From assembly GCA_041600715.1 (NCBI GenBank), contig JBFIJM010000001.1, positions 320,387 to 384,386 on the forward strand: a stretch of 64,000 bases of DNA. Reading direction: 5' to 3'. Every line of letters begins with the position of its first letter. Positions within the stretch are counted from its first letter, which is position 1. Both the position numbers and the translations under genes were made by a program. This DNA comes from Candidatus Saccharimonadales bacterium (GTDB taxonomy: Bacteria; Patescibacteriota; Saccharimonadia; Saccharimonadales; 2-12-FULL-41-12). Shown here piece after piece: positions 1 to 64,000 of the stretch. The notes below the pieces were generated by a model. The model saw only the letters and a list, made by a program, of their open reading frames with translations. It made no database searches and was not told the DNA's origin.

Positions 1-1
1 C

Positions 2-892
2 TCGCTACCAGTCATGGAGGGTAAAGCGTTGCTCTTCAAGCATTTTGCGGACATTGATGCGGTGCCGATTATCTTGGATGTGCATTCAGCTGACGAAATA
101 GTATCTGCTGTTAAGGCTATAGCACCTAGTTTTGGTGGCATAAATCTTGAGGATATTGGAGCACCGATTTGTTTTGAGGTAGAAGAAAGACTAAAAGCTG
201 AGCTACCTATACCTGTATTTCACGACGACCAACATGGTACGGCTATTGTCGTATTGGCCGGCCTAATTAATTCACTCAAAATTGTTGGTAAAGACCTGAA
301 TACTTGTAGGGTTGTGGTTAGTGGCGTAGGCTCTGCTGGAGTTGCCATTATGAAATTACTTAAGAAGTATGCACCCAGTGTAAGTATGATTGCGATTGAT
401 AGTCGTGGGATTATTAATTCATCAAGAGAAGAGCTTAACGGTACTAAACAAGACTTGCTCAGACACAAAGTTATAGTTGGCGACCGCGAAGGAAATTTGG
501 CCGATGCACTAGCCGATGCTGATATCTTCCTCGGAGTCTCTCAACCGGGTGTCTTAACTGGCGACATGATAAAGACTATGAGCAAGAATCCTATTGTTTT
601 TGCAATGGCAAACCCCGTCCCAGAGATAATGCCAGATGAGGCAAAAACAGCTGGAGTGGCAGTTATGGCAACAGGTCGCAGTGACTTCCCTAACCAAGTC
701 AATAACGCGGTAGCCTTTCCCGGGATCTTCCGTGGAGCACTTGATAACCGCGTACGTGACATTACCGACGACCATAAAATAGCCGCCGCTGAAGTTATAG
801 CTAGCCTAGTCCAGAATCCAACTCCGGATGAGATTATTCCATCGGTCATGGATGACCGTCTCGTTCCAGCAATCGCAAAGGTTATTGTCTAG
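2..892 (+). CDS. NAD(P)-dependent malic enzyme, C-terminal ~296 aa (5' end lies off the left edge)
   Basis: Frame is open from nt 2 (SLPVMEGKALLFK). Malic-enzyme motifs PVMEGK, FHDDQHGTA, Rossmann SGVGSAGVA and ANPVPEI are present. The listed ORF 14..892 is only the first in-window Met. Confidence 0.9.
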   Translation, partial: SLPVMEGKALLFKHFADIDAVPIILDVHSADEIVSAVKAIAPSFGGINLEDIGAPICFEVEERLKAELPIPVFHDDQHGTAIVVLAGLINSLKIVGKDLNTCRVVVSGVGSAGVAIMKLLKKYAPSVSMIAIDSRGIINSSREELNGTKQDLLRHKVIVGDREGNLADALADADIFLGVSQPGVLTGDMIKTMSKNPIVFAMANPVPEIMPDEAKTAGVAVMATGRSDFPNQVNNAVAFPGIFRGALDNRVRDITDDHKIAAAEVIASLVQNPTPDEIIPSVMDDRLVPAIAKVIV

Positions 893-2490
893 CCAACGAC
901 GCGGTAAACTTCGTCAAGGGTAGTGTTACCTGCCAATACTTGTAAGACACCAGCCTGAAGCATAGTTACCATGCCATCTTCGACTGCTTTTTCCTCGAGC
1001 ATATTTGTAGTAAGTTGCTGAGGTGGCATACGCAGTAGGTCTTGGATTCCCTTAGTCATACGGAACTGTTCACGAAGCGCAATTTGCCCCTTGTAGCCAA
1101 AAGGATTTTCTTCCGAACTACCAGGATTGTAAAGTGTAATGTTATCCAAGCTCGGTTTTTCTAATTGGGGAGGTAACGTTCCTATAACACTCCATAATTG
1201 AGCTTTAAGAGCATCGTCAGGCTCAAACCCAACCTTAGTTTCATCATCAAGTTTACGAACAAGTCGTTGAGCCATTACAAGATGCATTGCACTAGCAAAT
1301 AACGGGTTAACACCGATCGCGTCAAGCATACGAGTTAACGCAGCAGACGCAGATGAGGCATGGAATGTAGATAAGACTAAATGACCTGTCAAAGCAGCCT
1401 GAAGAGCAGTTTTGGCAGTATCTTGATCACGAATCTCACCTACCATAACTACATCAGGATCAAGTCGGAGCACGGCACGAAGTTTTTCGGCGAACCCACT
1501 TTTGTTACTGTCACCTTGTACAGGAATCTGAACTACGCCCGGCATAAAGTATTCAACAGGATCTTCGAGAGTTATTATCTTACGTTCCGATGTATTGAGT
1601 GTATTTATTATCGAGTATAATGTTGTCGTCTTACCTGAACCGGTAGGGCCAACGATAAGCACCATCCCAGATGGATGTTTTATGACATCATCAACCGCTT
1701 CACGTTCGGTATCTGCAAGCCCTAGATTATCAAGTTTTAGAAATTCTAACTTGAAGTTAAATAACCTCATTACAACATCTATCCCATATACTGTGGGCAC
1801 AGTTTCAACGCGTAAGTTTACAGTTACTTCTTCTCCTGTTGCCAGGCTGTAAGTTTGATTAATATGGCCAGTTTGAGCCTCAGGACTGCCAGTGCTGACG
1901 TTAGAAGCAATCGCCACTGAGGATATTACTTGGCGATATTTCTGATGACTAATGCTTGCAACTGGATGCAGGACTCCATCAACTCTAATTCTGACTCTTA
2001 CCCCGTCCTTCTGGCATTCGAGATGAATGTCAGAACCTTTCAGCTGATAGCATTGCTTAACTAAATAGGCGAGCACATCATCTGCGAGAACCTTATCTAG
2101 TGTTGCAGTAACTCGATCAAATAGCTCGGAGTCGTTTTGGCTGGAGAATGACACATCTTCGTACACAACCTGCTTCGGAGGGTCATAAAGCTTCATATAG
2201 TCAGCAAATCCGGTATCAGAAATTAAAGAAAATGTAACGCGCTGATCTATAAACTTGCTCTTGAGTTGGTTCATCGTTTGCTGAGAAGTCATGTTGGTAA
2301 CTCCAAAAGCAATATTATGATCATCGACATGGAGTGGAATTACTCGGTATTGCCTTAGGTCTACGACATTTAAAACATCTGGGTAAAGCTTCTTGTCACT
2401 GATGCTAGTTGTGTCCGTGTAGGACATGTTTAAAATCTGTGAGCGTCGCTGTGTGGACTGCTCCTCAGATCTACGAGCATCTTGACTCAT
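889..2490 (-). CDS. pilB: Type IV pilus / type II secretion assembly ATPase (PilB/GspE family)
   Basis: 533 aa. Walker A GPTGSGKTTT, Asp box/Walker B LDPDVVMVGEIRD, His box LTGHLVLSTFHA, and an N-terminal T2SSE_N-like region. Confidence 0.9.
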   Translation of the reverse strand: MSQDARRSEEQSTQRRSQILNMSYTDTTSISDKKLYPDVLNVVDLRQYRVIPLHVDDHNIAFGVTNMTSQQTMNQLKSKFIDQRVTFSLISDTGFADYMKLYDPPKQVVYEDVSFSSQNDSELFDRVTATLDKVLADDVLAYLVKQCYQLKGSDIHLECQKDGVRVRIRVDGVLHPVASISHQKYRQVISSVAIASNVSTGSPEAQTGHINQTYSLATGEEVTVNLRVETVPTVYGIDVVMRLFNFKLEFLKLDNLGLADTEREAVDDVIKHPSGMVLIVGPTGSGKTTTLYSIINTLNTSERKIITLEDPVEYFMPGVVQIPVQGDSNKSGFAEKLRAVLRLDPDVVMVGEIRDQDTAKTALQAALTGHLVLSTFHASSASAALTRMLDAIGVNPLFASAMHLVMAQRLVRKLDDETKVGFEPDDALKAQLWSVIGTLPPQLEKPSLDNITLYNPGSSEENPFGYKGQIALREQFRMTKGIQDLLRMPPQQLTTNMLEEKAVEDGMVTMLQAGVLQVLAGNTTLDEVYRVVG

Positions 2491-2543
2491 TAAATGTTGC
2501 CCACTTTTGTTATCATATTACATTCTATTTAAACACAAGAGTA

Positions 2544-3065
2544 ATGGGCTTGTATACTGATAGCATGGCAAAAGAGATTGTAGTAATAGCACACAACGTA
2601 AGGTCTACGCATAATATTGGCTCAATACTAAGAACATGCGACGGTTTAGGTGTGTCGAAATTATATATAAGCGGATACTCGCCTTACCCACTAGCAGATA
2701 ATGATGTACGTTTACCTCATATATCAAAAAAACTCAGCCAGCAGATTAATAAAACGGCCTTAGGCGCTGAGAAATCAGTAGTATGGGAACATATTTCAAC
2801 TTGCCAAGATGTCATCCCCTCATATAAAGAAAAGGGGTACGAAATCTTAGCTTTGGAACAATTAAGTACAAGTACTGCTCTACCTAGTTTTGAGCCAACT
2901 GATAAATCTATCCTCATCCTGGGCGAAGAAGTTAACGGTATTAGTAACGATGTATTGTCACTGTGTGATCGCATTTTAGAAATCCCTATGTACGGCGAAA
3001 AAGAGTCCTATAACGTTAGTGTGGCCACAGCAATAGCTCTCTATCATCTTCGCTTCTTTGGATGA
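2544..3065 (+). CDS. TrmH/SpoU-family RNA 2'-O-methyltransferase
   Basis: SpoU motifs NIGSILRTCDGLG, ILGEEVNGIS and IPMYGEKESYNVSVATAIALY. Start moved to ATG 2544 (alternative 2565), because the 2409 start overlaps the divergent pilB start and adds non-homologous residues. Confidence 0.85.
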   Translation: MGLYTDSMAKEIVVIAHNVRSTHNIGSILRTCDGLGVSKLYISGYSPYPLADNDVRLPHISKKLSQQINKTALGAEKSVVWEHISTCQDVIPSYKEKGYEILALEQLSTSTALPSFEPTDKSILILGEEVNGISNDVLSLCDRILEIPMYGEKESYNVSVATAIALYHLRFFG

Positions 3066-3999
3066 AGTGTGGTATAACCATAAGCAAATGCCGATAAAAT
3101 CCAAAAATAAAAACAGTTATCATAAAGGCCATCCAAAAGAACGCCATTCTAAGCGCTTTATAAAGGCTTATGCGCCGTATTTACCGCTCATTATGATTGT
3201 ATTATCTGGGCTATTCATTTCGTTTCAGAACAACATACATCATGTACCAGGCAGAGTACTAGCCTACGCCACTAATATGAGCGACTCAGGACTACTCGAC
3301 GCAACCAATAAAGAGCGACTAGCTAAAGATCTTCGTCCATTAAGATTTAATAGTCAACTCGATGAGGCTGCTCAGAATAAGGCACAAGACATGGCAGATC
3401 GTGACTACTGGTCCCATAACACTCCCGAGAACAAAGAGCCGTGGGTCTTTATAGAAAAATCCGGCTATAGATACTTTAAAGCAGCAGAAAACCTAGCGTA
3501 CGGATTTGATGATAGCAAAATGACAATTGCAGGATGGATGAACAGCGCCACACATCGCTCTAATGTATTAGACGCTGATGTTAAAGATGTTGGTTTTGGA
3601 ATAGTTAATGTGCCTAATTATCAAAATAGGGGCCCTCAGACTATCGTCGTGGCAATGTATGGTTTGAGTACACCCGAAATGGCAACAGCAACTCCTGCAT
3701 CTACCAACACTGTGCCGAGTGTACAGATTACCCACCCATCCCCAAGCGACAACCAGGAAAAGGCGATAAGTTACGCCCAGGCACTATCTGGAGGTGCTAT
3801 ACCATGGTCTACATTTGCAATCGGAATCATATTAGGCTCAGCATCAATGTACCTAGTATCTAAGCATACTCGAGGAATACATAGAGTGTTTCGAAGGGGA
3901 GAAAGATTTATCATTAAACATCCGATACTCGATAGCACACTTGTTGCTCTCATAGTATTAGCTACAGTTATTGTCCAGACAGCAGGGGTGATACAGTAA
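3058..3999 (+). CDS. Membrane-anchored CAP/SCP (YkwD-like) domain protein
   Basis: CAP-domain motifs DMADRDYWSHN, AENLAYGF and AGWMNSATHRSNVL. Lys/His-rich N-terminus plus a TM helix, a Thr/Pro-rich linker and two C-terminal TM helices. Confidence 0.75.
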   Translation: MDEVWYNHKQMPIKSKNKNSYHKGHPKERHSKRFIKAYAPYLPLIMIVLSGLFISFQNNIHHVPGRVLAYATNMSDSGLLDATNKERLAKDLRPLRFNSQLDEAAQNKAQDMADRDYWSHNTPENKEPWVFIEKSGYRYFKAAENLAYGFDDSKMTIAGWMNSATHRSNVLDADVKDVGFGIVNVPNYQNRGPQTIVVAMYGLSTPEMATATPASTNTVPSVQITHPSPSDNQEKAISYAQALSGGAIPWSTFAIGIILGSASMYLVSKHTRGIHRVFRRGERFIIKHPILDSTLVALIVLATVIVQTAGVIQ

Positions 4000-4000
4000 G

Positions 4001-7000
4001 TTACTGAAACTTAACAGAATTACTGCCAAATATTTCTTTCAAGGAGTCGAGTAGCTGTTCACTTACCTCCGTTGAGACTGGAAGTTTAACAATCTTCTTG
4101 TCAGTATCGTCACCAACAACAAGAACTACAGACGTGTCTCCTTCTGCTTTATCCAGCATTTGCTTGAGAACTCCAAGCTTCTTCTTATCAGAAGTATCAT
4201 GAACCCTAATATAAACTCTTTTTTCTAACTCTACTTCATTCTTCTGAGCTTGCTTTGATACGTTAGGCACTTTTTTTATTTTTGGACGTTTTGCTTGCTT
4301 ACCTGTTTCTTTATATGCCTGGACCTGCTCAAGCGTAACCTCCCGTGCATCATCTACCAGGATTTTAGGCTCTACTCCAATTGTTCCATCCTTCTCTTTT
4401 GCTGATATTTTCCCACTCAACACAATTACAGTGTCTCTTTCCCAAATTCCAAGTGTCTGTTGATAGGCACTCGGGAATAATACCAATTCAATTTCTTTTG
4501 TAAGGTCTGATATTTTAACAAACGCCATCTTCTGACCAGTTTTAGTTGTGATTTCGCGCGATTCTACTACGGACCCACCTATTTTGACGTTCTTGCCTTC
4601 CATTGAAGGCTCTATCTCTTTAATAGGAACGCATTGTTCATTCAAAAATAATTCGAACTCACCTAGTGGGTGTGAGCTAAGATATAAGCCAAGTAATTCT
4701 CTTTCCCAGCTAAGTTGCTCTCGTGAATTGAAAGCCTTTTGGGATGTATCTAATGACAACTTTGGCGCTAAGCCTTCATCGACTTCAATAAGGTTGCCAA
4801 ACAAGTCTGTCTGGCCACTAGCTTTATCCTTCTGGACACGATTAGAGTATGCAAGAAGCGTTTCTATATTATGTAGAAGTACACTTCTATCGCCCAGAGT
4901 ATCTAATGCACCTGACTTTATTAAACTTTCAAGACCTTTTCGATTAACAATTTTAGGGCTTACCTTACTCAAGAAATCCTCGAGTGTAGTAAATATTCCT
5001 TCTTGCTCCCTCTTATTGATAATTTCTTCAACTGCGCCCTTACCTACATTTTTTATGGCATTCATCCCAAAACGAATCTGCTCCTGACCTTGACTATTTT
5101 TAGTTATCGCAAATTCTCCAAATGAAGAATTAACATCAGGGAGCAACACTTCGATTCCCATGTTTTTACACTCTGCTATTTCAATGGCAAGTCTATCAAT
5201 GTCATCATAATCGCTTGTCATTAATGCAGCCATAAATGCACTAGGGTAATGCGCTTTTAAGTAAGCTGTCCAATAAGAAATCATCCCGTAGCAAGCTGAA
5301 TGAGACTTGTTAAAACAATAATCAGCGAATCCCATTAGTTTTTTCCAGAAGTCTTCGATTAACTTTCGATCAATACCATTCTCTACGGCACCTTCAATGA
5401 ACCGTTCTTCCATTTTCATCATGATGTCACGTTTTTTCTTGCCAATTGCCTTTCTAAGAGTGTCGGCCTCTCCTCCCGTAAAACCACAGACATCTCTGGA
5501 AATTTGCATGAATTGCTCTTGATAAACCAAAACACCATAGGTGTCTTTTAGAGCAGATTCCATTTTTGGATGGTCGTAAACAACTTCTTCGTTGCCGTTT
5601 TTTCTTCGAATAAAACTATCAGTTAGTCCAGCACTGAGCGGGCCGGGTCTGTATAGCGCGCCCATCGCTATGATGTCACCGAACACAGTAGGCTTAAGTT
5701 CTTTCAAGTACCTCTTCATACCCGACGACTCAAACTGAAAAACACCTGTAGTGTCCCCCCTCTGAAGTAACTCGAAAGTTTTCTTGTCATCTAACGGTAG
5801 CTCTCCTAGATCTATGTCGACGCCGTGAACACGCTTTACAATCCGAAGAGTATTTTTTGCAATTGTTAAGTTTGAAAGTCCTAAAAAGTCCATCTTCAGT
5901 AGACCTAGATCTTCTACCGGACCCATAGAATACTGAGTAGAAACTACGCCTTTTTGCGCCATTTCAAGAGGCGTGAAATTAACAATATCGTCAGGGGCAA
6001 TAACGACACCCGCTGCGTGAACTCCGTGGCTTCTTATAGTGCCTTCTAGTTTGATAGCCAAGTCAAAGACTTGCTTCGACTGATCATTAGTTTCGTATTC
6101 ACTTTTAAGTTCTGTATTATCTACTAAAGATTTTTCTAATGGAATATGACGCCCCTGGACTGGAGGTGGTATCATTTTAGCCAAACGATCAGCTTCTGCA
6201 TATGGAACCTGTAACACTCTTGCCACATCTCGGACTGCATTACGCGCAGCCATTCGGCCAAAGGTAACAATATTAGCCACCCTATCAGATCCATATTTTT
6301 CTATGCAGTATTGAATAACCTCATCACGACGAGTATCCTGGATGTCTATATCAACATCAGGCATACTAATACGATCGGGATTAAGAAAACGTTCAAATAG
6401 TAGGTCGTATTTGAGCGGATCTAACTCGGTAATTTTCATGCCATAGGCTATGATTGATCCGGCAGCACTACCGCGTCCTGGTCCAAACACAATACCTTGA
6501 TCCTTGCCCCAATTAATAAAGTCTGCGACTATCAAAAAGTACCCATTAAAACCCATGTTGCCTATAACTGAAAGTTCGTATTCTGCCCGTTTTAGTACCT
6601 CATCGGGAAGCATTTTTTTAGCCGTTGGGACGTCTAACTCACTTGCCTTCTGCTCATTAATATACGTATACCGCCAAGCTAACCCCTGATAGGTGCGTTT
6701 TTCGAGATATGTTTTTTCGGTCTCACCTTTAGGTACTGGGAACTTAGGAATTAAGATTTTCCCTAATTCTATTGTTACATTACAGCGATCAGCAATTGCT
6801 TTTGTATTAGTAATTGCTTCAGGATATACATCGCCCCAACGCTGTATTACTTCATTAGGGTCTGCCACATGAAGCTCAAAGTCCTTGAGGCTCATCCTGT
6901 TCTGATCACTCAGGAATGAACCAGTTTGCACACATAATAAAATCTCATGAGCCTCTTGATCGCTATGATGTAGATAATGCGCATCACCAGTTATCACCGG

Positions 7001-7636
7001 AGGCACATCAAGTTCCTTTGATAACTTAATTGCAAGTTCATTTACTCGCACTTGCTCATCCCACTTACTTGGATGAGCAGGATGTCCATGATCTTGAATC
7101 TCAATATAGTATCTATCGCCAAAAATAGATTTATACCACTCAGCAATTTTTTTGGCGTCGCCATACTGTCCAGCTCGAAGCGCGTCACCTACTTCGCCAT
7201 TAATACATCCAGAAAGAACTATAAGGCCTTCGTTATACTTCTCTAGTAATTCATGATCTATTCGAGGCTTATAATAGAACCCCTCAAGATTGGCTATAGT
7301 GCTTAGTCGCATAAGGTTTTGATAACCCTTATTATTCATCGCCAATATAATAAGATGGAAATATTGTTTATCTTTTCCTGCTTCTTTGTCTGTATGCTTT
7401 CTTGATGCGACATATGCTTCCATGCCTATTATCGGAGTTACGTCGTTTTCGGTTGCGGTACTATAAAACTCGATAGCACCTGATAAAGTACCATGGTCAG
7501 TCATAGCAATAGCAGTCATGCCAAAGTCTTTAACCTGCTTTATCAGAGGAGATATCTTTGTTAAACCATCTAGTAAGCTGTACTGCGTGTGGTTATGCAG
7601 ATGTACATAGTCTGATGGCTTGAGTAAACTCGCCAA
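4001..7636 (-). CDS. dnaE: DNA polymerase III alpha subunit
   Basis: 1211 aa. PHP domain N-terminus (HLHNHTQYSLLDG, MTDHG), conserved pol III alpha core (GPGRGSAAGS, PDVDIDI) and a C-terminal OB-fold region. Confidence 0.97.
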   Translation of the reverse strand: MASLLKPSDYVHLHNHTQYSLLDGLTKISPLIKQVKDFGMTAIAMTDHGTLSGAIEFYSTATENDVTPIIGMEAYVASRKHTDKEAGKDKQYFHLIILAMNNKGYQNLMRLSTIANLEGFYYKPRIDHELLEKYNEGLIVLSGCINGEVGDALRAGQYGDAKKIAEWYKSIFGDRYYIEIQDHGHPAHPSKWDEQVRVNELAIKLSKELDVPPVITGDAHYLHHSDQEAHEILLCVQTGSFLSDQNRMSLKDFELHVADPNEVIQRWGDVYPEAITNTKAIADRCNVTIELGKILIPKFPVPKGETEKTYLEKRTYQGLAWRYTYINEQKASELDVPTAKKMLPDEVLKRAEYELSVIGNMGFNGYFLIVADFINWGKDQGIVFGPGRGSAAGSIIAYGMKITELDPLKYDLLFERFLNPDRISMPDVDIDIQDTRRDEVIQYCIEKYGSDRVANIVTFGRMAARNAVRDVARVLQVPYAEADRLAKMIPPPVQGRHIPLEKSLVDNTELKSEYETNDQSKQVFDLAIKLEGTIRSHGVHAAGVVIAPDDIVNFTPLEMAQKGVVSTQYSMGPVEDLGLLKMDFLGLSNLTIAKNTLRIVKRVHGVDIDLGELPLDDKKTFELLQRGDTTGVFQFESSGMKRYLKELKPTVFGDIIAMGALYRPGPLSAGLTDSFIRRKNGNEEVVYDHPKMESALKDTYGVLVYQEQFMQISRDVCGFTGGEADTLRKAIGKKKRDIMMKMEERFIEGAVENGIDRKLIEDFWKKLMGFADYCFNKSHSACYGMISYWTAYLKAHYPSAFMAALMTSDYDDIDRLAIEIAECKNMGIEVLLPDVNSSFGEFAITKNSQGQEQIRFGMNAIKNVGKGAVEEIINKREQEGIFTTLEDFLSKVSPKIVNRKGLESLIKSGALDTLGDRSVLLHNIETLLAYSNRVQKDKASGQTDLFGNLIEVDEGLAPKLSLDTSQKAFNSREQLSWERELLGLYLSSHPLGEFELFLNEQCVPIKEIEPSMEGKNVKIGGSVVESREITTKTGQKMAFVKISDLTKEIELVLFPSAYQQTLGIWERDTVIVLSGKISAKEKDGTIGVEPKILVDDAREVTLEQVQAYKETGKQAKRPKIKKVPNVSKQAQKNEVELEKRVYIRVHDTSDKKKLGVLKQMLDKAEGDTSVVLVVGDDTDKKIVKLPVSTEVSEQLLDSLKEIFGSNSVKFQ

Positions 7637-7713
7637 TTTTAGCCCCCGATTACACGATAATTCTTATATATTTAATCAATTATAACTGATTGACCTATAG
7701 GATGTCTGTTGTT

Positions 7714-8115
7714 CTATTTTTTCTTTATGTAAGCTACGAGATTTTTTTGAGCTAATTTGACCTCTTCTATCACTGCTTGAAGATTTGGATCATCTGCATC
7801 CCCATTATGTAGAGCACTCAATAGTTCTTTCGCCTTAGTTTTTGCTACCTTAGCACTGGCAATAGCTTCATCAAGTTCTTTTTTGCCAGCTTTCTTAAGC
7901 TTCTTACTTCTTACTTCACCCTCACTAATAAGACCATTCAATTCACTGTGCATTTTCTTTAGTTTCTTTTCGGCATCAATTTTTGCTTTTGTAGAAGCCT
8001 TGGTTATATCGCCTCTGGTTTCTTTACCGCTTTTTGGGGCTGTAAGAATTCCAGCTAGATATCCTGCGCCCGCCAATATCAAAGCTGTGCTAGCTGCAAT
8101 TTTCTTTCTCATCAT
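7714..8115 (-). CDS. YtxH-domain protein (general-stress-like, N-terminal TM)
   Basis: N-terminal AGAGYLAGILTAPKSGKETRGDI signature followed by a Lys/Ala-rich helical region. Overlaps the upstream gene by 4 nt. Confidence 0.7.
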   Translation of the reverse strand: MMRKKIAASTALILAGAGYLAGILTAPKSGKETRGDITKASTKAKIDAEKKLKKMHSELNGLISEGEVRSKKLKKAGKKELDEAIASAKVAKTKAKELLSALHNGDADDPNLQAVIEEVKLAQKNLVAYIKKK

Positions 8116-8369
8116 TTCTTCCCCTTTTTTTGAAACACTTCAGTGAGGTTTGATATTAACTTCATGAACGCTACAGGCGTTGCTGTCTTCTCGAAGAATG
8201 AACTCATGTGGTCTGCCCGATCAGCCACCTGTTCAGCATGCTCTGTAATTTTCTTAACAAGTTTAACTATTTGGAGAGTTTTAATTAGTAACGCAATAGT
8301 TAGTAGCAGTACGACTGCTAAAAATGTACTTAAGATGATGACAAGAACTTCAAACCAAATGGTATCCAT
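8112..8369 (-). CDS. Small membrane protein, DUF948-like
   Basis: 85 aa, single N-terminal TM then an amphipathic helix. The pairing with YtxH is typical. Family assignment is from memory only. Confidence 0.5.
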   Translation of the reverse strand: MDTIWFEVLVIILSTFLAVVLLLTIALLIKTLQIVKLVKKITEHAEQVADRADHMSSFFEKTATPVAFMKLISNLTEVFQKKGKK

Positions 8370-8373
8370 AGCT

Positions 8374-9267
8374 CTATTGTACTATACCTCGCAAGTAGAT
8401 TAGTAAGTCATCACGTATTTTCTCATTCTTTAGTGCAAAATCTATGACAGTTTTCATGTATTCAAGCTTATCTCCAGTATCGTAGTATTTACCATCTTTT
8501 ATCTCGAGAGCTAGCATTTCATGCCCGTCGCTAATCATCGCTCTCATAGCTGGCTGTACCATAAACTCTTGTCCGGACTCAACCAAAGACTGTGTTGATC
8601 GTAAGTAATTAAATATATCTGGCGTCAATAAATATCCACTTACACTCGCTAAATTACTAGGAGCCTCTTCCTTGCCTGGTTTCTCTACTATTGTAGACAT
8701 CTTTAACAACCCGGGTGATATTTCAACACCCGCCACAATCCCGTAACGAGTAAAATCAACATCCCTATCGACTTTGATACAAGAAACTACGCTAGTACCA
8801 CGCTCTTTATAAAGGTTTATCATCTGAGTAAACCTAGAAGGCGTAGCCTCAATGAAGTCATCAGCGAATGCGTATATAAATGGTTCATCACCAATTAGAT
8901 GTTCGGCATTCAATATTGGGGTTGCATTCCCAAGCAAGCCTTTTTGTCTAATATAGGCAAAATTCGCTAAATTCGAAATATCTTTGGTCTGCTCTAATAG
9001 CTCTATTTTGCCTGCTTTCCGTAAATTCGCCCTTAGTTCAGCACTCATGTGATCAAAATGATCTTCAATAGATCGTTTGTGGTAGCCTGTTACTATTACA
9101 ATGTCCTCTATCCCAGCGGTGGTTAACTCTTCTACGATGTGTTGGATTATCGGCTTATCGACTAGTGGTAGCATTTCCTTGGGCATAGCCTTAGTCTGAG
9201 GGAGGAACCTGGTTCCGAACCCTGCGGCCGCTATGACTGCTTTTCTAACTGGCTTAGTGCTACTCAC
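8374..9267 (-). CDS. galU: UTP--glucose-1-phosphate uridylyltransferase
   Basis: N-terminal AVIAAAGFGTRFLPQTKAMPKEMLPLVDKPIIQ motif; 297 aa. Confidence 0.93.
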   Translation of the reverse strand: MSSTKPVRKAVIAAAGFGTRFLPQTKAMPKEMLPLVDKPIIQHIVEELTTAGIEDIVIVTGYHKRSIEDHFDHMSAELRANLRKAGKIELLEQTKDISNLANFAYIRQKGLLGNATPILNAEHLIGDEPFIYAFADDFIEATPSRFTQMINLYKERGTSVVSCIKVDRDVDFTRYGIVAGVEISPGLLKMSTIVEKPGKEEAPSNLASVSGYLLTPDIFNYLRSTQSLVESGQEFMVQPAMRAMISDGHEMLALEIKDGKYYDTGDKLEYMKTVIDFALKNEKIRDDLLIYLRGIVQ

Positions 9268-9284
9268 AAGTCTATACCGTACCT

Positions 9285-10718
9285 CTATGAGAGTTTTTCT
9301 TTAATAATATTCTTAACAAGTTCAGGGTTTGCTTTGCCACGACTCTCTTTCATGACTTGTCCCACCAAAAAGCCAATAGCCTTCAACTCTCCGTTTCTCA
9401 CATCTTCTGATGCTTGCAAGTTGTTCGCTAGCACATTACTTACTATTTCATCTAACTCACTCATGTCTGAAACTTGTAGTAAATCTTTTTCAGATGCGAT
9501 CTTATGAGGATCTACTCCTGTATTTAGGCTTTCTAGTAAAATGACTTTCGCACCTGTTGAGCTTACTTTATTATCGGCGACCATCTGACTGAGTGCAACT
9601 AAATGGTCAATATTAAAGACTAGTTTCTCCCAGGTATTATCGGTATTTCCGATCATGGCTTGTGTCTCACCGGCTAACCATTGGCCTATTCGCTTAACGT
9701 GGCCTAGGTTGTCCGTAGTAAATAGTTGTTTTATCACTTCACTTGCAGGCAGATTATCCAGTATTGTTTCGATTGATGACGGTTCTAATCCAACCTCAAT
9801 TAGCTGTTTTCTTAGATCCTTTGGCATTAAAGGCATATCACGCAGTGCGGAGTTAATGAAAGTTTCATCCAGAACAATCGGCGGGATGTCTGGGTCGGGC
9901 ATATATCGATAATCATGTGCATCTTCTTTGCTTCTCTGGGAAAAGGTTTTTTGCTTAGCATCATCCCAACCCCTGGTTTCTTGTACGACTCGCTCACCCT
10001 TCTCCAGTAAGTCTGATTGTCTTTTTATCTCATACTCCACTGCTTTCTCAACAGATCGAAAACTATTGAGGTTCTTTGTTTCTGTTCGTTCGCCTAACTT
10101 ACCAGGATTATCACTAACGCTCACATTTACGTCAAATCGCATATTCCCATAATATAAGTCAGCATCACTTACTCCACTATGCTTCATGGCCAAATATAGT
10201 TCTCTTGCATAAGCTTTCGCTTCTTCTGGACTATGAATTTCTGGCTCACTTACTATCTCTAGTAGAGGCGTTCCAGCACGGTTAAGATCAACTAAACTAT
10301 ACTCCTTGCCTGCTGGATGAGTGCTTTTACCGGCATCCTCCTCTAGATGTGCCCGCGTGATCCCAATTCGGCGCTCCTTGCCATTTATAGTAATGTCGAC
10401 ATAGCCTCCGAGAATGATTGGCTTGTACAGTTGAGAAATTTGGTAGCCCTTTGGTAGATCGGGATAAAAATAATGCTTACGATCAAACGAACTAATCTTT
10501 TGGGGTTTGGTATTAAGAGCAAAAGAAGCAATTATAGCCAATTCAACTGCCCGGCGATTAAGAACCGGTAGAGCCCCCGGCATACCTAGGCAAACGTGAC
10601 TAATCAAAGTGTTTGGCGGTGCTTCACGTGCGTCGTTGCTTGCAGAAGAAAATAACTTAGTCTTTGTTTTAAGTTGCACATGACATTCTATACCGATGGT
10701 AGGCGTGTAACTACTCAC
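9285..10718 (-). CDS. gatB: Asp/Glu-tRNA amidotransferase subunit B
   Basis: 477 aa. IGIECHVQL start motif and C-terminal YqeY-like tail (GFLVGQVMKESRGKANP). GTG start overlaps the upstream stop (GTGA). Confidence 0.97.
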   Translation of the reverse strand: MSSYTPTIGIECHVQLKTKTKLFSSASNDAREAPPNTLISHVCLGMPGALPVLNRRAVELAIIASFALNTKPQKISSFDRKHYFYPDLPKGYQISQLYKPIILGGYVDITINGKERRIGITRAHLEEDAGKSTHPAGKEYSLVDLNRAGTPLLEIVSEPEIHSPEEAKAYARELYLAMKHSGVSDADLYYGNMRFDVNVSVSDNPGKLGERTETKNLNSFRSVEKAVEYEIKRQSDLLEKGERVVQETRGWDDAKQKTFSQRSKEDAHDYRYMPDPDIPPIVLDETFINSALRDMPLMPKDLRKQLIEVGLEPSSIETILDNLPASEVIKQLFTTDNLGHVKRIGQWLAGETQAMIGNTDNTWEKLVFNIDHLVALSQMVADNKVSSTGAKVILLESLNTGVDPHKIASEKDLLQVSDMSELDEIVSNVLANNLQASEDVRNGELKAIGFLVGQVMKESRGKANPELVKNIIKEKLS

Positions 10719-11125
10719 TTAAAGGCTCCTAGATCTTTAAGACCCTGTCCAATCCCCATAAGTGCACGCTTAACATCATCTTTGTTCAATTTTAGCTCTG
10801 GATTTGCGTCAATTTTCAACCTTAATTTATGACCATACCAAACAGCATCATTATCTGTAAAGATTTTTTGTGATTCAACCATGCGTTCTCCCATAGTGGA
10901 GCCCTTAATCCGGCGTTTTTTAAGTGCAGATGCCAGTAAATCGTCTGCTTCTATAATTGCCTCACGCCACATTTCTTTATTTGCACATTTTGCCTGTAGA
11001 TTACGCCATTGTCGTTTATATTTATCCTTTTTTAATTTTTTAGGTAATCTTCTAGCAACAAATATCATAAATATCAGTATAAATAGACCAGTTACAGCTA
11101 TGAACGTAATCTTCTCTGGACTCAT
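10715..11125 (-). CDS. Hypothetical single-pass membrane protein inserted between gatA and gatB
   Basis: 136 aa. N-terminal TM (FIAVTGLFILIFMIFVA) then a basic helical domain. 4-nt overlaps with both the gatA stop (ATGA) and the gatB start (GTGA). No family recognised. Confidence 0.6.
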   Translation of the reverse strand: MSPEKITFIAVTGLFILIFMIFVARRLPKKLKKDKYKRQWRNLQAKCANKEMWREAIIEADDLLASALKKRRIKGSTMGERMVESQKIFTDNDAVWYGHKLRLKIDANPELKLNKDDVKRALMGIGQGLKDLGAFK

Positions 11126-12537
11126 AAAATATCCTCAATCTTTTTTGCAACACTTAACAAATGGCGATCTTGTTTCTTATCTGCAATAATCTGAAACCCT
11201 ACCGGCATTCCTTTTGTTATGCCTACAGGCACACTAACTGCTGGAACACCCGCTAGGTTAGAAGCGACTGTCATTATATCAACCAGATACATTTCGAGGG
11301 GATCCTTAGTGTGTTCGCCCAGCTTAAAGGCTGTGACTGGAGAAGTAGGGCCTACGAGCACGTCATATTTTTCAAAAGCTGAATTAAACTCATTGACTAT
11401 TTTTGTTCGGACTAACTGGGCTTTCTGATAATACGCATCGTAATAACCGCTACTTAACACATATGTACCAATCATAATTCTACGCTTAGCCTCATCCCCA
11501 AAACCACGAGATCGAGTAGTGGTATACACGTCCTGTAAAGTCGAACCGTCTTCTGATAATCCGTATCTTATGCCATCATATCTGCTCAAGTTGCTGCTAA
11601 CCTCTGCGGGGCAGATAATATAATAGCAAGCTAATGCTAGATCTAGTGTCGGCATGCTGATTTCTTCGATTGTTGCCCCGGTTGATCTAAGCTTATCAAT
11701 GGCATCCATAGTCACTTTTCTCACACCATCATCAACACCTTCTGCAAAATACTCTTTAACGACGCCTACTCTTAGATTGGTGGCTTTATCTAATTCAGTA
11801 TAGGATTTCTGGTCTCTTTCGATTGTAGTGCCATCCAGATCATCTTTCCCCGCCATGCACTCCAGAACTAAAGCTGCGTCTTCTACGCATCGTGTCATCG
11901 GGCCAATTACGTCCGTACTGCTTGCCATAGCAATCACACCACTACGTGACACGAGTCCATAGGTCGGTTTTAAGCCAAAGACACCGCAAAAGCTAGCAGG
12001 TAATCTAATTGAGCCCCCGGTATCAGTACCTAGAGCAAAAGGGGCTAAATCCAGCGCTACAGCAGCCGCCGAACCTCCCGAACTCCCACCTGGAACACGT
12101 GTTTTATCGTGTGGGTTTAGTGTGGTCATAAAATCACTATTCTCGGTACTGCTACCATGCGCAAATGCATCTAAGTTTGCCTTAGCTACGCAAATCGCAC
12201 CTTCAGATTCTAATTTATTAATAGCTGTCGATTGATAAGGGGACTTAAATCCCTTAAGAATGTTACTAGCAGCTGTAGTATCAGCCCCAAATACTAAGAA
12301 GTTATCCTTGGCGATAAACGGCACCCCCGCAAGTCGACCAACTTTCTCACCGGACGAAACACGTCTATCTATTTCAACTGCACGTGCCTTAGCTCTTTCA
12401 TCAAGAGTCCAAAGTATTGAACTATATTCTTTGGCTTCATTAATTTTATTCAATGATTTATTAACCAAAGACTGGGCTGTTGTTTCGCCAGATTTAACAT
12501 CATTAACCAGGGCTGATATTGATTTCCAGTCGGTCAT
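11122..12537 (-). CDS. gatA: Glu-tRNA(Gln) amidotransferase subunit A
   Basis: Amidase signature GGSSGGSAAAVA and GTDTGGSIRLPASFCG; 471 aa. Confidence 0.97.
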   Translation of the reverse strand: MTDWKSISALVNDVKSGETTAQSLVNKSLNKINEAKEYSSILWTLDERAKARAVEIDRRVSSGEKVGRLAGVPFIAKDNFLVFGADTTAASNILKGFKSPYQSTAINKLESEGAICVAKANLDAFAHGSSTENSDFMTTLNPHDKTRVPGGSSGGSAAAVALDLAPFALGTDTGGSIRLPASFCGVFGLKPTYGLVSRSGVIAMASSTDVIGPMTRCVEDAALVLECMAGKDDLDGTTIERDQKSYTELDKATNLRVGVVKEYFAEGVDDGVRKVTMDAIDKLRSTGATIEEISMPTLDLALACYYIICPAEVSSNLSRYDGIRYGLSEDGSTLQDVYTTTRSRGFGDEAKRRIMIGTYVLSSGYYDAYYQKAQLVRTKIVNEFNSAFEKYDVLVGPTSPVTAFKLGEHTKDPLEMYLVDIMTVASNLAGVPAVSVPVGITKGMPVGFQIIADKKQDRHLLSVAKKIEDIL

Positions 12538-12539
12538 AA

Positions 12540-12839
12540 TTAGTTGAGGACTCGTTTTACAAGTATCAAATTCTCTTCTGTGGCAGGTACGTTTTTAAGT
12601 AACTCACTTTGTGAAAGTTGCTGTGATACCTCATCATTACGCATTACATTAGCAAGTCCATTTACTTGTTCTGTAGGTTCTACCCCTTCGGAGTCAACTG
12701 AATGCAGAACTTCAACATAGTCAACTATTTTTTTAATCTCATTACGGTATCGCTCGACTTCTTCTTTACTCAAATCAAGCATGCTAAGTTTGGATAATTT
12801 CAATAATTCTTCGTCAGTTATATGTGCCATGGTATACAT
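12540..12839 (-). CDS. gatC: Asp/Glu-tRNA amidotransferase subunit C
   Basis: 99 aa, first gene of the gatCAB operon, with the typical LSKLSMLDLSKEEVE...VLHSVD pattern. Confidence 0.9.
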   Translation of the reverse strand: MYTMAHITDEELLKLSKLSMLDLSKEEVERYRNEIKKIVDYVEVLHSVDSEGVEPTEQVNGLANVMRNDEVSQQLSQSELLKNVPATEENLILVKRVLN

Positions 12840-12940
12840 ACAAGTATAGCCAACTTCGTTATATGATGCGACATAAAATAAACTTTACAACCGTAGCACA
12901 CTAACGTACGATTGGAACATAAGCAAATAGAGATATAAAA

Positions 12941-13876
12941 ATGTCTGAACAATTAGCCCACAATTATAGTCAACCCCGACATCAAGTCCATGTAACTAAC
13001 AACGATAATCACGAGGTCTCGAATTCACGAGGCCTCTTTTTATTACAGGAGACAGAACGAATCCGGGGCATTGCTCATATAGCCGGAGCGGCAATTGAAT
13101 GGACTTATGAACGACCCGAGGTTATTGAGGATGAAGTCCCACTTATCGGTTTACATGGTTTTTGTGGCGTAAAAAGTTCTTACAGAGAGTTCCGCTCACA
13201 GGTAGCTCAACGTGGCAAGCCAGCAATTACATACAGACCAGCCCGTAGCAGGGGCTACCTAGGAGACGTCGATATAAATAACGTCAGAGACCCAGGGAAG
13301 TTACTAAGTCAAGCAGCGTGGGCTGTAATGCGGGATATAAAGAAATCAACCGGCGATACAACCTTTGATGCGTCAGGACATTCTATGGGAGGATATACGC
13401 TCACTAGGCTAGCAAAGCATAAACCAGAACACCTAAGAACAGCTATTTATGTTGGCTCTGTTGGGCTAGACGACCATTCAGTACCGCAAATGCTTGGAAG
13501 AGCAGTTAGATTTATCCAAGATGAACTACGACCTTCTGGCCTTATCTCTGGTACAGAAAATCGGAGAATTGCCCTAGAGGGTCTTCACTACATAGTACGC
13601 AATCCACTGAGGACTGCTACAGAAGGATTGAACGCTGCAGGGTGTAGTCTTAAGCATGAAATTCCCCTCATCCGTGCTCAAGGTATAAAAACTGCAGCGC
13701 TTCAGTTTGAGCTAGATACTTTTTTCCCAACAGCAAGTGTAACAGAGGAGAGTTCACACCTATTTGATCATTATCAAGTTCTTGAAAACCCTACCGCTAA
13801 ACACATTGCACCTCAAATTCTCGCATCAGAAGTTGCTGAGGCGCATATCAACATCCTTAAAAAATTACATCCTTAA
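12941..13876 (+). CDS. Alpha/beta hydrolase
   Basis: Nucleophile elbow GHSMGG, oxyanion-region LHGFCG; 311 aa. Confidence 0.75.
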   Translation: MSEQLAHNYSQPRHQVHVTNNDNHEVSNSRGLFLLQETERIRGIAHIAGAAIEWTYERPEVIEDEVPLIGLHGFCGVKSSYREFRSQVAQRGKPAITYRPARSRGYLGDVDINNVRDPGKLLSQAAWAVMRDIKKSTGDTTFDASGHSMGGYTLTRLAKHKPEHLRTAIYVGSVGLDDHSVPQMLGRAVRFIQDELRPSGLISGTENRRIALEGLHYIVRNPLRTATEGLNAAGCSLKHEIPLIRAQGIKTAALQFELDTFFPTASVTEESSHLFDHYQVLENPTAKHIAPQILASEVAEAHINILKKLHP

Positions 13877-14647
13877 CTTATCGATGTCCATTTCGCCTTC
13901 GTCTTCCAGGCAATCTTCATATTCCATCATTCCACTATGATGATACCGGTCGTATTCTCGCGTAGGCTTTGTATTATCACGGATCTTGGTCATAGGACCC
14001 ATAATAAATAAAGACGAGATAATTAAGACCCCTAACACAAGGCTATAACGAAAAATATGCAGACTTTTGCTCGGTTTCTCCTTGCTCACATAACGGTAAT
14101 CAGTACTAAACGTCCATACTACACCCACAATGATGGCAGTACTGATAGCAAGCCCTAAAGTTTGACCCCAATCCATAACAGTATCTAAGCCAGATAAATA
14201 AGCCAAGAAGCTATTAACAAAATATACACCTGAAACAACAGCGCTTATACCAGTAGTGGCTAAGAAGATACCTAAGAATGCTTTTCGCCAACCTGAATTT
14301 TTTATTTTTGAATTAGTACGTTCTGCTTGGGCTGTACGCTGAGTCAAAATAACAAACAACGGCAATAATACAAATACTGCTGATACCATCAGAACTGCGG
14401 TGCTAAAGTCAGATAAGTCATTAAGGGTGTTCAGTTTTTTGTCGTCTATTATTGTTTTAATAATCTGCTGGGTCATAGACACAGTAATCAACACCAGGAA
14501 TCCTAGGGTCAAAAGTAGTAAGCCGTACTCGAATAAGTATGCCCTGCTTTCACCAAAACTATAGTTTTTAACACCAGAAAAAAGATCGGTTTTTTGTTTT
14601 TTTGAACTACGTGTTAATTTAGTTACTCTAGCAAATTTCTTGACCAT
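13865..14647 (-). CDS. Hypothetical polytopic membrane protein
   Basis: 260 aa. Basic N-terminus, about 5 TM helices, acidic C-terminus (EYEDCLEDEGEMDID). No family recognised. Confidence 0.6.
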   Translation of the reverse strand: MVKKFARVTKLTRSSKKQKTDLFSGVKNYSFGESRAYLFEYGLLLLTLGFLVLITVSMTQQIIKTIIDDKKLNTLNDLSDFSTAVLMVSAVFVLLPLFVILTQRTAQAERTNSKIKNSGWRKAFLGIFLATTGISAVVSGVYFVNSFLAYLSGLDTVMDWGQTLGLAISTAIIVGVVWTFSTDYRYVSKEKPSKSLHIFRYSLVLGVLIISSLFIMGPMTKIRDNTKPTREYDRYHHSGMMEYEDCLEDEGEMDIDKLRM

Positions 14648-14697
14648 GATTTACTCCATTTATAAGTGTCATTGTATCACCGGGTAATAAATTACTG

Positions 14698-16659
14698 CTA
14701 CATTTTGTTTTTTATCTCTTGTATAACATCTCTAAGTTCGGCTGCTTTTTCAAACTCCAGATTAGCTGACGCTAGATCCATCTGTCTCGATAGGTCTCTC
14801 ACAAGGTGCTTATACTCATCTTTTGGAACTTTTTTAAGATCAAGTTTTGACTTGATGCTATCGGGCATATCAGGACGCATTCCTTTCTCTATAGTCTTAG
14901 CAATACCTTCAGCAGTAATTCCGTGCTTATCGTTATAATCCTTTTGTATCTTACGGCGTCTTGTCGTCTCATCTAATGTACGTTTCATACTTTTAGTAAT
15001 CTTGTCTGCGTACATAATCACCCTTCCCTCAACATGGCGAGCTGATCTCCCAACAGTTTGGATTAAAGCTTGTTCACTACGAAGAAAACCTTCTTTATCG
15101 GCATCCAAAATTGCAACCAAACTAACTTCTGGCAGATCTAGGCCCTCACGGAGTAGATTTATCCCAACCACTACATCGAACACACCTAACCTTAAATCTC
15201 TAAGAATATCTGTTCTATTCAGTGTATCTACCTCACTATGCAGGTACGCAACTTTAATACCAAGTTCTTGAAGATACTCAGTTAAGTCTTCAGACATTCT
15301 TTTGGTTAAAGTCGTAACTAATACCCGCTGACCTTTAGCAACTGTTGCTCTAATCTCAGCGATTAAGTCATCGACCTGACCCTCAACAGGCTTTACTTCA
15401 ATTGGTGGGTCCAGAAGTCCAGTTGGTCTAATAATTTGCTGTACAGGTTGTCCGCTTCGAGATAACTCATACTCAGCAGGAGTTGCGCTCACATAAACTA
15501 CCTGGTTCACATGACGCTCAAATTCACTAAAAGTAAGTGGTCTGTTGTCTAGAGCGCTCGGTAAACGAAAACCGTGCTCAACTAAAACTTCCTTACGAGC
15601 CCTATCACCGTTATACATCCCCCTAATTTGAGGAATTGTCATATGACTTTCATCAATTAGAAGCAAGTAATCGTCTGGGAAGTAATCCATCAATGTAGCA
15701 GGCTGTTCGCCAGGTTCACGGTTCGTAAGATAGCGACTGTAATTTTCTATGCCTTTAACAAAACCAGTCTCCTCTAGCATTTCCATATCAAAATTAGTGC
15801 GTTGCTCTAATCTCTGAGCCTCTAGTAACATATTGTTTTTTTTGAAGTATGTAAGTCTATTGGACAGCTCCTCCCTTATAAATCCCAGGGCTACCTTGAG
15901 CTTGTCTTGTGGAGTAACATAATGACTACCAGGATATACGCTAAGTTCGTTTTGACTACGAGCTATTTCTCCTGTCAGTGGATCGACTTGCGTTATACGT
16001 TCAATGTCGTCCCCAAAAAATTCGACGCGGTAAGCCATCTCTTCGCTTGCTGGATAAATATCTACTACGTCTCCCCTAACCCTAAAGGTTCCTCGATGGA
16101 AGTCGACATCATTTCGTTGATATTGGATATCAGTCAGGTGCCGGAGTAGCTTGTCCCGTTTACGATTCTCGCCAACTTTAATCCGCACAGCCATGTTGTC
16201 ATAATCCTGTACGGAACCTATGCCGTAAATACAGCTAACACTGGCCACAATAATTACGTCGTTCCTGCTCAACAACGAAGAGGTAGCGGCATGACGTAGA
16301 CGATCTATTTCCTCGTTAATTTGAGAATCTTTTTCTATGTAAGTATCGCTACGAGCAATATACGCTTCGGGCTGATAGTAGTCGAAATAACTAACAAAGT
16401 AATGCACCGCATTCTCTGGAAAGAACTGTTTGAATTCACTATAGAGTTGAGCTGCAAGAGTCTTGTTGTGGCATAAAACCAAAGTCGTTTTCTGAACATT
16501 CTGGATAAGATTGGCCATAGTAAATGTTTTGCCAGAGCCAGTTACGCCTAATAGTGTTTGTTCTTTTGCGCCAGCTCTCAGACCTTTGGTCAGCGAAGCA
16601 ATAGCTCCTGGCTGATCGCCAGTAGGTTTATAGTCACTCTTTAAAACAAACTTAGTCAC
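14698..16659 (-). CDS. uvrB: Excinuclease ABC subunit B
   Basis: Walker [18 protein letters not shown] box, helicase C motifs, and a C-terminal UVR domain ([17 protein letters not shown]). Confidence 0.97.
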
Positions 16660-16679
16660 CGATATAGTATATCAATATT

Positions 16680-17243
16680 TCAGGTGTAAATGCCTAGGTA
16701 GTCACCATTTCTTTCATTCAGTAACTCTGTGAGTTGCTTAATCAAATCAACTGGATCATCGCTAAAAACTACATTATCACTCTTTGTCTGTCCCGCTGCA
16801 TGAAGTATGTCCATGATTTCACCACTTATTCCTCCTGCTCCCTGCAAAAAGCCAATAGGCGTATTGGTTTCCATTGCAATTGTAAATTCGTGCAGTGTGC
16901 CAATTCTACCACCGATACTAACTACTGCGTCACTAGAGTTAATTAGTAACGCATCACGTCCAACATAATGCAGTCCAGTGTACAGAATAGTGTCGTATGC
17001 TTCTGTAGGAAGACGATATTTACGGATATGTTCAATCTTGCTCGCTGCAGGGCTTATCCCTACGCTCATACTACCTTTAGCTGATTTATATCCTTCTGCT
17101 GCATAATTCGGCAGACCTATAGTAGCCCCAGTCATTATGCTATGTCCTGCTTTAGCTATGGCCCTGCCTGCAGAAATAGCTAGTTCACGACCTTCCTCTA
17201 CGCTTCGTCCCTTGGCTGCCCCTGACACACAAATCTGATACAT
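16680..17243 (-). CDS. LOG/SLOG-superfamily protein (TIGR00725-like)
   Basis: 187 aa Rossmann-like protein. ICVSGAA N-terminus and LOG-type GGxGTxxE motif (GGRIGTLHEF). Confidence 0.7.
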   Translation of the reverse strand: MYQICVSGAAKGRSVEEGRELAISAGRAIAKAGHSIMTGATIGLPNYAAEGYKSAKGSMSVGISPAASKIEHIRKYRLPTEAYDTILYTGLHYVGRDALLINSSDAVVSIGGRIGTLHEFTIAMETNTPIGFLQGAGGISGEIMDILHAAGQTKSDNVVFSDDPVDLIKQLTELLNERNGDYLGIYT

Positions 17244-17282
17244 TATTTCTTTATTTCTTTCTTCTTATGGTTATAAATCATA

Positions 17283-18491
17283 CTATACTTCGCTTCCGTA
17301 TAAAAACTCATCCATTATTTCTTCAAAGCTTGGCTGGTGCTGGTAATACCGTGCATACAGTTCTTCTCTAAGTCTAGTCCTACCGTAATCATCTCGAGCA
17401 TCTTTATAAGAAATGCGGTTAGTTGCGTTGGTTACTACATCTACGACATGCATAGAAACATGGTTCCCATACTGATCCACATAAAATACATAGTCATTCC
17501 CGTCCCAGAATGACAATTGCGAATCGATCTGTCCTAGAACTGTTGTGGATGACATCGAATCGAAGTCATCTGACGTAATATGAGGCTGTTCGACCTTCAT
17601 TCTCACCATTTCATTTCCTACAAGATATCTATAGAAGCTATTCCAGCTTGCGTGATTGTGACGAGAAGATCTTGGTGGGCCTTTCTTAAGGGCTTCTAGC
17701 ATCTTTTGAGTAAAATCAGGACGAATACTGATCGACCGAAAGTAGGCGCTATGTTTTTTTAGCTCATTCACAGATTCGATAAGCGAAAGCATCACAGCAA
17801 TCACGTCCAAGCTAAATCGATGACTTGGAGTTAATACTATGATGGAACCAGTTTCGTAATTAGGAGTAATGAGTTGAGTTACAGGAAATATTGATTTTTT
17901 AAGCTTATTAATACGTTCATTGTCCACTTTTATAGGATCGATTGAGTGAGTATCGAAATCAGATGGGGTCAGTTTTTTCATCCTCTCATGAAGCTTGTTG
18001 CACCATTCATTAGATTCCAAGCATAAAGCATAAGAATACAGCTCATACGCACTATTTCTTTTGAGCATCGAATCCACTGATCGAAGCCCTAGTATTTTCA
18101 TTAAAGTTTTGGGTGGTTGTTTTTTTAGTAACGTTTTTATAACGCTGTTTTTTATTGCCCAGACCTCAGAATCTTTATAGTAGCTCGATATCCACTTTAT
18201 ACATTTTCTTAGCATGACATCAGCGCTATCGTTTTCGGTAACACCTAACTGTTCGCAAATTATCTTATTATCGATGCGAGCTTGTTCCTGAAGTCCAAAA
18301 TATACTTCTTTGGCAGTGGCCTGCGTATACTCTAGTTTAAGATTACGTAGAGCTGAGTTAGATCTTTTTTTAATATCACCAATAAGTCGCACATCATGCC
18401 CCGGCTTTCCAGTTTTAAGCTCTAGGTTTTGTATAAAATGATGCAAGTCTGGTTGTTTTATTTGCAGAATATCGGCGATAATTCGTGACAT
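17283..18491 (-). CDS. Hypothetical cytoplasmic protein, no recognisable family
   Basis: 402-aa uninterrupted ORF, co-directional and tightly spaced inside the sugar-phosphate cluster. No TM helix, signal peptide or catalytic motif recognised. Confidence 0.7.
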   Translation of the reverse strand: MSRIIADILQIKQPDLHHFIQNLELKTGKPGHDVRLIGDIKKRSNSALRNLKLEYTQATAKEVYFGLQEQARIDNKIICEQLGVTENDSADVMLRKCIKWISSYYKDSEVWAIKNSVIKTLLKKQPPKTLMKILGLRSVDSMLKRNSAYELYSYALCLESNEWCNKLHERMKKLTPSDFDTHSIDPIKVDNERINKLKKSIFPVTQLITPNYETGSIIVLTPSHRFSLDVIAVMLSLIESVNELKKHSAYFRSISIRPDFTQKMLEALKKGPPRSSRHNHASWNSFYRYLVGNEMVRMKVEQPHITSDDFDSMSSTTVLGQIDSQLSFWDGNDYVFYVDQYGNHVSMHVVDVVTNATNRISYKDARDDYGRTRLREELYARYYQHQPSFEEIMDEFLYGSEV

Positions 18492-18512
18492 GTAACCTAC
18501 TCTAACTAAAAC

Positions 18513-19511
18513 TTAAATTCGTTCTGGCTTGTACCATGCTGGTGCTTTTTGTAGTAAAGCCGCAAGTTCTCGTTCTGTAAGCAACCCTTCTTGCGCACCT
18601 ACATGCTGAACTACATTCATGGAACTAATTGGCGCCCACTGCAATGCACCATCGACAGTATTACCTTTGATTATTGCAGCAACGAATGTTGAAGTAAAAG
18701 CATCACCCGCCCCTGTTCGTTCCACTGGTGGCTTCGGATCAGGATAAATTGGCATCTTAAATCTATTTTCGCCATCTGATGCATAACTACCACTCGGACC
18801 ATCACTTATTAATACGATTCGTGGGCCTAAAGCATGCATCTTATTAAATAGATCGTGTATATCTTCATAATTTCCGCCTGTCACATATACGGCTTCTTCT
18901 CTATTTAAAGCAACAAGCTCACTTCTATCGTAGACATGTCTCATTTTTTCGATACCTGCCTCCATCTGAAAGGTACCTGGTTGGAAAGCAAGCTTAATTT
19001 CAGGATGTCTACTTAAAGATTCAATCAACTCATCGTGATAATCTAGTGCATTGGCAGAAATTGAACTGAAATAAATCCATTTCGGCATCTCATGTTTACG
19101 TAGATGTGGCCATTTATAATCATAGTCTTCGTGTTTAACGAGTATAGTGCGCTCTTCTTTATACCAAAGTACATAGTGGTAGTTGCTTCTTTTCCTAGGG
19201 TTTATACGTACAAATCGAGTATCAACTCCTTCGTGCTCCAGTGTTGTAATAATATCTCTTCCTGCTGAATCGCCTCCAACATTTGATACTAACCCACTAT
19301 TAAGGCCTAGTTTAGAAAAGTTTACTGCCGCATTAGCTGCATTGCCCACGGCATTAAGTACTTCAGTATGGTCAAAAGGGACTTTCATACCAAATGGCAT
19401 CGATAGAACAGAACCTGAATCTGTTTTTGTGACTTCAGCACGATCATCAAGTAACTTAATAAACGCATCGGTAACTACATCGCCGACACTCAGTACATCA
19501 ATTTGATTCAT
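18513..19511 (-). CDS. PfkB/ribokinase-family sugar or nucleoside kinase
   Basis: Family signature TGAGDAFTSTFVAAI near the C-terminus and an N-terminal VGDVVTD beta-strand motif; 332 aa. Confidence 0.85.
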   Translation of the reverse strand: MNQIDVLSVGDVVTDAFIKLLDDRAEVTKTDSGSVLSMPFGMKVPFDHTEVLNAVGNAANAAVNFSKLGLNSGLVSNVGGDSAGRDIITTLEHEGVDTRFVRINPRKRSNYHYVLWYKEERTILVKHEDYDYKWPHLRKHEMPKWIYFSSISANALDYHDELIESLSRHPEIKLAFQPGTFQMEAGIEKMRHVYDRSELVALNREEAVYVTGGNYEDIHDLFNKMHALGPRIVLISDGPSGSYASDGENRFKMPIYPDPKPPVERTGAGDAFTSTFVAAIIKGNTVDGALQWAPISSMNVVQHVGAQEGLLTERELAALLQKAPAWYKPERI

Positions 19512-19591
19512 CTACCCACCTTATTTGCTTATGCTTTCTTCCTACATTGTTACATACAACAGTGGTTATAATCAACTTTGAGGGTTACATT

Positions 19592-20503
19592 TTACACTTT
19601 TTGCTTGTTCGCACTGCCGAACGAGTCTATTTTTGATTCTACTACGGCCTGGACTTCGCCAATTACTTCGTCCATTAGTTTAATTACAGCAAACTCATCA
19701 GGGTTTTCTCTGAGTACTTTTTCTAGAGTATTACGGAATGCCACTCGCATATCTGAATTAATATTTATTTTACTTACCCCAATTTTGGCAGCGCTTTCAA
19801 AATAGTGCTCCGGGGTGCCACTTCCACCATGCAAACTGATATTACAATCAATCGCATCACGCACAGCCTGAAGTAGCTCGAGATCTAACAGCTTAGGTAC
19901 CGGGTATTTACCATGTAAATTGCCTACAGCGGCCGCATAGGTATCTATGCCTGTGGCCTCAACAAACGCTCTGGATCCTTCGGGTGTGCTAAATGTTTTC
20001 TTGATTTCCTCATAATCAATTGATTCTTTGTGGACATTAGAGCTTCCTCCAAAATAATGTGGCTCACTCTCAACCAAAGCTCCAGTCAAACGAGCGTACT
20101 GCACAACCTGTCTTGTTTGCTCAATTAATACATCTTCAGTTACATCATGGTTTGCTTGAGAAATATCTATATGGATAAATTCGAAGCCAGCTTCTATTCC
20201 TTGGATTGCATCTTCTACAGACGGACTGTGATCTAAATTTATATACATCTCTACGTCACATTCGGCCTTATAGTTATCTACCATGTCTCGGATGTTGTCT
20301 ATGCCAAGAGAATCTACTTCACCCTTGCTAACCTCAACCAGAACTGGAGATTTTTTAGCCATAGCTGCTCTTACTACCGCTTTAAGGGTTTCCTGGTTAT
20401 CAAGATTGAATGCTCCTACAGCAAAACCTTCCTGTCTTGTTCTCTGCATCAGTTCTCTGGCAGCAGTTGTGTTTTCTCTTATCTGTCTCAACGTTAATGG
20501 CAT
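19592..20503 (-). CDS. fba: Class II fructose/ketose-bisphosphate aldolase
   Basis: Class II motifs NLDHS, HIDIS, LHGGSGTP and NINSDMR; 303 aa. Confidence 0.88.
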   Translation of the reverse strand: MPLTLRQIRENTTAARELMQRTRQEGFAVGAFNLDNQETLKAVVRAAMAKKSPVLVEVSKGEVDSLGIDNIRDMVDNYKAECDVEMYINLDHSPSVEDAIQGIEAGFEFIHIDISQANHDVTEDVLIEQTRQVVQYARLTGALVESEPHYFGGSSNVHKESIDYEEIKKTFSTPEGSRAFVEATGIDTYAAAVGNLHGKYPVPKLLDLELLQAVRDAIDCNISLHGGSGTPEHYFESAAKIGVSKININSDMRVAFRNTLEKVLRENPDEFAVIKLMDEVIGEVQAVVESKIDSFGSANKQKV

Positions 20504-20561
20504 AAACCCACCTTTTTTACTATTTAGTCTTATTGTAAGTGCTCAAGGTTTAGTATACAAA

Positions 20562-21536
20562 CTATTCAACAAGCTGATGCGCGGCAAATGTAATATGTTT
20601 AGCTGTAAGCCCGAAATGTTCTAGTAGCTCATCGGGGGTGCCTGATTCACCAAACCTATCTAACATACCTAGTCTCTTAATTTTTGTAGGGTGTTTCTCT
20701 GATAATAACTCAGCCACTGCTCCCCCAAGACCTCCATTAATTTGAGCTTCTTCAACAGTGATAACCCTTCCGGTTTTACGCACACTGGCAAGAATAGTTT
20801 CAGTATCCAGTGGCTTTATAGTCGGAACATGAATTACTTCAGCATCGATACCGTCTTTAAACAACTTATCAGAAGCAACCATTGCTTGATACGTCATTGT
20901 CCCTGTAGCGATGATGGTTAAGTCATTTCCTTTAGTAAACACATAGGCTTTTCCAATTTCAAACGGAGTTTCTGCGGTGGTTATTATTGGCGTAGATTCT
21001 CTTGCCAGGCGTAAATATGCTGGACGCTTATCACTTGCCAGGGCTAAAGTAGCTTTCTCGGCCTCAACACTATCGCCTGGGACAACAACCACCATATTTG
21101 GCAAAACTCTCATAAGTGCGATGTCCTCCAACATTTGGTGTGTTGCACCGTCAGGACCGACACTTATACCAGCATGGGAACCTACTATTTTTACAGGCTG
21201 GTCATTCAGGCATATAGTAGTACGAATCTGTTCCCAGTTTCGGCCAGGGCTGAATGCAGCATAACTACTAACGAACGGGATCTTACCCATAGATGCCATG
21301 CCAGAGCCAACTGTAACGAGATTCTGTTCTGCAACGCCTATCTCTACAAATCGTTCCGGAAATGCCTCCTTAAACAAACTCATCTGAGTGCTGTCGGTCA
21401 AATCGGCGCATGCTGCCACTACATCGGCATTCTCGTGGCCCGCCTTTAATAATCCCTTACCGAAACCTTTTCTAATAGGTTCATGATCCAGAGCTTTAGT
21501 AGTGATATCTACAAGATGATACTTATTCATGTTCAC
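20562..21536 (-). CDS. tkt: Transketolase, C-terminal (pyrimidine-binding) subunit
   Basis: FVEIGVAEQN, GPDGATHQ; 324 aa. Overlaps the N-terminal subunit gene by 14 nt. Confidence 0.93.
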   Translation of the reverse strand: MNMNKYHLVDITTKALDHEPIRKGFGKGLLKAGHENADVVAACADLTDSTQMSLFKEAFPERFVEIGVAEQNLVTVGSGMASMGKIPFVSSYAAFSPGRNWEQIRTTICLNDQPVKIVGSHAGISVGPDGATHQMLEDIALMRVLPNMVVVVPGDSVEAEKATLALASDKRPAYLRLARESTPIITTAETPFEIGKAYVFTKGNDLTIIATGTMTYQAMVASDKLFKDGIDAEVIHVPTIKPLDTETILASVRKTGRVITVEEAQINGGLGGAVAELLSEKHPTKIKRLGMLDRFGESGTPDELLEHFGLTAKHITFAAHQLVE

Positions 21537-22380
21537 CTCGAATTTTTCCTTTCAAGGTCCTTATGTCATGTAGAGCTCTTTTTGCTTCATCGTGATTTGG
21601 TGGCTTACCATGCCAGTGGTAGTCATACTCCATAAATCCAACACCCTTACCTGGAATTGTCCTAGCTATGATAACCACAGGCTTTTCAACTATCGCTCGT
21701 GCTAATGCGCATGTATCTATGAAGGAATCAATGTTATTACCGTCAACTTCTAATACGTGCCAACCGAAAGCTTCCCACTTAGAAGCTAGATCCTCTAGAG
21801 GCATGACTTCCTCCGTAGGACCATCAATCTGTATATTATTACGATCAATAATGCCAATAATGTTCGACAGTTTATACTTACCGGCAAACATGGCAGCTTC
21901 CCAGATATTACCTTCGTTAAGCTCGCCGTCTCCCATAACTACATATATCCACTGGTTAAGTTTGCTATCCATCCGCATAGCCATGGCCATCCCCGAGGCT
22001 TGACTCAGGCCAGAACCAAGTGGCCCACTAGTGTTTTCTAATCCAGGTAGCTTGGTCCTCTCAGGATGCCCCTGTAGTCTCGACCCAAATTTTCTTAATG
22101 TCATTAGTTCTTTTTTATCAAAATATCCCGCGTGAGCCATTGTCACGTATTGAACGGGTACACAATGCCCGTTACTAAGTAATACTCGGTCACGATCTTG
22201 CCATTGGGGGTTTTTTGGATCATGTTTCATTATGTCGAAATAAAGCGCAGTAAAGATGTCTGCAAGACCAAGAGGGCCGGCACTATGACCGCTACCGGCG
22301 TGTTCTAGACTGCGAATAATGTCTCTGCGTATGTCCGAAGCCTTCAATTCCAATTGGTCTGTGGTGTGATGTTTACCCAT
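21523..22380 (-). CDS. tkt: Transketolase, N-terminal (TPP-binding) subunit
   Basis: SGHSAGPLG, GDGELNEGNIWEA and SNGH motifs; 285 aa. Confidence 0.93.
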   Translation of the reverse strand: MGKHHTTDQLELKASDIRRDIIRSLEHAGSGHSAGPLGLADIFTALYFDIMKHDPKNPQWQDRDRVLLSNGHCVPVQYVTMAHAGYFDKKELMTLRKFGSRLQGHPERTKLPGLENTSGPLGSGLSQASGMAMAMRMDSKLNQWIYVVMGDGELNEGNIWEAAMFAGKYKLSNIIGIIDRNNIQIDGPTEEVMPLEDLASKWEAFGWHVLEVDGNNIDSFIDTCALARAIVEKPVVIIARTIPGKGVGFMEYDYHWHGKPPNHDEAKRALHDIRTLKGKIRGEHE

Positions 22381-22398
22381 ATTGCTTATGATTATACG

Positions 22399-23028
22399 CT
22401 ACACAAGAGTGTTAACAAGTATCTGGTAGGCGTTTCTTGGATCCTCGGCCTTATGAATATAGCCACCTACATTAAGAACATCTACGCCACCTTCTGAAAT
22501 TTGACGTGCATTATACTCATTGATTCCACCGTCCCATCCTATTTCTAAGTCAGGATGATGTTCTTTGGCCTCAGATACCTTTGCTAGTAAATCTAGGTCT
22601 GCAGAGCCACCAAAATGGCCTAAGTTGCCACTAAATATCAGTAGATGATCAAAGCTACTTATTATTTTTTCGATATTAGCTACAGGGGTTTCAGGCAGGA
22701 CCGCAAGTCCTGTTAAAATTCCCTCTTTATGAAGCTCTGCAGAAAAATGCATGTGGTGTATCATTGTTTCAACATGAATAATAACCATGTGGGGTTGTAA
22801 TTTTATTAGCTGGTCCAAACATTTGAATGGATCTTGATACATCAGATGGATATCGGCATCAACGCCATTCGGCCACCAAATTTCATCAAGTCCCACTGAT
22901 TGGGCCATTGCAAACTCCCCATCCATTAAATCTATCTGGATGCGTTTGCTCAAACTCGATGCCAACTGTAACTGCACAGAAAACTCTTGCTCAGTTTGGG
23001 CCAGCACCGTCGGTGACACAATAGACAT
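22399..23028 (-). CDS. Divergent ribulose-phosphate 3-epimerase-like TIM-barrel protein
   Basis: Aligns to Rpe motifs: IQIDLMDGEF (Rpe HFDVMDxHF), DIHLMY (DVHLMV), SGNLGHFGG (VNPGFGGQ) and IGWDGGI (EVDGGV). The first metal-ligand His is Gln. Confidence 0.65.
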   Translation of the reverse strand: MSIVSPTVLAQTEQEFSVQLQLASSLSKRIQIDLMDGEFAMAQSVGLDEIWWPNGVDADIHLMYQDPFKCLDQLIKLQPHMVIIHVETMIHHMHFSAELHKEGILTGLAVLPETPVANIEKIISSFDHLLIFSGNLGHFGGSADLDLLAKVSEAKEHHPDLEIGWDGGINEYNARQISEGGVDVLNVGGYIHKAEDPRNAYQILVNTLV

Positions 23029-23472
23029 TTATAACTCGTCGATTTCTTTCAACCTACGAACAAACCTAGGCGCGTTAGCGAATGGCGTGTTAAGCCACGT
23101 TTCTACGATGATGTCTGCTTCATTATTTTCGAGAAGTTTTGCTGGAAGACAAAGTACATTTGCATCGTCATCACGTCGCGCCTCTATAGCAGATGTCCTA
23201 TCCCAGCACAAACTGGCACGAATACCCTTGAACCGGTTAGCCGCCATACACATACCCTGTCCGCTACCACAGATAAGAATTCCTCTAGCAACAGCATACT
23301 CAGAGGCTAGAACTGCGCTACAGACCTTGCCCGCAAAAACAGGAAAATCATCCTCTGGATCTAACCGAGTACCCCCCACATCGGTAACATTGTATCCAGC
23401 CTTACCGAGATACTTAGTTAGGTTCGATTTAAGACCATACCCATTATGATCGGCTCCGATATAGATTTTCAT
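23029..23472 (-). CDS. rpiB: Ribose-5-phosphate isomerase B
   Basis: RpiB/LacAB motif ILICGSGQGMCMAANRFKGIRA; 147 aa. Confidence 0.92.
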   Translation of the reverse strand: MKIYIGADHNGYGLKSNLTKYLGKAGYNVTDVGGTRLDPEDDFPVFAGKVCSAVLASEYAVARGILICGSGQGMCMAANRFKGIRASLCWDRTSAIEARRDDDANVLCLPAKLLENNEADIIVETWLNTPFANAPRFVRRLKEIDEL

Positions 23473-23473
23473 G

Positions 23474-24502
23474 CTACTTACCTTTATGTACTATACGGCC
23501 AACGTCCGACACGAGCTCTACTAGTCGGTTGCTATACCCCCACTCATTGTCGTACCACACAACTACTTTAGCCATATTTCCTGCTACAACATTTGTCAGC
23601 AGTAAATCAACAGTACCTGAGTGACTATTTCCGATATAGTCATGGCTTACAAGCGGAACATCACTCACCGTTAAAACACCTTGGTAATACGGTTCTGATG
23701 CCGCTTTCTTAAAAGTATCATTAATCTGATCGATCGTCACATCTGTTTTTAATAAAAATGTTATATCGCTAAGACTAACTACAGGAGTCGGTACACGAAT
23801 ACTGAGTCCATCAAACTTACCTGCAACACTCGGAACAGTTAACGCAACAGCAACCGCAGCGCCAGTTGTTGTCGGAACAATATTTTGAGCCGCAGAACGG
23901 GCTTCTCGCAAATCTTTGCTTGGGGCATCTTGAATAACTTGGGTAGCTGTGTAGCTATGAACAGTTGTGAGCATGGCTTTCTCGACGCCAAAGGCTCGCT
24001 CCATAATATCCATAACTGAGGCAGCGCTATTTGTAGTACAGCTTGCATTGCTAATAATGTCCCCAGCCTGTTCAAGCTCGTCCTCATTAGCGCCAATCAC
24101 AATAGTCTTAACCTCAGGGCTCTTGCTTGGTCCTGAGATGACTACTTTTCTTGCTCCAGCATCGAGATGTTTTTTAGCATCTTCAAATTTTGTAAACCTG
24201 CCAGTGGATTCGACAACTACATCGACTTTTAGGTCTTTCCATGGCAAAGCTACAGGCTCTCTTTCAGCAGAAACAGGAATTTTATGACCGTTTACAATAA
24301 TGTGCGTTTCATCGAACGTCACCTTATGAGCATATGCACCGTAATTTGTGTCATGCTGAAGTAAGTGAGCAAGTGTCTTTGTGTCTGTTAAGTCGTTAAT
24401 GCCGACAACCTCAATATCTGTTCTGTCAAAAGCTACCCGAAACGCAATACGTCCAATCCGGCCGAATCCGTTAATCGCTACCCGTGTCTTCATCTGTCCC
24501 AC
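23474..24502 (-). CDS. gap: Glyceraldehyde-3-phosphate dehydrogenase (type I)
   Basis: INGFGRIGR NAD-binding motif and active site SNASCTTN; 342 aa. Confidence 0.96.
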   Translation of the reverse strand: MGQMKTRVAINGFGRIGRIAFRVAFDRTDIEVVGINDLTDTKTLAHLLQHDTNYGAYAHKVTFDETHIIVNGHKIPVSAEREPVALPWKDLKVDVVVESTGRFTKFEDAKKHLDAGARKVVISGPSKSPEVKTIVIGANEDELEQAGDIISNASCTTNSAASVMDIMERAFGVEKAMLTTVHSYTATQVIQDAPSKDLREARSAAQNIVPTTTGAAVAVALTVPSVAGKFDGLSIRVPTPVVSLSDITFLLKTDVTIDQINDTFKKAASEPYYQGVLTVSDVPLVSHDYIGNSHSGTVDLLLTNVVAGNMAKVVVWYDNEWGYSNRLVELVSDVGRIVHKGK

Positions 24503-24551
24503 CTCTAGTTTGTTATGTTACTTTCATTGTAATAAACAAAAGCACTTTTAG

Positions 24552-25076
24552 CTAGTTTTTAGCATTCTCTATGGATGTTGAGATGATTTGCTTTGCTTCG
24601 TTAACATCTCCCCATCCGTTGAAGCTTACAGGACTTCCAGTCCAATTCTTCTTCCAGGCCTTATATTGACCGTAAAAATGTTCGATCATAGGCTTAAAAT
24701 TCGGTCCTAAATCATCCAGTGTTCGAATATGAGCTTTTGTTACGTCGTCAGAAGCAACACAAATTAGCTTTTCGTCACCTTCACCATCATCAATCATTTT
24801 CAACACACCAATCGGTCTTGACGGCACAACGATTCCAGGCAAGACTGATTCATCTATTATTAGCAGAGCATCCAGTGGGTCGCCGTCGTCGCAAAGTGTA
24901 TTTGGAACATAGCCATAATCTGCAGGATAACCAAGACTAGCAGTGCCATTGACGCGATCTAGAAACAATTTACCAGTAGTTTTATCGAGTTCGTATTTAT
25001 TCACACTGCCCTTTTGGATCTCAATTATCACATTTATAGTTTCCGGTGCGTTGTCGCCATAACTCACATCAGCCAT
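24552..25076 (-). CDS. ppa: Inorganic pyrophosphatase (family I)
   Basis: EIQKGSVNKYE, DGDPLDAL and DEKLICV motifs; 174 aa. Confidence 0.93.
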   Translation of the reverse strand: MADVSYGDNAPETINVIIEIQKGSVNKYELDKTTGKLFLDRVNGTASLGYPADYGYVPNTLCDDGDPLDALLIIDESVLPGIVVPSRPIGVLKMIDDGEGDEKLICVASDDVTKAHIRTLDDLGPNFKPMIEHFYGQYKAWKKNWTGSPVSFNGWGDVNEAKQIISTSIENAKN

Positions 25077-25122
25077 TATTATCTCCTTACATTTTTATCA
25101 TTATCTTCATATACTATAGCAA

Positions 25123-25821
25123 ATGAACATCATCAGCCACAGAGGTGCAGGCTCGTTAGCTCCTGAAAACACAATAAGAAGCATCAAACATGCAGTTGAT
25201 CTAGGCGCTAAGCTTATAGAATTTGACATACAAGCCACAAAAGATCATCAGCTCGTACTTATGCACGACAGTAGTTTATATCGTACTAGCGGTGATTTAC
25301 GTCTAGTGAAAGACGTAACGTTAGAGGAGATTAAGCGCTTAAAAAATAGAGAAGGTGATAACATTCCTACACTGTCAGATGCTTCCGAAGTTTTTAAATC
25401 AACCAAAGCTGTAATAGAAGGCAAAGGTGAAAAATGGGCGAAGCCACTCATGAAACAACTCGACGAGTTTGAAATAACTCCAATAATCATCTCTTATAAT
25501 CTGAAAGAGCTTTGCAGTATTCGGGACCAGAACAAATCTATCGAACTCTTTTTGATAAATAAAACTAACCCATTCACTGCAATCCATGAAGCATCTAAGA
25601 ATAGTCTCACTGGAGTTACTCTACTATATTGGATGTATAACCCTTTCGTGTACCTGTACGCAAAACACAAACATCTAAAGATGTCAGCCTTTACAGTAAG
25701 GCCCAACCTTACTAAGATTTTTCACTGGCTCTACCCTGATGTCACTATTACTACCGATAGACCAGATCTATTCACGCATCTGTGCGATACAACCAAAGCA
25801 TCAGCATCGACCAAACGGTAA
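25123..25821 (+). CDS. Glycerophosphodiester phosphodiesterase-family protein
   Basis: GDPD N-terminal motif IISHRGAGSLAPENT and IEFDIQATKD. The 3' end overlaps the convergent gene by 50 nt. Confidence 0.8.
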   Translation: MNIISHRGAGSLAPENTIRSIKHAVDLGAKLIEFDIQATKDHQLVLMHDSSLYRTSGDLRLVKDVTLEEIKRLKNREGDNIPTLSDASEVFKSTKAVIEGKGEKWAKPLMKQLDEFEITPIIISYNLKELCSIRDQNKSIELFLINKTNPFTAIHEASKNSLTGVTLLYWMYNPFVYLYAKHKHLKMSAFTVRPNLTKIFHWLYPDVTITTDRPDLFTHLCDTTKASASTKR

Positions 25822-26290
25822 TAATTCCAGCTAGTAAATATTGGACTGGAAGCAGGCTCTCAGATAAGTAAAGAGATATTGCACCTATGCCATTCATGAC
25901 AGAAGCGACATAATACCAAATTCCAGGACTGTCTACTAAACCGTTCCATAAGAATCCTACTGCTTGTATTGCTAGCCAATATGCCCCTAAATACCCTAGT
26001 AAACCAGGTAATAGTTCAGTACGAGCTGATAAGATACTCACGATGAGACCAACAGATATTGGCACAGCCCAGCTCATATAGACATACTTCATTTGCTTTA
26101 CTCGTAGTGGCATCACTTTATACATGTACGCAAAACCTATAGCAGACAGAACAAACCATACACCATTGATATTTGGATGCTGGTAATAGTGCGTTGCGGT
26201 ATACCCCACTCCTGTTAGGACTGCCCAAAGTAGGTATACTCGGCCACGTGACTCATTTATCAAAAAGCTAAAGTTAATTTTATTCTCCAT
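25772..26290 (-). CDS. Hypothetical 5-TM membrane protein
   Basis: 172 aa, Trp/Tyr-rich TM helices, divergent from the FNR-like gene. No family recognised. Confidence 0.6.
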   Translation of the reverse strand: MENKINFSFLINESRGRVYLLWAVLTGVGYTATHYYQHPNINGVWFVLSAIGFAYMYKVMPLRVKQMKYVYMSWAVPISVGLIVSILSARTELLPGLLGYLGAYWLAIQAVGFLWNGLVDSPGIWYYVASVMNGIGAISLYLSESLLPVQYLLAGIITVWSMLMLWLYRTDA

Positions 26291-26358
26291 TGCTTAAGAA
26301 TAATATCATAAAACTTGATATAATTAATGTTATTAACTATTTAGTAGAGAGGGTGCAT

Positions 26359-27033
26359 GTGAAAGTAACATTTGATAGGCGCATTCAGACAGCCAAGAAC
26401 ATTTACACATTTTGGTTCACACCAGAAAAAACTATGAGACACATTGCCGGTCAATTTATTGAACTACGAATTCCGCATCCTGATAAAGATAAACGTGGTG
26501 ATAAAAGGTGGTTCACCCTGTCTAGTTCCCCTACCGATAAACAAGTATCAATAACGACAAAATTCTCCCCTCAGAACAGTAGCTCATTTAAACAAGCCCT
26601 CGACAGCCTAACTCCCGGTGACCAGTTAGATATAGCAAGTCCTATGGGTGATTTTATTCTACCAAAGGATCCTAATATACCTCTGCTATTCGTGGCTGGT
26701 GGAATTGGATCTACCCCTTTTCATAGCATAATAAAGTACCTTAATGATTCAGGAGAAAAAAGGGACGTCACGCTTATATACGCAGTCTCGAATGATGACG
26801 AGATCGCATTTAATGAAGAGTTCTCAAAACTTGGGGATTCATTTAAGAAAGTGGTTGGGTCACGAATAGACGCAGACACCATAAAAACTCTTGGGAATGT
26901 TACTGACGACCATTATATTTATCTGTCAGGCCCAGAGCCAATGGTAGAGGCTCTTGAAAAAGATCTAAAAAGTGGCGGTTTCAATAAAAAACATATCTAC
27001 ACTGACTTCTTTCCAGGCTATACTGAGATTTAA
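26359..27033 (+). CDS. Ferredoxin-NADP reductase-like FAD/NAD(P)-binding oxidoreductase
   Basis: FAD motif RWFTLSS (RxYS-type) and NAD motif FVAGGIGSTPF. Start set at GTG 26359 after the SD-like GAGAGGG (26353 also possible). The ORF-track start 26290 abuts the divergent gene. Confidence 0.75.
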   Translation: MKVTFDRRIQTAKNIYTFWFTPEKTMRHIAGQFIELRIPHPDKDKRGDKRWFTLSSSPTDKQVSITTKFSPQNSSSFKQALDSLTPGDQLDIASPMGDFILPKDPNIPLLFVAGGIGSTPFHSIIKYLNDSGEKRDVTLIYAVSNDDEIAFNEEFSKLGDSFKKVVGSRIDADTIKTLGNVTDDHYIYLSGPEPMVEALEKDLKSGGFNKKHIYTDFFPGYTEI

Positions 27034-27488
27034 TTTATTTTGTAGTCTTTGTCCTTTGTGTACACGATCACATTAACTCGAATACTATCGTTATATTTGT
27101 CCTTAAAGCTATACGTGCCGTCTTCCTTAAACTGTACGCGCCATGCTTCATCACCATTAAAGTCTCCAGAACTATACTCATCTATAGCAGAGGTTGAGTG
27201 ATGTTTGTCATCGCTACCTAAAGTAAGGTTATGCTTTTCGCCATCAGCGGAATTGAATCGAATAAATTCTCCGCTATTTACCGTAACCGTGTCAGGACTG
27301 GCACGATCACTATATAACGATACGCAGACTTCATCGCACGTAACTTGAGTGGAGTCACTGACTTTCTGGTTATGTCGCATACTAAGTGCAAGACCTCCTG
27401 CAAAGGATAATCCAGAAATGATAAGTGTTAAAGTTAATATTATGAATAAATGTTTAGGTGTGAATTTATGTCTTTTAACGTCTTCCAC
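27030..27488 (-). CDS. Membrane-anchored cupredoxin-like paralogue lacking the type-1 Cu Cys/His/Met ligands
   Basis: Aligns with the upstream cupredoxin (TVNSGEFIRFNSADGEKHNLT; GTYSFKDKYNDSIRVNVIVY). The C-terminal ligand loop is replaced. GTG start overlaps the upstream stop (TAGTG). Confidence 0.55.
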   Translation of the reverse strand: MEDVKRHKFTPKHLFIILTLTLIISGLSFAGGLALSMRHNQKVSDSTQVTCDEVCVSLYSDRASPDTVTVNSGEFIRFNSADGEKHNLTLGSDDKHHSTSAIDEYSSGDFNGDEAWRVQFKEDGTYSFKDKYNDSIRVNVIVYTKDKDYKIN

Positions 27489-27937
27489 TATTCTATTACC
27501 TCTACACTAGCTTTCATGTATGGATGAGGGGAGCATATATAGCTATATTTCCCTGCAGTATCAAACGTAAAGCTATAACTTTCCCCTTTAGCCAAGAGCT
27601 TACTTGACTTAAAAGCGTCTGTTTCTGTGTCTGGAGTAATATCATGTTTAGCAGTATCGCGATTAGTCCATGTTACTGTAGTTCCTTTTTTTATCCGTAA
27701 CGATTTTTGAGAAAATGAAAAATCCTTAATATCCATCATTACTTCACCGTTCTGAATTTCTTCAGTACTTTTGTCTGGGGCTGACATGAAACCTGACGAC
27801 TCGTGATCGTTGCTAGAAACTTGTGTGCTAGTATTCTCTAGCCCATCGTCGCGAGAATTATTATTCACAGTCACCACCCCTATTCCTGTGATTAGTGCAA
27901 GGATCGTAATTATTCCGCCTATTAATGCCTTATTCAT
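27488..27937 (-). CDS. Amicyanin/plastocyanin-like blue (type 1) copper protein, membrane-anchored
   Basis: Cupredoxin motifs GTTVTWTNRDTAKHDITP (His ligand) and YSYICSPHPYMKASVEV (Cys-x2-His-x2-Met); N-terminal TM/signal anchor. Confidence 0.8.
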   Translation of the reverse strand: MNKALIGGIITILALITGIGVVTVNNNSRDDGLENTSTQVSSNDHESSGFMSAPDKSTEEIQNGEVMMDIKDFSFSQKSLRIKKGTTVTWTNRDTAKHDITPDTETDAFKSSKLLAKGESYSFTFDTAGKYSYICSPHPYMKASVEVIE

Positions 27938-27954
27938 ATTGAATCTCCTATTTT

Positions 27955-27987
27955 AAAAAAGAGCGCTGACATAACTCAACGCTCTTT
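27955..27987 (-). terminator. Rho-independent terminator after the 28013..28711 gene
   Basis: Minus strand reads AAAGAGCG, a 14-nt loop, CGCTCTTT, then TTT. It lies 26 nt downstream of the stop codon. Confidence 0.6.
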
Positions 27988-28012
27988 ATATTAGCTCATT
28001 AATCTGTTTATT

Positions 28013-28711
28013 CTAGAAAGCATCTGGTTTTTGCTTAACAATAGCTCCTGCTAATGTATCAGCAATTTGTTTTGTGATCTGCTCTCGAGCTTGAGCTTGA
28101 GCTTGATAGCTACCTGAAAAGTCACCTGCTCCATGTTTATCTACTGCTGACTTAAGTAAACCGACGTGCTCACTTACAAGTGAAGCGACAGCATCCTTTG
28201 GCAAGTTCGGGTTAGCACTACTTAAGAAAGTGGATATAGCCTCTACATAACCATTGAGGTCAGAAACAGCTTTATCCATTTTTGCCTGGTCTCCTGTTTT
28301 TGCCCCTACAGTATAGTCAACAAAAAAACCTATATGACTTGACCAAATTTCTTTAAACTGAGCACCTGCTTCTTCACCATATACACTAGCTATTGCTTCT
28401 GATATATCATCAGTGTTTTGTCCAAGTGCTCCTGCAGTAGCAACAAACTGCGGGTCTTCAAGATTGCCGGTATTAAAACCTTGGCGAGTTGCTGCCGCGG
28501 CAAGGTCAACATGCTCTGATTCTAAGTTATTTAAAAGTGCCCTTAGATCAGAGGCTTTTGTGTCGATTGCTGGGGCATTAGACGACTGTGAAGACGCTAT
28601 GTTATTCGATGAATCATCTTTGCTCATCCCAATCGCATAAACCGCACCTCCACCTATTAGTAATGCTAGGGCACCTACTGTTAATCCTATTGTTTTTATA
28701 CTGTGTTCCAT
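28013..28711 (-). CDS. Signal-anchored helical protein with repeated His-containing helices (unknown function)
   Basis: 232 aa. N-terminal TM, Ser-rich linker, then three helix motifs: EHVDLAAAATRQ, SSHIGFFVDYTVG and SEHVGLLKSAVDKH. Confidence 0.6.
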   Translation of the reverse strand: MEHSIKTIGLTVGALALLIGGGAVYAIGMSKDDSSNNIASSQSSNAPAIDTKASDLRALLNNLESEHVDLAAAATRQGFNTGNLEDPQFVATAGALGQNTDDISEAIASVYGEEAGAQFKEIWSSHIGFFVDYTVGAKTGDQAKMDKAVSDLNGYVEAISTFLSSANPNLPKDAVASLVSEHVGLLKSAVDKHGAGDFSGSYQAQAQAREQITKQIADTLAGAIVKQKPDAF

Positions 28712-28831
28712 ACCGACTCCTTAGAAGTTATTAGTAAATACAATAATTAGTATAGTTACTTTAGATTATGAAGTAAAGTATTATTGACTTGATAATTTTA
28801 TTTTACAACGTTACTCAGATGAGAAAGTCGT

Positions 28832-29275
28832 TTATCTTGTTTCTGAACCGAGCTCTTCAACTGTTCGTAGGTATATCGCTAGCCTGTCCTTAGGAATATT
28901 ACCTAGCCATTCCCTCATAGCAGACCGCATAGTGGTCTCTATTTCATCAAGTAATTTTCTACCCTTAGGTGTAATTGCTAGATAACGTGTACGCCGGTCA
29001 TGTTCAGCTACCTTTTGCGTAACAAGGTTAGTGGCAATCATCTTGGTGACTAATGCAGTTAATTGACTGAGGCGAACATCCAGTTGGTCTGCTATTTCAC
29101 CCATAGTATGTCCTGCATCAACCTGAGGGGTTTCTGCTACAGACGCCAATACCAACCATTCCATTCTTGTAATATCCCACACTTCTAGTTGTCGCGATAC
29201 ATACCCCTTCAGGACTCTTTCAGCACGTGAGTGCATCAAACAAGCCTGGTACATGGAAACTTCACTTAAATTCAT
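28832..29275 (-). CDS. MarR-family transcriptional regulator
   Basis: 147 aa. Winged-HTH pattern (MGEIADQLDVRLSQLTALVTKM...DRRTRYLAITPKG). Confidence 0.8.
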   Translation of the reverse strand: MNLSEVSMYQACLMHSRAERVLKGYVSRQLEVWDITRMEWLVLASVAETPQVDAGHTMGEIADQLDVRLSQLTALVTKMIATNLVTQKVAEHDRRTRYLAITPKGRKLLDEIETTMRSAMREWLGNIPKDRLAIYLRTVEELGSETR

Positions 29276-29324
29276 ACAACGTATAATTACACGAATATTT
29301 CACCTTGTAAAGTATTTTACGTCG

Positions 29325-30269
29325 TTACAAGCTTTTATTAAATTCGTCGAGATACTCTCTCATACGAAGGGCCGCTGTTGCGCCCTCGCCCACTGCGCTG
29401 GCAATCTGCATTGTTGCCCCACTTCGAACATCCCCCGCAGCGAATACTCCTGGCATATTTGTTTCCAACTCATTATTTGTTTTTATAAGTCCGATATCGT
29501 CAAGCTCGATGGAAGTTTCCTTTAAGAACCCGGTGTTAGGTAAAAGACCAATAAAAACAAAAACCCCGTCTGTCTGCATCTCTGTCTTGTTACCATCTTT
29601 TGTTACCGCAACTGCTACAACCTTATTGTCTTTTGCTAGCACCTCGTCTGTTGTTGTATTAAAGTGAATGGTTATCTTATCTGTGTGTTTTTCTAATTCG
29701 TGTTGTAGCACTTCTGATGCTCTAAAAGCATTACCTCTTACAAGTAAATCGATATGTGAGGCAAATTTTGTTAAAAATAGCGCTTCTTGCACTGCTGAGT
29801 TACCACCGCCAACAACTACCAAACGTTTATCTCGATAAAAAGCGCCGTCACAAGTAGCACAGAAATGTACCCCACGGCCGTAGAACTCGTTTTCTCCTGG
29901 TATACCTAGCCGTTTATAGTCACTCCCAGTAGCAATAAGGACCGTTTTGGCTCGAACCTCACCGCTAGTAGTCTGCAGTACTAGGCATTCTGGTCTTTTA
30001 TCAATTGTCGTCACTTCTCCAAGCTCTATCACTGTTCCGAATCTCTCAGCTTGCTTACGTAAATTTTCTCCGAGCTCTAATCCTGCAATCCCATCAGGGA
30101 ATCCTGGGTAATTGTCGACCCAATCAGTTATTGATGCTAGCCCCCCGATAACTCCCTTTTCAAACAACACGGTTTGTAGGTCTTCACGTGTTGTATATAT
30201 AGCTGAAGCAAGTGCAGTTGGCCCTGCACCAATCATAGCTACATCCCAGATTTTTTCTGTTACTGACAT
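29325..30269 (-). CDS. trxB: Thioredoxin-disulfide reductase
   Basis: FAD motif IGAGPTALASAIY, redox centre CATCDG, NADPH motif VVGGGNSAVQEA. Confidence 0.93.
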   Translation of the reverse strand: MSVTEKIWDVAMIGAGPTALASAIYTTREDLQTVLFEKGVIGGLASITDWVDNYPGFPDGIAGLELGENLRKQAERFGTVIELGEVTTIDKRPECLVLQTTSGEVRAKTVLIATGSDYKRLGIPGENEFYGRGVHFCATCDGAFYRDKRLVVVGGGNSAVQEALFLTKFASHIDLLVRGNAFRASEVLQHELEKHTDKITIHFNTTTDEVLAKDNKVVAVAVTKDGNKTEMQTDGVFVFIGLLPNTGFLKETSIELDDIGLIKTNNELETNMPGVFAAGDVRSGATMQIASAVGEGATAALRMREYLDEFNKSL

Positions 30270-30274
30270 AGGCT

Positions 30275-30523
30275 TTAAGCTACTGCCGTGGCAAGTTTAG
30301 CAAGATTATATCCAACCACAATCTCTTTTGTATCATCTTCTTTTGTAATTACAGTAATCGGAACGGATAACTGACCGCTCAGCTCGAAGGCTTCCTTCTG
30401 CTTGTCTGGTTGTTCGTCCAAGTTAATCTCGTCATAGCTAAAGCCTTTGGCGCTAAGCCATTTCTTTACCATTCCGCAGTACGCACAGGTATTTGTAGAA
30501 AAGATAGTTATATTTTTTGCCAT
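30275..30523 (-). CDS. Glutaredoxin/NrdH-like small redoxin
   Basis: 82 aa. CAYC active site at the N-terminus of helix 1 and VPITVI cis-Pro region. Sits 5 nt upstream of trxB. Confidence 0.8.
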   Translation of the reverse strand: MAKNITIFSTNTCAYCGMVKKWLSAKGFSYDEINLDEQPDKQKEAFELSGQLSVPITVITKEDDTKEIVVGYNLAKLATAVA

Positions 30524-30568
30524 TGCTTAATCCTTTTTTATTAACTGTTTGTGGTTAAATCTTATTAT

Positions 30569-30602
30569 ATATAGCGTAGCAAAGAATTTCAATACGCTAT
30601 AT
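30569..30602. promoter_or_regulatory. Perfect 10-bp inverted repeat (ATATAGCGTA-N14-TACGCTATAT) between the FKBP and glutaredoxin-like genes
   Basis: Read directly. It lies 16 nt downstream of the FKBP stop and about 45 nt upstream of the grx start. Could be a terminator hairpin or an operator. Confidence 0.4.
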
Positions 30603-30618
30603 GTTGTGTTTTGGAGCT

Positions 30619-31176
30619 TTATTCACCTAACTTTACGAGTTCGATATCAAATACGAGATCTGAATTTGCTGGAATATTTGGAGAAGGAGATTGAGCGCCA
30701 TAGGCTTGCTCTGCGGGGATAATAAGACGCCGTATTCCGCCGACCTTCATTCCTGGCACACCATCTGTCCATCCCTTGATTACGCCAGTAAGACTAAACG
30801 GTACTGGTTGTCCCATGTCATAAGAGCTTTGGAATATAGTTCCGTTTGACGCTAATGCCCCTGTGTAGTGTGCGGTGACGGTAGCGCCAGCTGGCACCAC
30901 TTCACCAGTACCTTCTTTGGTGTCGATTATTTCAAGTTTTTCAACTTTTGCTATTGGTGCAAATCCTTGTAGTTTAGTTCCTTCCAACTTATCCTCCTGT
31001 GGTTTATTTTGTTGATTCTGCATCTGTTCTTGGATCTGTTTCTGAAGATCAGCAGTTGACTGATCGTTGTTATTATTACCGAATATAACTATCCCACTGA
31101 AAGCGATGGATGATAATAAAAACACTCCAACAATCACCAAAATAAATATACGCTGTCCGTTTCCTCGTACTCCCAT
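30619..31176 (-). CDS. FKBP-type peptidyl-prolyl cis-trans isomerase, membrane-anchored
   Basis: FKBP domain (VTAHYTGAL..GTIFQSSYD..PVPFSLTGVIKGWTDGVPGMKVGGIRRLIIP); N-terminal TM and Gln-rich linker. Confidence 0.9.
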   Translation of the reverse strand: MGVRGNGQRIFILVIVGVFLLSSIAFSGIVIFGNNNNDQSTADLQKQIQEQMQNQQNKPQEDKLEGTKLQGFAPIAKVEKLEIIDTKEGTGEVVPAGATVTAHYTGALASNGTIFQSSYDMGQPVPFSLTGVIKGWTDGVPGMKVGGIRRLIIPAEQAYGAQSPSPNIPANSDLVFDIELVKLGE

Positions 31177-31206
31177 TTTTTCCCTCTTTTATTAGTAACT
31201 TATGAT

Positions 31207-31689
31207 CTATTTTAGCACAGTAGGATCGAGTTGCCATTCTTTAACCACCTCTGGGAAACCAAACTTTACACCCTTAAGTATTTCGACCCCAAGGCGCTCA
31301 GATCTGAATGGGTAGCTAGTATCTGGGATATTGTCTACCGGGAACCATACTGGCTCATAGAGATCTGCACCCTCTCTATTAGAGGCTAGTTCTTCGCTAT
31401 CAGGATGAAGTTTGGGTTCACCCTTTTCATATTTACAGATATAAATATACTGAGTCCCCCACACGCCATCGTTAGGTTCTTCTATGAATACCAGCCGAGG
31501 ATCAGAAACCGTTATCATGGTCTCTTCCCATAACTCTCTTAGAACCGCCTCGGATTGACTTTCGCCAGTCTCTAGTCTCCCTCCTGGTAAAGCCATGTAC
31601 TTGCGTCCATCATTTTTTGTCCGTCGCATGACCAATATCTGACCATTTTTTATCACAATGGCACGTCCCGCAGGTCTCAGGCTTACCAT
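31207..31689 (-). CDS. NUDIX hydrolase
   Basis: Nudix box GGRLETGESQSEAVLRELWEETMI; 160 aa. The start overlaps the DUF2207 gene end by 7 nt. Confidence 0.85.
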   Translation of the reverse strand: MVSLRPAGRAIVIKNGQILVMRRTKNDGRKYMALPGGRLETGESQSEAVLRELWEETMITVSDPRLVFIEEPNDGVWGTQYIYICKYEKGEPKLHPDSEELASNREGADLYEPVWFPVDNIPDTSYPFRSERLGVEILKGVKFGFPEVVKEWQLDPTVLK

Positions 31690-33401
31690 CCGCCACCACC
31701 GCCACCACCGCCACCACCGCCAGACGAACCGCTACTTCCAGACGACCCACTATTTGATTCGAAACTCTTACTAAAACTTGATGTTGCAGATGTTATTCCA
31801 GACGCTAAGTAAGCTACATTAAATGTTGAAGCAGAGTTACTCTCATACCACGATGGTAAGTCGGTCAGAATACCGTCAAATTGTTTTGCCCAGCTCTTCT
31901 CAACCCCCAAGGCTACTGCGTAGGGTAACAATTTCTCAAATAGCTCGACTGTCTTCGAAGGCTCAGCATATGGCCGATCCACGCCCTGTAGCATTTTTAA
32001 TCGATCCTTTTCTGCAGTATTCATATAAAGTTCAAGCCCTTTTATTCGTTCATATATTTCGACTCCTTCTGGACTCCGTCTAGGCATGACAAGCCCAAGC
32101 CCAAGGAAGGCTAAGCCCGAGACAATAAGTCCTATGCCCAATCCTACCGATAGTTGAAACACAAAGAATGCTATAAAAAACAGTATGGATCCCGCAATAA
32201 TAAACCATTTAGACATACTGTTAGCTCGTTTCTCCAGTAATCCATAAGTGTTAACTAAATTCTTTTCGATATTTTCCCTAGAGTCGTTCACAGCATTATG
32301 CATCTTTGTTTTATCCAAACTATTCATTGCTACTCGTGAGCCAAGGACTTGATCTTCAAAAATTCCATCAATCAAAGATGCCTCGTGGGGTTTCAGCTCT
32401 CCAGGTGACGCGATTTTAATAATCTCAACTTCATAGCTACGAGACTTAAAGCCCAATATTCGTTTCTCGGTCTCATGTAGTCTTATATATCCTCTCACAG
32501 CTAGATCTATAAGAGTCGCAGACAGGTCTCTAGTATTAACCTTATAATCGGCTAACATGCCGACTTCTGCCGGGCTTAAATCTTCTGGGGGCTGATATTC
32601 AGTTACAATCACACCCCGTCCTTTATAGTCGCGACCATTCCTATGCCACAGAACAACAGCGTAGCCAGCAAGTACAAGACCAGGCAACAGTCCAACAATA
32701 TTACCTATATTATCTTTTATGACATCTGCTACCCCGGGCTTACTAAAAACACCACCGTTGACCTGTACGCTAAGGGTCATGTTTTCCCCAGGTTTTAATA
32801 TTCGTTTAGATGTAAAAACTATTTTATTATCCACTTCGCTTATACTACAAGCCTGCTCTTTCGAGCCCAAGCTTCCCGTAAAGCAATAAGGGCTTAGTGG
32901 CTTTAGTTGCTTGTTCTTAAATGAAACTTCCGCTATCACCGACTCAAAAGGCTGACTCCAGCCAGTTCCATTAATATCCCAATAAAATTCCCGAGAATCA
33001 TCAAGTCTCATTATTCTTTCTTGATAATAAACAATTTTATAACTATGTCTCCCAGTTATATATACATCTGGATCGCCAATTTTAAGAACGATGTTTCCGT
33101 TGTCTGAATAGGTAGTGAAAGGTTCTTTTTTACCGTCACGTTCAACACTACGAACGTCTAACTTTGTGCTATAACCTCTATGTTCCTCCGGTATTGCGCG
33201 TAATATCCCACGGTTCTGTGCAGAGTACGTTAGGTCAATCGTTTCAGTTGTTAAAAGTGATCCTCCTACCGCATCATTGTCAATCACATAACTCGCTTTA
33301 AAGTTATTAATAACAAAATTATTGACTCCTTGAGCAGAAGCAATATGCGCGTTCAGAAAAAGTCCCAGTATTACTAATAAAAGACTGGATAGTATTTTCA
33401 T
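31683..33401 (-). CDS. DUF2207-like membrane protein with C-terminal Ser/Gly tail
   Basis: 572 aa. Signal peptide, large N-terminal extracytoplasmic domain, TM helices at mid-protein and around residues 395-445, C-terminus SNSGSSGSSGSSGGGGGGGGGGGW. Confidence 0.7.
   Translation of the reverse strand: MKILSSLLLVILGLFLNAHIASAQGVNNFVINNFKASYVIDNDAVGGSLLTTETIDLTYSAQNRGILRAIPEEHRGYSTKLDVRSVERDGKKEPFTTYSDNGNIVLKIGDPDVYITGRHSYKIVYYQERIMRLDDSREFYWDINGTGWSQPFESVIAEVSFKNKQLKPLSPYCFTGSLGSKEQACSISEVDNKIVFTSKRILKPGENMTLSVQVNGGVFSKPGVADVIKDNIGNIVGLLPGLVLAGYAVVLWHRNGRDYKGRGVIVTEYQPPEDLSPAEVGMLADYKVNTRDLSATLIDLAVRGYIRLHETEKRILGFKSRSYEVEIIKIASPGELKPHEASLIDGIFEDQVLGSRVAMNSLDKTKMHNAVNDSRENIEKNLVNTYGLLEKRANSMSKWFIIAGSILFFIAFFVFQLSVGLGIGLIVSGLAFLGLGLVMPRRSPEGVEIYERIKGLELYMNTAEKDRLKMLQGVDRPYAEPSKTVELFEKLLPYAVALGVEKSWAKQFDGILTDLPSWYESNSASTFNVAYLASGITSATSSFSKSFESNSGSSGSSGSSGGGGGGGGGGGW
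31690..31721. repeat. Simple-sequence repeat (CCGCCACCA)x3 + CCGCC, encoding the poly-Gly tail
   Basis: Read directly from the sequence; codes G11 on the minus strand. Confidence 0.9.
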
Positions 33402-35872
33402 ATTCTCTTAACAGAAATCTTTTGGTTAATTCTTTTACATAATTCTTCAAGAATTGAGCCCAGTACATTTTCGGTCAAAGTACGTTCGTAGCTTATTAAC
33501 TTAACCCTGTATGTGACTCGTTTCTTTTTACCCAAATCATCCGAGGAGTAAATGTCTATCACTTCCGTGTGAACAGCTTGGTTTAGTTCAATTAATTCAC
33601 TTAAACTCTTATCAAAGGTCTCAGTTAGCGTACCGTAGCTTAGTTCTTCTTCTATCTCGAGGCAAATGTCTTGACTTAAGCTCGGGAACTTAGACAGAGG
33701 CCTATAAATAGAGTCCTCTTCTTTCTTGAATGCTGATAAAAACATTTCAAATCCAGCAGTAGAAGTTGGCAGTTTGAATTTCTTCAACACTTGGGGCGTA
33801 AATTCACCTACAATACCTACTACATATCCTTTGTTACTTAATACCAATGCAGAACGTGATTTATCGTAAGGGGCAGTCATCTGGGTAATCAATTGATGAT
33901 CCTGCAGTAGATCCTGATCAAACGGCACCAATTTTAGTTGTTTGTTGAGATTATTCAGAAAATAAACAGCTTGATAGTATGCTGTTCGTTCATCTGTTTT
34001 AGATGAATAAACAAAACTCACTCTACCAAATTCAGAAGGAGCATTATCTTCGTCTATCTCTGATTTACTATGGACTTTACCTATTTCAAAAAGAGCAAAG
34101 TTATCGAAACCCGATTTAATATTGGGATGTATTTTATCTAGTAAACTCGGAGTTAAACTCAAGCGATAGTATTGCAAATTAGGGCTGAGTGCATTACTCA
34201 ACTTAAACGCTAAGTCTTTATCTTGCCCAGCATTATCAATGAGTTTTCCGTGGACAAAGCTATAGCTCAGAACTTCATTCGCTCCATAGCTTGATAGAGT
34301 AGATCGAAGTCTTCTTTTTAAGCTCAACATAGGGTCGAGATCTGTCGGACTTACAGTCCTAGTAGGGAGCTCAAGCGGTAACTTATCATATCCAAGCAAT
34401 CTTCCCACTTCTTCAACTATATCTTCTTTTATAACTACATCTGTCCTCCAAAACGGAGGCGTCACATTAATCACGCTATCATTTACTTTTACTTCAAATT
34501 CAACATTATCTAATGCAGTCATAATATCCTGACTCGTAACATCAGTTCCAAGTCGAGCGTTTATAAATTCTTTTGTGATGCTAATACTTGCTTGATCCGG
34601 TTGAATATTCCTAATATCCTGGACGCTACTTGCTTGTTGCGCTCCAGAAAGTTCAGTCATCATCTTCATTGCCTGAGCAATCACTCTATCATTTTGTAAC
34701 AGGCTCTGCCCTTTATTAAATCTCGTTACGGCATCAGTAAACAAACCATGCGCCATACTTGTTCGCCTTATGCTGTACATATCAAAACTTGCCACCTCAA
34801 TGATGATTTTGCGAGTAGTTTCATCAACTTCAGTTGTAGTCCCACCCATCACACCAGCAATACCTACCGACTCTTTATCAGTAGCTATCATTATCGCGTC
34901 TTCACGTGGGCTAATTGTCTTACCGTTAAGTAATGCGATCTGCTCATCACTTTTAGGTTTTCGCACTATCAATTTTGGAGTCCCCTCACTAAGTGCTTTT
35001 ACTTTGTCATAATCGTAGACATGTAGGGGCTGTGCGGTTATATAAGATAAATAATTAGTAACATCTACTACGTTGTTGATCGGCTTTATGCCTACCCGAG
35101 TCAATATCGCTTGTAGCCAAATCGGGCTACTCTTTATGCTTACATTATCCATTGCAACAGCCATAAAACGAGGGCACAATTCTGGTAGTTGATTCTCCAC
35201 TTCTAGCGGTAGTGTACTGCCGTGATCGAACTCAGGAGTTTTTAGGTACCATTCAGGTGAAGTAAATTTTGTGCCATTAATCCCAGCAATCTCGCGGGCG
35301 ACACCTAACACCCCGAAGCAATCCGGCCGATGTGTAAACATTTTGTTTTCAATTTCTATGATTACATCATCAATACCATATAATGTCTTAAATTCTGTGC
35401 CAGGTTTTACGTCCTCATCAATCTCTAAGATTCCATCATGATTATCACTGATAGCAAGTTCGCTTGGGCTGGCTAACATTCCGTTACTTACAATTCCTCT
35501 TAGCTCACGGCTTCCTAGCACAAAAGGTTCATTCGTGTCGTGCGTGCTAGGCACAGTTGAGCCAGGAGGTAACCATGCTACAAGTATTCCCACACGCACA
35601 TTTGGTGCGCCACACACAACTTGAACTAAACCGTTTGTACGCTCAATGTCTTGGACGGCTCCTCCGTCATCAATCATGCACGCACTTAACTTATCAGCAT
35701 TTGGGTGTTTTTCGCAGGAAACAACCTTAGCAACTATTACATCTGAATATTTCTCTCCGGCGCGCTCAACAGTTTCTACTGCGCCTAGCTGCGCACCGAT
35801 TTTCTGCACTAGATCTTCAACCGACAAGTTAACATCGGCAAACTTCTTTACTTCATTCAAACTTACTTTCAT
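33398..35872 (-). CDS. pheT: Phenylalanine--tRNA ligase beta subunit
   Basis: 824 aa. N-terminal tRNA-binding OB domain (VVSCEKHPNADKLSAC), B3/4 and B5 domains, and the FDVB C-terminal domain. Confidence 0.96.
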   Translation of the reverse strand: MKVSLNEVKKFADVNLSVEDLVQKIGAQLGAVETVERAGEKYSDVIVAKVVSCEKHPNADKLSACMIDDGGAVQDIERTNGLVQVVCGAPNVRVGILVAWLPPGSTVPSTHDTNEPFVLGSRELRGIVSNGMLASPSELAISDNHDGILEIDEDVKPGTEFKTLYGIDDVIIEIENKMFTHRPDCFGVLGVAREIAGINGTKFTSPEWYLKTPEFDHGSTLPLEVENQLPELCPRFMAVAMDNVSIKSSPIWLQAILTRVGIKPINNVVDVTNYLSYITAQPLHVYDYDKVKALSEGTPKLIVRKPKSDEQIALLNGKTISPREDAIMIATDKESVGIAGVMGGTTTEVDETTRKIIIEVASFDMYSIRRTSMAHGLFTDAVTRFNKGQSLLQNDRVIAQAMKMMTELSGAQQASSVQDIRNIQPDQASISITKEFINARLGTDVTSQDIMTALDNVEFEVKVNDSVINVTPPFWRTDVVIKEDIVEEVGRLLGYDKLPLELPTRTVSPTDLDPMLSLKRRLRSTLSSYGANEVLSYSFVHGKLIDNAGQDKDLAFKLSNALSPNLQYYRLSLTPSLLDKIHPNIKSGFDNFALFEIGKVHSKSEIDEDNAPSEFGRVSFVYSSKTDERTAYYQAVYFLNNLNKQLKLVPFDQDLLQDHQLITQMTAPYDKSRSALVLSNKGYVVGIVGEFTPQVLKKFKLPTSTAGFEMFLSAFKKEEDSIYRPLSKFPSLSQDICLEIEEELSYGTLTETFDKSLSELIELNQAVHTEVIDIYSSDDLGKKKRVTYRVKLISYERTLTENVLGSILEELCKRINQKISVKRI

Positions 35873-36880
35873 TTAAAATTGCCTCAAGAAGTCTAGCTTG
35901 CCACTATTGAAATGACGGATATCTTCTATCTCATTCTTCATCATCACCATCCTCTCGATACCAAAGCCCCAGGCAAAACCAGTGAATACCTCCGGGTCAA
36001 TACCCGCTTGACGAAGTACATTAGGATGAATCATGCCACAGCCAACAAGCTCTAACCATTTTTGCTCTTCGGAATTGTCCTTTTTTAGTATTTCTGGTCG
36101 CTCAACAGCAAACTCAAAGCTTGGCTCAGTGAACGGAAAGTAAAATGGCTGTAACTTAGTCTTTAGTTTTTCCCCAAAGTATTCACTCAAATATGTTTCT
36201 AACGTAGCAATTAACATTCCAGCGTGTACGCCTTTTGCAACATAAATTCCCTCCAACTGATGAAATGTATGTTCATGAGTAGCATCAAGATCTTCGTTGC
36301 GAAAAACTCGACCCGGTATTATGTAAGCAATTGCCTCACCTTCATCTAATAACTGTTTATTTTCTGACATAATTCGATTTTGCATGGTGCTAGTATGGGC
36401 TGGAGCAATATATCCGTCCTCGGTCATGAAAGTGTCGTAGTCATCACGCGCCGGATGGTCTGCTGGGAAATTAAGACTACTAAACATATGGAACTCGTCA
36501 TCAATTTGCCTGGACTCTCTAGCGGTGAATCCCATGCGCGCAAATATATCAATGATGCGGTCAATCTCGCTAGTGAGTGGGTGGATTGACCCCTGTTCTG
36601 CAGGAAGCATTTTAGGCCTGTCTTTAAGCGATGTATTAGTGTCCCACGGCGCGGTAACGTCGATCAGTTTTCTCTCATCTTTTTCATTCTCGTCGCCCAA
36701 TATTTGTTGCAAGTCTGCTCGTAACTGGTTGACTTGCTTGCCAAATTCACTACGTTGTTCGGGGGGCAATGTCTTAAGCTCATCAAATAGACTTTTAAGC
36801 TCTACACTCTTAAGTACGTCACGATCGCCATTCTTAGCGCGAGCTATTAAGGACTCAACTATTTCTGTGTGCTGATTCAT
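35873..36880 (-). CDS. pheS: Phenylalanine--tRNA ligase alpha subunit
   Basis: Class II aaRS motifs (FRNEDLDATHEHTFHQLEG, GFAWGFGIERM); 335 aa. Confidence 0.96.
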   Translation of the reverse strand: MNQHTEIVESLIARAKNGDRDVLKSVELKSLFDELKTLPPEQRSEFGKQVNQLRADLQQILGDENEKDERKLIDVTAPWDTNTSLKDRPKMLPAEQGSIHPLTSEIDRIIDIFARMGFTARESRQIDDEFHMFSSLNFPADHPARDDYDTFMTEDGYIAPAHTSTMQNRIMSENKQLLDEGEAIAYIIPGRVFRNEDLDATHEHTFHQLEGIYVAKGVHAGMLIATLETYLSEYFGEKLKTKLQPFYFPFTEPSFEFAVERPEILKKDNSEEQKWLELVGCGMIHPNVLRQAGIDPEVFTGFAWGFGIERMVMMKNEIEDIRHFNSGKLDFLRQF

Positions 36881-36924
36881 CTTGTCACTTATTGTACCAA
36901 AGAAGTCTGTGTTACATTAGTGTT

Positions 36925-37422
36925 ATGGCGAATTTTAGTTTTGATATAGTTTCTGATTACGATAAGGCAGAGATGAATAACGTGGTCGAGCAGGCCAAAA
37001 AAGAACTTGGCTCTCGCTATGACTTCAAAGGGACGCAGGCCGACCTAGATTGGCTCAACGGGGAAAGAACCGGCCTTAAAATCACAGGTGATAGCGATTA
37101 TCATATAGATGCAATTCTTGATATTATCCGAAAAAAGTTAGCAACAAGAGGGTTAAGTCAAAAAGTGCTAGACACTACCAAAGAGGCTACCACAAGTAAT
37201 CTTAAGACTACAAAAGAAGTTATTTTTAAAAAAGGTCTGTCTAGCGAAAATGCCAAGAAAATCACCAAGCTTATTCGTGATGAGTACCCTAAAGTTAAGC
37301 CAACCATTCAAGGCGATGAAGTTCGCGTGACTGGACCAAAAAAAGATGATTTGCAAGCTGTAATGCAACTTTTAAATTCTGCAAACTTTGATTTTCCTTT
37401 GGAGTTTACGAACTTCCGTTAA
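36925..37422 (+). CDS. yajQ: YajQ-family nucleotide-binding protein (UPF0234)
   Basis: MANFSFDIVSDYDKAEMNNVVEQAKKELGSRYDFKG is the canonical YajQ N-terminus. Start moved to ATG 36925. Confidence 0.85.
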   Translation: MANFSFDIVSDYDKAEMNNVVEQAKKELGSRYDFKGTQADLDWLNGERTGLKITGDSDYHIDAILDIIRKKLATRGLSQKVLDTTKEATTSNLKTTKEVIFKKGLSSENAKKITKLIRDEYPKVKPTIQGDEVRVTGPKKDDLQAVMQLLNSANFDFPLEFTNFR

Positions 37423-37706
37423 CGGCCGTTTGTTCCATCCTGAATAGTCTGTTTTGTTTCGTCAAAGAATGGACCCACAAGAGGAATGCTATCAAATAGA
37501 GATAATATCCACACTAAGACCGCAATAATTAAAGTAGCGCCAATGATACCGCCTGCGCTAAATGCCATACCCCGTAAAAAATTCTCAAGGTAAAGCTTTT
37601 TGCGATCCATATAACCGTCAGCAAAAAGAATTTCTAGCGCCTTTGCAACTTGATCACGATTTTCTCTTAATAATTTCCCGTCTGTTTGTGCTTTTTTCTT
37701 AGTCAT
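37419..37706 (-). CDS. Small membrane protein (DUF5665-like)
   Basis: 95 aa. NFLRGMAFSAGGIIGATLIIAVLVWIL TM segment. Family name is from memory only. Confidence 0.45.
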   Translation of the reverse strand: MTKKKAQTDGKLLRENRDQVAKALEILFADGYMDRKKLYLENFLRGMAFSAGGIIGATLIIAVLVWILSLFDSIPLVGPFFDETKQTIQDGTNGR

Positions 37707-37721
37707 ATATTACATACTACA

Positions 37722-38795
37722 CTATTCGTTAATCGACGGCTTAGCAAGATTTTTTTGTGGCTTCTGGCTTTTTTCGAGTTGAGAGTGATCCCCGATTTTA
37801 TCAACGATTTTAGTTAACTGCCTGTTTCTTGTTCCCTCTACATCATGATAGGTCTTTTGCACTGTCGCTAGCTGTGATCCAAGACGCTCCATGCTATCTC
37901 CAAATTTACCGTATTCTTCTTGGAATTTTGCAACTAGCCCAAATATTTCTTGGAGGTGTTTTTCGTAGCCAAAATTTTTGTGTGCTTGCATAATTAATCT
38001 AAGAACAGCTGTAAAGCCAAACGGTCCAGCTAATACTACCTTGCGCTGATTACAATACTCATTAATATCAGGAAGTTTTTCGTATATAAAACTAAAAATC
38101 ATCTCATTGGGAATAAACATAATCACAAAATCCAATGTTTGATCTTGAGGATTAATATAATCTTTAGACGTCACTTCTTTAACTTTTGTTTTAATAGAGT
38201 TACTAAACTTAGTGAGCGCCTGCTTACGAGCGGGTTCGTTTTTTGCTTGTTGATATTCTATCAGATCATCGAAGGGAAACTTAGCATCAATATTAAGCTT
38301 TGATCCGTCTGGTAGTAGTACTGTAAAATCTGGTCTACCTTCAGCGGTTGTACTTTGCTTTACAAAATTTAACTTCTCCACAAAACCAGCCGCCAACAGC
38401 AAGTCCTCAGCGACCTGTTCTCCCCATTCCCCTCGGAGACGATTATTCGAAAGTAAACTTTTTAAACTGTCCGTAGAGATTTGTAGCCCTTCAGTAACTT
38501 TTGCAGTGTTGATCAATTGTTCACGGATAGCAGAGTTTTGATTTTTAAGATCACCAACTTCTTTTCTGCTTCCTTCAAGTTGCTTTTCTAGACCACGAAC
38601 AATTTCAGACAAAAGCTTCTGGTTACTATCCAATATGTCTCGGACGCCACTTTCTATTTCTGTTTTACTGTCACGTCGTTTCTCGTCATGAGTGGTTGTA
38701 AGCTGAAGCATAAACTTTTGTGCAAAAAGGTAAATAGCCAACACAATAATTGTTGATGCTAATAGTGCTCCGAGAACTATACCCCCAATTTCCAT
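37722..38795 (-). CDS. rmuC: DNA recombination protein RmuC
   Basis: N-terminal TM, coiled coil, and C-terminal RmuC nuclease-like core (RPDFTVLLPDGSKLNIDAKFP, DFVIMFIPNE). Confidence 0.85.
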   Translation of the reverse strand: MEIGGIVLGALLASTIIVLAIYLFAQKFMLQLTTTHDEKRRDSKTEIESGVRDILDSNQKLLSEIVRGLEKQLEGSRKEVGDLKNQNSAIREQLINTAKVTEGLQISTDSLKSLLSNNRLRGEWGEQVAEDLLLAAGFVEKLNFVKQSTTAEGRPDFTVLLPDGSKLNIDAKFPFDDLIEYQQAKNEPARKQALTKFSNSIKTKVKEVTSKDYINPQDQTLDFVIMFIPNEMIFSFIYEKLPDINEYCNQRKVVLAGPFGFTAVLRLIMQAHKNFGYEKHLQEIFGLVAKFQEEYGKFGDSMERLGSQLATVQKTYHDVEGTRNRQLTKIVDKIGDHSQLEKSQKPQKNLAKPSINE

Positions 38796-38822
38796 AAGCT
38801 CTATTGTACCGTAGTTAGCGGA

Positions 38823-39656
38823 CTAGTGCTCGTCTTCATCTTCATCGTGATGTTCGCCTTCATGCAAACTTGACTCTGGGGAATGATGATCTTCGGTTTC
38901 TATATAGCCGTGGGCCAGATTTATAGCAAGCCCAACTACAATAACACCCACTAACATCATGATCGGCTGAACACTTAGTATTTTCTTCTTATCGGCCTCC
39001 TGATGGATGGTTGGGATAATATCGCTCATAGCAATGTATAGTAAAAATCCGGCGCTAACACCAAACAAAACTCCAATTGGAAGCGTATCTGCAGAGCCAA
39101 GAGCGTATGTGCCTAACGCAGCAACGACAGTAGCTAGCGAACTAAGCGCATTTACAATCAATACGCGTCTCCTGCTCATACCTTTTTTTAATAGCAGGCC
39201 AAAATCACCAATTTCCTGAGGGATTTCGTGAGCCGCCACCGCAAGAGTCGTAACAATACCAGTAGGAACAGAAATAAGGAATGCCGAAGCGATTGCTACG
39301 CCGTCAAGAGCATTATGAACTGTATCCCCTACGATGATCAGACTCTTAGACGCATTCTTTAATTCATCATCTTCTCCATGATGGTGATGGAACCAATGCA
39401 AGAATCTCTCAGCCATAAAAAATCCTAATATACCGAGAAGAGAAGCCAGTAAAACTGTATCAGGACTGCTTACATGAATTCCTTCTTTTAATAAATCAAG
39501 AAATACTGCTGACAGTAAAGCTCCTGCTGCAAACGGTGTTGCATAGTGAGATAATTTGTCTGCAGTAGATTGTTTACGTAACAAGATCAGACCGCCGATT
39601 AGCGATACTAACCCGCCTACTAAAGAAAATACAAATACATATACATAATCGTCCAT
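38823..39656 (-). CDS. zupT: ZIP-family divalent metal (zinc) transporter
   Basis: HEIPQEIGDFGLL signature, HNALDG, His-rich loop (HWFHHHHGEDD) and an His/Asp/Glu C-tail. Confidence 0.88.
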   Translation of the reverse strand: MDDYVYVFVFSLVGGLVSLIGGLILLRKQSTADKLSHYATPFAAGALLSAVFLDLLKEGIHVSSPDTVLLASLLGILGFFMAERFLHWFHHHHGEDDELKNASKSLIIVGDTVHNALDGVAIASAFLISVPTGIVTTLAVAAHEIPQEIGDFGLLLKKGMSRRRVLIVNALSSLATVVAALGTYALGSADTLPIGVLFGVSAGFLLYIAMSDIIPTIHQEADKKKILSVQPIMMLVGVIVVGLAINLAHGYIETEDHHSPESSLHEGEHHDEDEDEH

Positions 39657-39678
39657 GACATATATCGTATATTAAAGG

Positions 39679-39704
39679 TGCAAATTTTTGCAATATTATC
39701 GCAA
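39679..39704. promoter_or_regulatory. Candidate Zur/Fur operator in the zupT-zur divergent promoter region
   Basis: Two overlapping near-palindromes, TGCAAATTTTTGCA (39679-39692) and TTGCAATATTATCGCAA (39688-39704). GCAA half-sites recur at about 10-11 bp phasing up to 39723. Confidence 0.4.
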
Positions 39705-39726
39705 TTTTTATATTATTGTTGCAGTT

Positions 39727-40155
39727 ATGGATAACCTTACAGAGTTTTATATAAGTGAACTTAAAAAACACCGGCTAAGCAACACTAAGCCACGTAGAGC
39801 TGTTTTCAGTGCTCTTTCAACAAACGGTCACCTACCAGTAACGATGCAAGAAATTATTTCACTCACTTCACAACATGCGGACAGATCCAGCGTATATAGA
39901 GTTGTCCATTCGTTAGAAAAGGCCGAAATCATAAAACGTATTCATATTGGCTGGAAGTATAAACTAGAGTTAAGTGACAAGTTTTTTAAGCATCACCATC
40001 ACATAACGTGTATCAACTGTGGTTACGTGCACGTAACACACGACGACGATAAACTTGAAAGAGAGATAAAAGCTTTGGCCACTAAATGCGGTTTCACCAT
40101 GACTAATCATCAAATCGACATTAAAGGTCTGTGCAAGACTTGCGCTAATAGATAA
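39727..40155 (+). CDS. zur: Fur-family metalloregulator (Zur-like)
   Basis: wHTH region (RLSNTKPRRAVFSAL...), His cluster HHHHITCINCG and second CxxC (LCKTCAN). Divergent from the ZIP transporter. Start moved to ATG 39727. Confidence 0.8.
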   Translation: MDNLTEFYISELKKHRLSNTKPRRAVFSALSTNGHLPVTMQEIISLTSQHADRSSVYRVVHSLEKAEIIKRIHIGWKYKLELSDKFFKHHHHITCINCGYVHVTHDDDKLEREIKALATKCGFTMTNHQIDIKGLCKTCANR

Positions 40156-40202
40156 TAATTTTTACGTCCTTAAGCAAAGAAGCAATTTCATCTTATGAGC
40201 TT

Positions 40203-40236
40203 CGTAAATAAATGGAACCCCGAGTAACTCGAGGTT
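40203..40236 (-). terminator. Candidate intrinsic terminator downstream of typA
   Basis: Minus strand reads GAACCTCGAG-TTA-CTCGGGGTTC (10 bp, one mismatch) followed by CATTTATTTAC. The U-tract is interrupted. Confidence 0.4.
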
Positions 40237-40316
40237 CTAGGGAAGCCTCACACTTCCATATACATAATATATGTAATCATAAGTGTTGTTTGTGATTATT
40301 CTCACAGACAAATAAT

Positions 40317-42143
40317 TTATTTTCTTTTACGTTTGTTGTGATCTAGTTCTTTTTTGCGGAGTCTCAGATTCTGAGGAGTCACCTCTAATAATTCGTCGTT
40401 TTCGATAAAATCAAGACACTGCTCAAGACTCATGATAGTTGGAGGAGTTAACTGTACGACTCCATCACTACTACTGCTTCGCATGTTTGTTAGCTGTTTC
40501 GCACGACATACATTCATTTCCATATCTTCCTGGCGGGTGTTCATGCCAATGATCTGACCGGCATATACTTTTGTCCCGGGTTCGACAAAGCAGGTTCCTC
40601 TTGATTCAACATTTTGTAATGCATAAGCAGTTGTTGTGCCGGCTTCAAACGAGATCAGAACTCCATTACGTAACTGCTGTAATGCCTGTCCCATTGGCTG
40701 GTAACCTGCCGACAATGTATGCATAATAACCGTACCCTTAGTATTGGTAAGCAGTATACCTTTAGCTCCAAGTAAAGCGCGTGTTGGCAACTCGTAGATC
40801 AACTTTGTAACACCCCGAGGAGTCGCAAACTGCTCTTTAAGAGTTGCTCGACGCGCACCTAGTTCTTGCTGTACCGTGCCGACATGCTCAGCTGGGACTT
40901 CGACAATCAGCTCCTCTACCGGCTCTTCTACAACACCATCTTTTTCTCGTGTAACCACTTGTGGTCTTCCAACCTCAAACTCAAAGCCTTCTCTGCGCAT
41001 TGTCTCGATCAGCACGCTTAGATGCAATTCTCCTCGACCTGCAACCAAGAAACCAATGCCTTCTTCCTCTACTTGAAGTCCAACATTTATCTCAAGCTCT
41101 TTCTTGAGTCTGTCATAAATCTGACGTGATGTACTAAAATCCGCTTCCTGACCTTTAAGAGGACTGGTGTTTGGCCCCAAATAGATTCTTAGCGTCGGTG
41201 CTTCTACTTCAAGCACCGGTAGAGCTTCAGGATTTTCAGAATCCGCGATTGTTTCGCCAATTTGTGCATCAGAAAGCCCAGTTAACTGAACAATATCGCC
41301 TGCTACTCCTACAGGTACTTCGAACTTACTAACACCGTGACTCATAAAAACCAGGTCAATTTTACCTTTTTGGATAGTCCCATCTTTTTTGCAAAGTGAT
41401 ACTTGAGTGCCCGCCTTTATTTGTCCACGAGTAATACGGCCAATAGCATATTTTCCTTTGTACGTATCCCATGCTAGTGCAGTGACCAACATCTGGAAAG
41501 GCTTATCAAGCTCAACGCTTGGCGCTGGAACATGTTCCACAATAGCACTAAAGACATCTTCAAGGTTTCCGTCTGCACTAGGATCTTCTGGCAATGATTT
41601 CCATGCTTTACCGTCGCGACCAATCGCATAATAAATCGGGTAATGTAGCTGGTCTTCGTGCACAGCAAGTTCCAGAAATAAATCCGCTAGCTCATCTTCA
41701 ACTTCCTTGATACGAGATCCAGGTTTATCGATTTTATTTATGATCACAATTGGCTTTAATTCTGAAGCAAGGGCTTTACTCAGTACAAACTTAGTCTGGG
41801 GCATGGGGCCTTCTTGAGCGTCCACGATCAGTAAACATCCATCGGCTAAGTTAAGTGTGCGCTCTACCTCGCCCGAAAAGTCAGCATGTCCAGGCGTGTC
41901 TATAATATTAATCCTGTAGTCACCGTGCTGAACAGCCGTAACTTTTGCTGTGATTGTTATGCCACGTTCTTTTTCTTGGTCACCACTATCCATAATGAGC
42001 TCTTGACTCATTTCTGCCTGGTTATCGCGAAATGTCTTAGATTGTTTTAATAATCCGTCAACTAACGTAGTTTTACCATGATCAACATGAGCGATAACTG
42101 CAATATTACGAATTTTGCTAGGGTCTTGGATTTCTTTAGACAA
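40317..42143 (-). CDS. typA: Translational GTPase TypA/BipA
   Basis: G1 AHVDHGKTTLVD, G3 DTPGHADF, NKIDK; 608 aa with EF-G-like domains. Confidence 0.96.
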   Translation of the reverse strand: MSKEIQDPSKIRNIAVIAHVDHGKTTLVDGLLKQSKTFRDNQAEMSQELIMDSGDQEKERGITITAKVTAVQHGDYRINIIDTPGHADFSGEVERTLNLADGCLLIVDAQEGPMPQTKFVLSKALASELKPIVIINKIDKPGSRIKEVEDELADLFLELAVHEDQLHYPIYYAIGRDGKAWKSLPEDPSADGNLEDVFSAIVEHVPAPSVELDKPFQMLVTALAWDTYKGKYAIGRITRGQIKAGTQVSLCKKDGTIQKGKIDLVFMSHGVSKFEVPVGVAGDIVQLTGLSDAQIGETIADSENPEALPVLEVEAPTLRIYLGPNTSPLKGQEADFSTSRQIYDRLKKELEINVGLQVEEEGIGFLVAGRGELHLSVLIETMRREGFEFEVGRPQVVTREKDGVVEEPVEELIVEVPAEHVGTVQQELGARRATLKEQFATPRGVTKLIYELPTRALLGAKGILLTNTKGTVIMHTLSAGYQPMGQALQQLRNGVLISFEAGTTTAYALQNVESRGTCFVEPGTKVYAGQIIGMNTRQEDMEMNVCRAKQLTNMRSSSSDGVVQLTPPTIMSLEQCLDFIENDELLEVTPQNLRLRKKELDHNKRKRK

Positions 42144-42219
42144 AATGAATAGACTTTCTGTTTTTTAACTACTAGTACTCTCATCTAATTATAACACGCT
42201 TAAGCAAATAATGCAATGT

Positions 42220-43146
42220 CTATAACCAATTACGACGATGGAAATAGCCAACAAAACCCACAGTAGTAACAGCAACGCCGGCAACTATAATCCAAAAAGC
42301 ATGAGTATTCTCTGCTAATGGTAGTGCGACATTCATTCCCCACAAGCCTCCAGCTATCATCGGGATCGTCAAAAATATACCTATTGAAGTCAATCGCTTA
42401 AAGGTCTTATTCAAGTTATTGGTCGCTATCGTATCGTAGGCTTGACGAATGTTTGACACTGTTCGTATACGTGACTTGCTGACTTCGATAAGCTCACTAG
42501 TATTAAGCATAATATCCTGCACTAAATCACGGTCGTCTTCATACAGGCGCATATATTTACCGCTCTGCAAAGCGTTAAGTACCAATGCTTGCGGTTGCAA
42601 GGCCGTCAAAAACTCGTTTAGATCTTCTTCTAGTTCCAGGAAGCTAACAAATTCTACATTGCTTACAACTGCTCGCCTAAGCCTTGAGCGTGTTTGCAAA
42701 ATTCTTTTACTAACGTGTGTTAACTGCAAGCGATATGATCGATTAATCTCTTCTAAAATATGAAGGAATGTCTTTGTCTTCTGAGTGGTAAGTACTTCGA
42801 CATGTCCGCTTATTATTCTATCAAGCACTGTGTCTACTTTCCTCATGACTGTCACAATATTGTTACTTGTATACACAATAAGCAAAGGCTCAGTTGCTAC
42901 ATCTTGACCTTGGGGATGGCAATAACGTGTAAATACATAGGTTACTGAACCCTCACTCTCTACGCGTGGAGCCTCGTACACATCGGTTGCATCGTTCAGC
43001 AGATCTCTATCAAGGTTAAACTCATTGGCAACATCGTCCAGTTCTTTGCTTGTAGGTGCAACTACATGACACCAACTACCTGCCTTGCTAGAGTCAACTT
43101 TTGTCAGAGTGCGCATTCGCGCCGTGCTGTGGTAATACGTGATCAT
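42220..43146 (-). CDS. corA: CorA-family magnesium/cobalt transporter
   Basis: C-terminal two TM helices with the GMN motif (GGLWGMNV); 308 aa. Confidence 0.88.
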   Translation of the reverse strand: MITYYHSTARMRTLTKVDSSKAGSWCHVVAPTSKELDDVANEFNLDRDLLNDATDVYEAPRVESEGSVTYVFTRYCHPQGQDVATEPLLIVYTSNNIVTVMRKVDTVLDRIISGHVEVLTTQKTKTFLHILEEINRSYRLQLTHVSKRILQTRSRLRRAVVSNVEFVSFLELEEDLNEFLTALQPQALVLNALQSGKYMRLYEDDRDLVQDIMLNTSELIEVSKSRIRTVSNIRQAYDTIATNNLNKTFKRLTSIGIFLTIPMIAGGLWGMNVALPLAENTHAFWIIVAGVAVTTVGFVGYFHRRNWL

Positions 43147-43179
43147 TACTACATTGTAGTATGCTTATTAGCCTTAATA

Positions 43180-44295
43180 CTAGTTATTAACTATTTTCTC
43201 CCAAGGTAGCTCATTTTTACCAAAATGCCCGTAAGCTGATGTTTGACTGTATATCGGTCTTCGCAGATCGAGACCGTCAATAATACCTTTTACAGATAAA
43301 TCGAGTAGTGTCTCTGCGTATTTCCGAATAGTCTCATGTTTTACAGTCTCACTTCCGAATGTTTCTATCTCGAACTGAACTGGAGACGTTCCGCCAATAT
43401 AATAAGCCAGTCGCACTTCTGCTTGTTCTGCGTAGCCTTTAGCGACAATATTCTTTGCAATATAGCGCGATGCGTAAGCTCCAGATCGATCAACTTTACT
43501 TGGGTCTTTGCCAGAGAACGCACCTCCACCTACTCGTGCAAAGCCACCGTAACCATCAACTACAATTTTACGACCAGTAAGCCCTGCATCACTGCTAGGT
43601 CCTGGGATATGCCATGCGCCTGTGCCATTAACTATTAGGTGTTTTTCGCCGATATGATAACCATATTCCTCAAGCGCAGGAGATACCACACTCTTATATA
43701 TATCTTGTTTAATCCGCTCTAATGAAAGTGACTCATGGTGAGGTACAGCAATTGTAACGTGATCGACACCTGCCGGTTTACCATCCACATAATTAACCAC
43801 AACCTGTGCTTTGCCGTCAGGTCTAAGATGGGGTAACAGCCCAGTTTCTCGTGAGTTATCCAGCCCTTTCGTGAGTTTGTGCGCCATAACAATTGGAAGT
43901 GGCAAGTATTCTGGGGTTTCATTAGTAGCATAACCAAATAATATTCCCTGGTCGCCTGCCCCTTCATTATCGACACCAATCGCAATTTCTGGTGACTGCT
44001 GGTGCACATGACTGACGAACTTAGACTTATCAGAAAATCCCCATGTCGGGTCGATATAGCCTAGTTTTTTAACCGTTTGTCTGGCGATAGCCTCTAAGTC
44101 CAGCTTTGCTGTAGTGGTAAGCTCGCCTGCCAGCGTTATCGACTCGTGGGCTACTAACGTTTCTATCGCTACGCGCGCCTGTTTGTCTTGCTCTAGGGCT
44201 CTGTCTAGCACTGCATCACTTATTGCATCTGCTACCTTGTCTGGATGGCCAGAAGCTACCGACTCGCTTGCAAATTGTGTTAGTTTTTTTGACAT
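43180..44295 (-). CDS. metK: S-adenosylmethionine synthetase
   Basis: SESVASGHPDKVAD, GAGDQG, DAGLTGRKIVVD and GGGAFSGKD motifs. Start moved to ATG 44295, because the 17-codon extension in the ORF track covers the SD and a leader hairpin. Confidence 0.96.
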   Translation of the reverse strand: MSKKLTQFASESVASGHPDKVADAISDAVLDRALEQDKQARVAIETLVAHESITLAGELTTTAKLDLEAIARQTVKKLGYIDPTWGFSDKSKFVSHVHQQSPEIAIGVDNEGAGDQGILFGYATNETPEYLPLPIVMAHKLTKGLDNSRETGLLPHLRPDGKAQVVVNYVDGKPAGVDHVTIAVPHHESLSLERIKQDIYKSVVSPALEEYGYHIGEKHLIVNGTGAWHIPGPSSDAGLTGRKIVVDGYGGFARVGGGAFSGKDPSKVDRSGAYASRYIAKNIVAKGYAEQAEVRLAYYIGGTSPVQFEIETFGSETVKHETIRKYAETLLDLSVKGIIDGLDLRRPIYSQTSAYGHFGKNELPWEKIVNN

Positions 44296-44297
44296 AA

Positions 44298-44453
44298 AAA
44301 TATCCTTCCCCTGGACTGTTCCAGAAAAAGGATCTTGAGAATTCAAAATATCTTATCCGTGGAAATTAACCAGGAACTAGATGGAGCACCTTACACATAT
44401 GTAGGTTGCTAGTAGGTCGACGAGCTAGATCTCTCGCTACTTCTTTATATTTT
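44298..44453 (-). promoter_or_regulatory. Candidate SAM-I-clan riboswitch (aptamer ~44345-44453) with SD-sequestering expression platform
   Basis: Hand-folded four-way junction with the GCAACC...GGUGC P3 signature, upstream of metK, plus mutually exclusive downstream hairpins covering GGGGAAGGA. Not verified by a covariance model. Confidence 0.5.
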
Positions 44454-44490
44454 TTTAAATTGTTAACGTTTACAAAATATAGCAGTCATA

Positions 44491-45243
44491 TTAATGGTTT
44501 GCAAACAAAAAGTGTTTTATTCTACGTCTTGTTGCATAAAGTGGACCGAAGGCAAGCAGAGGTAGTATTGTAAAATGATCAACAAATTTTAAGATTTGTA
44601 ATTGTGATTCAAAACCAGATTTTTCTAACTTTCTGTTCAGCGATATGCTGTCTTTGATTGAAACTGTATAGTCTAACGCGCCGTGAAGTAGCATGAATTT
44701 AGGCCGATTTTTAGCTACTCGTATATACGTCCTTGGATCATGTAATTTATCGTTAAAACTAGATCCAAAAACATGCTTCCAATGACGCTCAGATAATGTG
44801 CATGGAGTTGATATTGATATTACTCCATCAAGACCTTCTTTCATTGTTAAAGATGAAATAACCGCTGTATGCCCACCTGCTGAGTGCCCCATTCCAAAGA
44901 TTTTTCTCCCAGGATACTTTTTTTGAACGTGCCCTATTGCTAGGTGTGCATCTTTTATAAATCCAGGAAACGTTTGTTCAGAGTATAATGGATGACCAAT
45001 AATTAAAGTGTGCGCACCAAGTTTTTGGAGCATATGACCCATGAAACGGTACATATCTTTATTGCCGGTTGTCCAGCCTCCCCCATGCCAAAACATGACG
45101 ATTGGAGACTTATTATCATTAACAGGAAACTCATCATACACCATGGCTGGGTGGTCGCCGTAAGAAATGTTGTCCTCTCGATCATACCCTCCCATAACTG
45201 CATTTACAGGTGTTAGAAACTTTTCGCTCCTCGTTTTTCTCAT
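44491..45243 (-). CDS. Alpha/beta hydrolase (esterase/lipase-type)
   Basis: Oxyanion motif HGGGW and nucleophile elbow GHSAGG; 250 aa. Confidence 0.75.
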   Translation of the reverse strand: MRKTRSEKFLTPVNAVMGGYDREDNISYGDHPAMVYDEFPVNDNKSPIVMFWHGGGWTTGNKDMYRFMGHMLQKLGAHTLIIGHPLYSEQTFPGFIKDAHLAIGHVQKKYPGRKIFGMGHSAGGHTAVISSLTMKEGLDGVISISTPCTLSERHWKHVFGSSFNDKLHDPRTYIRVAKNRPKFMLLHGALDYTVSIKDSISLNRKLEKSGFESQLQILKFVDHFTILPLLAFGPLYATRRRIKHFLFANH

Positions 45244-45438
45244 AATGATACTTTACATTATTAACTATTGAGTATCAACCATCCGTCTATTAACTACCTG
45301 AGGATCATGAGTCACTTTAAATTGGTTTTTTGTTTTAGATCTAATAAACTTAGAAACTTCTAAACTCATTCACGATTTGTCAGTGGTTGAGTTTTAAGTA
45401 AAAAGCCAGTACAATTAACCCCTGTAAACCAGATGTAA

Positions 45439-45512
45439 TGGGGATTGGCCAAGTGGTAAGGCACCGGGTTCTGGTCCCGGGATCGGGGGTTCGAATCCCT
45501 CATCCCCAGCCA
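45439..45512 (+). tRNA. tRNA-Gln (anticodon CUG), CCA encoded
   Basis: 74 nt cloverleaf. Acceptor TGGGGAT/ATCCCCA, D arm GCC-AAGTGGTAA-GGC, anticodon arm CCGGG-TTCTGGT-CCCGG, T arm GGGGG-TTCGAAT-CCCTC, discriminator G plus CCA. Close to the E. coli tRNA-Gln pattern. Confidence 0.95.
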
Positions 45513-45520
45513 AGCATAAG

Positions 45521-45544
45521 CACTAACGCAAGTTAGTGTTTTTT
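45521..45544 (+). terminator. Rho-independent terminator after tRNA-Gln
   Basis: CACTAAC-GCAA-GTTAGTG followed by TTTTTT. Confidence 0.7.
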
Positions 45545-45565
45545 GATTTGTGAGATAATTATTGC

Positions 45566-46183
45566 ATGGCAAATTTTCTGGAATCTTACAATCAAGAATT
45601 TGTTGATAAAGACTTTGAAAGAATACATCTTTTTGAACTGCTCAGGAAAGAATATGGAGGCAGCAAAGCCCTATACCTCGGTAGTCATATTCATATTGCG
45701 CCAAGCTTGGTTTATCCAACAGTTGTATATGTAGACTCGTATAAAAGAGCAGCGAAGCTATTTCAAGATAAACAGCTCGCTGAATACGTTGAAAAGAACA
45801 AAAAATACGAAGAGAAAAGCACTATCGAGTTTATTTATCGTAACTACGACAAAGAATTGAGTATCAACAGTGATTTCGACCTACTGATCTCGCAATATGC
45901 CGGATTTGTGTCCCAAGCTGGAAAAAAATATCTGAAATCTGGGGGTATCCTAGTTGCAAATAACAGCCATGGCGATGCAAGTATGACTCACTTAGATGAT
46001 GATTATGAGTTAATTGCTGTTTCGAATCACACAAGTGACAAATGGCGCATATCTACAGAAAATCTAGATGACTATTTCATACCTAAGAACGGCAAACCTG
46101 ATAGTGTTGTTGAGCTTAGAGAAATCATGCGTGGCTTCGGGTACACAAAGACTGCTGCGAATTACATTTTTAGAAAACCGTAG
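45566..46183 (+). CDS. Hypothetical protein, Rossmann/methyltransferase-like pattern with degenerate SAM loop
   Basis: 205 aa. Strand-helix pattern ALYLGSHIHIAPS / VVYVD / FDLLISQYAG / LKSGGILV, but no GxGxG. Flanked by the tRNA 3' end and its 11-bp repeat. Confidence 0.55.
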   Translation: MANFLESYNQEFVDKDFERIHLFELLRKEYGGSKALYLGSHIHIAPSLVYPTVVYVDSYKRAAKLFQDKQLAEYVEKNKKYEEKSTIEFIYRNYDKELSINSDFDLLISQYAGFVSQAGKKYLKSGGILVANNSHGDASMTHLDDDYELIAVSNHTSDKWRISTENLDDYFIPKNGKPDSVVELREIMRGFGYTKTAANYIFRKP

Positions 46184-46239
46184 TTTACATTTCGACTCCG
46201 CACAACAATTTGATTAGCAGTGTTCTGACCTCGTCAACT

Positions 46240-46250
46240 ATCCCCAGCCA
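46240..46250 (+). repeat. 11-bp direct repeat (ATCCCCAGCCA) of the tRNA-Gln 3' end (45502-45512); candidate att remnant
   Basis: Exact match read from the sequence, 738 bp downstream of the tRNA copy. Confidence 0.5.
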
Positions 46251-46637
46251 TAGAATCTTAATATTCGAACAACCAATAAGCTCCCAAGTCTTTGCATGGA
46301 AGTATCGATAAAGCGCGACGTGGCGACTGCTTCAATTATATCGAGAGACCATATAATTCCCTCGAGGCCTCGTAAAATATATCTAGTTTTCTTGATCCGA
46401 CGAGGAAACTTCAACCCAGTCTATATACTCACGTGAACCAGTCATACAATTACAATAACTAATGACCATTGTCCAGGCAACTACTTGTCATGATATTAGT
46501 ATGCAAGTTATGTAATAATTATATGTTTTCTTTCTTGAATATGAGTGATGAAAAGTAAAACACTACGAAACAGTAAGTAGGTTATGACATTTATTATTTA
46601 AGCTGGTCAAGCATGCATTACAAGCTTATAGATATAG

Positions 46638-48623
46638 TCAATTTTTATAGACAAACCCAGCATTGCCTTGGTCAACATAATTACGAAAAGATGCTTTTGC
46701 CCCTGCTCGTTGCCCTTCATCGATTGTGTAAAAATGATCAGGATAAGTGTTGCTCCATAGCTGATAAAGTGGCGTTGTATCAGGCGACTGTGCGGTCAAC
46801 ACATAACCGATGATTCCTTGGTCAACATAATTACGAAAAGATGCTTTTGCCCCTGCTCGTTGCCCTTCATCGATTGTGTAAAAATGATCTGTTGAGTTAG
46901 TGGAATATAGTCTGTACAGTGGAGTACTCCCAGCGATGTGTTGCGAAGATACATAGCCTGCAATACCTTGAAACTCATATCGTTCATCTTCCCTAATCGA
47001 TTGACTACTTATATTTTTCTTTTCATTATCGTCGGTTGTATATAAATGATCAGACTTAGTAGCATTCCATAATTGATATAGAGGTTTTTTTATAATTGCT
47101 GGTTTTTGAGGTTTTGGTGCTGGGCAAACCTGTATTTCTTTAAAGGCACCCACTACTGGTTTGGGGGTATAGTTAGTCTTAAATGCACCAAAACGATACT
47201 CCTTCTCGCTATCATTTTGCAGTTGCTTATAATCTCGTCTGTCATGGTCAATTAGCTCATAATAGAACACATTTTTAAGGATAAAATCATGGGATAACAA
47301 GCTTGCATAGTTCCGTTTTGCAGTTGCTACTTGCTCTGCTTCATTTACTGCTCCGGTTACAGGATTCCCACGTGCATCACGGGCTGTAGTTGATCCTGTC
47401 TCGGTCACTGATATTTTTTTATCAACATCCCCGTTGTTTACCATGACCTGTCTTATTGAGTCTATGTACTGATTGTGATCATGACTAGGTTGTGGGTAAA
47501 AGTGCATACCAAGTACGTCAAAACTATCCTTGGCGCCTTGTTCATAGGTCGCTTGCAAGAAAGCTGGAGCGGATTGGTGACTATATGCCAAACCGGCGTA
47601 ATAAACTTTTGCCTTAGGATCTTCTTTTTTAATTTTAGGATAACTTGCCTTTAATATTTTTGCGTAAGATACCGGTCCTGTGTCAGCAGGCCAAGAGCTG
47701 TTAACCTCATTTAATACCTGGTAGGCTGATATCCTGCCTTTGAAATGACTCGACAAAAACTTCATATATTCAGCGTAAGCTTCAGCTCTGGGAGCGTACT
47801 TTGCATTTGGGTCTTTGGCCCATTCTGGAACATCTGATTGAGTTGCAAGAATATTAATCCCAGATGCTCGCAGTTTATTTACAAAATCGTCGTATCGCAT
47901 AAGTGCCTTTTTATCATAATCATTCTTAGATTTTGGCTGGATCTGAGGCCATACAATATTTATCCTCACCCAGCTTGCATCAGTTTGCTTAATGAGCTCA
48001 ATAGTTTTTGAGCGCTCAGCGTCAGTATTCCCACCAGATTCTATTACGTTGATTCCGACTGCACAGGCTGATACAGGAGGTTTAGGACTAGTAAAGAGAG
48101 ATTTTCCTATAAATTTAAAGCTATCTAACGAAATGTTTCGATCGCAAACTCCAGGTTTATGAAGGTCATTTCGGAAACTAACAGATAAATTATGCACTCC
48201 CTTGTCGAGACTAACCTTGGCACTGTATACCTTGTATGAGGCACTAGCTATCGCTTGATTTAATACAGGCTTGTCATCTACTAAGATGTTAAGCATGGGC
48301 GCTCCATCACATTGGCTTGCTTTGGCAAGAATATCCAGCTTAGTAACGCTCTCTTTTAGTGTAAAGCTACCTGTGCCATTAGTATTCCACTTGAGTTCTG
48401 CTACTTGATTTTTATTATCATTTACAATTACTGCCTTATCATATTTTAATTTTTCAGCCTGCACCACAAGATTGTATTGTTCAGCTGCGAAGCTTACAAA
48501 TAGAGAAGATATACCAACCAGGGCCATCGCAATAGTAAGAATTCCGGATTTTTTACGAGAGAATTTTTTGTAAGATAAAAGAAAATTTCTATTGCGATTA
48601 CTTGCTACTCTTGACTTCTTCAT
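46638..48623 (-). CDS. Secreted/anchored glycoside hydrolase (clan GH-A TIM barrel) with N-terminal CBM-like domain and three C-terminal DUF5648-like repeats
   Basis: 661 aa. Signal anchor ILTIAMALVGISSLFVSFAA, a beta-sandwich-like region, then a TIM barrel with YQVLNEVN (acid/base Glu) and VSVTETG (nucleophile Glu). The C-terminus has 3 repeats of about 50 aa (PLYxLWS...DHFYT..E....). Confidence 0.75.
   Translation of the reverse strand: MKKSRVASNRNRNFLLSYKKFSRKKSGILTIAMALVGISSLFVSFAAEQYNLVVQAEKLKYDKAVIVNDNKNQVAELKWNTNGTGSFTLKESVTKLDILAKASQCDGAPMLNILVDDKPVLNQAIASASYKVYSAKVSLDKGVHNLSVSFRNDLHKPGVCDRNISLDSFKFIGKSLFTSPKPPVSACAVGINVIESGGNTDAERSKTIELIKQTDASWVRINIVWPQIQPKSKNDYDKKALMRYDDFVNKLRASGINILATQSDVPEWAKDPNAKYAPRAEAYAEYMKFLSSHFKGRISAYQVLNEVNSSWPADTGPVSYAKILKASYPKIKKEDPKAKVYYAGLAYSHQSAPAFLQATYEQGAKDSFDVLGMHFYPQPSHDHNQYIDSIRQVMVNNGDVDKKISVTETGSTTARDARGNPVTGAVNEAEQVATAKRNYASLLSHDFILKNVFYYELIDHDRRDYKQLQNDSEKEYRFGAFKTNYTPKPVVGAFKEIQVCPAPKPQKPAIIKKPLYQLWNATKSDHLYTTDDNEKKNISSQSIREDERYEFQGIAGYVSSQHIAGSTPLYRLYSTNSTDHFYTIDEGQRAGAKASFRNYVDQGIIGYVLTAQSPDTTPLYQLWSNTYPDHFYTIDEGQRAGAKASFRNYVDQGNAGFVYKN
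46666..46889. repeat. Two perfect 74-bp direct repeats (46666-46739 and 46816-46889), 150-bp period, inside the hydrolase C-terminal repeats
   Basis: Identical strings read from the sequence. Both encode DHFYTIDEGQRAGAKASFRNYVDQG. Confidence 0.95.
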
Positions 48624-48721
48624 GTTTATGTTTGATATTAATATTTATTTTCTATTACTTGCTTATTATGATAATCACACAAGCATGATATAGTGTCAAT
48701 AGGCAACAGAAAAACTACTCG

Positions 48722-49306
48722 ATGAAAAATAAAAACATGCTATTGCAGTCACAGCTCCTACTTATTATCTCTTTTGTAGTCGCGATGGTGATCTTACTTA
48801 TACAATATAGCTCTCATGTATTACGGGTTCTTTTTGCGGGCTCTGAACCAAATGATTATTTAGTTGACCAAGTATTAACCCAAGCTATTTTTGAATTTTT
48901 ACAGCTATTAAGTAGTCTTCCTTACATGAACACGGTTATTCTTGGAATTATATGGATTCTAATCGCTATAATAGTTTATGTATCTTATCTATCGCTGGCT
49001 AACGCACTTATACTAGTGCGCAATGAAGTAGCTCTGGACTCTCAGGATTATAATCGTTCAAAACATTACATAATAAAGCATATGGGTATGAAAATTTTTG
49101 TATTATTTGTATTTTTCTCATTCGCTATTATAAGTTTCTTATGGCTTTTCCCAATGTGGAACAAATACGCTGGTTTATCTGCTAACACTGGTTTTGAACT
49201 TTCAAGTCTACACTATTTTATTCTTAGTTGGATTGGCTTAAGTTGGAATATATTTGTCCTAGCATTTGCATCAAAAATTACTTTTGCGTTTGAAAAAACC
49301 CTATAG
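48722..49306 (+). CDS. Hypothetical 4-5 TM membrane protein
   Basis: 194 aa, AT-rich, hydrophobic segments throughout. No family recognised. Confidence 0.55.
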   Translation: MKNKNMLLQSQLLLIISFVVAMVILLIQYSSHVLRVLFAGSEPNDYLVDQVLTQAIFEFLQLLSSLPYMNTVILGIIWILIAIIVYVSYLSLANALILVRNEVALDSQDYNRSKHYIIKHMGMKIFVLFVFFSFAIISFLWLFPMWNKYAGLSANTGFELSSLHYFILSWIGLSWNIFVLAFASKITFAFEKTL

Positions 49307-49475
49307 TTAACACCCCCTGTCTACCGCACCTATTCCAGGCTTTCAAACTAATTGACCGAGATCTGATTGCTATACTTAGGGTTAATATTGGCTTGGCGTA
49401 CATTTAGTGAATACTATATGTACACATGTACATTTTCTTACTAATCGGCACCCCGATGTCTGATAAGCTACTCCT

Positions 49476-49757
49476 ATGGTCTCTAAACAAGAAAATCCCA
49501 AGCTTCGTTTTTTTAAAGACAGTGAAGGTCGGGTAGTTTTATGGCAATGGCCCAACTTGCCACTCTATGGGTTATTGCTTACAAGCATCTTGTCACGAGT
49601 AATGAGCGGTTCGCAATATGTGCCTGGTATAAGATCTCTAGGAGATGCATTCTTATTTACATGGGCATTCTTAGAACTTACTCAGGGAGTCAATTACTTT
49701 CGAAGATCGCTTGGTCTAATAGTACTGTTACTGCTTATAGTCAGCTTTTTTAAATAA
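49476..49757 (+). CDS. Small conserved-looking membrane protein
   Basis: 93 aa. RVVLWQWPNLPL motif followed by 2-3 TM helices. Preferred over the overlapping ORF 49541..49753. Confidence 0.55.
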   Translation: MVSKQENPKLRFFKDSEGRVVLWQWPNLPLYGLLLTSILSRVMSGSQYVPGIRSLGDAFLFTWAFLELTQGVNYFRRSLGLIVLLLLIVSFFK

Positions 49758-49819
49758 TCCCTAAGCCAAGATAGACTCTTAGCTTAATCCTTTACTGGTC
49801 AAATTCAGTTGGCCTGATA

Positions 49820-50482
49820 CTAACGATTCTTTAATTTATATATTGCTATCTCGTATACTGCTTTTACATTACTAATGGACTCGCGTGCTGATTGCATCAT
49901 GTCAGAACTACGGCTGACTTTTAATTCTGCTGGATACCCGTAAGCTTCAACCCCAAGTGATCGGCATAAAAATATAGCTCTATCTAAATGACTTGGTTGA
50001 GATACAATAATCACTCGATCGACGTTGAATTCGTTCTTTGCTTGATAGCATGTAGCGAAGGTGTTATTCCCGCTAGTATCTTTAGTGATCATCCTTTCTG
50101 AAACGCCTGCTTTTGCTAGATACTTCATCATCGCGACAGGCTCATTATATGTTTTGTAAGGATGGTAGCCAGAAACGATAATACGATCGAGAAGCCCTTC
50201 ATTATATAGTTCCAATGTGGCGTCGAGTCGTTTTTTAAGAATAGGTCTTGGCTCGCCTTCTGGTGTTATACCACTACCTAAAACGACGGCTGTTGATGGC
50301 GGATTTGTATCTTTAGCCGTCAACTCAGATGAAGACCAGTAAACATATTGGTGATATCTATTCACTATGAAGTACGCTCCGGCAATAACGCCAGCAATAC
50401 TTAACATCCCTGCGATAATCAACAAAGTAAACATAGTCACAAAACTTCTCCCTACTGTACTAACTTTCTCGTCTTTACTCAT
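49820..50482 (-). CDS. sanA: SanA/YdcF (DUF218) family envelope protein
   Basis: N-terminal TM; SG..YNEPVAMMKYL..GV, IIVSQPSHLDRAIFLC matches the SanA pattern. Confidence 0.85.
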   Translation of the reverse strand: MSKDEKVSTVGRSFVTMFTLLIIAGMLSIAGVIAGAYFIVNRYHQYVYWSSSELTAKDTNPPSTAVVLGSGITPEGEPRPILKKRLDATLELYNEGLLDRIIVSGYHPYKTYNEPVAMMKYLAKAGVSERMITKDTSGNNTFATCYQAKNEFNVDRVIIVSQPSHLDRAIFLCRSLGVEAYGYPAELKVSRSSDMMQSARESISNVKAVYEIAIYKLKNR

Positions 50483-50608
50483 ATATATACTTTACAGCAA
50501 ATAAGTCTTGATCTAATCTCCTCATGGAGCATTTAATATTTTATCCTCTATTGAAAATTTACACACGGGTGTACTATATAACCATAATCAGTATGGAGAT
50601 ATATAGTT

Positions 50609-50812
50609 ATGACAAAACTTGAAAAGAACAATATTAAAGTGGTGAATAAAAACGGACCAGCTGGGGGTTTTTACTTTTTAACGTTTGTAGGTACACTTGT
50701 TTACTTTTTAAACAAAGCTGACGGAGTCGGCGAAATCTTGCTAGCATTCTTGCAAGCTATGGTGTGGCCGGCTCTGCTATTGCACCGAGTATTCCAAATG
50801 CTTCAGATCTAG
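50609..50812 (+). CDS. Small 2-TM membrane protein
   Basis: 67 aa; GGFYFLTFVGTLVYFL and LQAMVWPALLLHRVF helices. Confidence 0.55.
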   Translation: MTKLEKNNIKVVNKNGPAGGFYFLTFVGTLVYFLNKADGVGEILLAFLQAMVWPALLLHRVFQMLQI

Positions 50813-50821
50813 TACGTTTAT

Positions 50822-51610
50822 CTAATAAATATATATGAAGTTGCTCGCAGGAACAGTACGGGTGCTCACTACATAGAGCCCGCGGTAATTCATTTCACTT
50901 ATCGTAACCGTACCATTGCCGTTAACGCTTTCTACATACACTACATGCATTCCTTGCTGTCCAACAGCGCCAGCTCGCGGGGTTCTGCCCGTAGCAAGCC
51001 CTTGTGCCGCTGCTCGTGACGCCCAAGTGTTAGCATTACCAAGGTTGTTTGGCAGATCTGCCCGGCGATTTTTTACGTACCAAGTACAATAACCTGCCGT
51101 ATATGTATTACCAGATGATGATCCGCGGTATGTAACGGCCGCAGGACGAGGCTGCTTAACCTTAACATTGCTTGACCTAGCTACCTGCCTAGTAGCTGGC
51201 TGACTTTGCGCACGCGGTTGCTCAACAACTACTGGAGGTTCAGGTAGCGGACGAGACACTAACTTTTCTCCCTCAAGTGGGATTGTTACTTTTTCACCTA
51301 CATTTAAAACATCTGGGTTGGCAATGTGTAAGTTTTTATCGTACAAACGATTCCAAGTTGTTTCATATTGTTTTGCTATTGCGGTCAGACTTTCATTTTC
51401 CTGAACTATGTGCACCTTAGGTACAGCTTCTGGCTCTGGTTTAGCAGGCTCAACTTTTGTTTCTGTAGCGACAAGCATTGCTATCTCTACAGAACTGTTT
51501 AAAGGCCTATCTTGTACTAGTAAACTTTGTGATTCTGCACTTGCCGAGGCACTACCACTAACTGGCACTACCACACATGCAAACAGAACCGATAATACGG
51601 CTATACGCAT
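50822..51610 (-). CDS. Secreted LysM + CHAP domain peptidoglycan hydrolase
   Basis: Signal peptide MRIAVLSVLFACVVVPVSGSASA. LysM domain (HIVQENESLTAIAKQY...GEKVTIP), a Pro-rich linker, and a CHAP domain with Cys (GYCTWYV) and His (MHVVYVE). Start moved to ATG 51610, behind the SD GAGAGGGAG. Confidence 0.85.
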   Translation of the reverse strand: MRIAVLSVLFACVVVPVSGSASASAESQSLLVQDRPLNSSVEIAMLVATETKVEPAKPEPEAVPKVHIVQENESLTAIAKQYETTWNRLYDKNLHIANPDVLNVGEKVTIPLEGEKLVSRPLPEPPVVVEQPRAQSQPATRQVARSSNVKVKQPRPAAVTYRGSSSGNTYTAGYCTWYVKNRRADLPNNLGNANTWASRAAAQGLATGRTPRAGAVGQQGMHVVYVESVNGNGTVTISEMNYRGLYVVSTRTVPASNFIYIY

Positions 51611-51703
51611 ATTTAAAATCTCCCTCTCAATTGCGATTTTATGGAAGCAAAATATTAATTTGCTTCTTGTGCCTCCACGCTCAAACAGACGACACAAGGT
51701 TTA

Positions 51704-51731
51704 ATCCTACAGACATTTTTTTGAAAGTCAA
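51704..51731 (-). promoter_or_regulatory. Candidate sigma-70-type promoter for the LysM-CHAP gene
   Basis: Minus strand reads TTGACT-N16-TAGGAT, about 95 nt upstream of the start codon. Confidence 0.35.
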
Positions 51732-51965
51732 ATCATAAGAAGTTAATTAAGTGTGGATTATTTACATCATTTTTATACATTGCTTTTAAATAAACATACC
51801 TTTTGTGATATTTGCGGATACAATGTCGATCTAAAAGTTAGATAAATATTCATATAAGTACTAGCTCGAACAAAACTAAAATTTGATGAAAGTGCGTATG
51901 CCAAGCTTTCTTGGTATTATATGAGCTACTAAATAGTGCGACCTAAGATCGCTGAAAGTTTATCA

Positions 51966-52691
51966 ATGGAAAAACCTGCTCACAGACCGTACTCAAAGCG
52001 CATACTTGGGATCCTGGGCGGTGCAACGCTATTAATAATTATCGCTCATTTAGTATTGCAGTACCTTAACTTAGAAGTATTCTATCAACAGCAAGGACAG
52101 ATATACGAACTGTCTAACAGATTCGATCTAGATGACGAATCAAGTGTGCCAACGTGGTTTTCTCAGTTTACTATGCTTGGAATTAGCGTTCTCGCCTTGC
52201 TAACAGCGTATTTCCAGTCAGATCGTGGCAAACAACGACTTTGGGGCCTAATCGCCACTATCGGGCTTATAATGTCCATAGACGAGGTTGCTACGCTTCA
52301 TGAATACTTTCTGCAAACCTTGCACGTATTATTTTTTAAAGATGCTTCCTCTGGCTTACTAGCTAATGCTTGGGTGGTTGTAGCGCCATTTGTCTTATTA
52401 ATAGCAGGATTAATAGCATGGAAAATGTATATCTATCTACCCAAGCGTACCTTATTGCTATTCATAACAGCAGGCGTAACCTTTATGACGGGCGCTGTTG
52501 TGATAGATCTCATAACAAGTGTTAGTCCGAGAGAAATGTTCTTGAACCAAGGCATTTACGTAGCCATAGAGGAGTCTTTTGAATTGTTCGCAAATGTTCT
52601 GGTTATTTATACTATCGCCGATTATTTAGAGACAAACTATTATGACGCAATCAGTGGATCACTTAAAAAGCTAAAAGCATCCAAAAACTAA
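51966..52691 (+). CDS. Hypothetical polytopic membrane protein
   Basis: About 6 TM helices. ATG 51966 is preferred over GTG 51936. No family recognised. Confidence 0.6.
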   Translation: MEKPAHRPYSKRILGILGGATLLIIIAHLVLQYLNLEVFYQQQGQIYELSNRFDLDDESSVPTWFSQFTMLGISVLALLTAYFQSDRGKQRLWGLIATIGLIMSIDEVATLHEYFLQTLHVLFFKDASSGLLANAWVVVAPFVLLIAGLIAWKMYIYLPKRTLLLFITAGVTFMTGAVVIDLITSVSPREMFLNQGIYVAIEESFELFANVLVIYTIADYLETNYYDAISGSLKKLKASKN

Positions 52692-52762
52692 ATCCATAAA
52701 AATTCTTCTAAGTACGATATACTTATTAGGAGTACATTAAACTTAAAATAAACACACCTATC

Positions 52763-53485
52763 GTGAGCAAACATAAAACACGACGACTAAAATATACTAA
52801 TATACACCCCTCTAAACAGCTGGCTATTGCTGTTCTTCTACTTGTTCTTGCGACTGTCGCATCGAGAGGTGATGAAATGCGAGCCTGGGAAGTATTTGTG
52901 TTTCAGGCTATATACGGGTTGCATGACTCACTCTTTCCGATATTTTATATAGTTACCCAACTGGGAAGTATTTATATTTTAGGGATACTTCTTGCGTTAT
53001 ACATGATAAAAAGAAGCTATCATATCCTTTTACATGTAGTTATGAATGGTACACTGGCATATTTAATGGCTGGGTTCATGAAAGATATTTGGGGTCGTGC
53101 TCGTCCTGATGAGTTGCTTGCAGGAGTAGTACATCTCGATTATGCGAGGGGTGCTGGTTTTCCATCTGGCCATATGGCACTAGCTGTTGCCCTTGCACTT
53201 ACTGTCGGCCATTATGTCCCCAAAAAGTATCACTGGTTAATAGCCGTTTGGATTCTCGGTGTAGGCTTATCTCGAATCTATCTCGGGGTGCATGCACCTC
53301 TCGATATTATTGGTGGCTTTGCGATCGGCTGGGGGTCATACGCCCTGTTTCGCCACGTAAAACTTTATGATATTCATCGTCGATCAAAGAGCGATAAGCT
53401 GACTACAAAAACCACTGGTAAGAATTTCCAACGAAACGGTTCCAAGAAGCCACGTGTCAATCAACGAAAACTACGTACAAGTTAA
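52763..53485 (+). CDS. PAP2-family lipid phosphatase (undecaprenyl-diphosphatase-like)
   Basis: PAP2 motifs KDIWGRARP, PSGH and SRIYLGVHAPLD. GTG start. Confidence 0.85.
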   Translation: MSKHKTRRLKYTNIHPSKQLAIAVLLLVLATVASRGDEMRAWEVFVFQAIYGLHDSLFPIFYIVTQLGSIYILGILLALYMIKRSYHILLHVVMNGTLAYLMAGFMKDIWGRARPDELLAGVVHLDYARGAGFPSGHMALAVALALTVGHYVPKKYHWLIAVWILGVGLSRIYLGVHAPLDIIGGFAIGWGSYALFRHVKLYDIHRRSKSDKLTTKTTGKNFQRNGSKKPRVNQRKLRTS

Positions 53486-53872
53486 TTATCTACTATGAAC
53501 AAGTATAGTCTTGCGCTCAGAACTTTCTTCTTTGGATACAATGCTTCGCTCAACAGAGCTAACTAATATTGCAAATGAACCCGCTAATATACTTAATGTA
53601 TCTAGTGGCATCATGTTGTAGTTATATGTCTGATAAATAGTCCATGTTATAGCTAGCCCTGAAAGTATGTAGGCACTAGCTCTAAACCATAGTTGCCTAG
53701 GCGGTTTAGTAAGAATTTGAACCATAATTACTGACGCAAGTATAGCTCTTGTGATTTGGTGAACACTATCCCCAGAAGCCATCAAAAGAGCCTGATTACT
53801 GGGCATAATATAAAAACCGGCCAATAGAACAATAAGGCAAGCGAACGATGCTAGCTGAATAAGTCTACTCAT
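53486..53872 (-). CDS. Hypothetical 4-TM membrane protein
   Basis: Start moved to ATG 53872, which follows the strong SD GGGAGG. 128 aa. Confidence 0.55.
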   Translation of the reverse strand: MSRLIQLASFACLIVLLAGFYIMPSNQALLMASGDSVHQITRAILASVIMVQILTKPPRQLWFRASAYILSGLAITWTIYQTYNYNMMPLDTLSILAGSFAILVSSVERSIVSKEESSERKTILVHSR

Positions 53873-54057
53873 GTCATTTACCTCCCTAACTTTATGAATC
53901 GAAGTATATATTGTAGGAATTTCGTAGTATGTAAAATATGTTACGTAATTAATTTCAACCCATCCCATCTACCCGGTTTTACCTATGCTAACGACTTGTT
54001 GTCATGGACTACGGGTGATAGTGTAGATTTATATACGCTAGTAAATGGAGGGGAAAC

Positions 54058-55065
54058 ATGAAGAAAATACGCATGACCAGAAAAAAGATACTAGTAATTG
54101 CAATCATATTCTCGCTAGTAGCTGTCGCGGTCCTAATAATCCACAAAAACCCCAAGGAAGAAAAATCTTCTGAAACAAAACGGCAATACTTTTCTCAGTT
54201 AACTGGGCTTGAAGTATCTAAAGAAGACTCAGAACGTCCAATTCTAGGCATCATGGTAGAAAACTCAGAGGAAGCACGCCCGCAAACAGGGCTTGACTCA
54301 GCAGGGGTTGTATTCGAGGCAGTGACAGAAGGCGGAATAACAAGATATCTTGCTCTTTACCAGGAAGATCATCCAGAAATCGTTGGGCCAGCCCGAAGTA
54401 TACGTACGCATTTTCTTGACTGGCTCATGGGCTTCGACGCATCGATCGCTCATGTAGGTGGCAGTGCCGAAGCACTAGAACTTGCAGACACGCGGAACAC
54501 TCGTAGTTTAAATCAGTTCAAGTACGACGAACCGTATTACCGTGATCAAAGCCGTGAAGCACCACACAATATGTATGTACGCACAGAAGGTCTGAGGGAA
54601 CTGCAGGACGAACTTAAGCATAAGAAAAGCAATATGAGCACTATTCCAAGAAGCGATAATGTAGCATCGCCGACACCTGATGCAACAAATATAACTATTG
54701 AATACTCAGCCCCTATATTTGGTGTAGAATTTCGCTATGACCCGTCGACAAATACTTACGTTAGGTTTCTAGGTGGCGAACCTCATATCGATAAAGCAAC
54801 AGGCAAGCCAATTTCTGTTAAAAACTTAATAGTCTTAAAGACTGCCGTATCAGGAAGTAGTGTTCAAGCCCTAGGAAACGGCGAAGCTCTAGTATATAAG
54901 AATGGTACTGTGACAAAAGGCTCATGGATAAAACAGCGCTACGAAGATCGAATCGTATTAACAGACGAGCAAGATCTTGAGATACCTCTTAACCGTGGTG
55001 ATGCCTGGTTTGCTGTCACAGGTAACGACAAATCAGTTATTCACTCTGCTCAGCAAAATAATTAA
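54058..55065 (+). CDS. DUF3048-domain (YerB-like) extracytoplasmic protein
   Basis: N-terminal TM; ILGIMVENSEEARPQTGLDSAGVVFEAVTEGGITRYLALYQ is the DUF3048 core motif. Confidence 0.8.
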   Translation: MKKIRMTRKKILVIAIIFSLVAVAVLIIHKNPKEEKSSETKRQYFSQLTGLEVSKEDSERPILGIMVENSEEARPQTGLDSAGVVFEAVTEGGITRYLALYQEDHPEIVGPARSIRTHFLDWLMGFDASIAHVGGSAEALELADTRNTRSLNQFKYDEPYYRDQSREAPHNMYVRTEGLRELQDELKHKKSNMSTIPRSDNVASPTPDATNITIEYSAPIFGVEFRYDPSTNTYVRFLGGEPHIDKATGKPISVKNLIVLKTAVSGSSVQALGNGEALVYKNGTVTKGSWIKQRYEDRIVLTDEQDLEIPLNRGDAWFAVTGNDKSVIHSAQQNN

Positions 55066-55150
55066 CCCCCTTCAGACTCTTCTATTTACGTCGCATAATC
55101 AATCTAAAACATAACAATATATGTTATTATTTTTTAAGTAAATTACTCAG

Positions 55151-55960
55151 CTATTCAGCAGTTTTTCGCTTAAACAGAAATGATGCAAGCGGTATAGCCA
55201 ATGCTAGAATTATAATAGACCATACTACCGCCAGAACTACGTGATTTCCTGTAGATGTTCCCAGCATTAGAGCGCGGATAGCCTCGATGATGTGAGTAAT
55301 TGGCTGATTTTCTGCAAATGCTCTAAGGAATGCATTCATTCCTTCTGTCGGAACAAAAGCACTACTGGCAAAAGTTAGAGGAAACACTAAAACAAACGTC
55401 AGCCATTGAACACCTTCAACACTTTTGGCTAAAACTCCCATTATTGCTGCTACCCATGAGAATGCCAAGGTAAAGAGAATAAGTATTCCAGCGATAGTTA
55501 GCCAGTCGAAAAACCCAGCACTGCTACGGAAGCCCATGACGATTCCAGCAATGATCATAACGATGGTAGATAGACCATTTCTGAACAAATCAGAGATTAC
55601 ATGTCCGTTAAGAACTGCTAGGTTGCCCATAGGCAAAGACCTGAAGCGGTCAACAATACCCTTTTGCATATCATTACATACAGCTATAGCGGTGGTCGTT
55701 GAGCCAAACGCAACTGTTTGCACTATGATCCCAGCAAGAAGAAAATTTAAATAACTAATCCCATCGGGTAAAGCCAGTACAATCGCCCCGCCGAACACAG
55801 CAGAAAAGAGCACAAGAAACATTATAGGCTGAAAGAATGTTCCAAGTAGTTGGTCTGTGTTTCTAATTATGTGCCTTGAGCTCCTGCCAATCATTATCAA
55901 CGAGTCAGACATAGTCTGAATCAATTTTGGCTTGGTTTCAAATTCTAATTCAACAGACAT
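55151..55960 (-). CDS. ABC-2-type exporter permease
   Basis: 269 aa, 6 TM. Overlaps the ATPase gene stop by 1 nt. Confidence 0.8.
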   Translation of the reverse strand: MSVELEFETKPKLIQTMSDSLIMIGRSSRHIIRNTDQLLGTFFQPIMFLVLFSAVFGGAIVLALPDGISYLNFLLAGIIVQTVAFGSTTTAIAVCNDMQKGIVDRFRSLPMGNLAVLNGHVISDLFRNGLSTIVMIIAGIVMGFRSSAGFFDWLTIAGILILFTLAFSWVAAIMGVLAKSVEGVQWLTFVLVFPLTFASSAFVPTEGMNAFLRAFAENQPITHIIEAIRALMLGTSTGNHVVLAVVWSIIILALAIPLASFLFKRKTAE

Positions 55961-56910
55961 TATTTTTTGACTCCTCTAGTTTTGTTAGTTAAAGCCAAAA
56001 ATACATCGTCTAATGTTGGTTTATGTACCGCCATACTTGCAAGATTTATAGTTGCTTTATCTAGCTTGTCGAGTACATTTTTGACGTCCTTATTCGTATC
56101 AGTAATTACTGTTGTGACGGATCGTTCCTTTTCGTTATGATCGACTAAGGATTTATGAAGCAGTTTTGATGCTTTCTCATAATCTTTACCATTATTGAAC
56201 ATTAGCTCTAGCCGATCTTTACCAACTTTACTTTTGAGTTGTTTCGCCGTGCCCTCAGCAATTACCTTACCACCGTCAATAACCATAATCTGATCTGCAA
56301 GTTGATCAGCTTCTTCTAGGTACTGTGTAGTCAGTAAAATCGTCGTCCCATCCGCCATAAGATTTTTGATAATTTCCCACATCGCAAGTCGTGATCTTGG
56401 GTCAAGACCAGTTGTTGGCTCATCCAAAAAGATTACGGGAGGTTTTGCAATAAGACTTACAGCTAGGTCTAAGCGACGACGCATGCCTCCAGAATAAGTT
56501 TTTGCTGATCTATCAGATGCTTCTACTAGATCAAACTGTTCTAATAACTCCTGAGAACGCGCCTTGGCACTAGACTTTGTAAGCCTATACAATCTACCCA
56601 TCATAACTAGGTTTTCTCTACCTGTTAGAAGTTCATCAACCGCAGCAGATTGTCCGGTAAGACCTATGACACTTCTTACCTTATCCGGTTCATTGTGCAA
56701 ATCGAAGCCTTCAATTTTTACCTGGCCTTTGTCAGATTTAATAAGAGTGCTCAATATTTTAACCGTAGTTGTTTTTCCGGCTCCGTTTGGCCCAAGCAGA
56801 GCGAGCATTGTACCTCGTTTTACCTCGAGATCAATGCCTCTCAACACTTTATTTTTACCATAAGCCTTAGTAAGACCCTTGGCTACAATAACAACGTCGT
56901 TTTTACTCAT
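55960..56910 (-). CDS. ABC transporter ATP-binding protein (DrrA/ABC-2 type)
   Basis: Walker A GPNGAGKTT, signature YSGGMRRRL, Walker B VIFLDEPTTGLD, and a C-terminal accessory domain. Confidence 0.92.
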   Translation of the reverse strand: MSKNDVVIVAKGLTKAYGKNKVLRGIDLEVKRGTMLALLGPNGAGKTTTVKILSTLIKSDKGQVKIEGFDLHNEPDKVRSVIGLTGQSAAVDELLTGRENLVMMGRLYRLTKSSAKARSQELLEQFDLVEASDRSAKTYSGGMRRRLDLAVSLIAKPPVIFLDEPTTGLDPRSRLAMWEIIKNLMADGTTILLTTQYLEEADQLADQIMVIDGGKVIAEGTAKQLKSKVGKDRLELMFNNGKDYEKASKLLHKSLVDHNEKERSVTTVITDTNKDVKNVLDKLDKATINLASMAVHKPTLDDVFLALTNKTRGVKK

Positions 56911-57004
56911 ACTCTCAACCCTTTAACAGTTCGATTTCAATCAGTAATTATAACACGGTTTCCTTGATATTGACCTTCATGAGATACTAGTAAGTAATAG
57001 AATT

Positions 57005-58231
57005 ATGAACCGACAACCAAGAAAAACCACTCAGCCTAAAGCATTTGATATACACAGGACCCTGACATCGCCTAGTTCGGCCAAGGTTATTGCTTCTTCA
57101 AAAAACTCAAGTACAGCCTTACAGCCTGGTGCAGAACTTTCTCCTCGAGTACTTACTAAAGAGCCTACTAAAAACAAAACTAAACCAAAACGAAAAGTAG
57201 GCTGGAAGAGGTTTTTACTGGTAGTGCTCCTAATTATCTTAATTCCAGTTTTAATCATTGGTGTGTGGGATTATCGAAATTTTACAAAAGCGAGCGATAA
57301 AGTATTCGGCTCTAGTAATCCTGCTGAGCTATTGCTCCCCAGTACTCTTAAGACCGACTCAAATGGCAGGACAAACGTACTGATTGTAGGCTATTCGGCG
57401 GACCAGCCAAACCATGGAGGCGCATTACTGACTGACTCAATAATGATCGCCAGTCTGGATAAAGAGTCTAAGAAAGGATTCACTCTTAGTGTTCCACGGG
57501 ATCTATATGTTGACATACCAGATTATGGCGCTGGGAAGATTAACGAAGCATACCAGGCTGGAGAGCAACAAACATTTTCTGAACCTGGGAGTTTTGGTGG
57601 TGGAATGGAACTGCTTAGAAGGTTAGTCAGCGATAATTTTGGGATAGAGCTTCATTACTACGCTCTGGTTAATTACGGTGCAGTCAGGGGAACAGTTGAC
57701 GCCCTGGGAGGAGTTACTGTTAACGTTGAAAGTCCCGACCCGCGCGGAATTCACGACCCAAACTTCCTCCCAGAAGAAGGTGGCCCACTAACTCTCGTTA
57801 ACGGAATGCAGGAACTAGACGGTCAAACTGCCCTACGTTTCAGCAGAGCTCGCGGTGCAACATTCGGCTCGTACGGGTTCCCTCAGTCAGACTTTAACAG
57901 AACAGCTAATCAACAAAAGGTGTTTTCTGCTATTAAAGACGAGTTGTCATGGAAGCTTATTCTTGACCCGAGGACTAACGGAAAGGTATTTGATTCTGCC
58001 TCGAGCAACATAGAGACTAACCTAGAGTTGTCAGAAGTCCTACCTCTCTTCCGGCTTTTTAAATCAATCCCAGAAGGAGGCCTACAGCCTGTAAACCTGA
58101 GAGAGGCAGACGGAGGCATTAACCTGCTTACCGGCTATCAAACACCCTTTGGGCAATCTGCTCTAATACCTTCTGCGGGCCTTGAGGACTTTAGCGAAAT
58201 TAAATCATTCATCGACAGTTTAGAAAATTAA
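57005..58231 (+). CDS. LytR-CpsA-Psr (LCP) family glycopolymer transferase
   Basis: N-terminal cytoplasmic tail plus TM. LCP core NVLIVGYSAD...LLTDSIMIASLD...SVPRDLYVDIP...GKINEAY...RFSRAR. Confidence 0.88.
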   Translation: MNRQPRKTTQPKAFDIHRTLTSPSSAKVIASSKNSSTALQPGAELSPRVLTKEPTKNKTKPKRKVGWKRFLLVVLLIILIPVLIIGVWDYRNFTKASDKVFGSSNPAELLLPSTLKTDSNGRTNVLIVGYSADQPNHGGALLTDSIMIASLDKESKKGFTLSVPRDLYVDIPDYGAGKINEAYQAGEQQTFSEPGSFGGGMELLRRLVSDNFGIELHYYALVNYGAVRGTVDALGGVTVNVESPDPRGIHDPNFLPEEGGPLTLVNGMQELDGQTALRFSRARGATFGSYGFPQSDFNRTANQQKVFSAIKDELSWKLILDPRTNGKVFDSASSNIETNLELSEVLPLFRLFKSIPEGGLQPVNLREADGGINLLTGYQTPFGQSALIPSAGLEDFSEIKSFIDSLEN

Positions 58232-58235
58232 TTAC

Positions 58236-59267
58236 ATGAAACTACCCATCTATCGAAACATACGGGCAAGAGAACATCTTGATCTTTTTTTGATAAGCGC
58301 CATTACAAGTCTTCTAAGCGTGAGATTATACCTCGAATTAGCTGACTACCCACAAGTGGGAGGTGATACTCTTCATATCGCACACATGTTACCTGGTGGA
58401 TTCTTGATGATGTTTGCTTTAGTCATGAATTTTACTTTGCTCGGTAATCGAACCCGACAACTGAGCGCTGTAGTTGGCGGGATTGGATTTGGCGTGTTCA
58501 TAGATGAGCTTGGGAAGTTTATAACCAAAGACAATAACTACTTTTTTGAGCCTACAATTGGCCTAATTTACGCATTATTTGTTGTCTTGTATCTTGCATT
58601 TAATTTCCTGACAAAAGAACAAACATTGAGTTCTCGTGAATACCAGCTTAATGCTTTAGCTCAATTAGAAGAAGCGGTGGCACTAGACATGGATAAAGGT
58701 GAAAAAAAGGAAGTTTATGACCTTTTAAAAAAAGCGGACTCAAGAAGTAAAGTAACCAAAGAATTAATAAGACTTTTACAAAGTGTGGAAGTAAGCCCCG
58801 AAGAACACCATAGGAAATTGCACGTATTATTAAGAAAAATTGATAAAAGCTACGCTCGATTCTGGCAGAAGAAACGCTCAAACACGTATGTCAGAGCATT
58901 CTTCACCGTACAGGCAGTTGGTATATTCATAGGACTTCTTGTAGCTAACTATTCAAATGTAGATGACATAAACCTGCTTTTTGATCAGCACGTTTCGTAC
59001 GGAGAAGAATTAATTATAGGCCAGATCATGGCGTCTATCGTGTCGATTGGATTCGTTATTTACGGTCTTATTCGCCTGCCTAGATCTCGTCTTCAGGCGT
59101 TTGAGCAGTTCAGAAGAGCAACTCTCATTAACATATATCTTACCCAGTTTTTTGCATTTTCAAGAATTCAATTCGAAGCACTTTATGGATTCGGGGCCAG
59201 CTTGATTATACTTTTTCTGATAGGTTTTATATTACGAGAAGAACGACGACTGGAACACATCAAATGA
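58236..59267 (+). CDS. Hypothetical membrane protein
   Basis: 343 aa. N-terminal TM bundle with HIAHMLPGG and GFGVFIDELGKF motifs, a central charged helical domain, and C-terminal TMs. Overlaps the next gene by 4 nt. Confidence 0.6.
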   Translation: MKLPIYRNIRAREHLDLFLISAITSLLSVRLYLELADYPQVGGDTLHIAHMLPGGFLMMFALVMNFTLLGNRTRQLSAVVGGIGFGVFIDELGKFITKDNNYFFEPTIGLIYALFVVLYLAFNFLTKEQTLSSREYQLNALAQLEEAVALDMDKGEKKEVYDLLKKADSRSKVTKELIRLLQSVEVSPEEHHRKLHVLLRKIDKSYARFWQKKRSNTYVRAFFTVQAVGIFIGLLVANYSNVDDINLLFDQHVSYGEELIIGQIMASIVSIGFVIYGLIRLPRSRLQAFEQFRRATLINIYLTQFFAFSRIQFEALYGFGASLIILFLIGFILREERRLEHIK

Positions 59268-59662
59268 ACATTTCTGACAAAGAATTTGATGAGATTATAT
59301 CAAGTGCATTAGATGAGTTGCCTCAAAAATTCATACAAGGATTAAATAACGTTGTTATCACCTATGAGAATGAACCTTCACAGGAACAGAGAGTTCAGCT
59401 TCAACTTAGGTGCAACCAATCACTATTTGGTTTATATGAGGGAATACCTCTAACAAAACGCCCCTCCTCTGACAGTATGCTTTCAAGTAATGTAATGCGC
59501 CTTCCAGATAAGATAACTATATTCAAAAATTCTATCCTTAGAGTCTCCCGTACCCGTGAGGACTTCGCTAAGCAAGTAAAGCACACACTTTGGCATGAGA
59601 TAGCTCATTATTATGGCCTAGATCATAAAAGAATCCATGCAATAGAACGTGGCGAAGTTTAA
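59264..59662 (+). CDS. Zincin-like metallopeptidase-family protein (DUF1025-type)
   Basis: 132 aa with C-terminal HEIAHYYG (HExxH). Confidence 0.75.
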   Translation: MNISDKEFDEIISSALDELPQKFIQGLNNVVITYENEPSQEQRVQLQLRCNQSLFGLYEGIPLTKRPSSDSMLSSNVMRLPDKITIFKNSILRVSRTREDFAKQVKHTLWHEIAHYYGLDHKRIHAIERGEV

Positions 59663-59732
59663 GTAGCCTGATATACTAATTTGTAGAGCACTTTGATATA
59701 CAACATAGTAAACCACAGGAGCGATATAGTTC

Positions 59733-60137
59733 ATGTCTAAGGTAGGCCAAAGTGAGTATGTGCCAGGCGTGTGTAATATTGGAAGCGTAGAAGCTATAAA
59801 TCGTCGTAAAATGGCGATAAACGCTTCTCTGTTAACAATTTTCGTTTGGGGCTCATTTCTGGTACTAAAAGCGCCTGTTTTCACGTATGTTCTCATTGCA
59901 TTACCTGCATTTGTGGCTACAACCGCTTATCTGCAATCTAGGTATCGATTTTGCGCGGGATTTGGGGCGGAAGGAATATACAATTTCAGTACACAAATAG
60001 GCAAAACACAACGGGTGATGAGCCCACAAGACCGTGCCAAGGATAAGAAGAAGGCTGTGAGCATAACTATTCAGGCTACAGCAATAAGCATAGTAATATC
60101 AATTTTTGCTGGAATCACGTCGCTTATTCTTAAATAA
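59733..60137 (+). CDS. Hypothetical 3-TM membrane protein
   Basis: 134 aa; N-terminal CNIGSVEAINRR motif then TM helices. No secure family. Confidence 0.55.
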   Translation: MSKVGQSEYVPGVCNIGSVEAINRRKMAINASLLTIFVWGSFLVLKAPVFTYVLIALPAFVATTAYLQSRYRFCAGFGAEGIYNFSTQIGKTQRVMSPQDRAKDKKKAVSITIQATAISIVISIFAGITSLILK

Positions 60138-61317
60138 GTCGTTGGATAGCTATTTCAAACCCTGCCTGCTTTAGAGAAATACTGTGTTTCTCGGCGTAAT
60201 CAATCATACTTCTTGTGGAAGTGGTTAGAGATTCATCCAATTTTTTACGTACTTCGTCAACCGACCAATGTTCATTATTATTATTCTGTAACCACTCATA
60301 ATAGCTTACTATTACGCCCCCAGCGTTTGCGACAATATCAGGAATTATTATAGTTCCCTTCTTATGCAAAAGCTCGTGGGCTTGGTGCGTTACTGGACCA
60401 TTAGCCAACTCTAAAATTATGCCAGCATGTACTGTGCTTTCATTATCCTTGCGCACCGATCCATCCAAAGCAGCGCATACGAGAACATCAACTTCTTCGC
60501 GTATGATGGCATCGCTATCAGTCTGATAATCTGACTGTTCTTCAAGCAAACTAATAATATCTCTCGAGTACTGAGTGTTTGTAAAATTAAACCCGTCCGC
60601 TGATAATAAAGTCTGCTTGGAGTTTGATACAGCAACAATACTAACACCTAATTCTTCATGTGCTATCTTTGAGAAATAATAACCTACGTTACCGATACCT
60701 TGAACAGCTACTGTAATGTTTTTAGGGCTTTTTCTTAGTCTTTTTAATACCTCTCGGAGCACAATAACCCCTCCCCTTCCTGTAGCTTCCTCTCGTCCTT
60801 CACTACCACCATTTGACAGTGACTTACCTGTAAAACTAGCCCTCGTTGCATCTCCAGTAATTGACTGGTACTCGTCAACCATCCAGTCGATTATTTCTGC
60901 ATTAGTATTTACATCTGGAGCAGGTATGTCCTTATTGGGGCCGAGATGCTTATGCAAAGCTTGTACATAAGCCCTTGCTACTTTTTCGAGATGCTCTTTC
61001 GTGTGACTCTTGGCATCAATCACCACACCACCCTTCCCGCCACCTAAAGGAATATCCACCACCGCCGTTTTAAAGCTCATAAGTGTAGCTAGTGCTTCAA
61101 CTTCATCAAAGTCAACTTCATGATGAAAGCGAATTCCGCCTTTGTAAGGCCCTCGTTTATTACTATGTTGTACTCTGAACGCGCTGTAATCTTGTCCGTC
61201 CACGGTTATTGTTGAGCTATGTTTATAGTTTGCAGAAAGCAAGGCTTTCCTGTTTTCTTCGCTTAGCTGTAACCTGTCTGAAGCTTGATTGATCATTGAT
61301 TTTGCTGATTCTAACAT
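60130..61317 (-). CDS. gdh: Glutamate (Glu/Leu/Phe/Val-family) dehydrogenase
   Basis: Catalytic PLGGGKGGV, Rossmann VQGIGNVGYY; 395 aa. Confidence 0.93.
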   Translation of the reverse strand: MLESAKSMINQASDRLQLSEENRKALLSANYKHSSTITVDGQDYSAFRVQHSNKRGPYKGGIRFHHEVDFDEVEALATLMSFKTAVVDIPLGGGKGGVVIDAKSHTKEHLEKVARAYVQALHKHLGPNKDIPAPDVNTNAEIIDWMVDEYQSITGDATRASFTGKSLSNGGSEGREEATGRGGVIVLREVLKRLRKSPKNITVAVQGIGNVGYYFSKIAHEELGVSIVAVSNSKQTLLSADGFNFTNTQYSRDIISLLEEQSDYQTDSDAIIREEVDVLVCAALDGSVRKDNESTVHAGIILELANGPVTHQAHELLHKKGTIIIPDIVANAGGVIVSYYEWLQNNNNEHWSVDEVRKKLDESLTTSTRSMIDYAEKHSISLKQAGFEIAIQRLI

Positions 61318-61504
61318 TATCTCAGATTAACATACTTCATATTGTAAAGTTTCTGCTATACTAAATATTTAGAAGAAGCAACCCTGGGCTGTATATAGGA
61401 TCAGATGTCCGATTAATGACTTCCTGAACTGGTCTAGCCTCATAAAAATTTTAGTATGATGATAAGACACAAGCTTGGCATCTTCTGTAATAATTATTAG
61501 CAAT

Positions 61505-62638
61505 ATGACAACAACTACTTCAAAAACACATCACAATTTACTGTCTAATAATCGTTTCTGGATTCTACTGTTCGGTGGGTTTCTCTCAGTATTAGTTTTT
61601 GTCAGTGTGTGGTCGCTTATTCCAGGTGGTGATAATCTTCGCTTAATACGCCTTCAACAGCTATATGGTTTCATAGGAATAGTGTTCATCTACATTGCCA
61701 TTCTTGCCACTCCCCTTACTAAAGTTTTTGTAAATTTCCCAGGCAGAGAAACTTACCTTCATGCCCGCAGGGCCATCGGTGTTAGTGCATTCTACTTTTC
61801 TTCCCTTCATACAGGCATAGTCTTATTTGGACAACTGGGGGGTCTATCAAACATATCTTATCTAACTGGACTATACCAGCTTTCATTATTTTTGGGGTGT
61901 ATCGCATTATTAATCCTCTTCCTCATGGCGTTAACATCCTTCGACAAAGTTATCGACAAGATGGGCTTTTCTAATTGGAAAAAATTACATCGTTTCATTT
62001 ATCTAGCTAGCTTCTTACTAATAATCCATGTTGCTTTGATAGGCACCCACTTCGCTTACGGCGCGAGCCCAGTATCATACATATCTATAGTTGGGGTATT
62101 TATTTTAGCCTTGTTCGAACTTACCAGAATCAATATGAACTTGGGTACTCGAATGAAAGCTAAGCCTCTTACTGGATCGATGCTCTTAGCATTACTGTAT
62201 CTATTAATCTTAGGAGCAGGAGTCATAGTTGGCAATAATCAAGTTGATCTATCTGGCGAAAAGACCCACTCATCACATGGTGAAACATCTCAACATGGCG
62301 AAGAGTATGTCAGCTTCGACCCAGTTGCAAATCTAGACGACAGGGCCATTAGAATCAGTCAAAAACAACTTTCGCAGGAATCATTAATAGCTGGAAAAAC
62401 GCTTCAGTTTGATATTACCCCAAATTATGCTGACTTAAACAAGGTAAGCTGTTTTCTTGTAAACCAAGAAACATATCTCTATACTCACGGGTTTGCAAAA
62501 ATAAATGAAAACGGAGTAGAGTGCCTACCTATAGGCGACACAAATCCTCCTCAACCGGGTTTTTATACCATATACCTCAGGCTTGAACGTTCTGGCCAGG
62601 TGTCAACCGTACCATTCAACTTGGAAATTACCCAATGA
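61505..62638 (+). CDS. Ferric-reductase/MsrQ-like transmembrane protein with C-terminal extracytoplasmic domain
   Basis: About 7 TM. His pairs LHARRAIGVSAFYFSSLH and WKKLHRFIYLASFLLIIH. His-rich linker HSSHGETSQHGEE and a C-terminal domain of about 130 aa. ATG 61505 is preferred over TTG 61475. Confidence 0.65.
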   Translation: MTTTTSKTHHNLLSNNRFWILLFGGFLSVLVFVSVWSLIPGGDNLRLIRLQQLYGFIGIVFIYIAILATPLTKVFVNFPGRETYLHARRAIGVSAFYFSSLHTGIVLFGQLGGLSNISYLTGLYQLSLFLGCIALLILFLMALTSFDKVIDKMGFSNWKKLHRFIYLASFLLIIHVALIGTHFAYGASPVSYISIVGVFILALFELTRINMNLGTRMKAKPLTGSMLLALLYLLILGAGVIVGNNQVDLSGEKTHSSHGETSQHGEEYVSFDPVANLDDRAIRISQKQLSQESLIAGKTLQFDITPNYADLNKVSCFLVNQETYLYTHGFAKINENGVECLPIGDTNPPQPGFYTIYLRLERSGQVSTVPFNLEITQ

Positions 62639-63153
62639 GTTTTTTACTAAAGATCTTAAGTCTAGTTTATGCGTTTTCTATTATTATTTTTCCGAGTTTA
62701 GTTACAGCACATGTAGTTAAGTCTGATAAATCTATCGGGGCAGTGCTCCATATTGACCCAGACGACGATCCAATAGCTGGTGAGAAGTCCACATTTTTCT
62801 TTGATATAAAGGATAAATCTGGCAGATTCCAAGAAAGTAACTGTAAATGTAAGTTGATAGTAAAACAATCTGATATAGTCATCTACGAAGAATTATTCAA
62901 TCGATCAGGGGGAGGCACATTTTCGTTTCCTGAGCGAGGAGTATACTCCGTTAGTGCGGTAGGCGAGCCTATTTCCGGTAACACATTTACCCCATTTGAG
63001 TTAAGTTATAATATAAGAGTCGAGAGGGGGGTTGGCAAGAATACCGAAAAGGTTAACATATCCAATCGAATCCCATTTGTCCTAACAGGCGTTATTGCTA
63101 GTCTCTTTCTTTTTATCTTTATACGTTATAAAATAGTTCATAGTATTAAGTAA
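62635..63153 (+). CDS. Secreted, C-terminally anchored protein with predicted N-terminal His (unknown family)
   Basis: Signal peptide ...FPSLVTA|HVVKSD, a beta-rich domain (LHIDPDDDPIAGEKSTFFFDIKD) and a C-terminal TM. ATGA overlap with the upstream gene. Confidence 0.55.
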   Translation: MSFLLKILSLVYAFSIIIFPSLVTAHVVKSDKSIGAVLHIDPDDDPIAGEKSTFFFDIKDKSGRFQESNCKCKLIVKQSDIVIYEELFNRSGGGTFSFPERGVYSVSAVGEPISGNTFTPFELSYNIRVERGVGKNTEKVNISNRIPFVLTGVIASLFLFIFIRYKIVHSIK

Positions 63154-63794
63154 TGGAGTCCTCTGCTATGCCTAAGTTTTATAAAATATCAAGCACATTA
63201 ATGTTAGCGTTAGTGAGTATTTTTGTACTACCGGCAATGGCATCTGCTCATATTGTTGTTTCTCCCAATCAAGTAGTTGTCGGTAAGCGACAGGTTTTTT
63301 CTGTAGGAGTTCCTAACGAAAGTGATACAGCCCAAGTAATTAATGTTCGTTTAGTTATACCTGAGAACCTTGAATCAGTTGTGCCCAACACTAAGCCCGG
63401 ATGGACCATAGAGATCAAGAAATTGGATTCAGGCGATGATGCTAAAATTACAGAAATAATTTGGAGTGGTGGTTCGATACCGCAAGGACAACGGGACGAT
63501 TTCCTATTTCAGGCGAAGGCTCCATCCAAAACTAGTGAGTTAGGATGGAAAGCATACGAAACATATTCAGACGGCAAAGTGGTAGCCTGGGATCAAGAGC
63601 CTAAAGTTGGTGGTCATAGCGAAGATTCAAAGCCCTATTCAGTTACCAAAGTTATTGACGACTTTGATGTTGCAGCCACTACAGCTCCGGCCGTGCCTAG
63701 CGCTAGTAACGTTAGAGCAAACTTAGCTCTGGCAGTAGGCGGGCTTGGATTGTTAATAGCTACAGGTTTAGCTACGAAACGTTACAAGAAATAG
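63153..63794 (+). CDS. ycnI: YcnI/DUF1775-family copper-binding protein, C-terminally anchored
   Basis: Signal peptide ...AMASA|HIVVSPNQVVVGKRQVFSVGVPNES, GWTIEIKK and ITEIIWSGGSIPQGQRDDF match the DUF1775 pattern. TAATG overlap with the upstream gene. Confidence 0.8.
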   Translation: MESSAMPKFYKISSTLMLALVSIFVLPAMASAHIVVSPNQVVVGKRQVFSVGVPNESDTAQVINVRLVIPENLESVVPNTKPGWTIEIKKLDSGDDAKITEIIWSGGSIPQGQRDDFLFQAKAPSKTSELGWKAYETYSDGKVVAWDQEPKVGGHSEDSKPYSVTKVIDDFDVAATTAPAVPSASNVRANLALAVGGLGLLIATGLATKRYKK

Positions 63795-63848
63795 TCTACA
63801 AAACATTAATCACATTGCCTTGTTTTATCAATCACGATGACTCAGTTT

Positions 63849-64000
63849 TTATAGCCTAGCTTCTACAGCCGACCAATCTACTACTTCCCACCAGTTTGTA
63901 ACATACTCTGGACGACGATTCTGATATTTTAGATAGTAGGCGTGCTCCCACACGTCTAATCCAAGAATAGGCCTTATTCCTTCCATAATAGGGGTGTCTT
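63849..64000 (-). CDS. sod: Fe/Mn superoxide dismutase, C-terminal 49 aa (5' part off the right edge)
   Basis: Not in the ORF track. Minus-strand translation reads [49 protein letters not shown], the canonical Fe/Mn-SOD C-terminus. Confidence 0.9.

Follow-up and report, generated by a model that had tools for sequence, protein, structure and literature searches.

A predicted SAM-I riboswitch just under the Rfam cut-off in the metK leader of a Candidatus Saccharimonadales bacterium

SAM-I or S-box riboswitches are exemplified by the Bacillus subtilis metK and yitJ leaders and by the aptamer of T. tengcongensis (PDB 2GIS). Genes for S-adenosylmethionine synthetase (metK) and cystathionine gamma-synthase/lyase are classic members of the S-box regulon. 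P4 is the most variable helix of the SAM clan; SAM-I/IV and SAM-IV have no P4 inside the junction and form an alternative pseudoknot with the 3' tail. The SAM-III or SMK box of Lactobacillales metK leaders has an unrelated fold, holds the Shine-Dalgarno sequence (SD) in the SAM pocket and acts purely on translation. In the literature searched, no description of native riboswitches in Saccharibacteria or CPR was found.

The locus studied here is the metK leader on the minus strand of a 64,000-nucleotide stretch of DNA from a Candidatus Saccharimonadales bacterium, called the window below. An earlier sequence-only reading had drawn a SAM-I-like four-way junction in this leader by hand, followed by a hairpin that buries the SD as a translational OFF switch. 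The leader RNA is an ordinary member of the well-known SAM-I class (RF00162), and very probably works as an OFF switch through a terminator-like, SD-hiding hairpin. The features are listed in Table 1.

Table 1. Features of the metK leader and its surroundings, in window coordinates
Feature	Positions	Strand	Description
metK (S-adenosylmethionine synthetase)	43180..44295	-	371 aa, ATG 44295; Pfam S-AdoMet_synt N, M, C domains
AUUUUU run	44296..44301	-	directly 3' of the hairpin; possible terminator U-tract and SD-AUG spacer
Terminator-like SD-sequestering hairpin AUCCUUUUUCUGGA-ACAG-UCCAGGGGAAGGAU	44302..44333	-	14 pairs (5 G-C), loop ACAG
Shine-Dalgarno GGGGAAGGA	44303..44311	-	within the hairpin 3' arm
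Antiterminator / anti-sequestor	44320..44362	-	P4 3' strand, J4/1 and P1 3' strand against linker 3' end and terminator 5' arm
SAM-I (S-box) aptamer	44345..44453	-	P1 5' strand to P1 3' strand; RF00162, clade model R1 and covariation
J4/1	44352..44355	-	between P4 and P1 3' strand
P4: UUCCUGG[UUAAUUU]CCA(C)GGA	44356..44376	-	bulged C at 44359; -4.7 kcal/mol
J3/4 CCAUCUAG	44377..44384	-	CUAG 44380-44377 pairs with P2-loop CUAG 44428-44425 (pseudoknot)
P3: AGCA(A)CC-UACA[UAUG]UGUA-A-GGUGCU	44385..44410	-	SAM-pocket nucleotides GCAACC / GGUGC
P2	44411..44441	-	P2a AGUAG/CUACU, K-turn, P2b GAG/CUC (3 bp), loop AUCUAG
P1 5' strand AAAAUAU	44447..44453	-	pairs with AUAUUUU 44351-44345
UUAACAAU box	44459..44466	-	5 nt upstream of the 7-bp P1
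Promoter-like site (tentative)	44476..44504	-	TTGCAA, 17 nt, TATATT, TG upstream; consensus scan, 9/12 matches

The leader and its SAM-I aptamer

The start of metK had been placed at ATG 44295, and a 371-aa database protein (P0001) bears this out with 100% identity and 100% coverage to MetK from that codon. The gap before metK likewise has the proposed length of 195 nt: the upstream neighbour of the leader, an alpha/beta-hydrolase ORF, ends at 44491, its stop codon occupying 44491-44493. The nearest named relative of MetK belongs to a Candidatus Saccharimonadales MAG (P0096, 67% identity), and dozens of metagenomic MetKs share 65-84% identity with it.

Promoter-like sites of the kind listed in Table 1 were not enriched over shuffles in the consensus scan. 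Of the 13 leaders that reach that far upstream, 11 have the UUAACAAU box at the same position; degenerate forms of it are found in L138b and L140. Across the window it showed no enrichment (nine matches, with 5.1 +/- 2.3 expected), and on this count TTAACAAT was rejected as a general promoter motif.

In a permissive scan of positions 44250-44520 (271 nt), RF00162 matched the minus strand from 44448 to 44350 with 37.1 bits (E = 4e-7, or about 1e-4 after linear scaling to the 64-kb window). The match is significant and the best within its clan at this leader, ahead of the models for SAM-IV and SAM-I/IV, and lies below the Rfam gathering score of RF00162 (44.4 bits). A default Rfam scan of the window therefore misses the aptamer. 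No Rfam match other than SAM-I was obtained at the leader in the 44250-44520 scan. The only report of the default whole-window scan was a tRNA at 45439-45509.

The RF00162 alignment follows the hand-drawn junction almost base for base, and every element of that drawing was found in the sequence where it had been placed. P1 is confirmed as an all-A-U helix. Its inner A-U/U-A pairs we take to correspond to A6-U88 and U7-A87 of 2GIS, with numbers assigned through the Rfam consensus. The asymmetric internal loop of P2 lies at the kink-turn position of SAM-I in the alignment. The predicted K-turn sets CGA (44436-44434) opposite GUC-GA-C (44421-44416) with tandem G.A pairs, and aligns to the consensus gGA / uaUGAA. 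The P3 pairing GCAACC...GGUGC was recognised correctly as that of SAM-I, and the CUAG of J3/4 proposed to pair with the P2 loop sits at the consensus pseudoknot position.

Folding of the whole 201-nt leader gave z = -2.9 and folding of the aptamer alone z = -1.76; P1 was absent from the MFE structure calculated by RNAfold. Judged by its sequence and alignment, the metK leader is a genuine SAM-I riboswitch that scores just under the Rfam cut-off.

Relatives, covariation and clade-specific positions

The upstream DNA of 12 related MetK proteins was examined, and the same leader is present in 13 further Saccharimonadales instances (L041, L042, L043, L045, L046, L126, L127, L128, L134, L136, both copies of L138 and L140). 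In these genomes the RNA precedes metK or, in L126, a gene of the cystathionine gamma-synthase/lyase family that is followed by metK. RF00162 scored 10 of the 13 leaders at 45.6-58.5 bits, above the gathering score, and the metK leader of L138 at 40.8 bits. The leaders of L042 and L126 returned no reported RF00162 match; in that of L126, about 70 nt are inserted into P3.

Two wider scans supplied comparators. Species-representative genomes were scanned with exact 8-mer peptides of MetK. The relatives found there (Clostridia, Borreliella, DPANN) were all at most 51% identical and of no use as a source of orthologous leaders; the Clostridial loci served as canonical S-box comparators. The metagenome scan with a MetK alignment was keyed on the universal motifs GHPDK[VI]AD and TGRKIVVD, and among the matches listed only L046 belongs to the clade. 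The 14-mer GGTGCTCCATCTAG had at least 120 matches in viral contigs. These are due to chance: the clade model R1 found no riboswitch in the 80 loci examined.

R1 is a covariance model made from 12 clade leaders. It was built for realignment because MAFFT alone failed on distal P3 and on P4, and it also recovers the canonical Clostridial S-boxes at 30-49 bits. In the window it detects a single copy with 107.7 bits; with filters off, no further copy scored above 9.2 bits.

In the clade alignment of 14 sequences, with the pseudoknot added, 93.5% of the cells are paired, compared with 37-46% when slid by 1-3 columns, and 14 pairs show double-sided changes, compared with 1-6 in the slid controls. 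Of the five measures, four were reached by none of 500 shuffles, and one, further pair types in the clade alone, was not above shuffles (339/500). Addition of the canonical S-boxes (25 distinct sequences) gave 91.4% paired cells against 37-45% in slid controls, with double-sided changes in 24 of 33 pairs and 0/500 shuffles as high on every measure. The alignments used for these counts were fitted to the model and favour the structure; the margin over slid controls is large even so.

P1, P2, P3, P4 and the pseudoknot are all backed by compensatory changes, in different measure along the aptamer. In the clade, the outer three pairs of P1 co-vary, while the inner four have no double-sided change; three of these are invariant, and in the fourth U-A has once become U-G. 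P2a and P2b are fully paired, with double-sided changes in 4/5 and 1/3 pairs, respectively, and the GA dinucleotides of the K-turn are invariant. The six basal pairs of P3 are invariant or changed on one side only. Its distal stem varies in length and sequence among the leaders and keeps its pairing. All four CUAG/CUAG pairs of the pseudoknot are complementary in the 14 clade sequences, and its third pair (30-193) is A-U in 14 and G-C in 9 sequences when the canonical S-boxes are included. Partner swapping within the leader set gave p < 5e-5 for P4.

A chance resemblance, in which an AT-rich leader happens to be drawable as a four-way junction, could point to the all-A-U P1, to the weak z of the aptamer and to an Rfam score under the gathering cut-off. 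It has a negligible probability: E is 4e-7, the orthologues score above the cut-off, the next R1 match in the window reaches 9 bits compared with 107.7, and the covariation lies far outside the controls. The orthologues and the covariation in both alignments refute it.

The highly conserved nucleotides of SAM-I are listed in 2GIS numbering in PMC3764141 and were mapped to the window through the RF00162 alignment. The window keeps A6, U7, A87 and U88 in P1, G11 and A12 in J1/2, G19, A20, G35 and A36 in the K-turn, G21, A24 and C31 in P2b, and G43, C44, A45, C47, G56, U57, G58 and C59 in P3. These include the three nucleotides of the G11-C44-G58 triple, which reads the methionine moiety (PMC3764141). 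The pocket nucleotides A6-U88, U7-A87, G11, C44, A45, C47, G56, U57 and G58 are invariant in the clade.

Other positions depart from the SAM-I consensus throughout the clade. J3/4 is CCAU in 14 of 14 sequences where SAM-I has AAUU; the conserved A61 and A62, the latter of the A62-G23-C29 triple, are therefore C. The U4-A90 pair is flipped to A-U in a compensatory manner (columns 5-243), A.G replaces C8-G86 as the innermost P1 pair, and the pseudoknot is CUAG/CUAG. Such departures reduce the RF00162 score, and most orthologues are above the cut-off even so. The window copy scores about 18 bits below L041, L043 and L045, probably because of its P4, with a bulged C and without the outer U-A pair, and its shorter distal P3.

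The departures might be taken to mark a variant of the clade whose ligand tuning or specificity has shifted, for example in affinity or in the discrimination between SAM and SAH. The CC of J3/4, the A-U pair in the pseudoknot and the A.G pair in P1 occur in every one of the 14 clade sequences and in none of the canonical S-boxes aligned with them. This reading is highly improbable. The recognition nucleotides of PMC3764141 (G11-C44-G58, A45, U57, P1 A-U/U-A) are unchanged, and the regulated genes are standard SAM and methionine genes.

Competing helices before the start codon

Downstream of the aptamer, the hairpin that had been proposed to bury the only SD is present, and the SD lies wholly inside its 3' arm. 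With -17.7 kcal/mol the hairpin has z = -4.87, and none of 200 shuffles folded as well. It is conserved. Hairpin and a run of U5-U7 occur in 14 of 14 leaders, with AGAAAGGA or GGGAAGGA as SD at the equivalent place in each. The order AUCCUUUC ... GAAAGGAU, U5-U7 and a start codon within 0-5 nt is found in all 13 leaders whose start could be recognised; in L046, the hairpin and the U-run are there and a clear start codon is lacking. Cognate arms paired better than swapped ones (p < 5e-5).

With its stable stem and immediate U-run, the hairpin also looks like an intrinsic terminator. The U-run is no proof of termination, since its length also suits an SD-AUG spacer. In 40 kb of the window, terminator-like sites were modestly enriched (24 observed, 14.0 +/- 3.9 expected; 18 and 13.2 +/- 4.6 in a second count), and the metK hairpin had the longest stem among them.

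The second helix is a long bipartite antiterminator. At its base, the 5' arm of the terminator is paired to J4/1 and the P4 3' strand; at its tip, the linker end is paired to the P1 3' strand as AUUUUGA[AUUC]UCAAGAU (44349-44332). When the pre-terminator transcript, still lacking the 3' arm of the hairpin, was folded, the antiterminator was the free MFE structure in 12 of 14 leaders. RNAalifold on the plain MAFFT alignment recovered the 8-bp base with two compensatory pairs, and cognate strands were better than swapped strands (p = 0.021). In the window alone the helix is weak, with -9.4 kcal/mol and z = -1.17, which is no better than shuffles; its support is therefore comparative.

The tip had been seen before as a small hairpin that would be mutually exclusive with the SD-burying one. 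The overlap is real and a competing fold exists, but two shared nucleotides bring about no exclusion by themselves, and the small hairpin alone is not significant (-2.8 kcal/mol, z = -1.58). It is a mere tip of the longer antiterminator at 44362-44320.

The two helices suggest the following mechanism. SAM bound in the P1/P3 pocket, which the K-turn and the CUAG/CUAG pseudoknot brace, would lock the weak helices P1 (all A-U) and P4. The 5' arm AUCCUUUUUCUGGA would be released to pair with UCCAGGGGAAGGAU. The 14-bp hairpin, followed by AUUUUU and AUG, would then most likely halt RNA polymerase before the start codon, and transcripts that are read through would have their sole SD hidden in the hairpin. 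Without SAM, the P4 3' strand, J4/1 and the P1 3' strand may capture the emerging linker and the 5' arm in the antiterminator. The hairpin would be blocked, transcription would go on and the SD would be single-stranded. What the analysis shows is the identity of the aptamer, its conservation and covariation, and the existence of two conserved helices that compete; SAM binding, the direction of regulation and the balance between termination and translational occlusion are inferred.

Energies were compared between the aptamer plus hairpin with P1 enforced (OFF) and, as ON state, the best fold that leaves the SD and the P1 5' strand free. In the window without ligand, OFF has -42.4 kcal/mol and the best SD-free fold -29.0 kcal/mol; in this constrained ON fold, the long antiterminator has no advantage over P4 with the small hairpin. 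Ligand-free, 12 of the 13 leaders likewise favour OFF, L136 being the exception. An equilibrium switch with such energies would stay OFF, and a co-transcriptional decision, like that of classic S-box leaders, is therefore more plausible. An OFF fold that is stabler than ON without ligand is what kinetic, transcriptional switches usually show.

A purely translational OFF switch, as the sequence-only reading had it, would always make the full-length mRNA; SAM would shift the equilibrium between SD-closed and SD-open forms, and the U-run would be a spacer. Several observations agree with it: the SD is entirely within the 3' arm, AUG follows seven nucleotides past the hairpin, the 5' arm AUCCUUUC is anti-SD-like and nearly invariant, and terminator-like sites are weakly enriched in the window. 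This is rather unlikely, as the SD-closed fold is already 13 kcal/mol stabler without ligand, a U5-U7 run comes right after the strong stem in all 14 leaders, and the architecture fits classic S-box terminator/antiterminator leaders. The OFF logic and the hidden SD of that reading stand, and the terminator-like hairpin and the OFF-favouring energies speak against a restriction to translation. Modelled folding suggests kinetic, co-transcriptional control as the likelier alternative to a purely translational equilibrium, with SD occlusion as a second layer.

A decaying copy that no longer responds, with metK constitutively attenuated or on, would account for the low score of the window leader (37.1 bits compared with 54.9-57.3 for the closest relatives) and for its P4. 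This P4 is bulged and has lost the outer U-A pair of the relatives (GGAUAAG instead of GGAAAAG). It is the poorest of the 14; with 11 of the 13 P4 strands from other leaders, pairing would improve. The window antiterminator, with -10.4 kcal/mol, is also within about 0.1 kcal/mol of the weakest of the set (L046, -10.3). Decay is nevertheless very unlikely. All pocket, K-turn and pseudoknot nucleotides are intact, as are terminator, SD and U-run; P1, P2 and P3 are perfect; P4 variability is expected within the SAM clan, and three other leaders have similarly weak antiterminators. A functional SAM-I switch remains the preferred reading for the window.

Meaning and comparison with described systems

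The metK leader leaves the knowledge of SAM-I riboswitches unchanged. For annotation, it is a case of a true SAM-I riboswitch missed by the standard Rfam gathering threshold. For the biology of the group, a reduced CPR-type genome of about 0.8 Mb retains a predicted ligand-sensing control of its SAM synthetase. What novelty remains lies in sequence changes particular to the clade and in the uncharacterised genes under the same switch in relatives. Saccharimonadales might carry a distinct SAM-I sub-class, marked by CC in J3/4, CUAG/CUAG, a P1 of A-U pairs with an A.G closure and one hairpin that is terminator and SD sequestor together and reaches to the start codon; this switch would have captured genes without a known link to SAM. 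The genes in question are, in some members, those of a fast-evolving protein of 209-215 aa without family match and of a LuxR/GerE-type regulator; the 209-aa gene of the relatives had no match in Pfam or NCBIfam. Such a sub-class is unlikely. If it existed, the changes could adjust affinity or kinetics to the life of an episymbiont dependent on methionine or SAM from its host, and the 209-215-aa protein could have a new function related to SAM or methionine; either would go beyond routine annotation. A review suggests the use of riboswitches for inducible expression in Patescibacteria (PMC11665869), and a native leader that responds to SAM might seed such tools.

Compared with the described classes, the leader is closest to SAM-I. 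It shares the four-way junction of P1-P4, the K-turn in P2 with tandem G.A, the pseudoknot between P2 loop and J3/4, the GCAACC/GGUGC pocket in P3, the A-U/U-A pairs in P1 and the site before metK and methionine genes. The predicted OFF control, in which the P1 3' strand takes part in an antiterminator that competes with a terminator, is also that of SAM-I. It differs in the score of the window copy (37.1 bits), CCAU instead of AAUU in J3/4, a CUAG/CUAG pseudoknot instead of CUGG/CC(N)G, and an innermost P1 pair A.G instead of C8-G86 in a helix that is otherwise all A-U. In addition, the 3' arm of the terminator is the SD and the U-tract abuts the AUG, so that one hairpin could hit both transcription and translation.

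SAM-I/IV (RF01725) and SAM-IV (RF00634) belong with the leader to clan CL00012 and have the P1/P3 ligand pocket in common with it. SAM-I/IV precedes metK in two more distant MetK relatives (L047 and L051). Unlike in these classes, P4 (44376-44356) of the metK leader lies within the junction, between J3/4 and P1, and co-varies. Because of this P4, and because RF00162 is the best model of the clan, the leader is neither SAM-I/IV nor SAM-IV. With the SAM-III or SMK box it shares the control of metK and the predicted SAM-induced sequestration of the SD. In the metK leader, the SD is about 35 nt downstream of the SAM-I aptamer and outside the pocket. With an unrelated fold and an SD that is no part of the pocket, the leader is not an SMK box; its predicted SD occlusion is combined with a SAM-I aptamer.

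Leader elements flanking the SAM-I aptamer

Upstream of the aptamer, the metK leader in the window carries the box UUAACAAU, which ends 5 nt before the 7-bp P1 helix. The same box was found in 11 of the 13 leaders that reach far enough upstream to be counted, and in relatives it precedes the P1 core by 3-9 nt; the leaders of the second L138 riboswitch copy (L138b) and of L140 contain degenerate versions. No enrichment of UUAACAAU was observed elsewhere in the window. The box could represent a -10-like promoter element or a part of the 5' leader.

Full-length minimum free energy folds paired the 5' strand of P1 with the U-run and not with its true partner, because the tail behind the terminator/SD hairpin, GGAUAUUUUU, nearly duplicates J4/1 and the 3' strand of P1, AGAUAUUUU. 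This likeness is probably a by-product of the need of both segments to pair with one 5' arm.

Coordinates of the features in the window and in related metK loci (L numbers)
Feature	Sequence	Position	Strand	Remarks
Box UUAACAAU	window	44459-44466	-	same position in related leaders
Near-identical segments	window	44296-44304 vs 44345-44353	-
CorA-family Mg/Co transporter gene	window	42220-43146	-
tRNA gene	window	45439-45509	+	62.3 bits; upstream of the alpha/beta-hydrolase gene, opposite strand
209-215-aa gene	L041	189-836		between riboswitch and metK
209-215-aa gene	L042	570-1199		between riboswitch and metK
209-215-aa gene	L045	571-1200		between riboswitch and metK
Second riboswitch copy	L138	3128-3253		RF00162, 50.7 bits in Rfam
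161-aa LuxR/GerE-type HTH protein gene	L138	3304-3789		behind second riboswitch copy
Riboswitch with extended P3	L126	43-209
Cystathionine gamma-synthase/lyase-family PLP enzyme gene	L126	254-1486
metK	L126	1501-2622		follows PLP enzyme gene
SAM-I/IV riboswitch (RF01725)	L047	1042-1166		53.0 bits; ahead of metK
SAM-I/IV riboswitch (RF01725)	L051	1033-1151		42.8 bits; ahead of metK

Gene neighbourhood of metK

The CorA gene starts 33 nt behind the metK stop codon in the window, and the gap has no obvious terminator. CorA also follows metK immediately in L045, L127 and L128-L131, and in L133 as a partial gene, and is located near metK in L042 and on the contig of the MetK relative P0011. Both genes may be co-transcribed and hence share the riboswitch. 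On the other side, the window has its tRNA gene upstream of the hydrolase gene. In L128, L134 and L138, too, tRNA genes are found on the opposite strand a short way upstream of metK, which suggests a conserved synteny.

Riboswitch-associated genes in related loci

In three close relatives (L041, L042 and L045), the riboswitch, the SD and the AUGUCA start are retained, with a 209-215-aa ORF in place of metK as first gene; this ORF abuts metK. The encoded proteins are mutually homologous (24-53% identity), had no match in Pfam or NCBIfam, and the window encodes no homolog of them. The second riboswitch copy of L138 is located downstream of metK, has its own terminator/SD hairpin and precedes a LuxR/GerE-type HTH gene, an unusual kind of target for S-box control. 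An insertion of about 70 nt gives the L126 riboswitch a long extended P3; this copy was absent from the output of a permissive Rfam scan. It is the predicted control element of the PLP enzyme gene and the subsequent metK. The loci of more distant MetK relatives, L047 and L051 (54-60% identity), have a SAM-I/IV riboswitch in place of SAM-I before metK.
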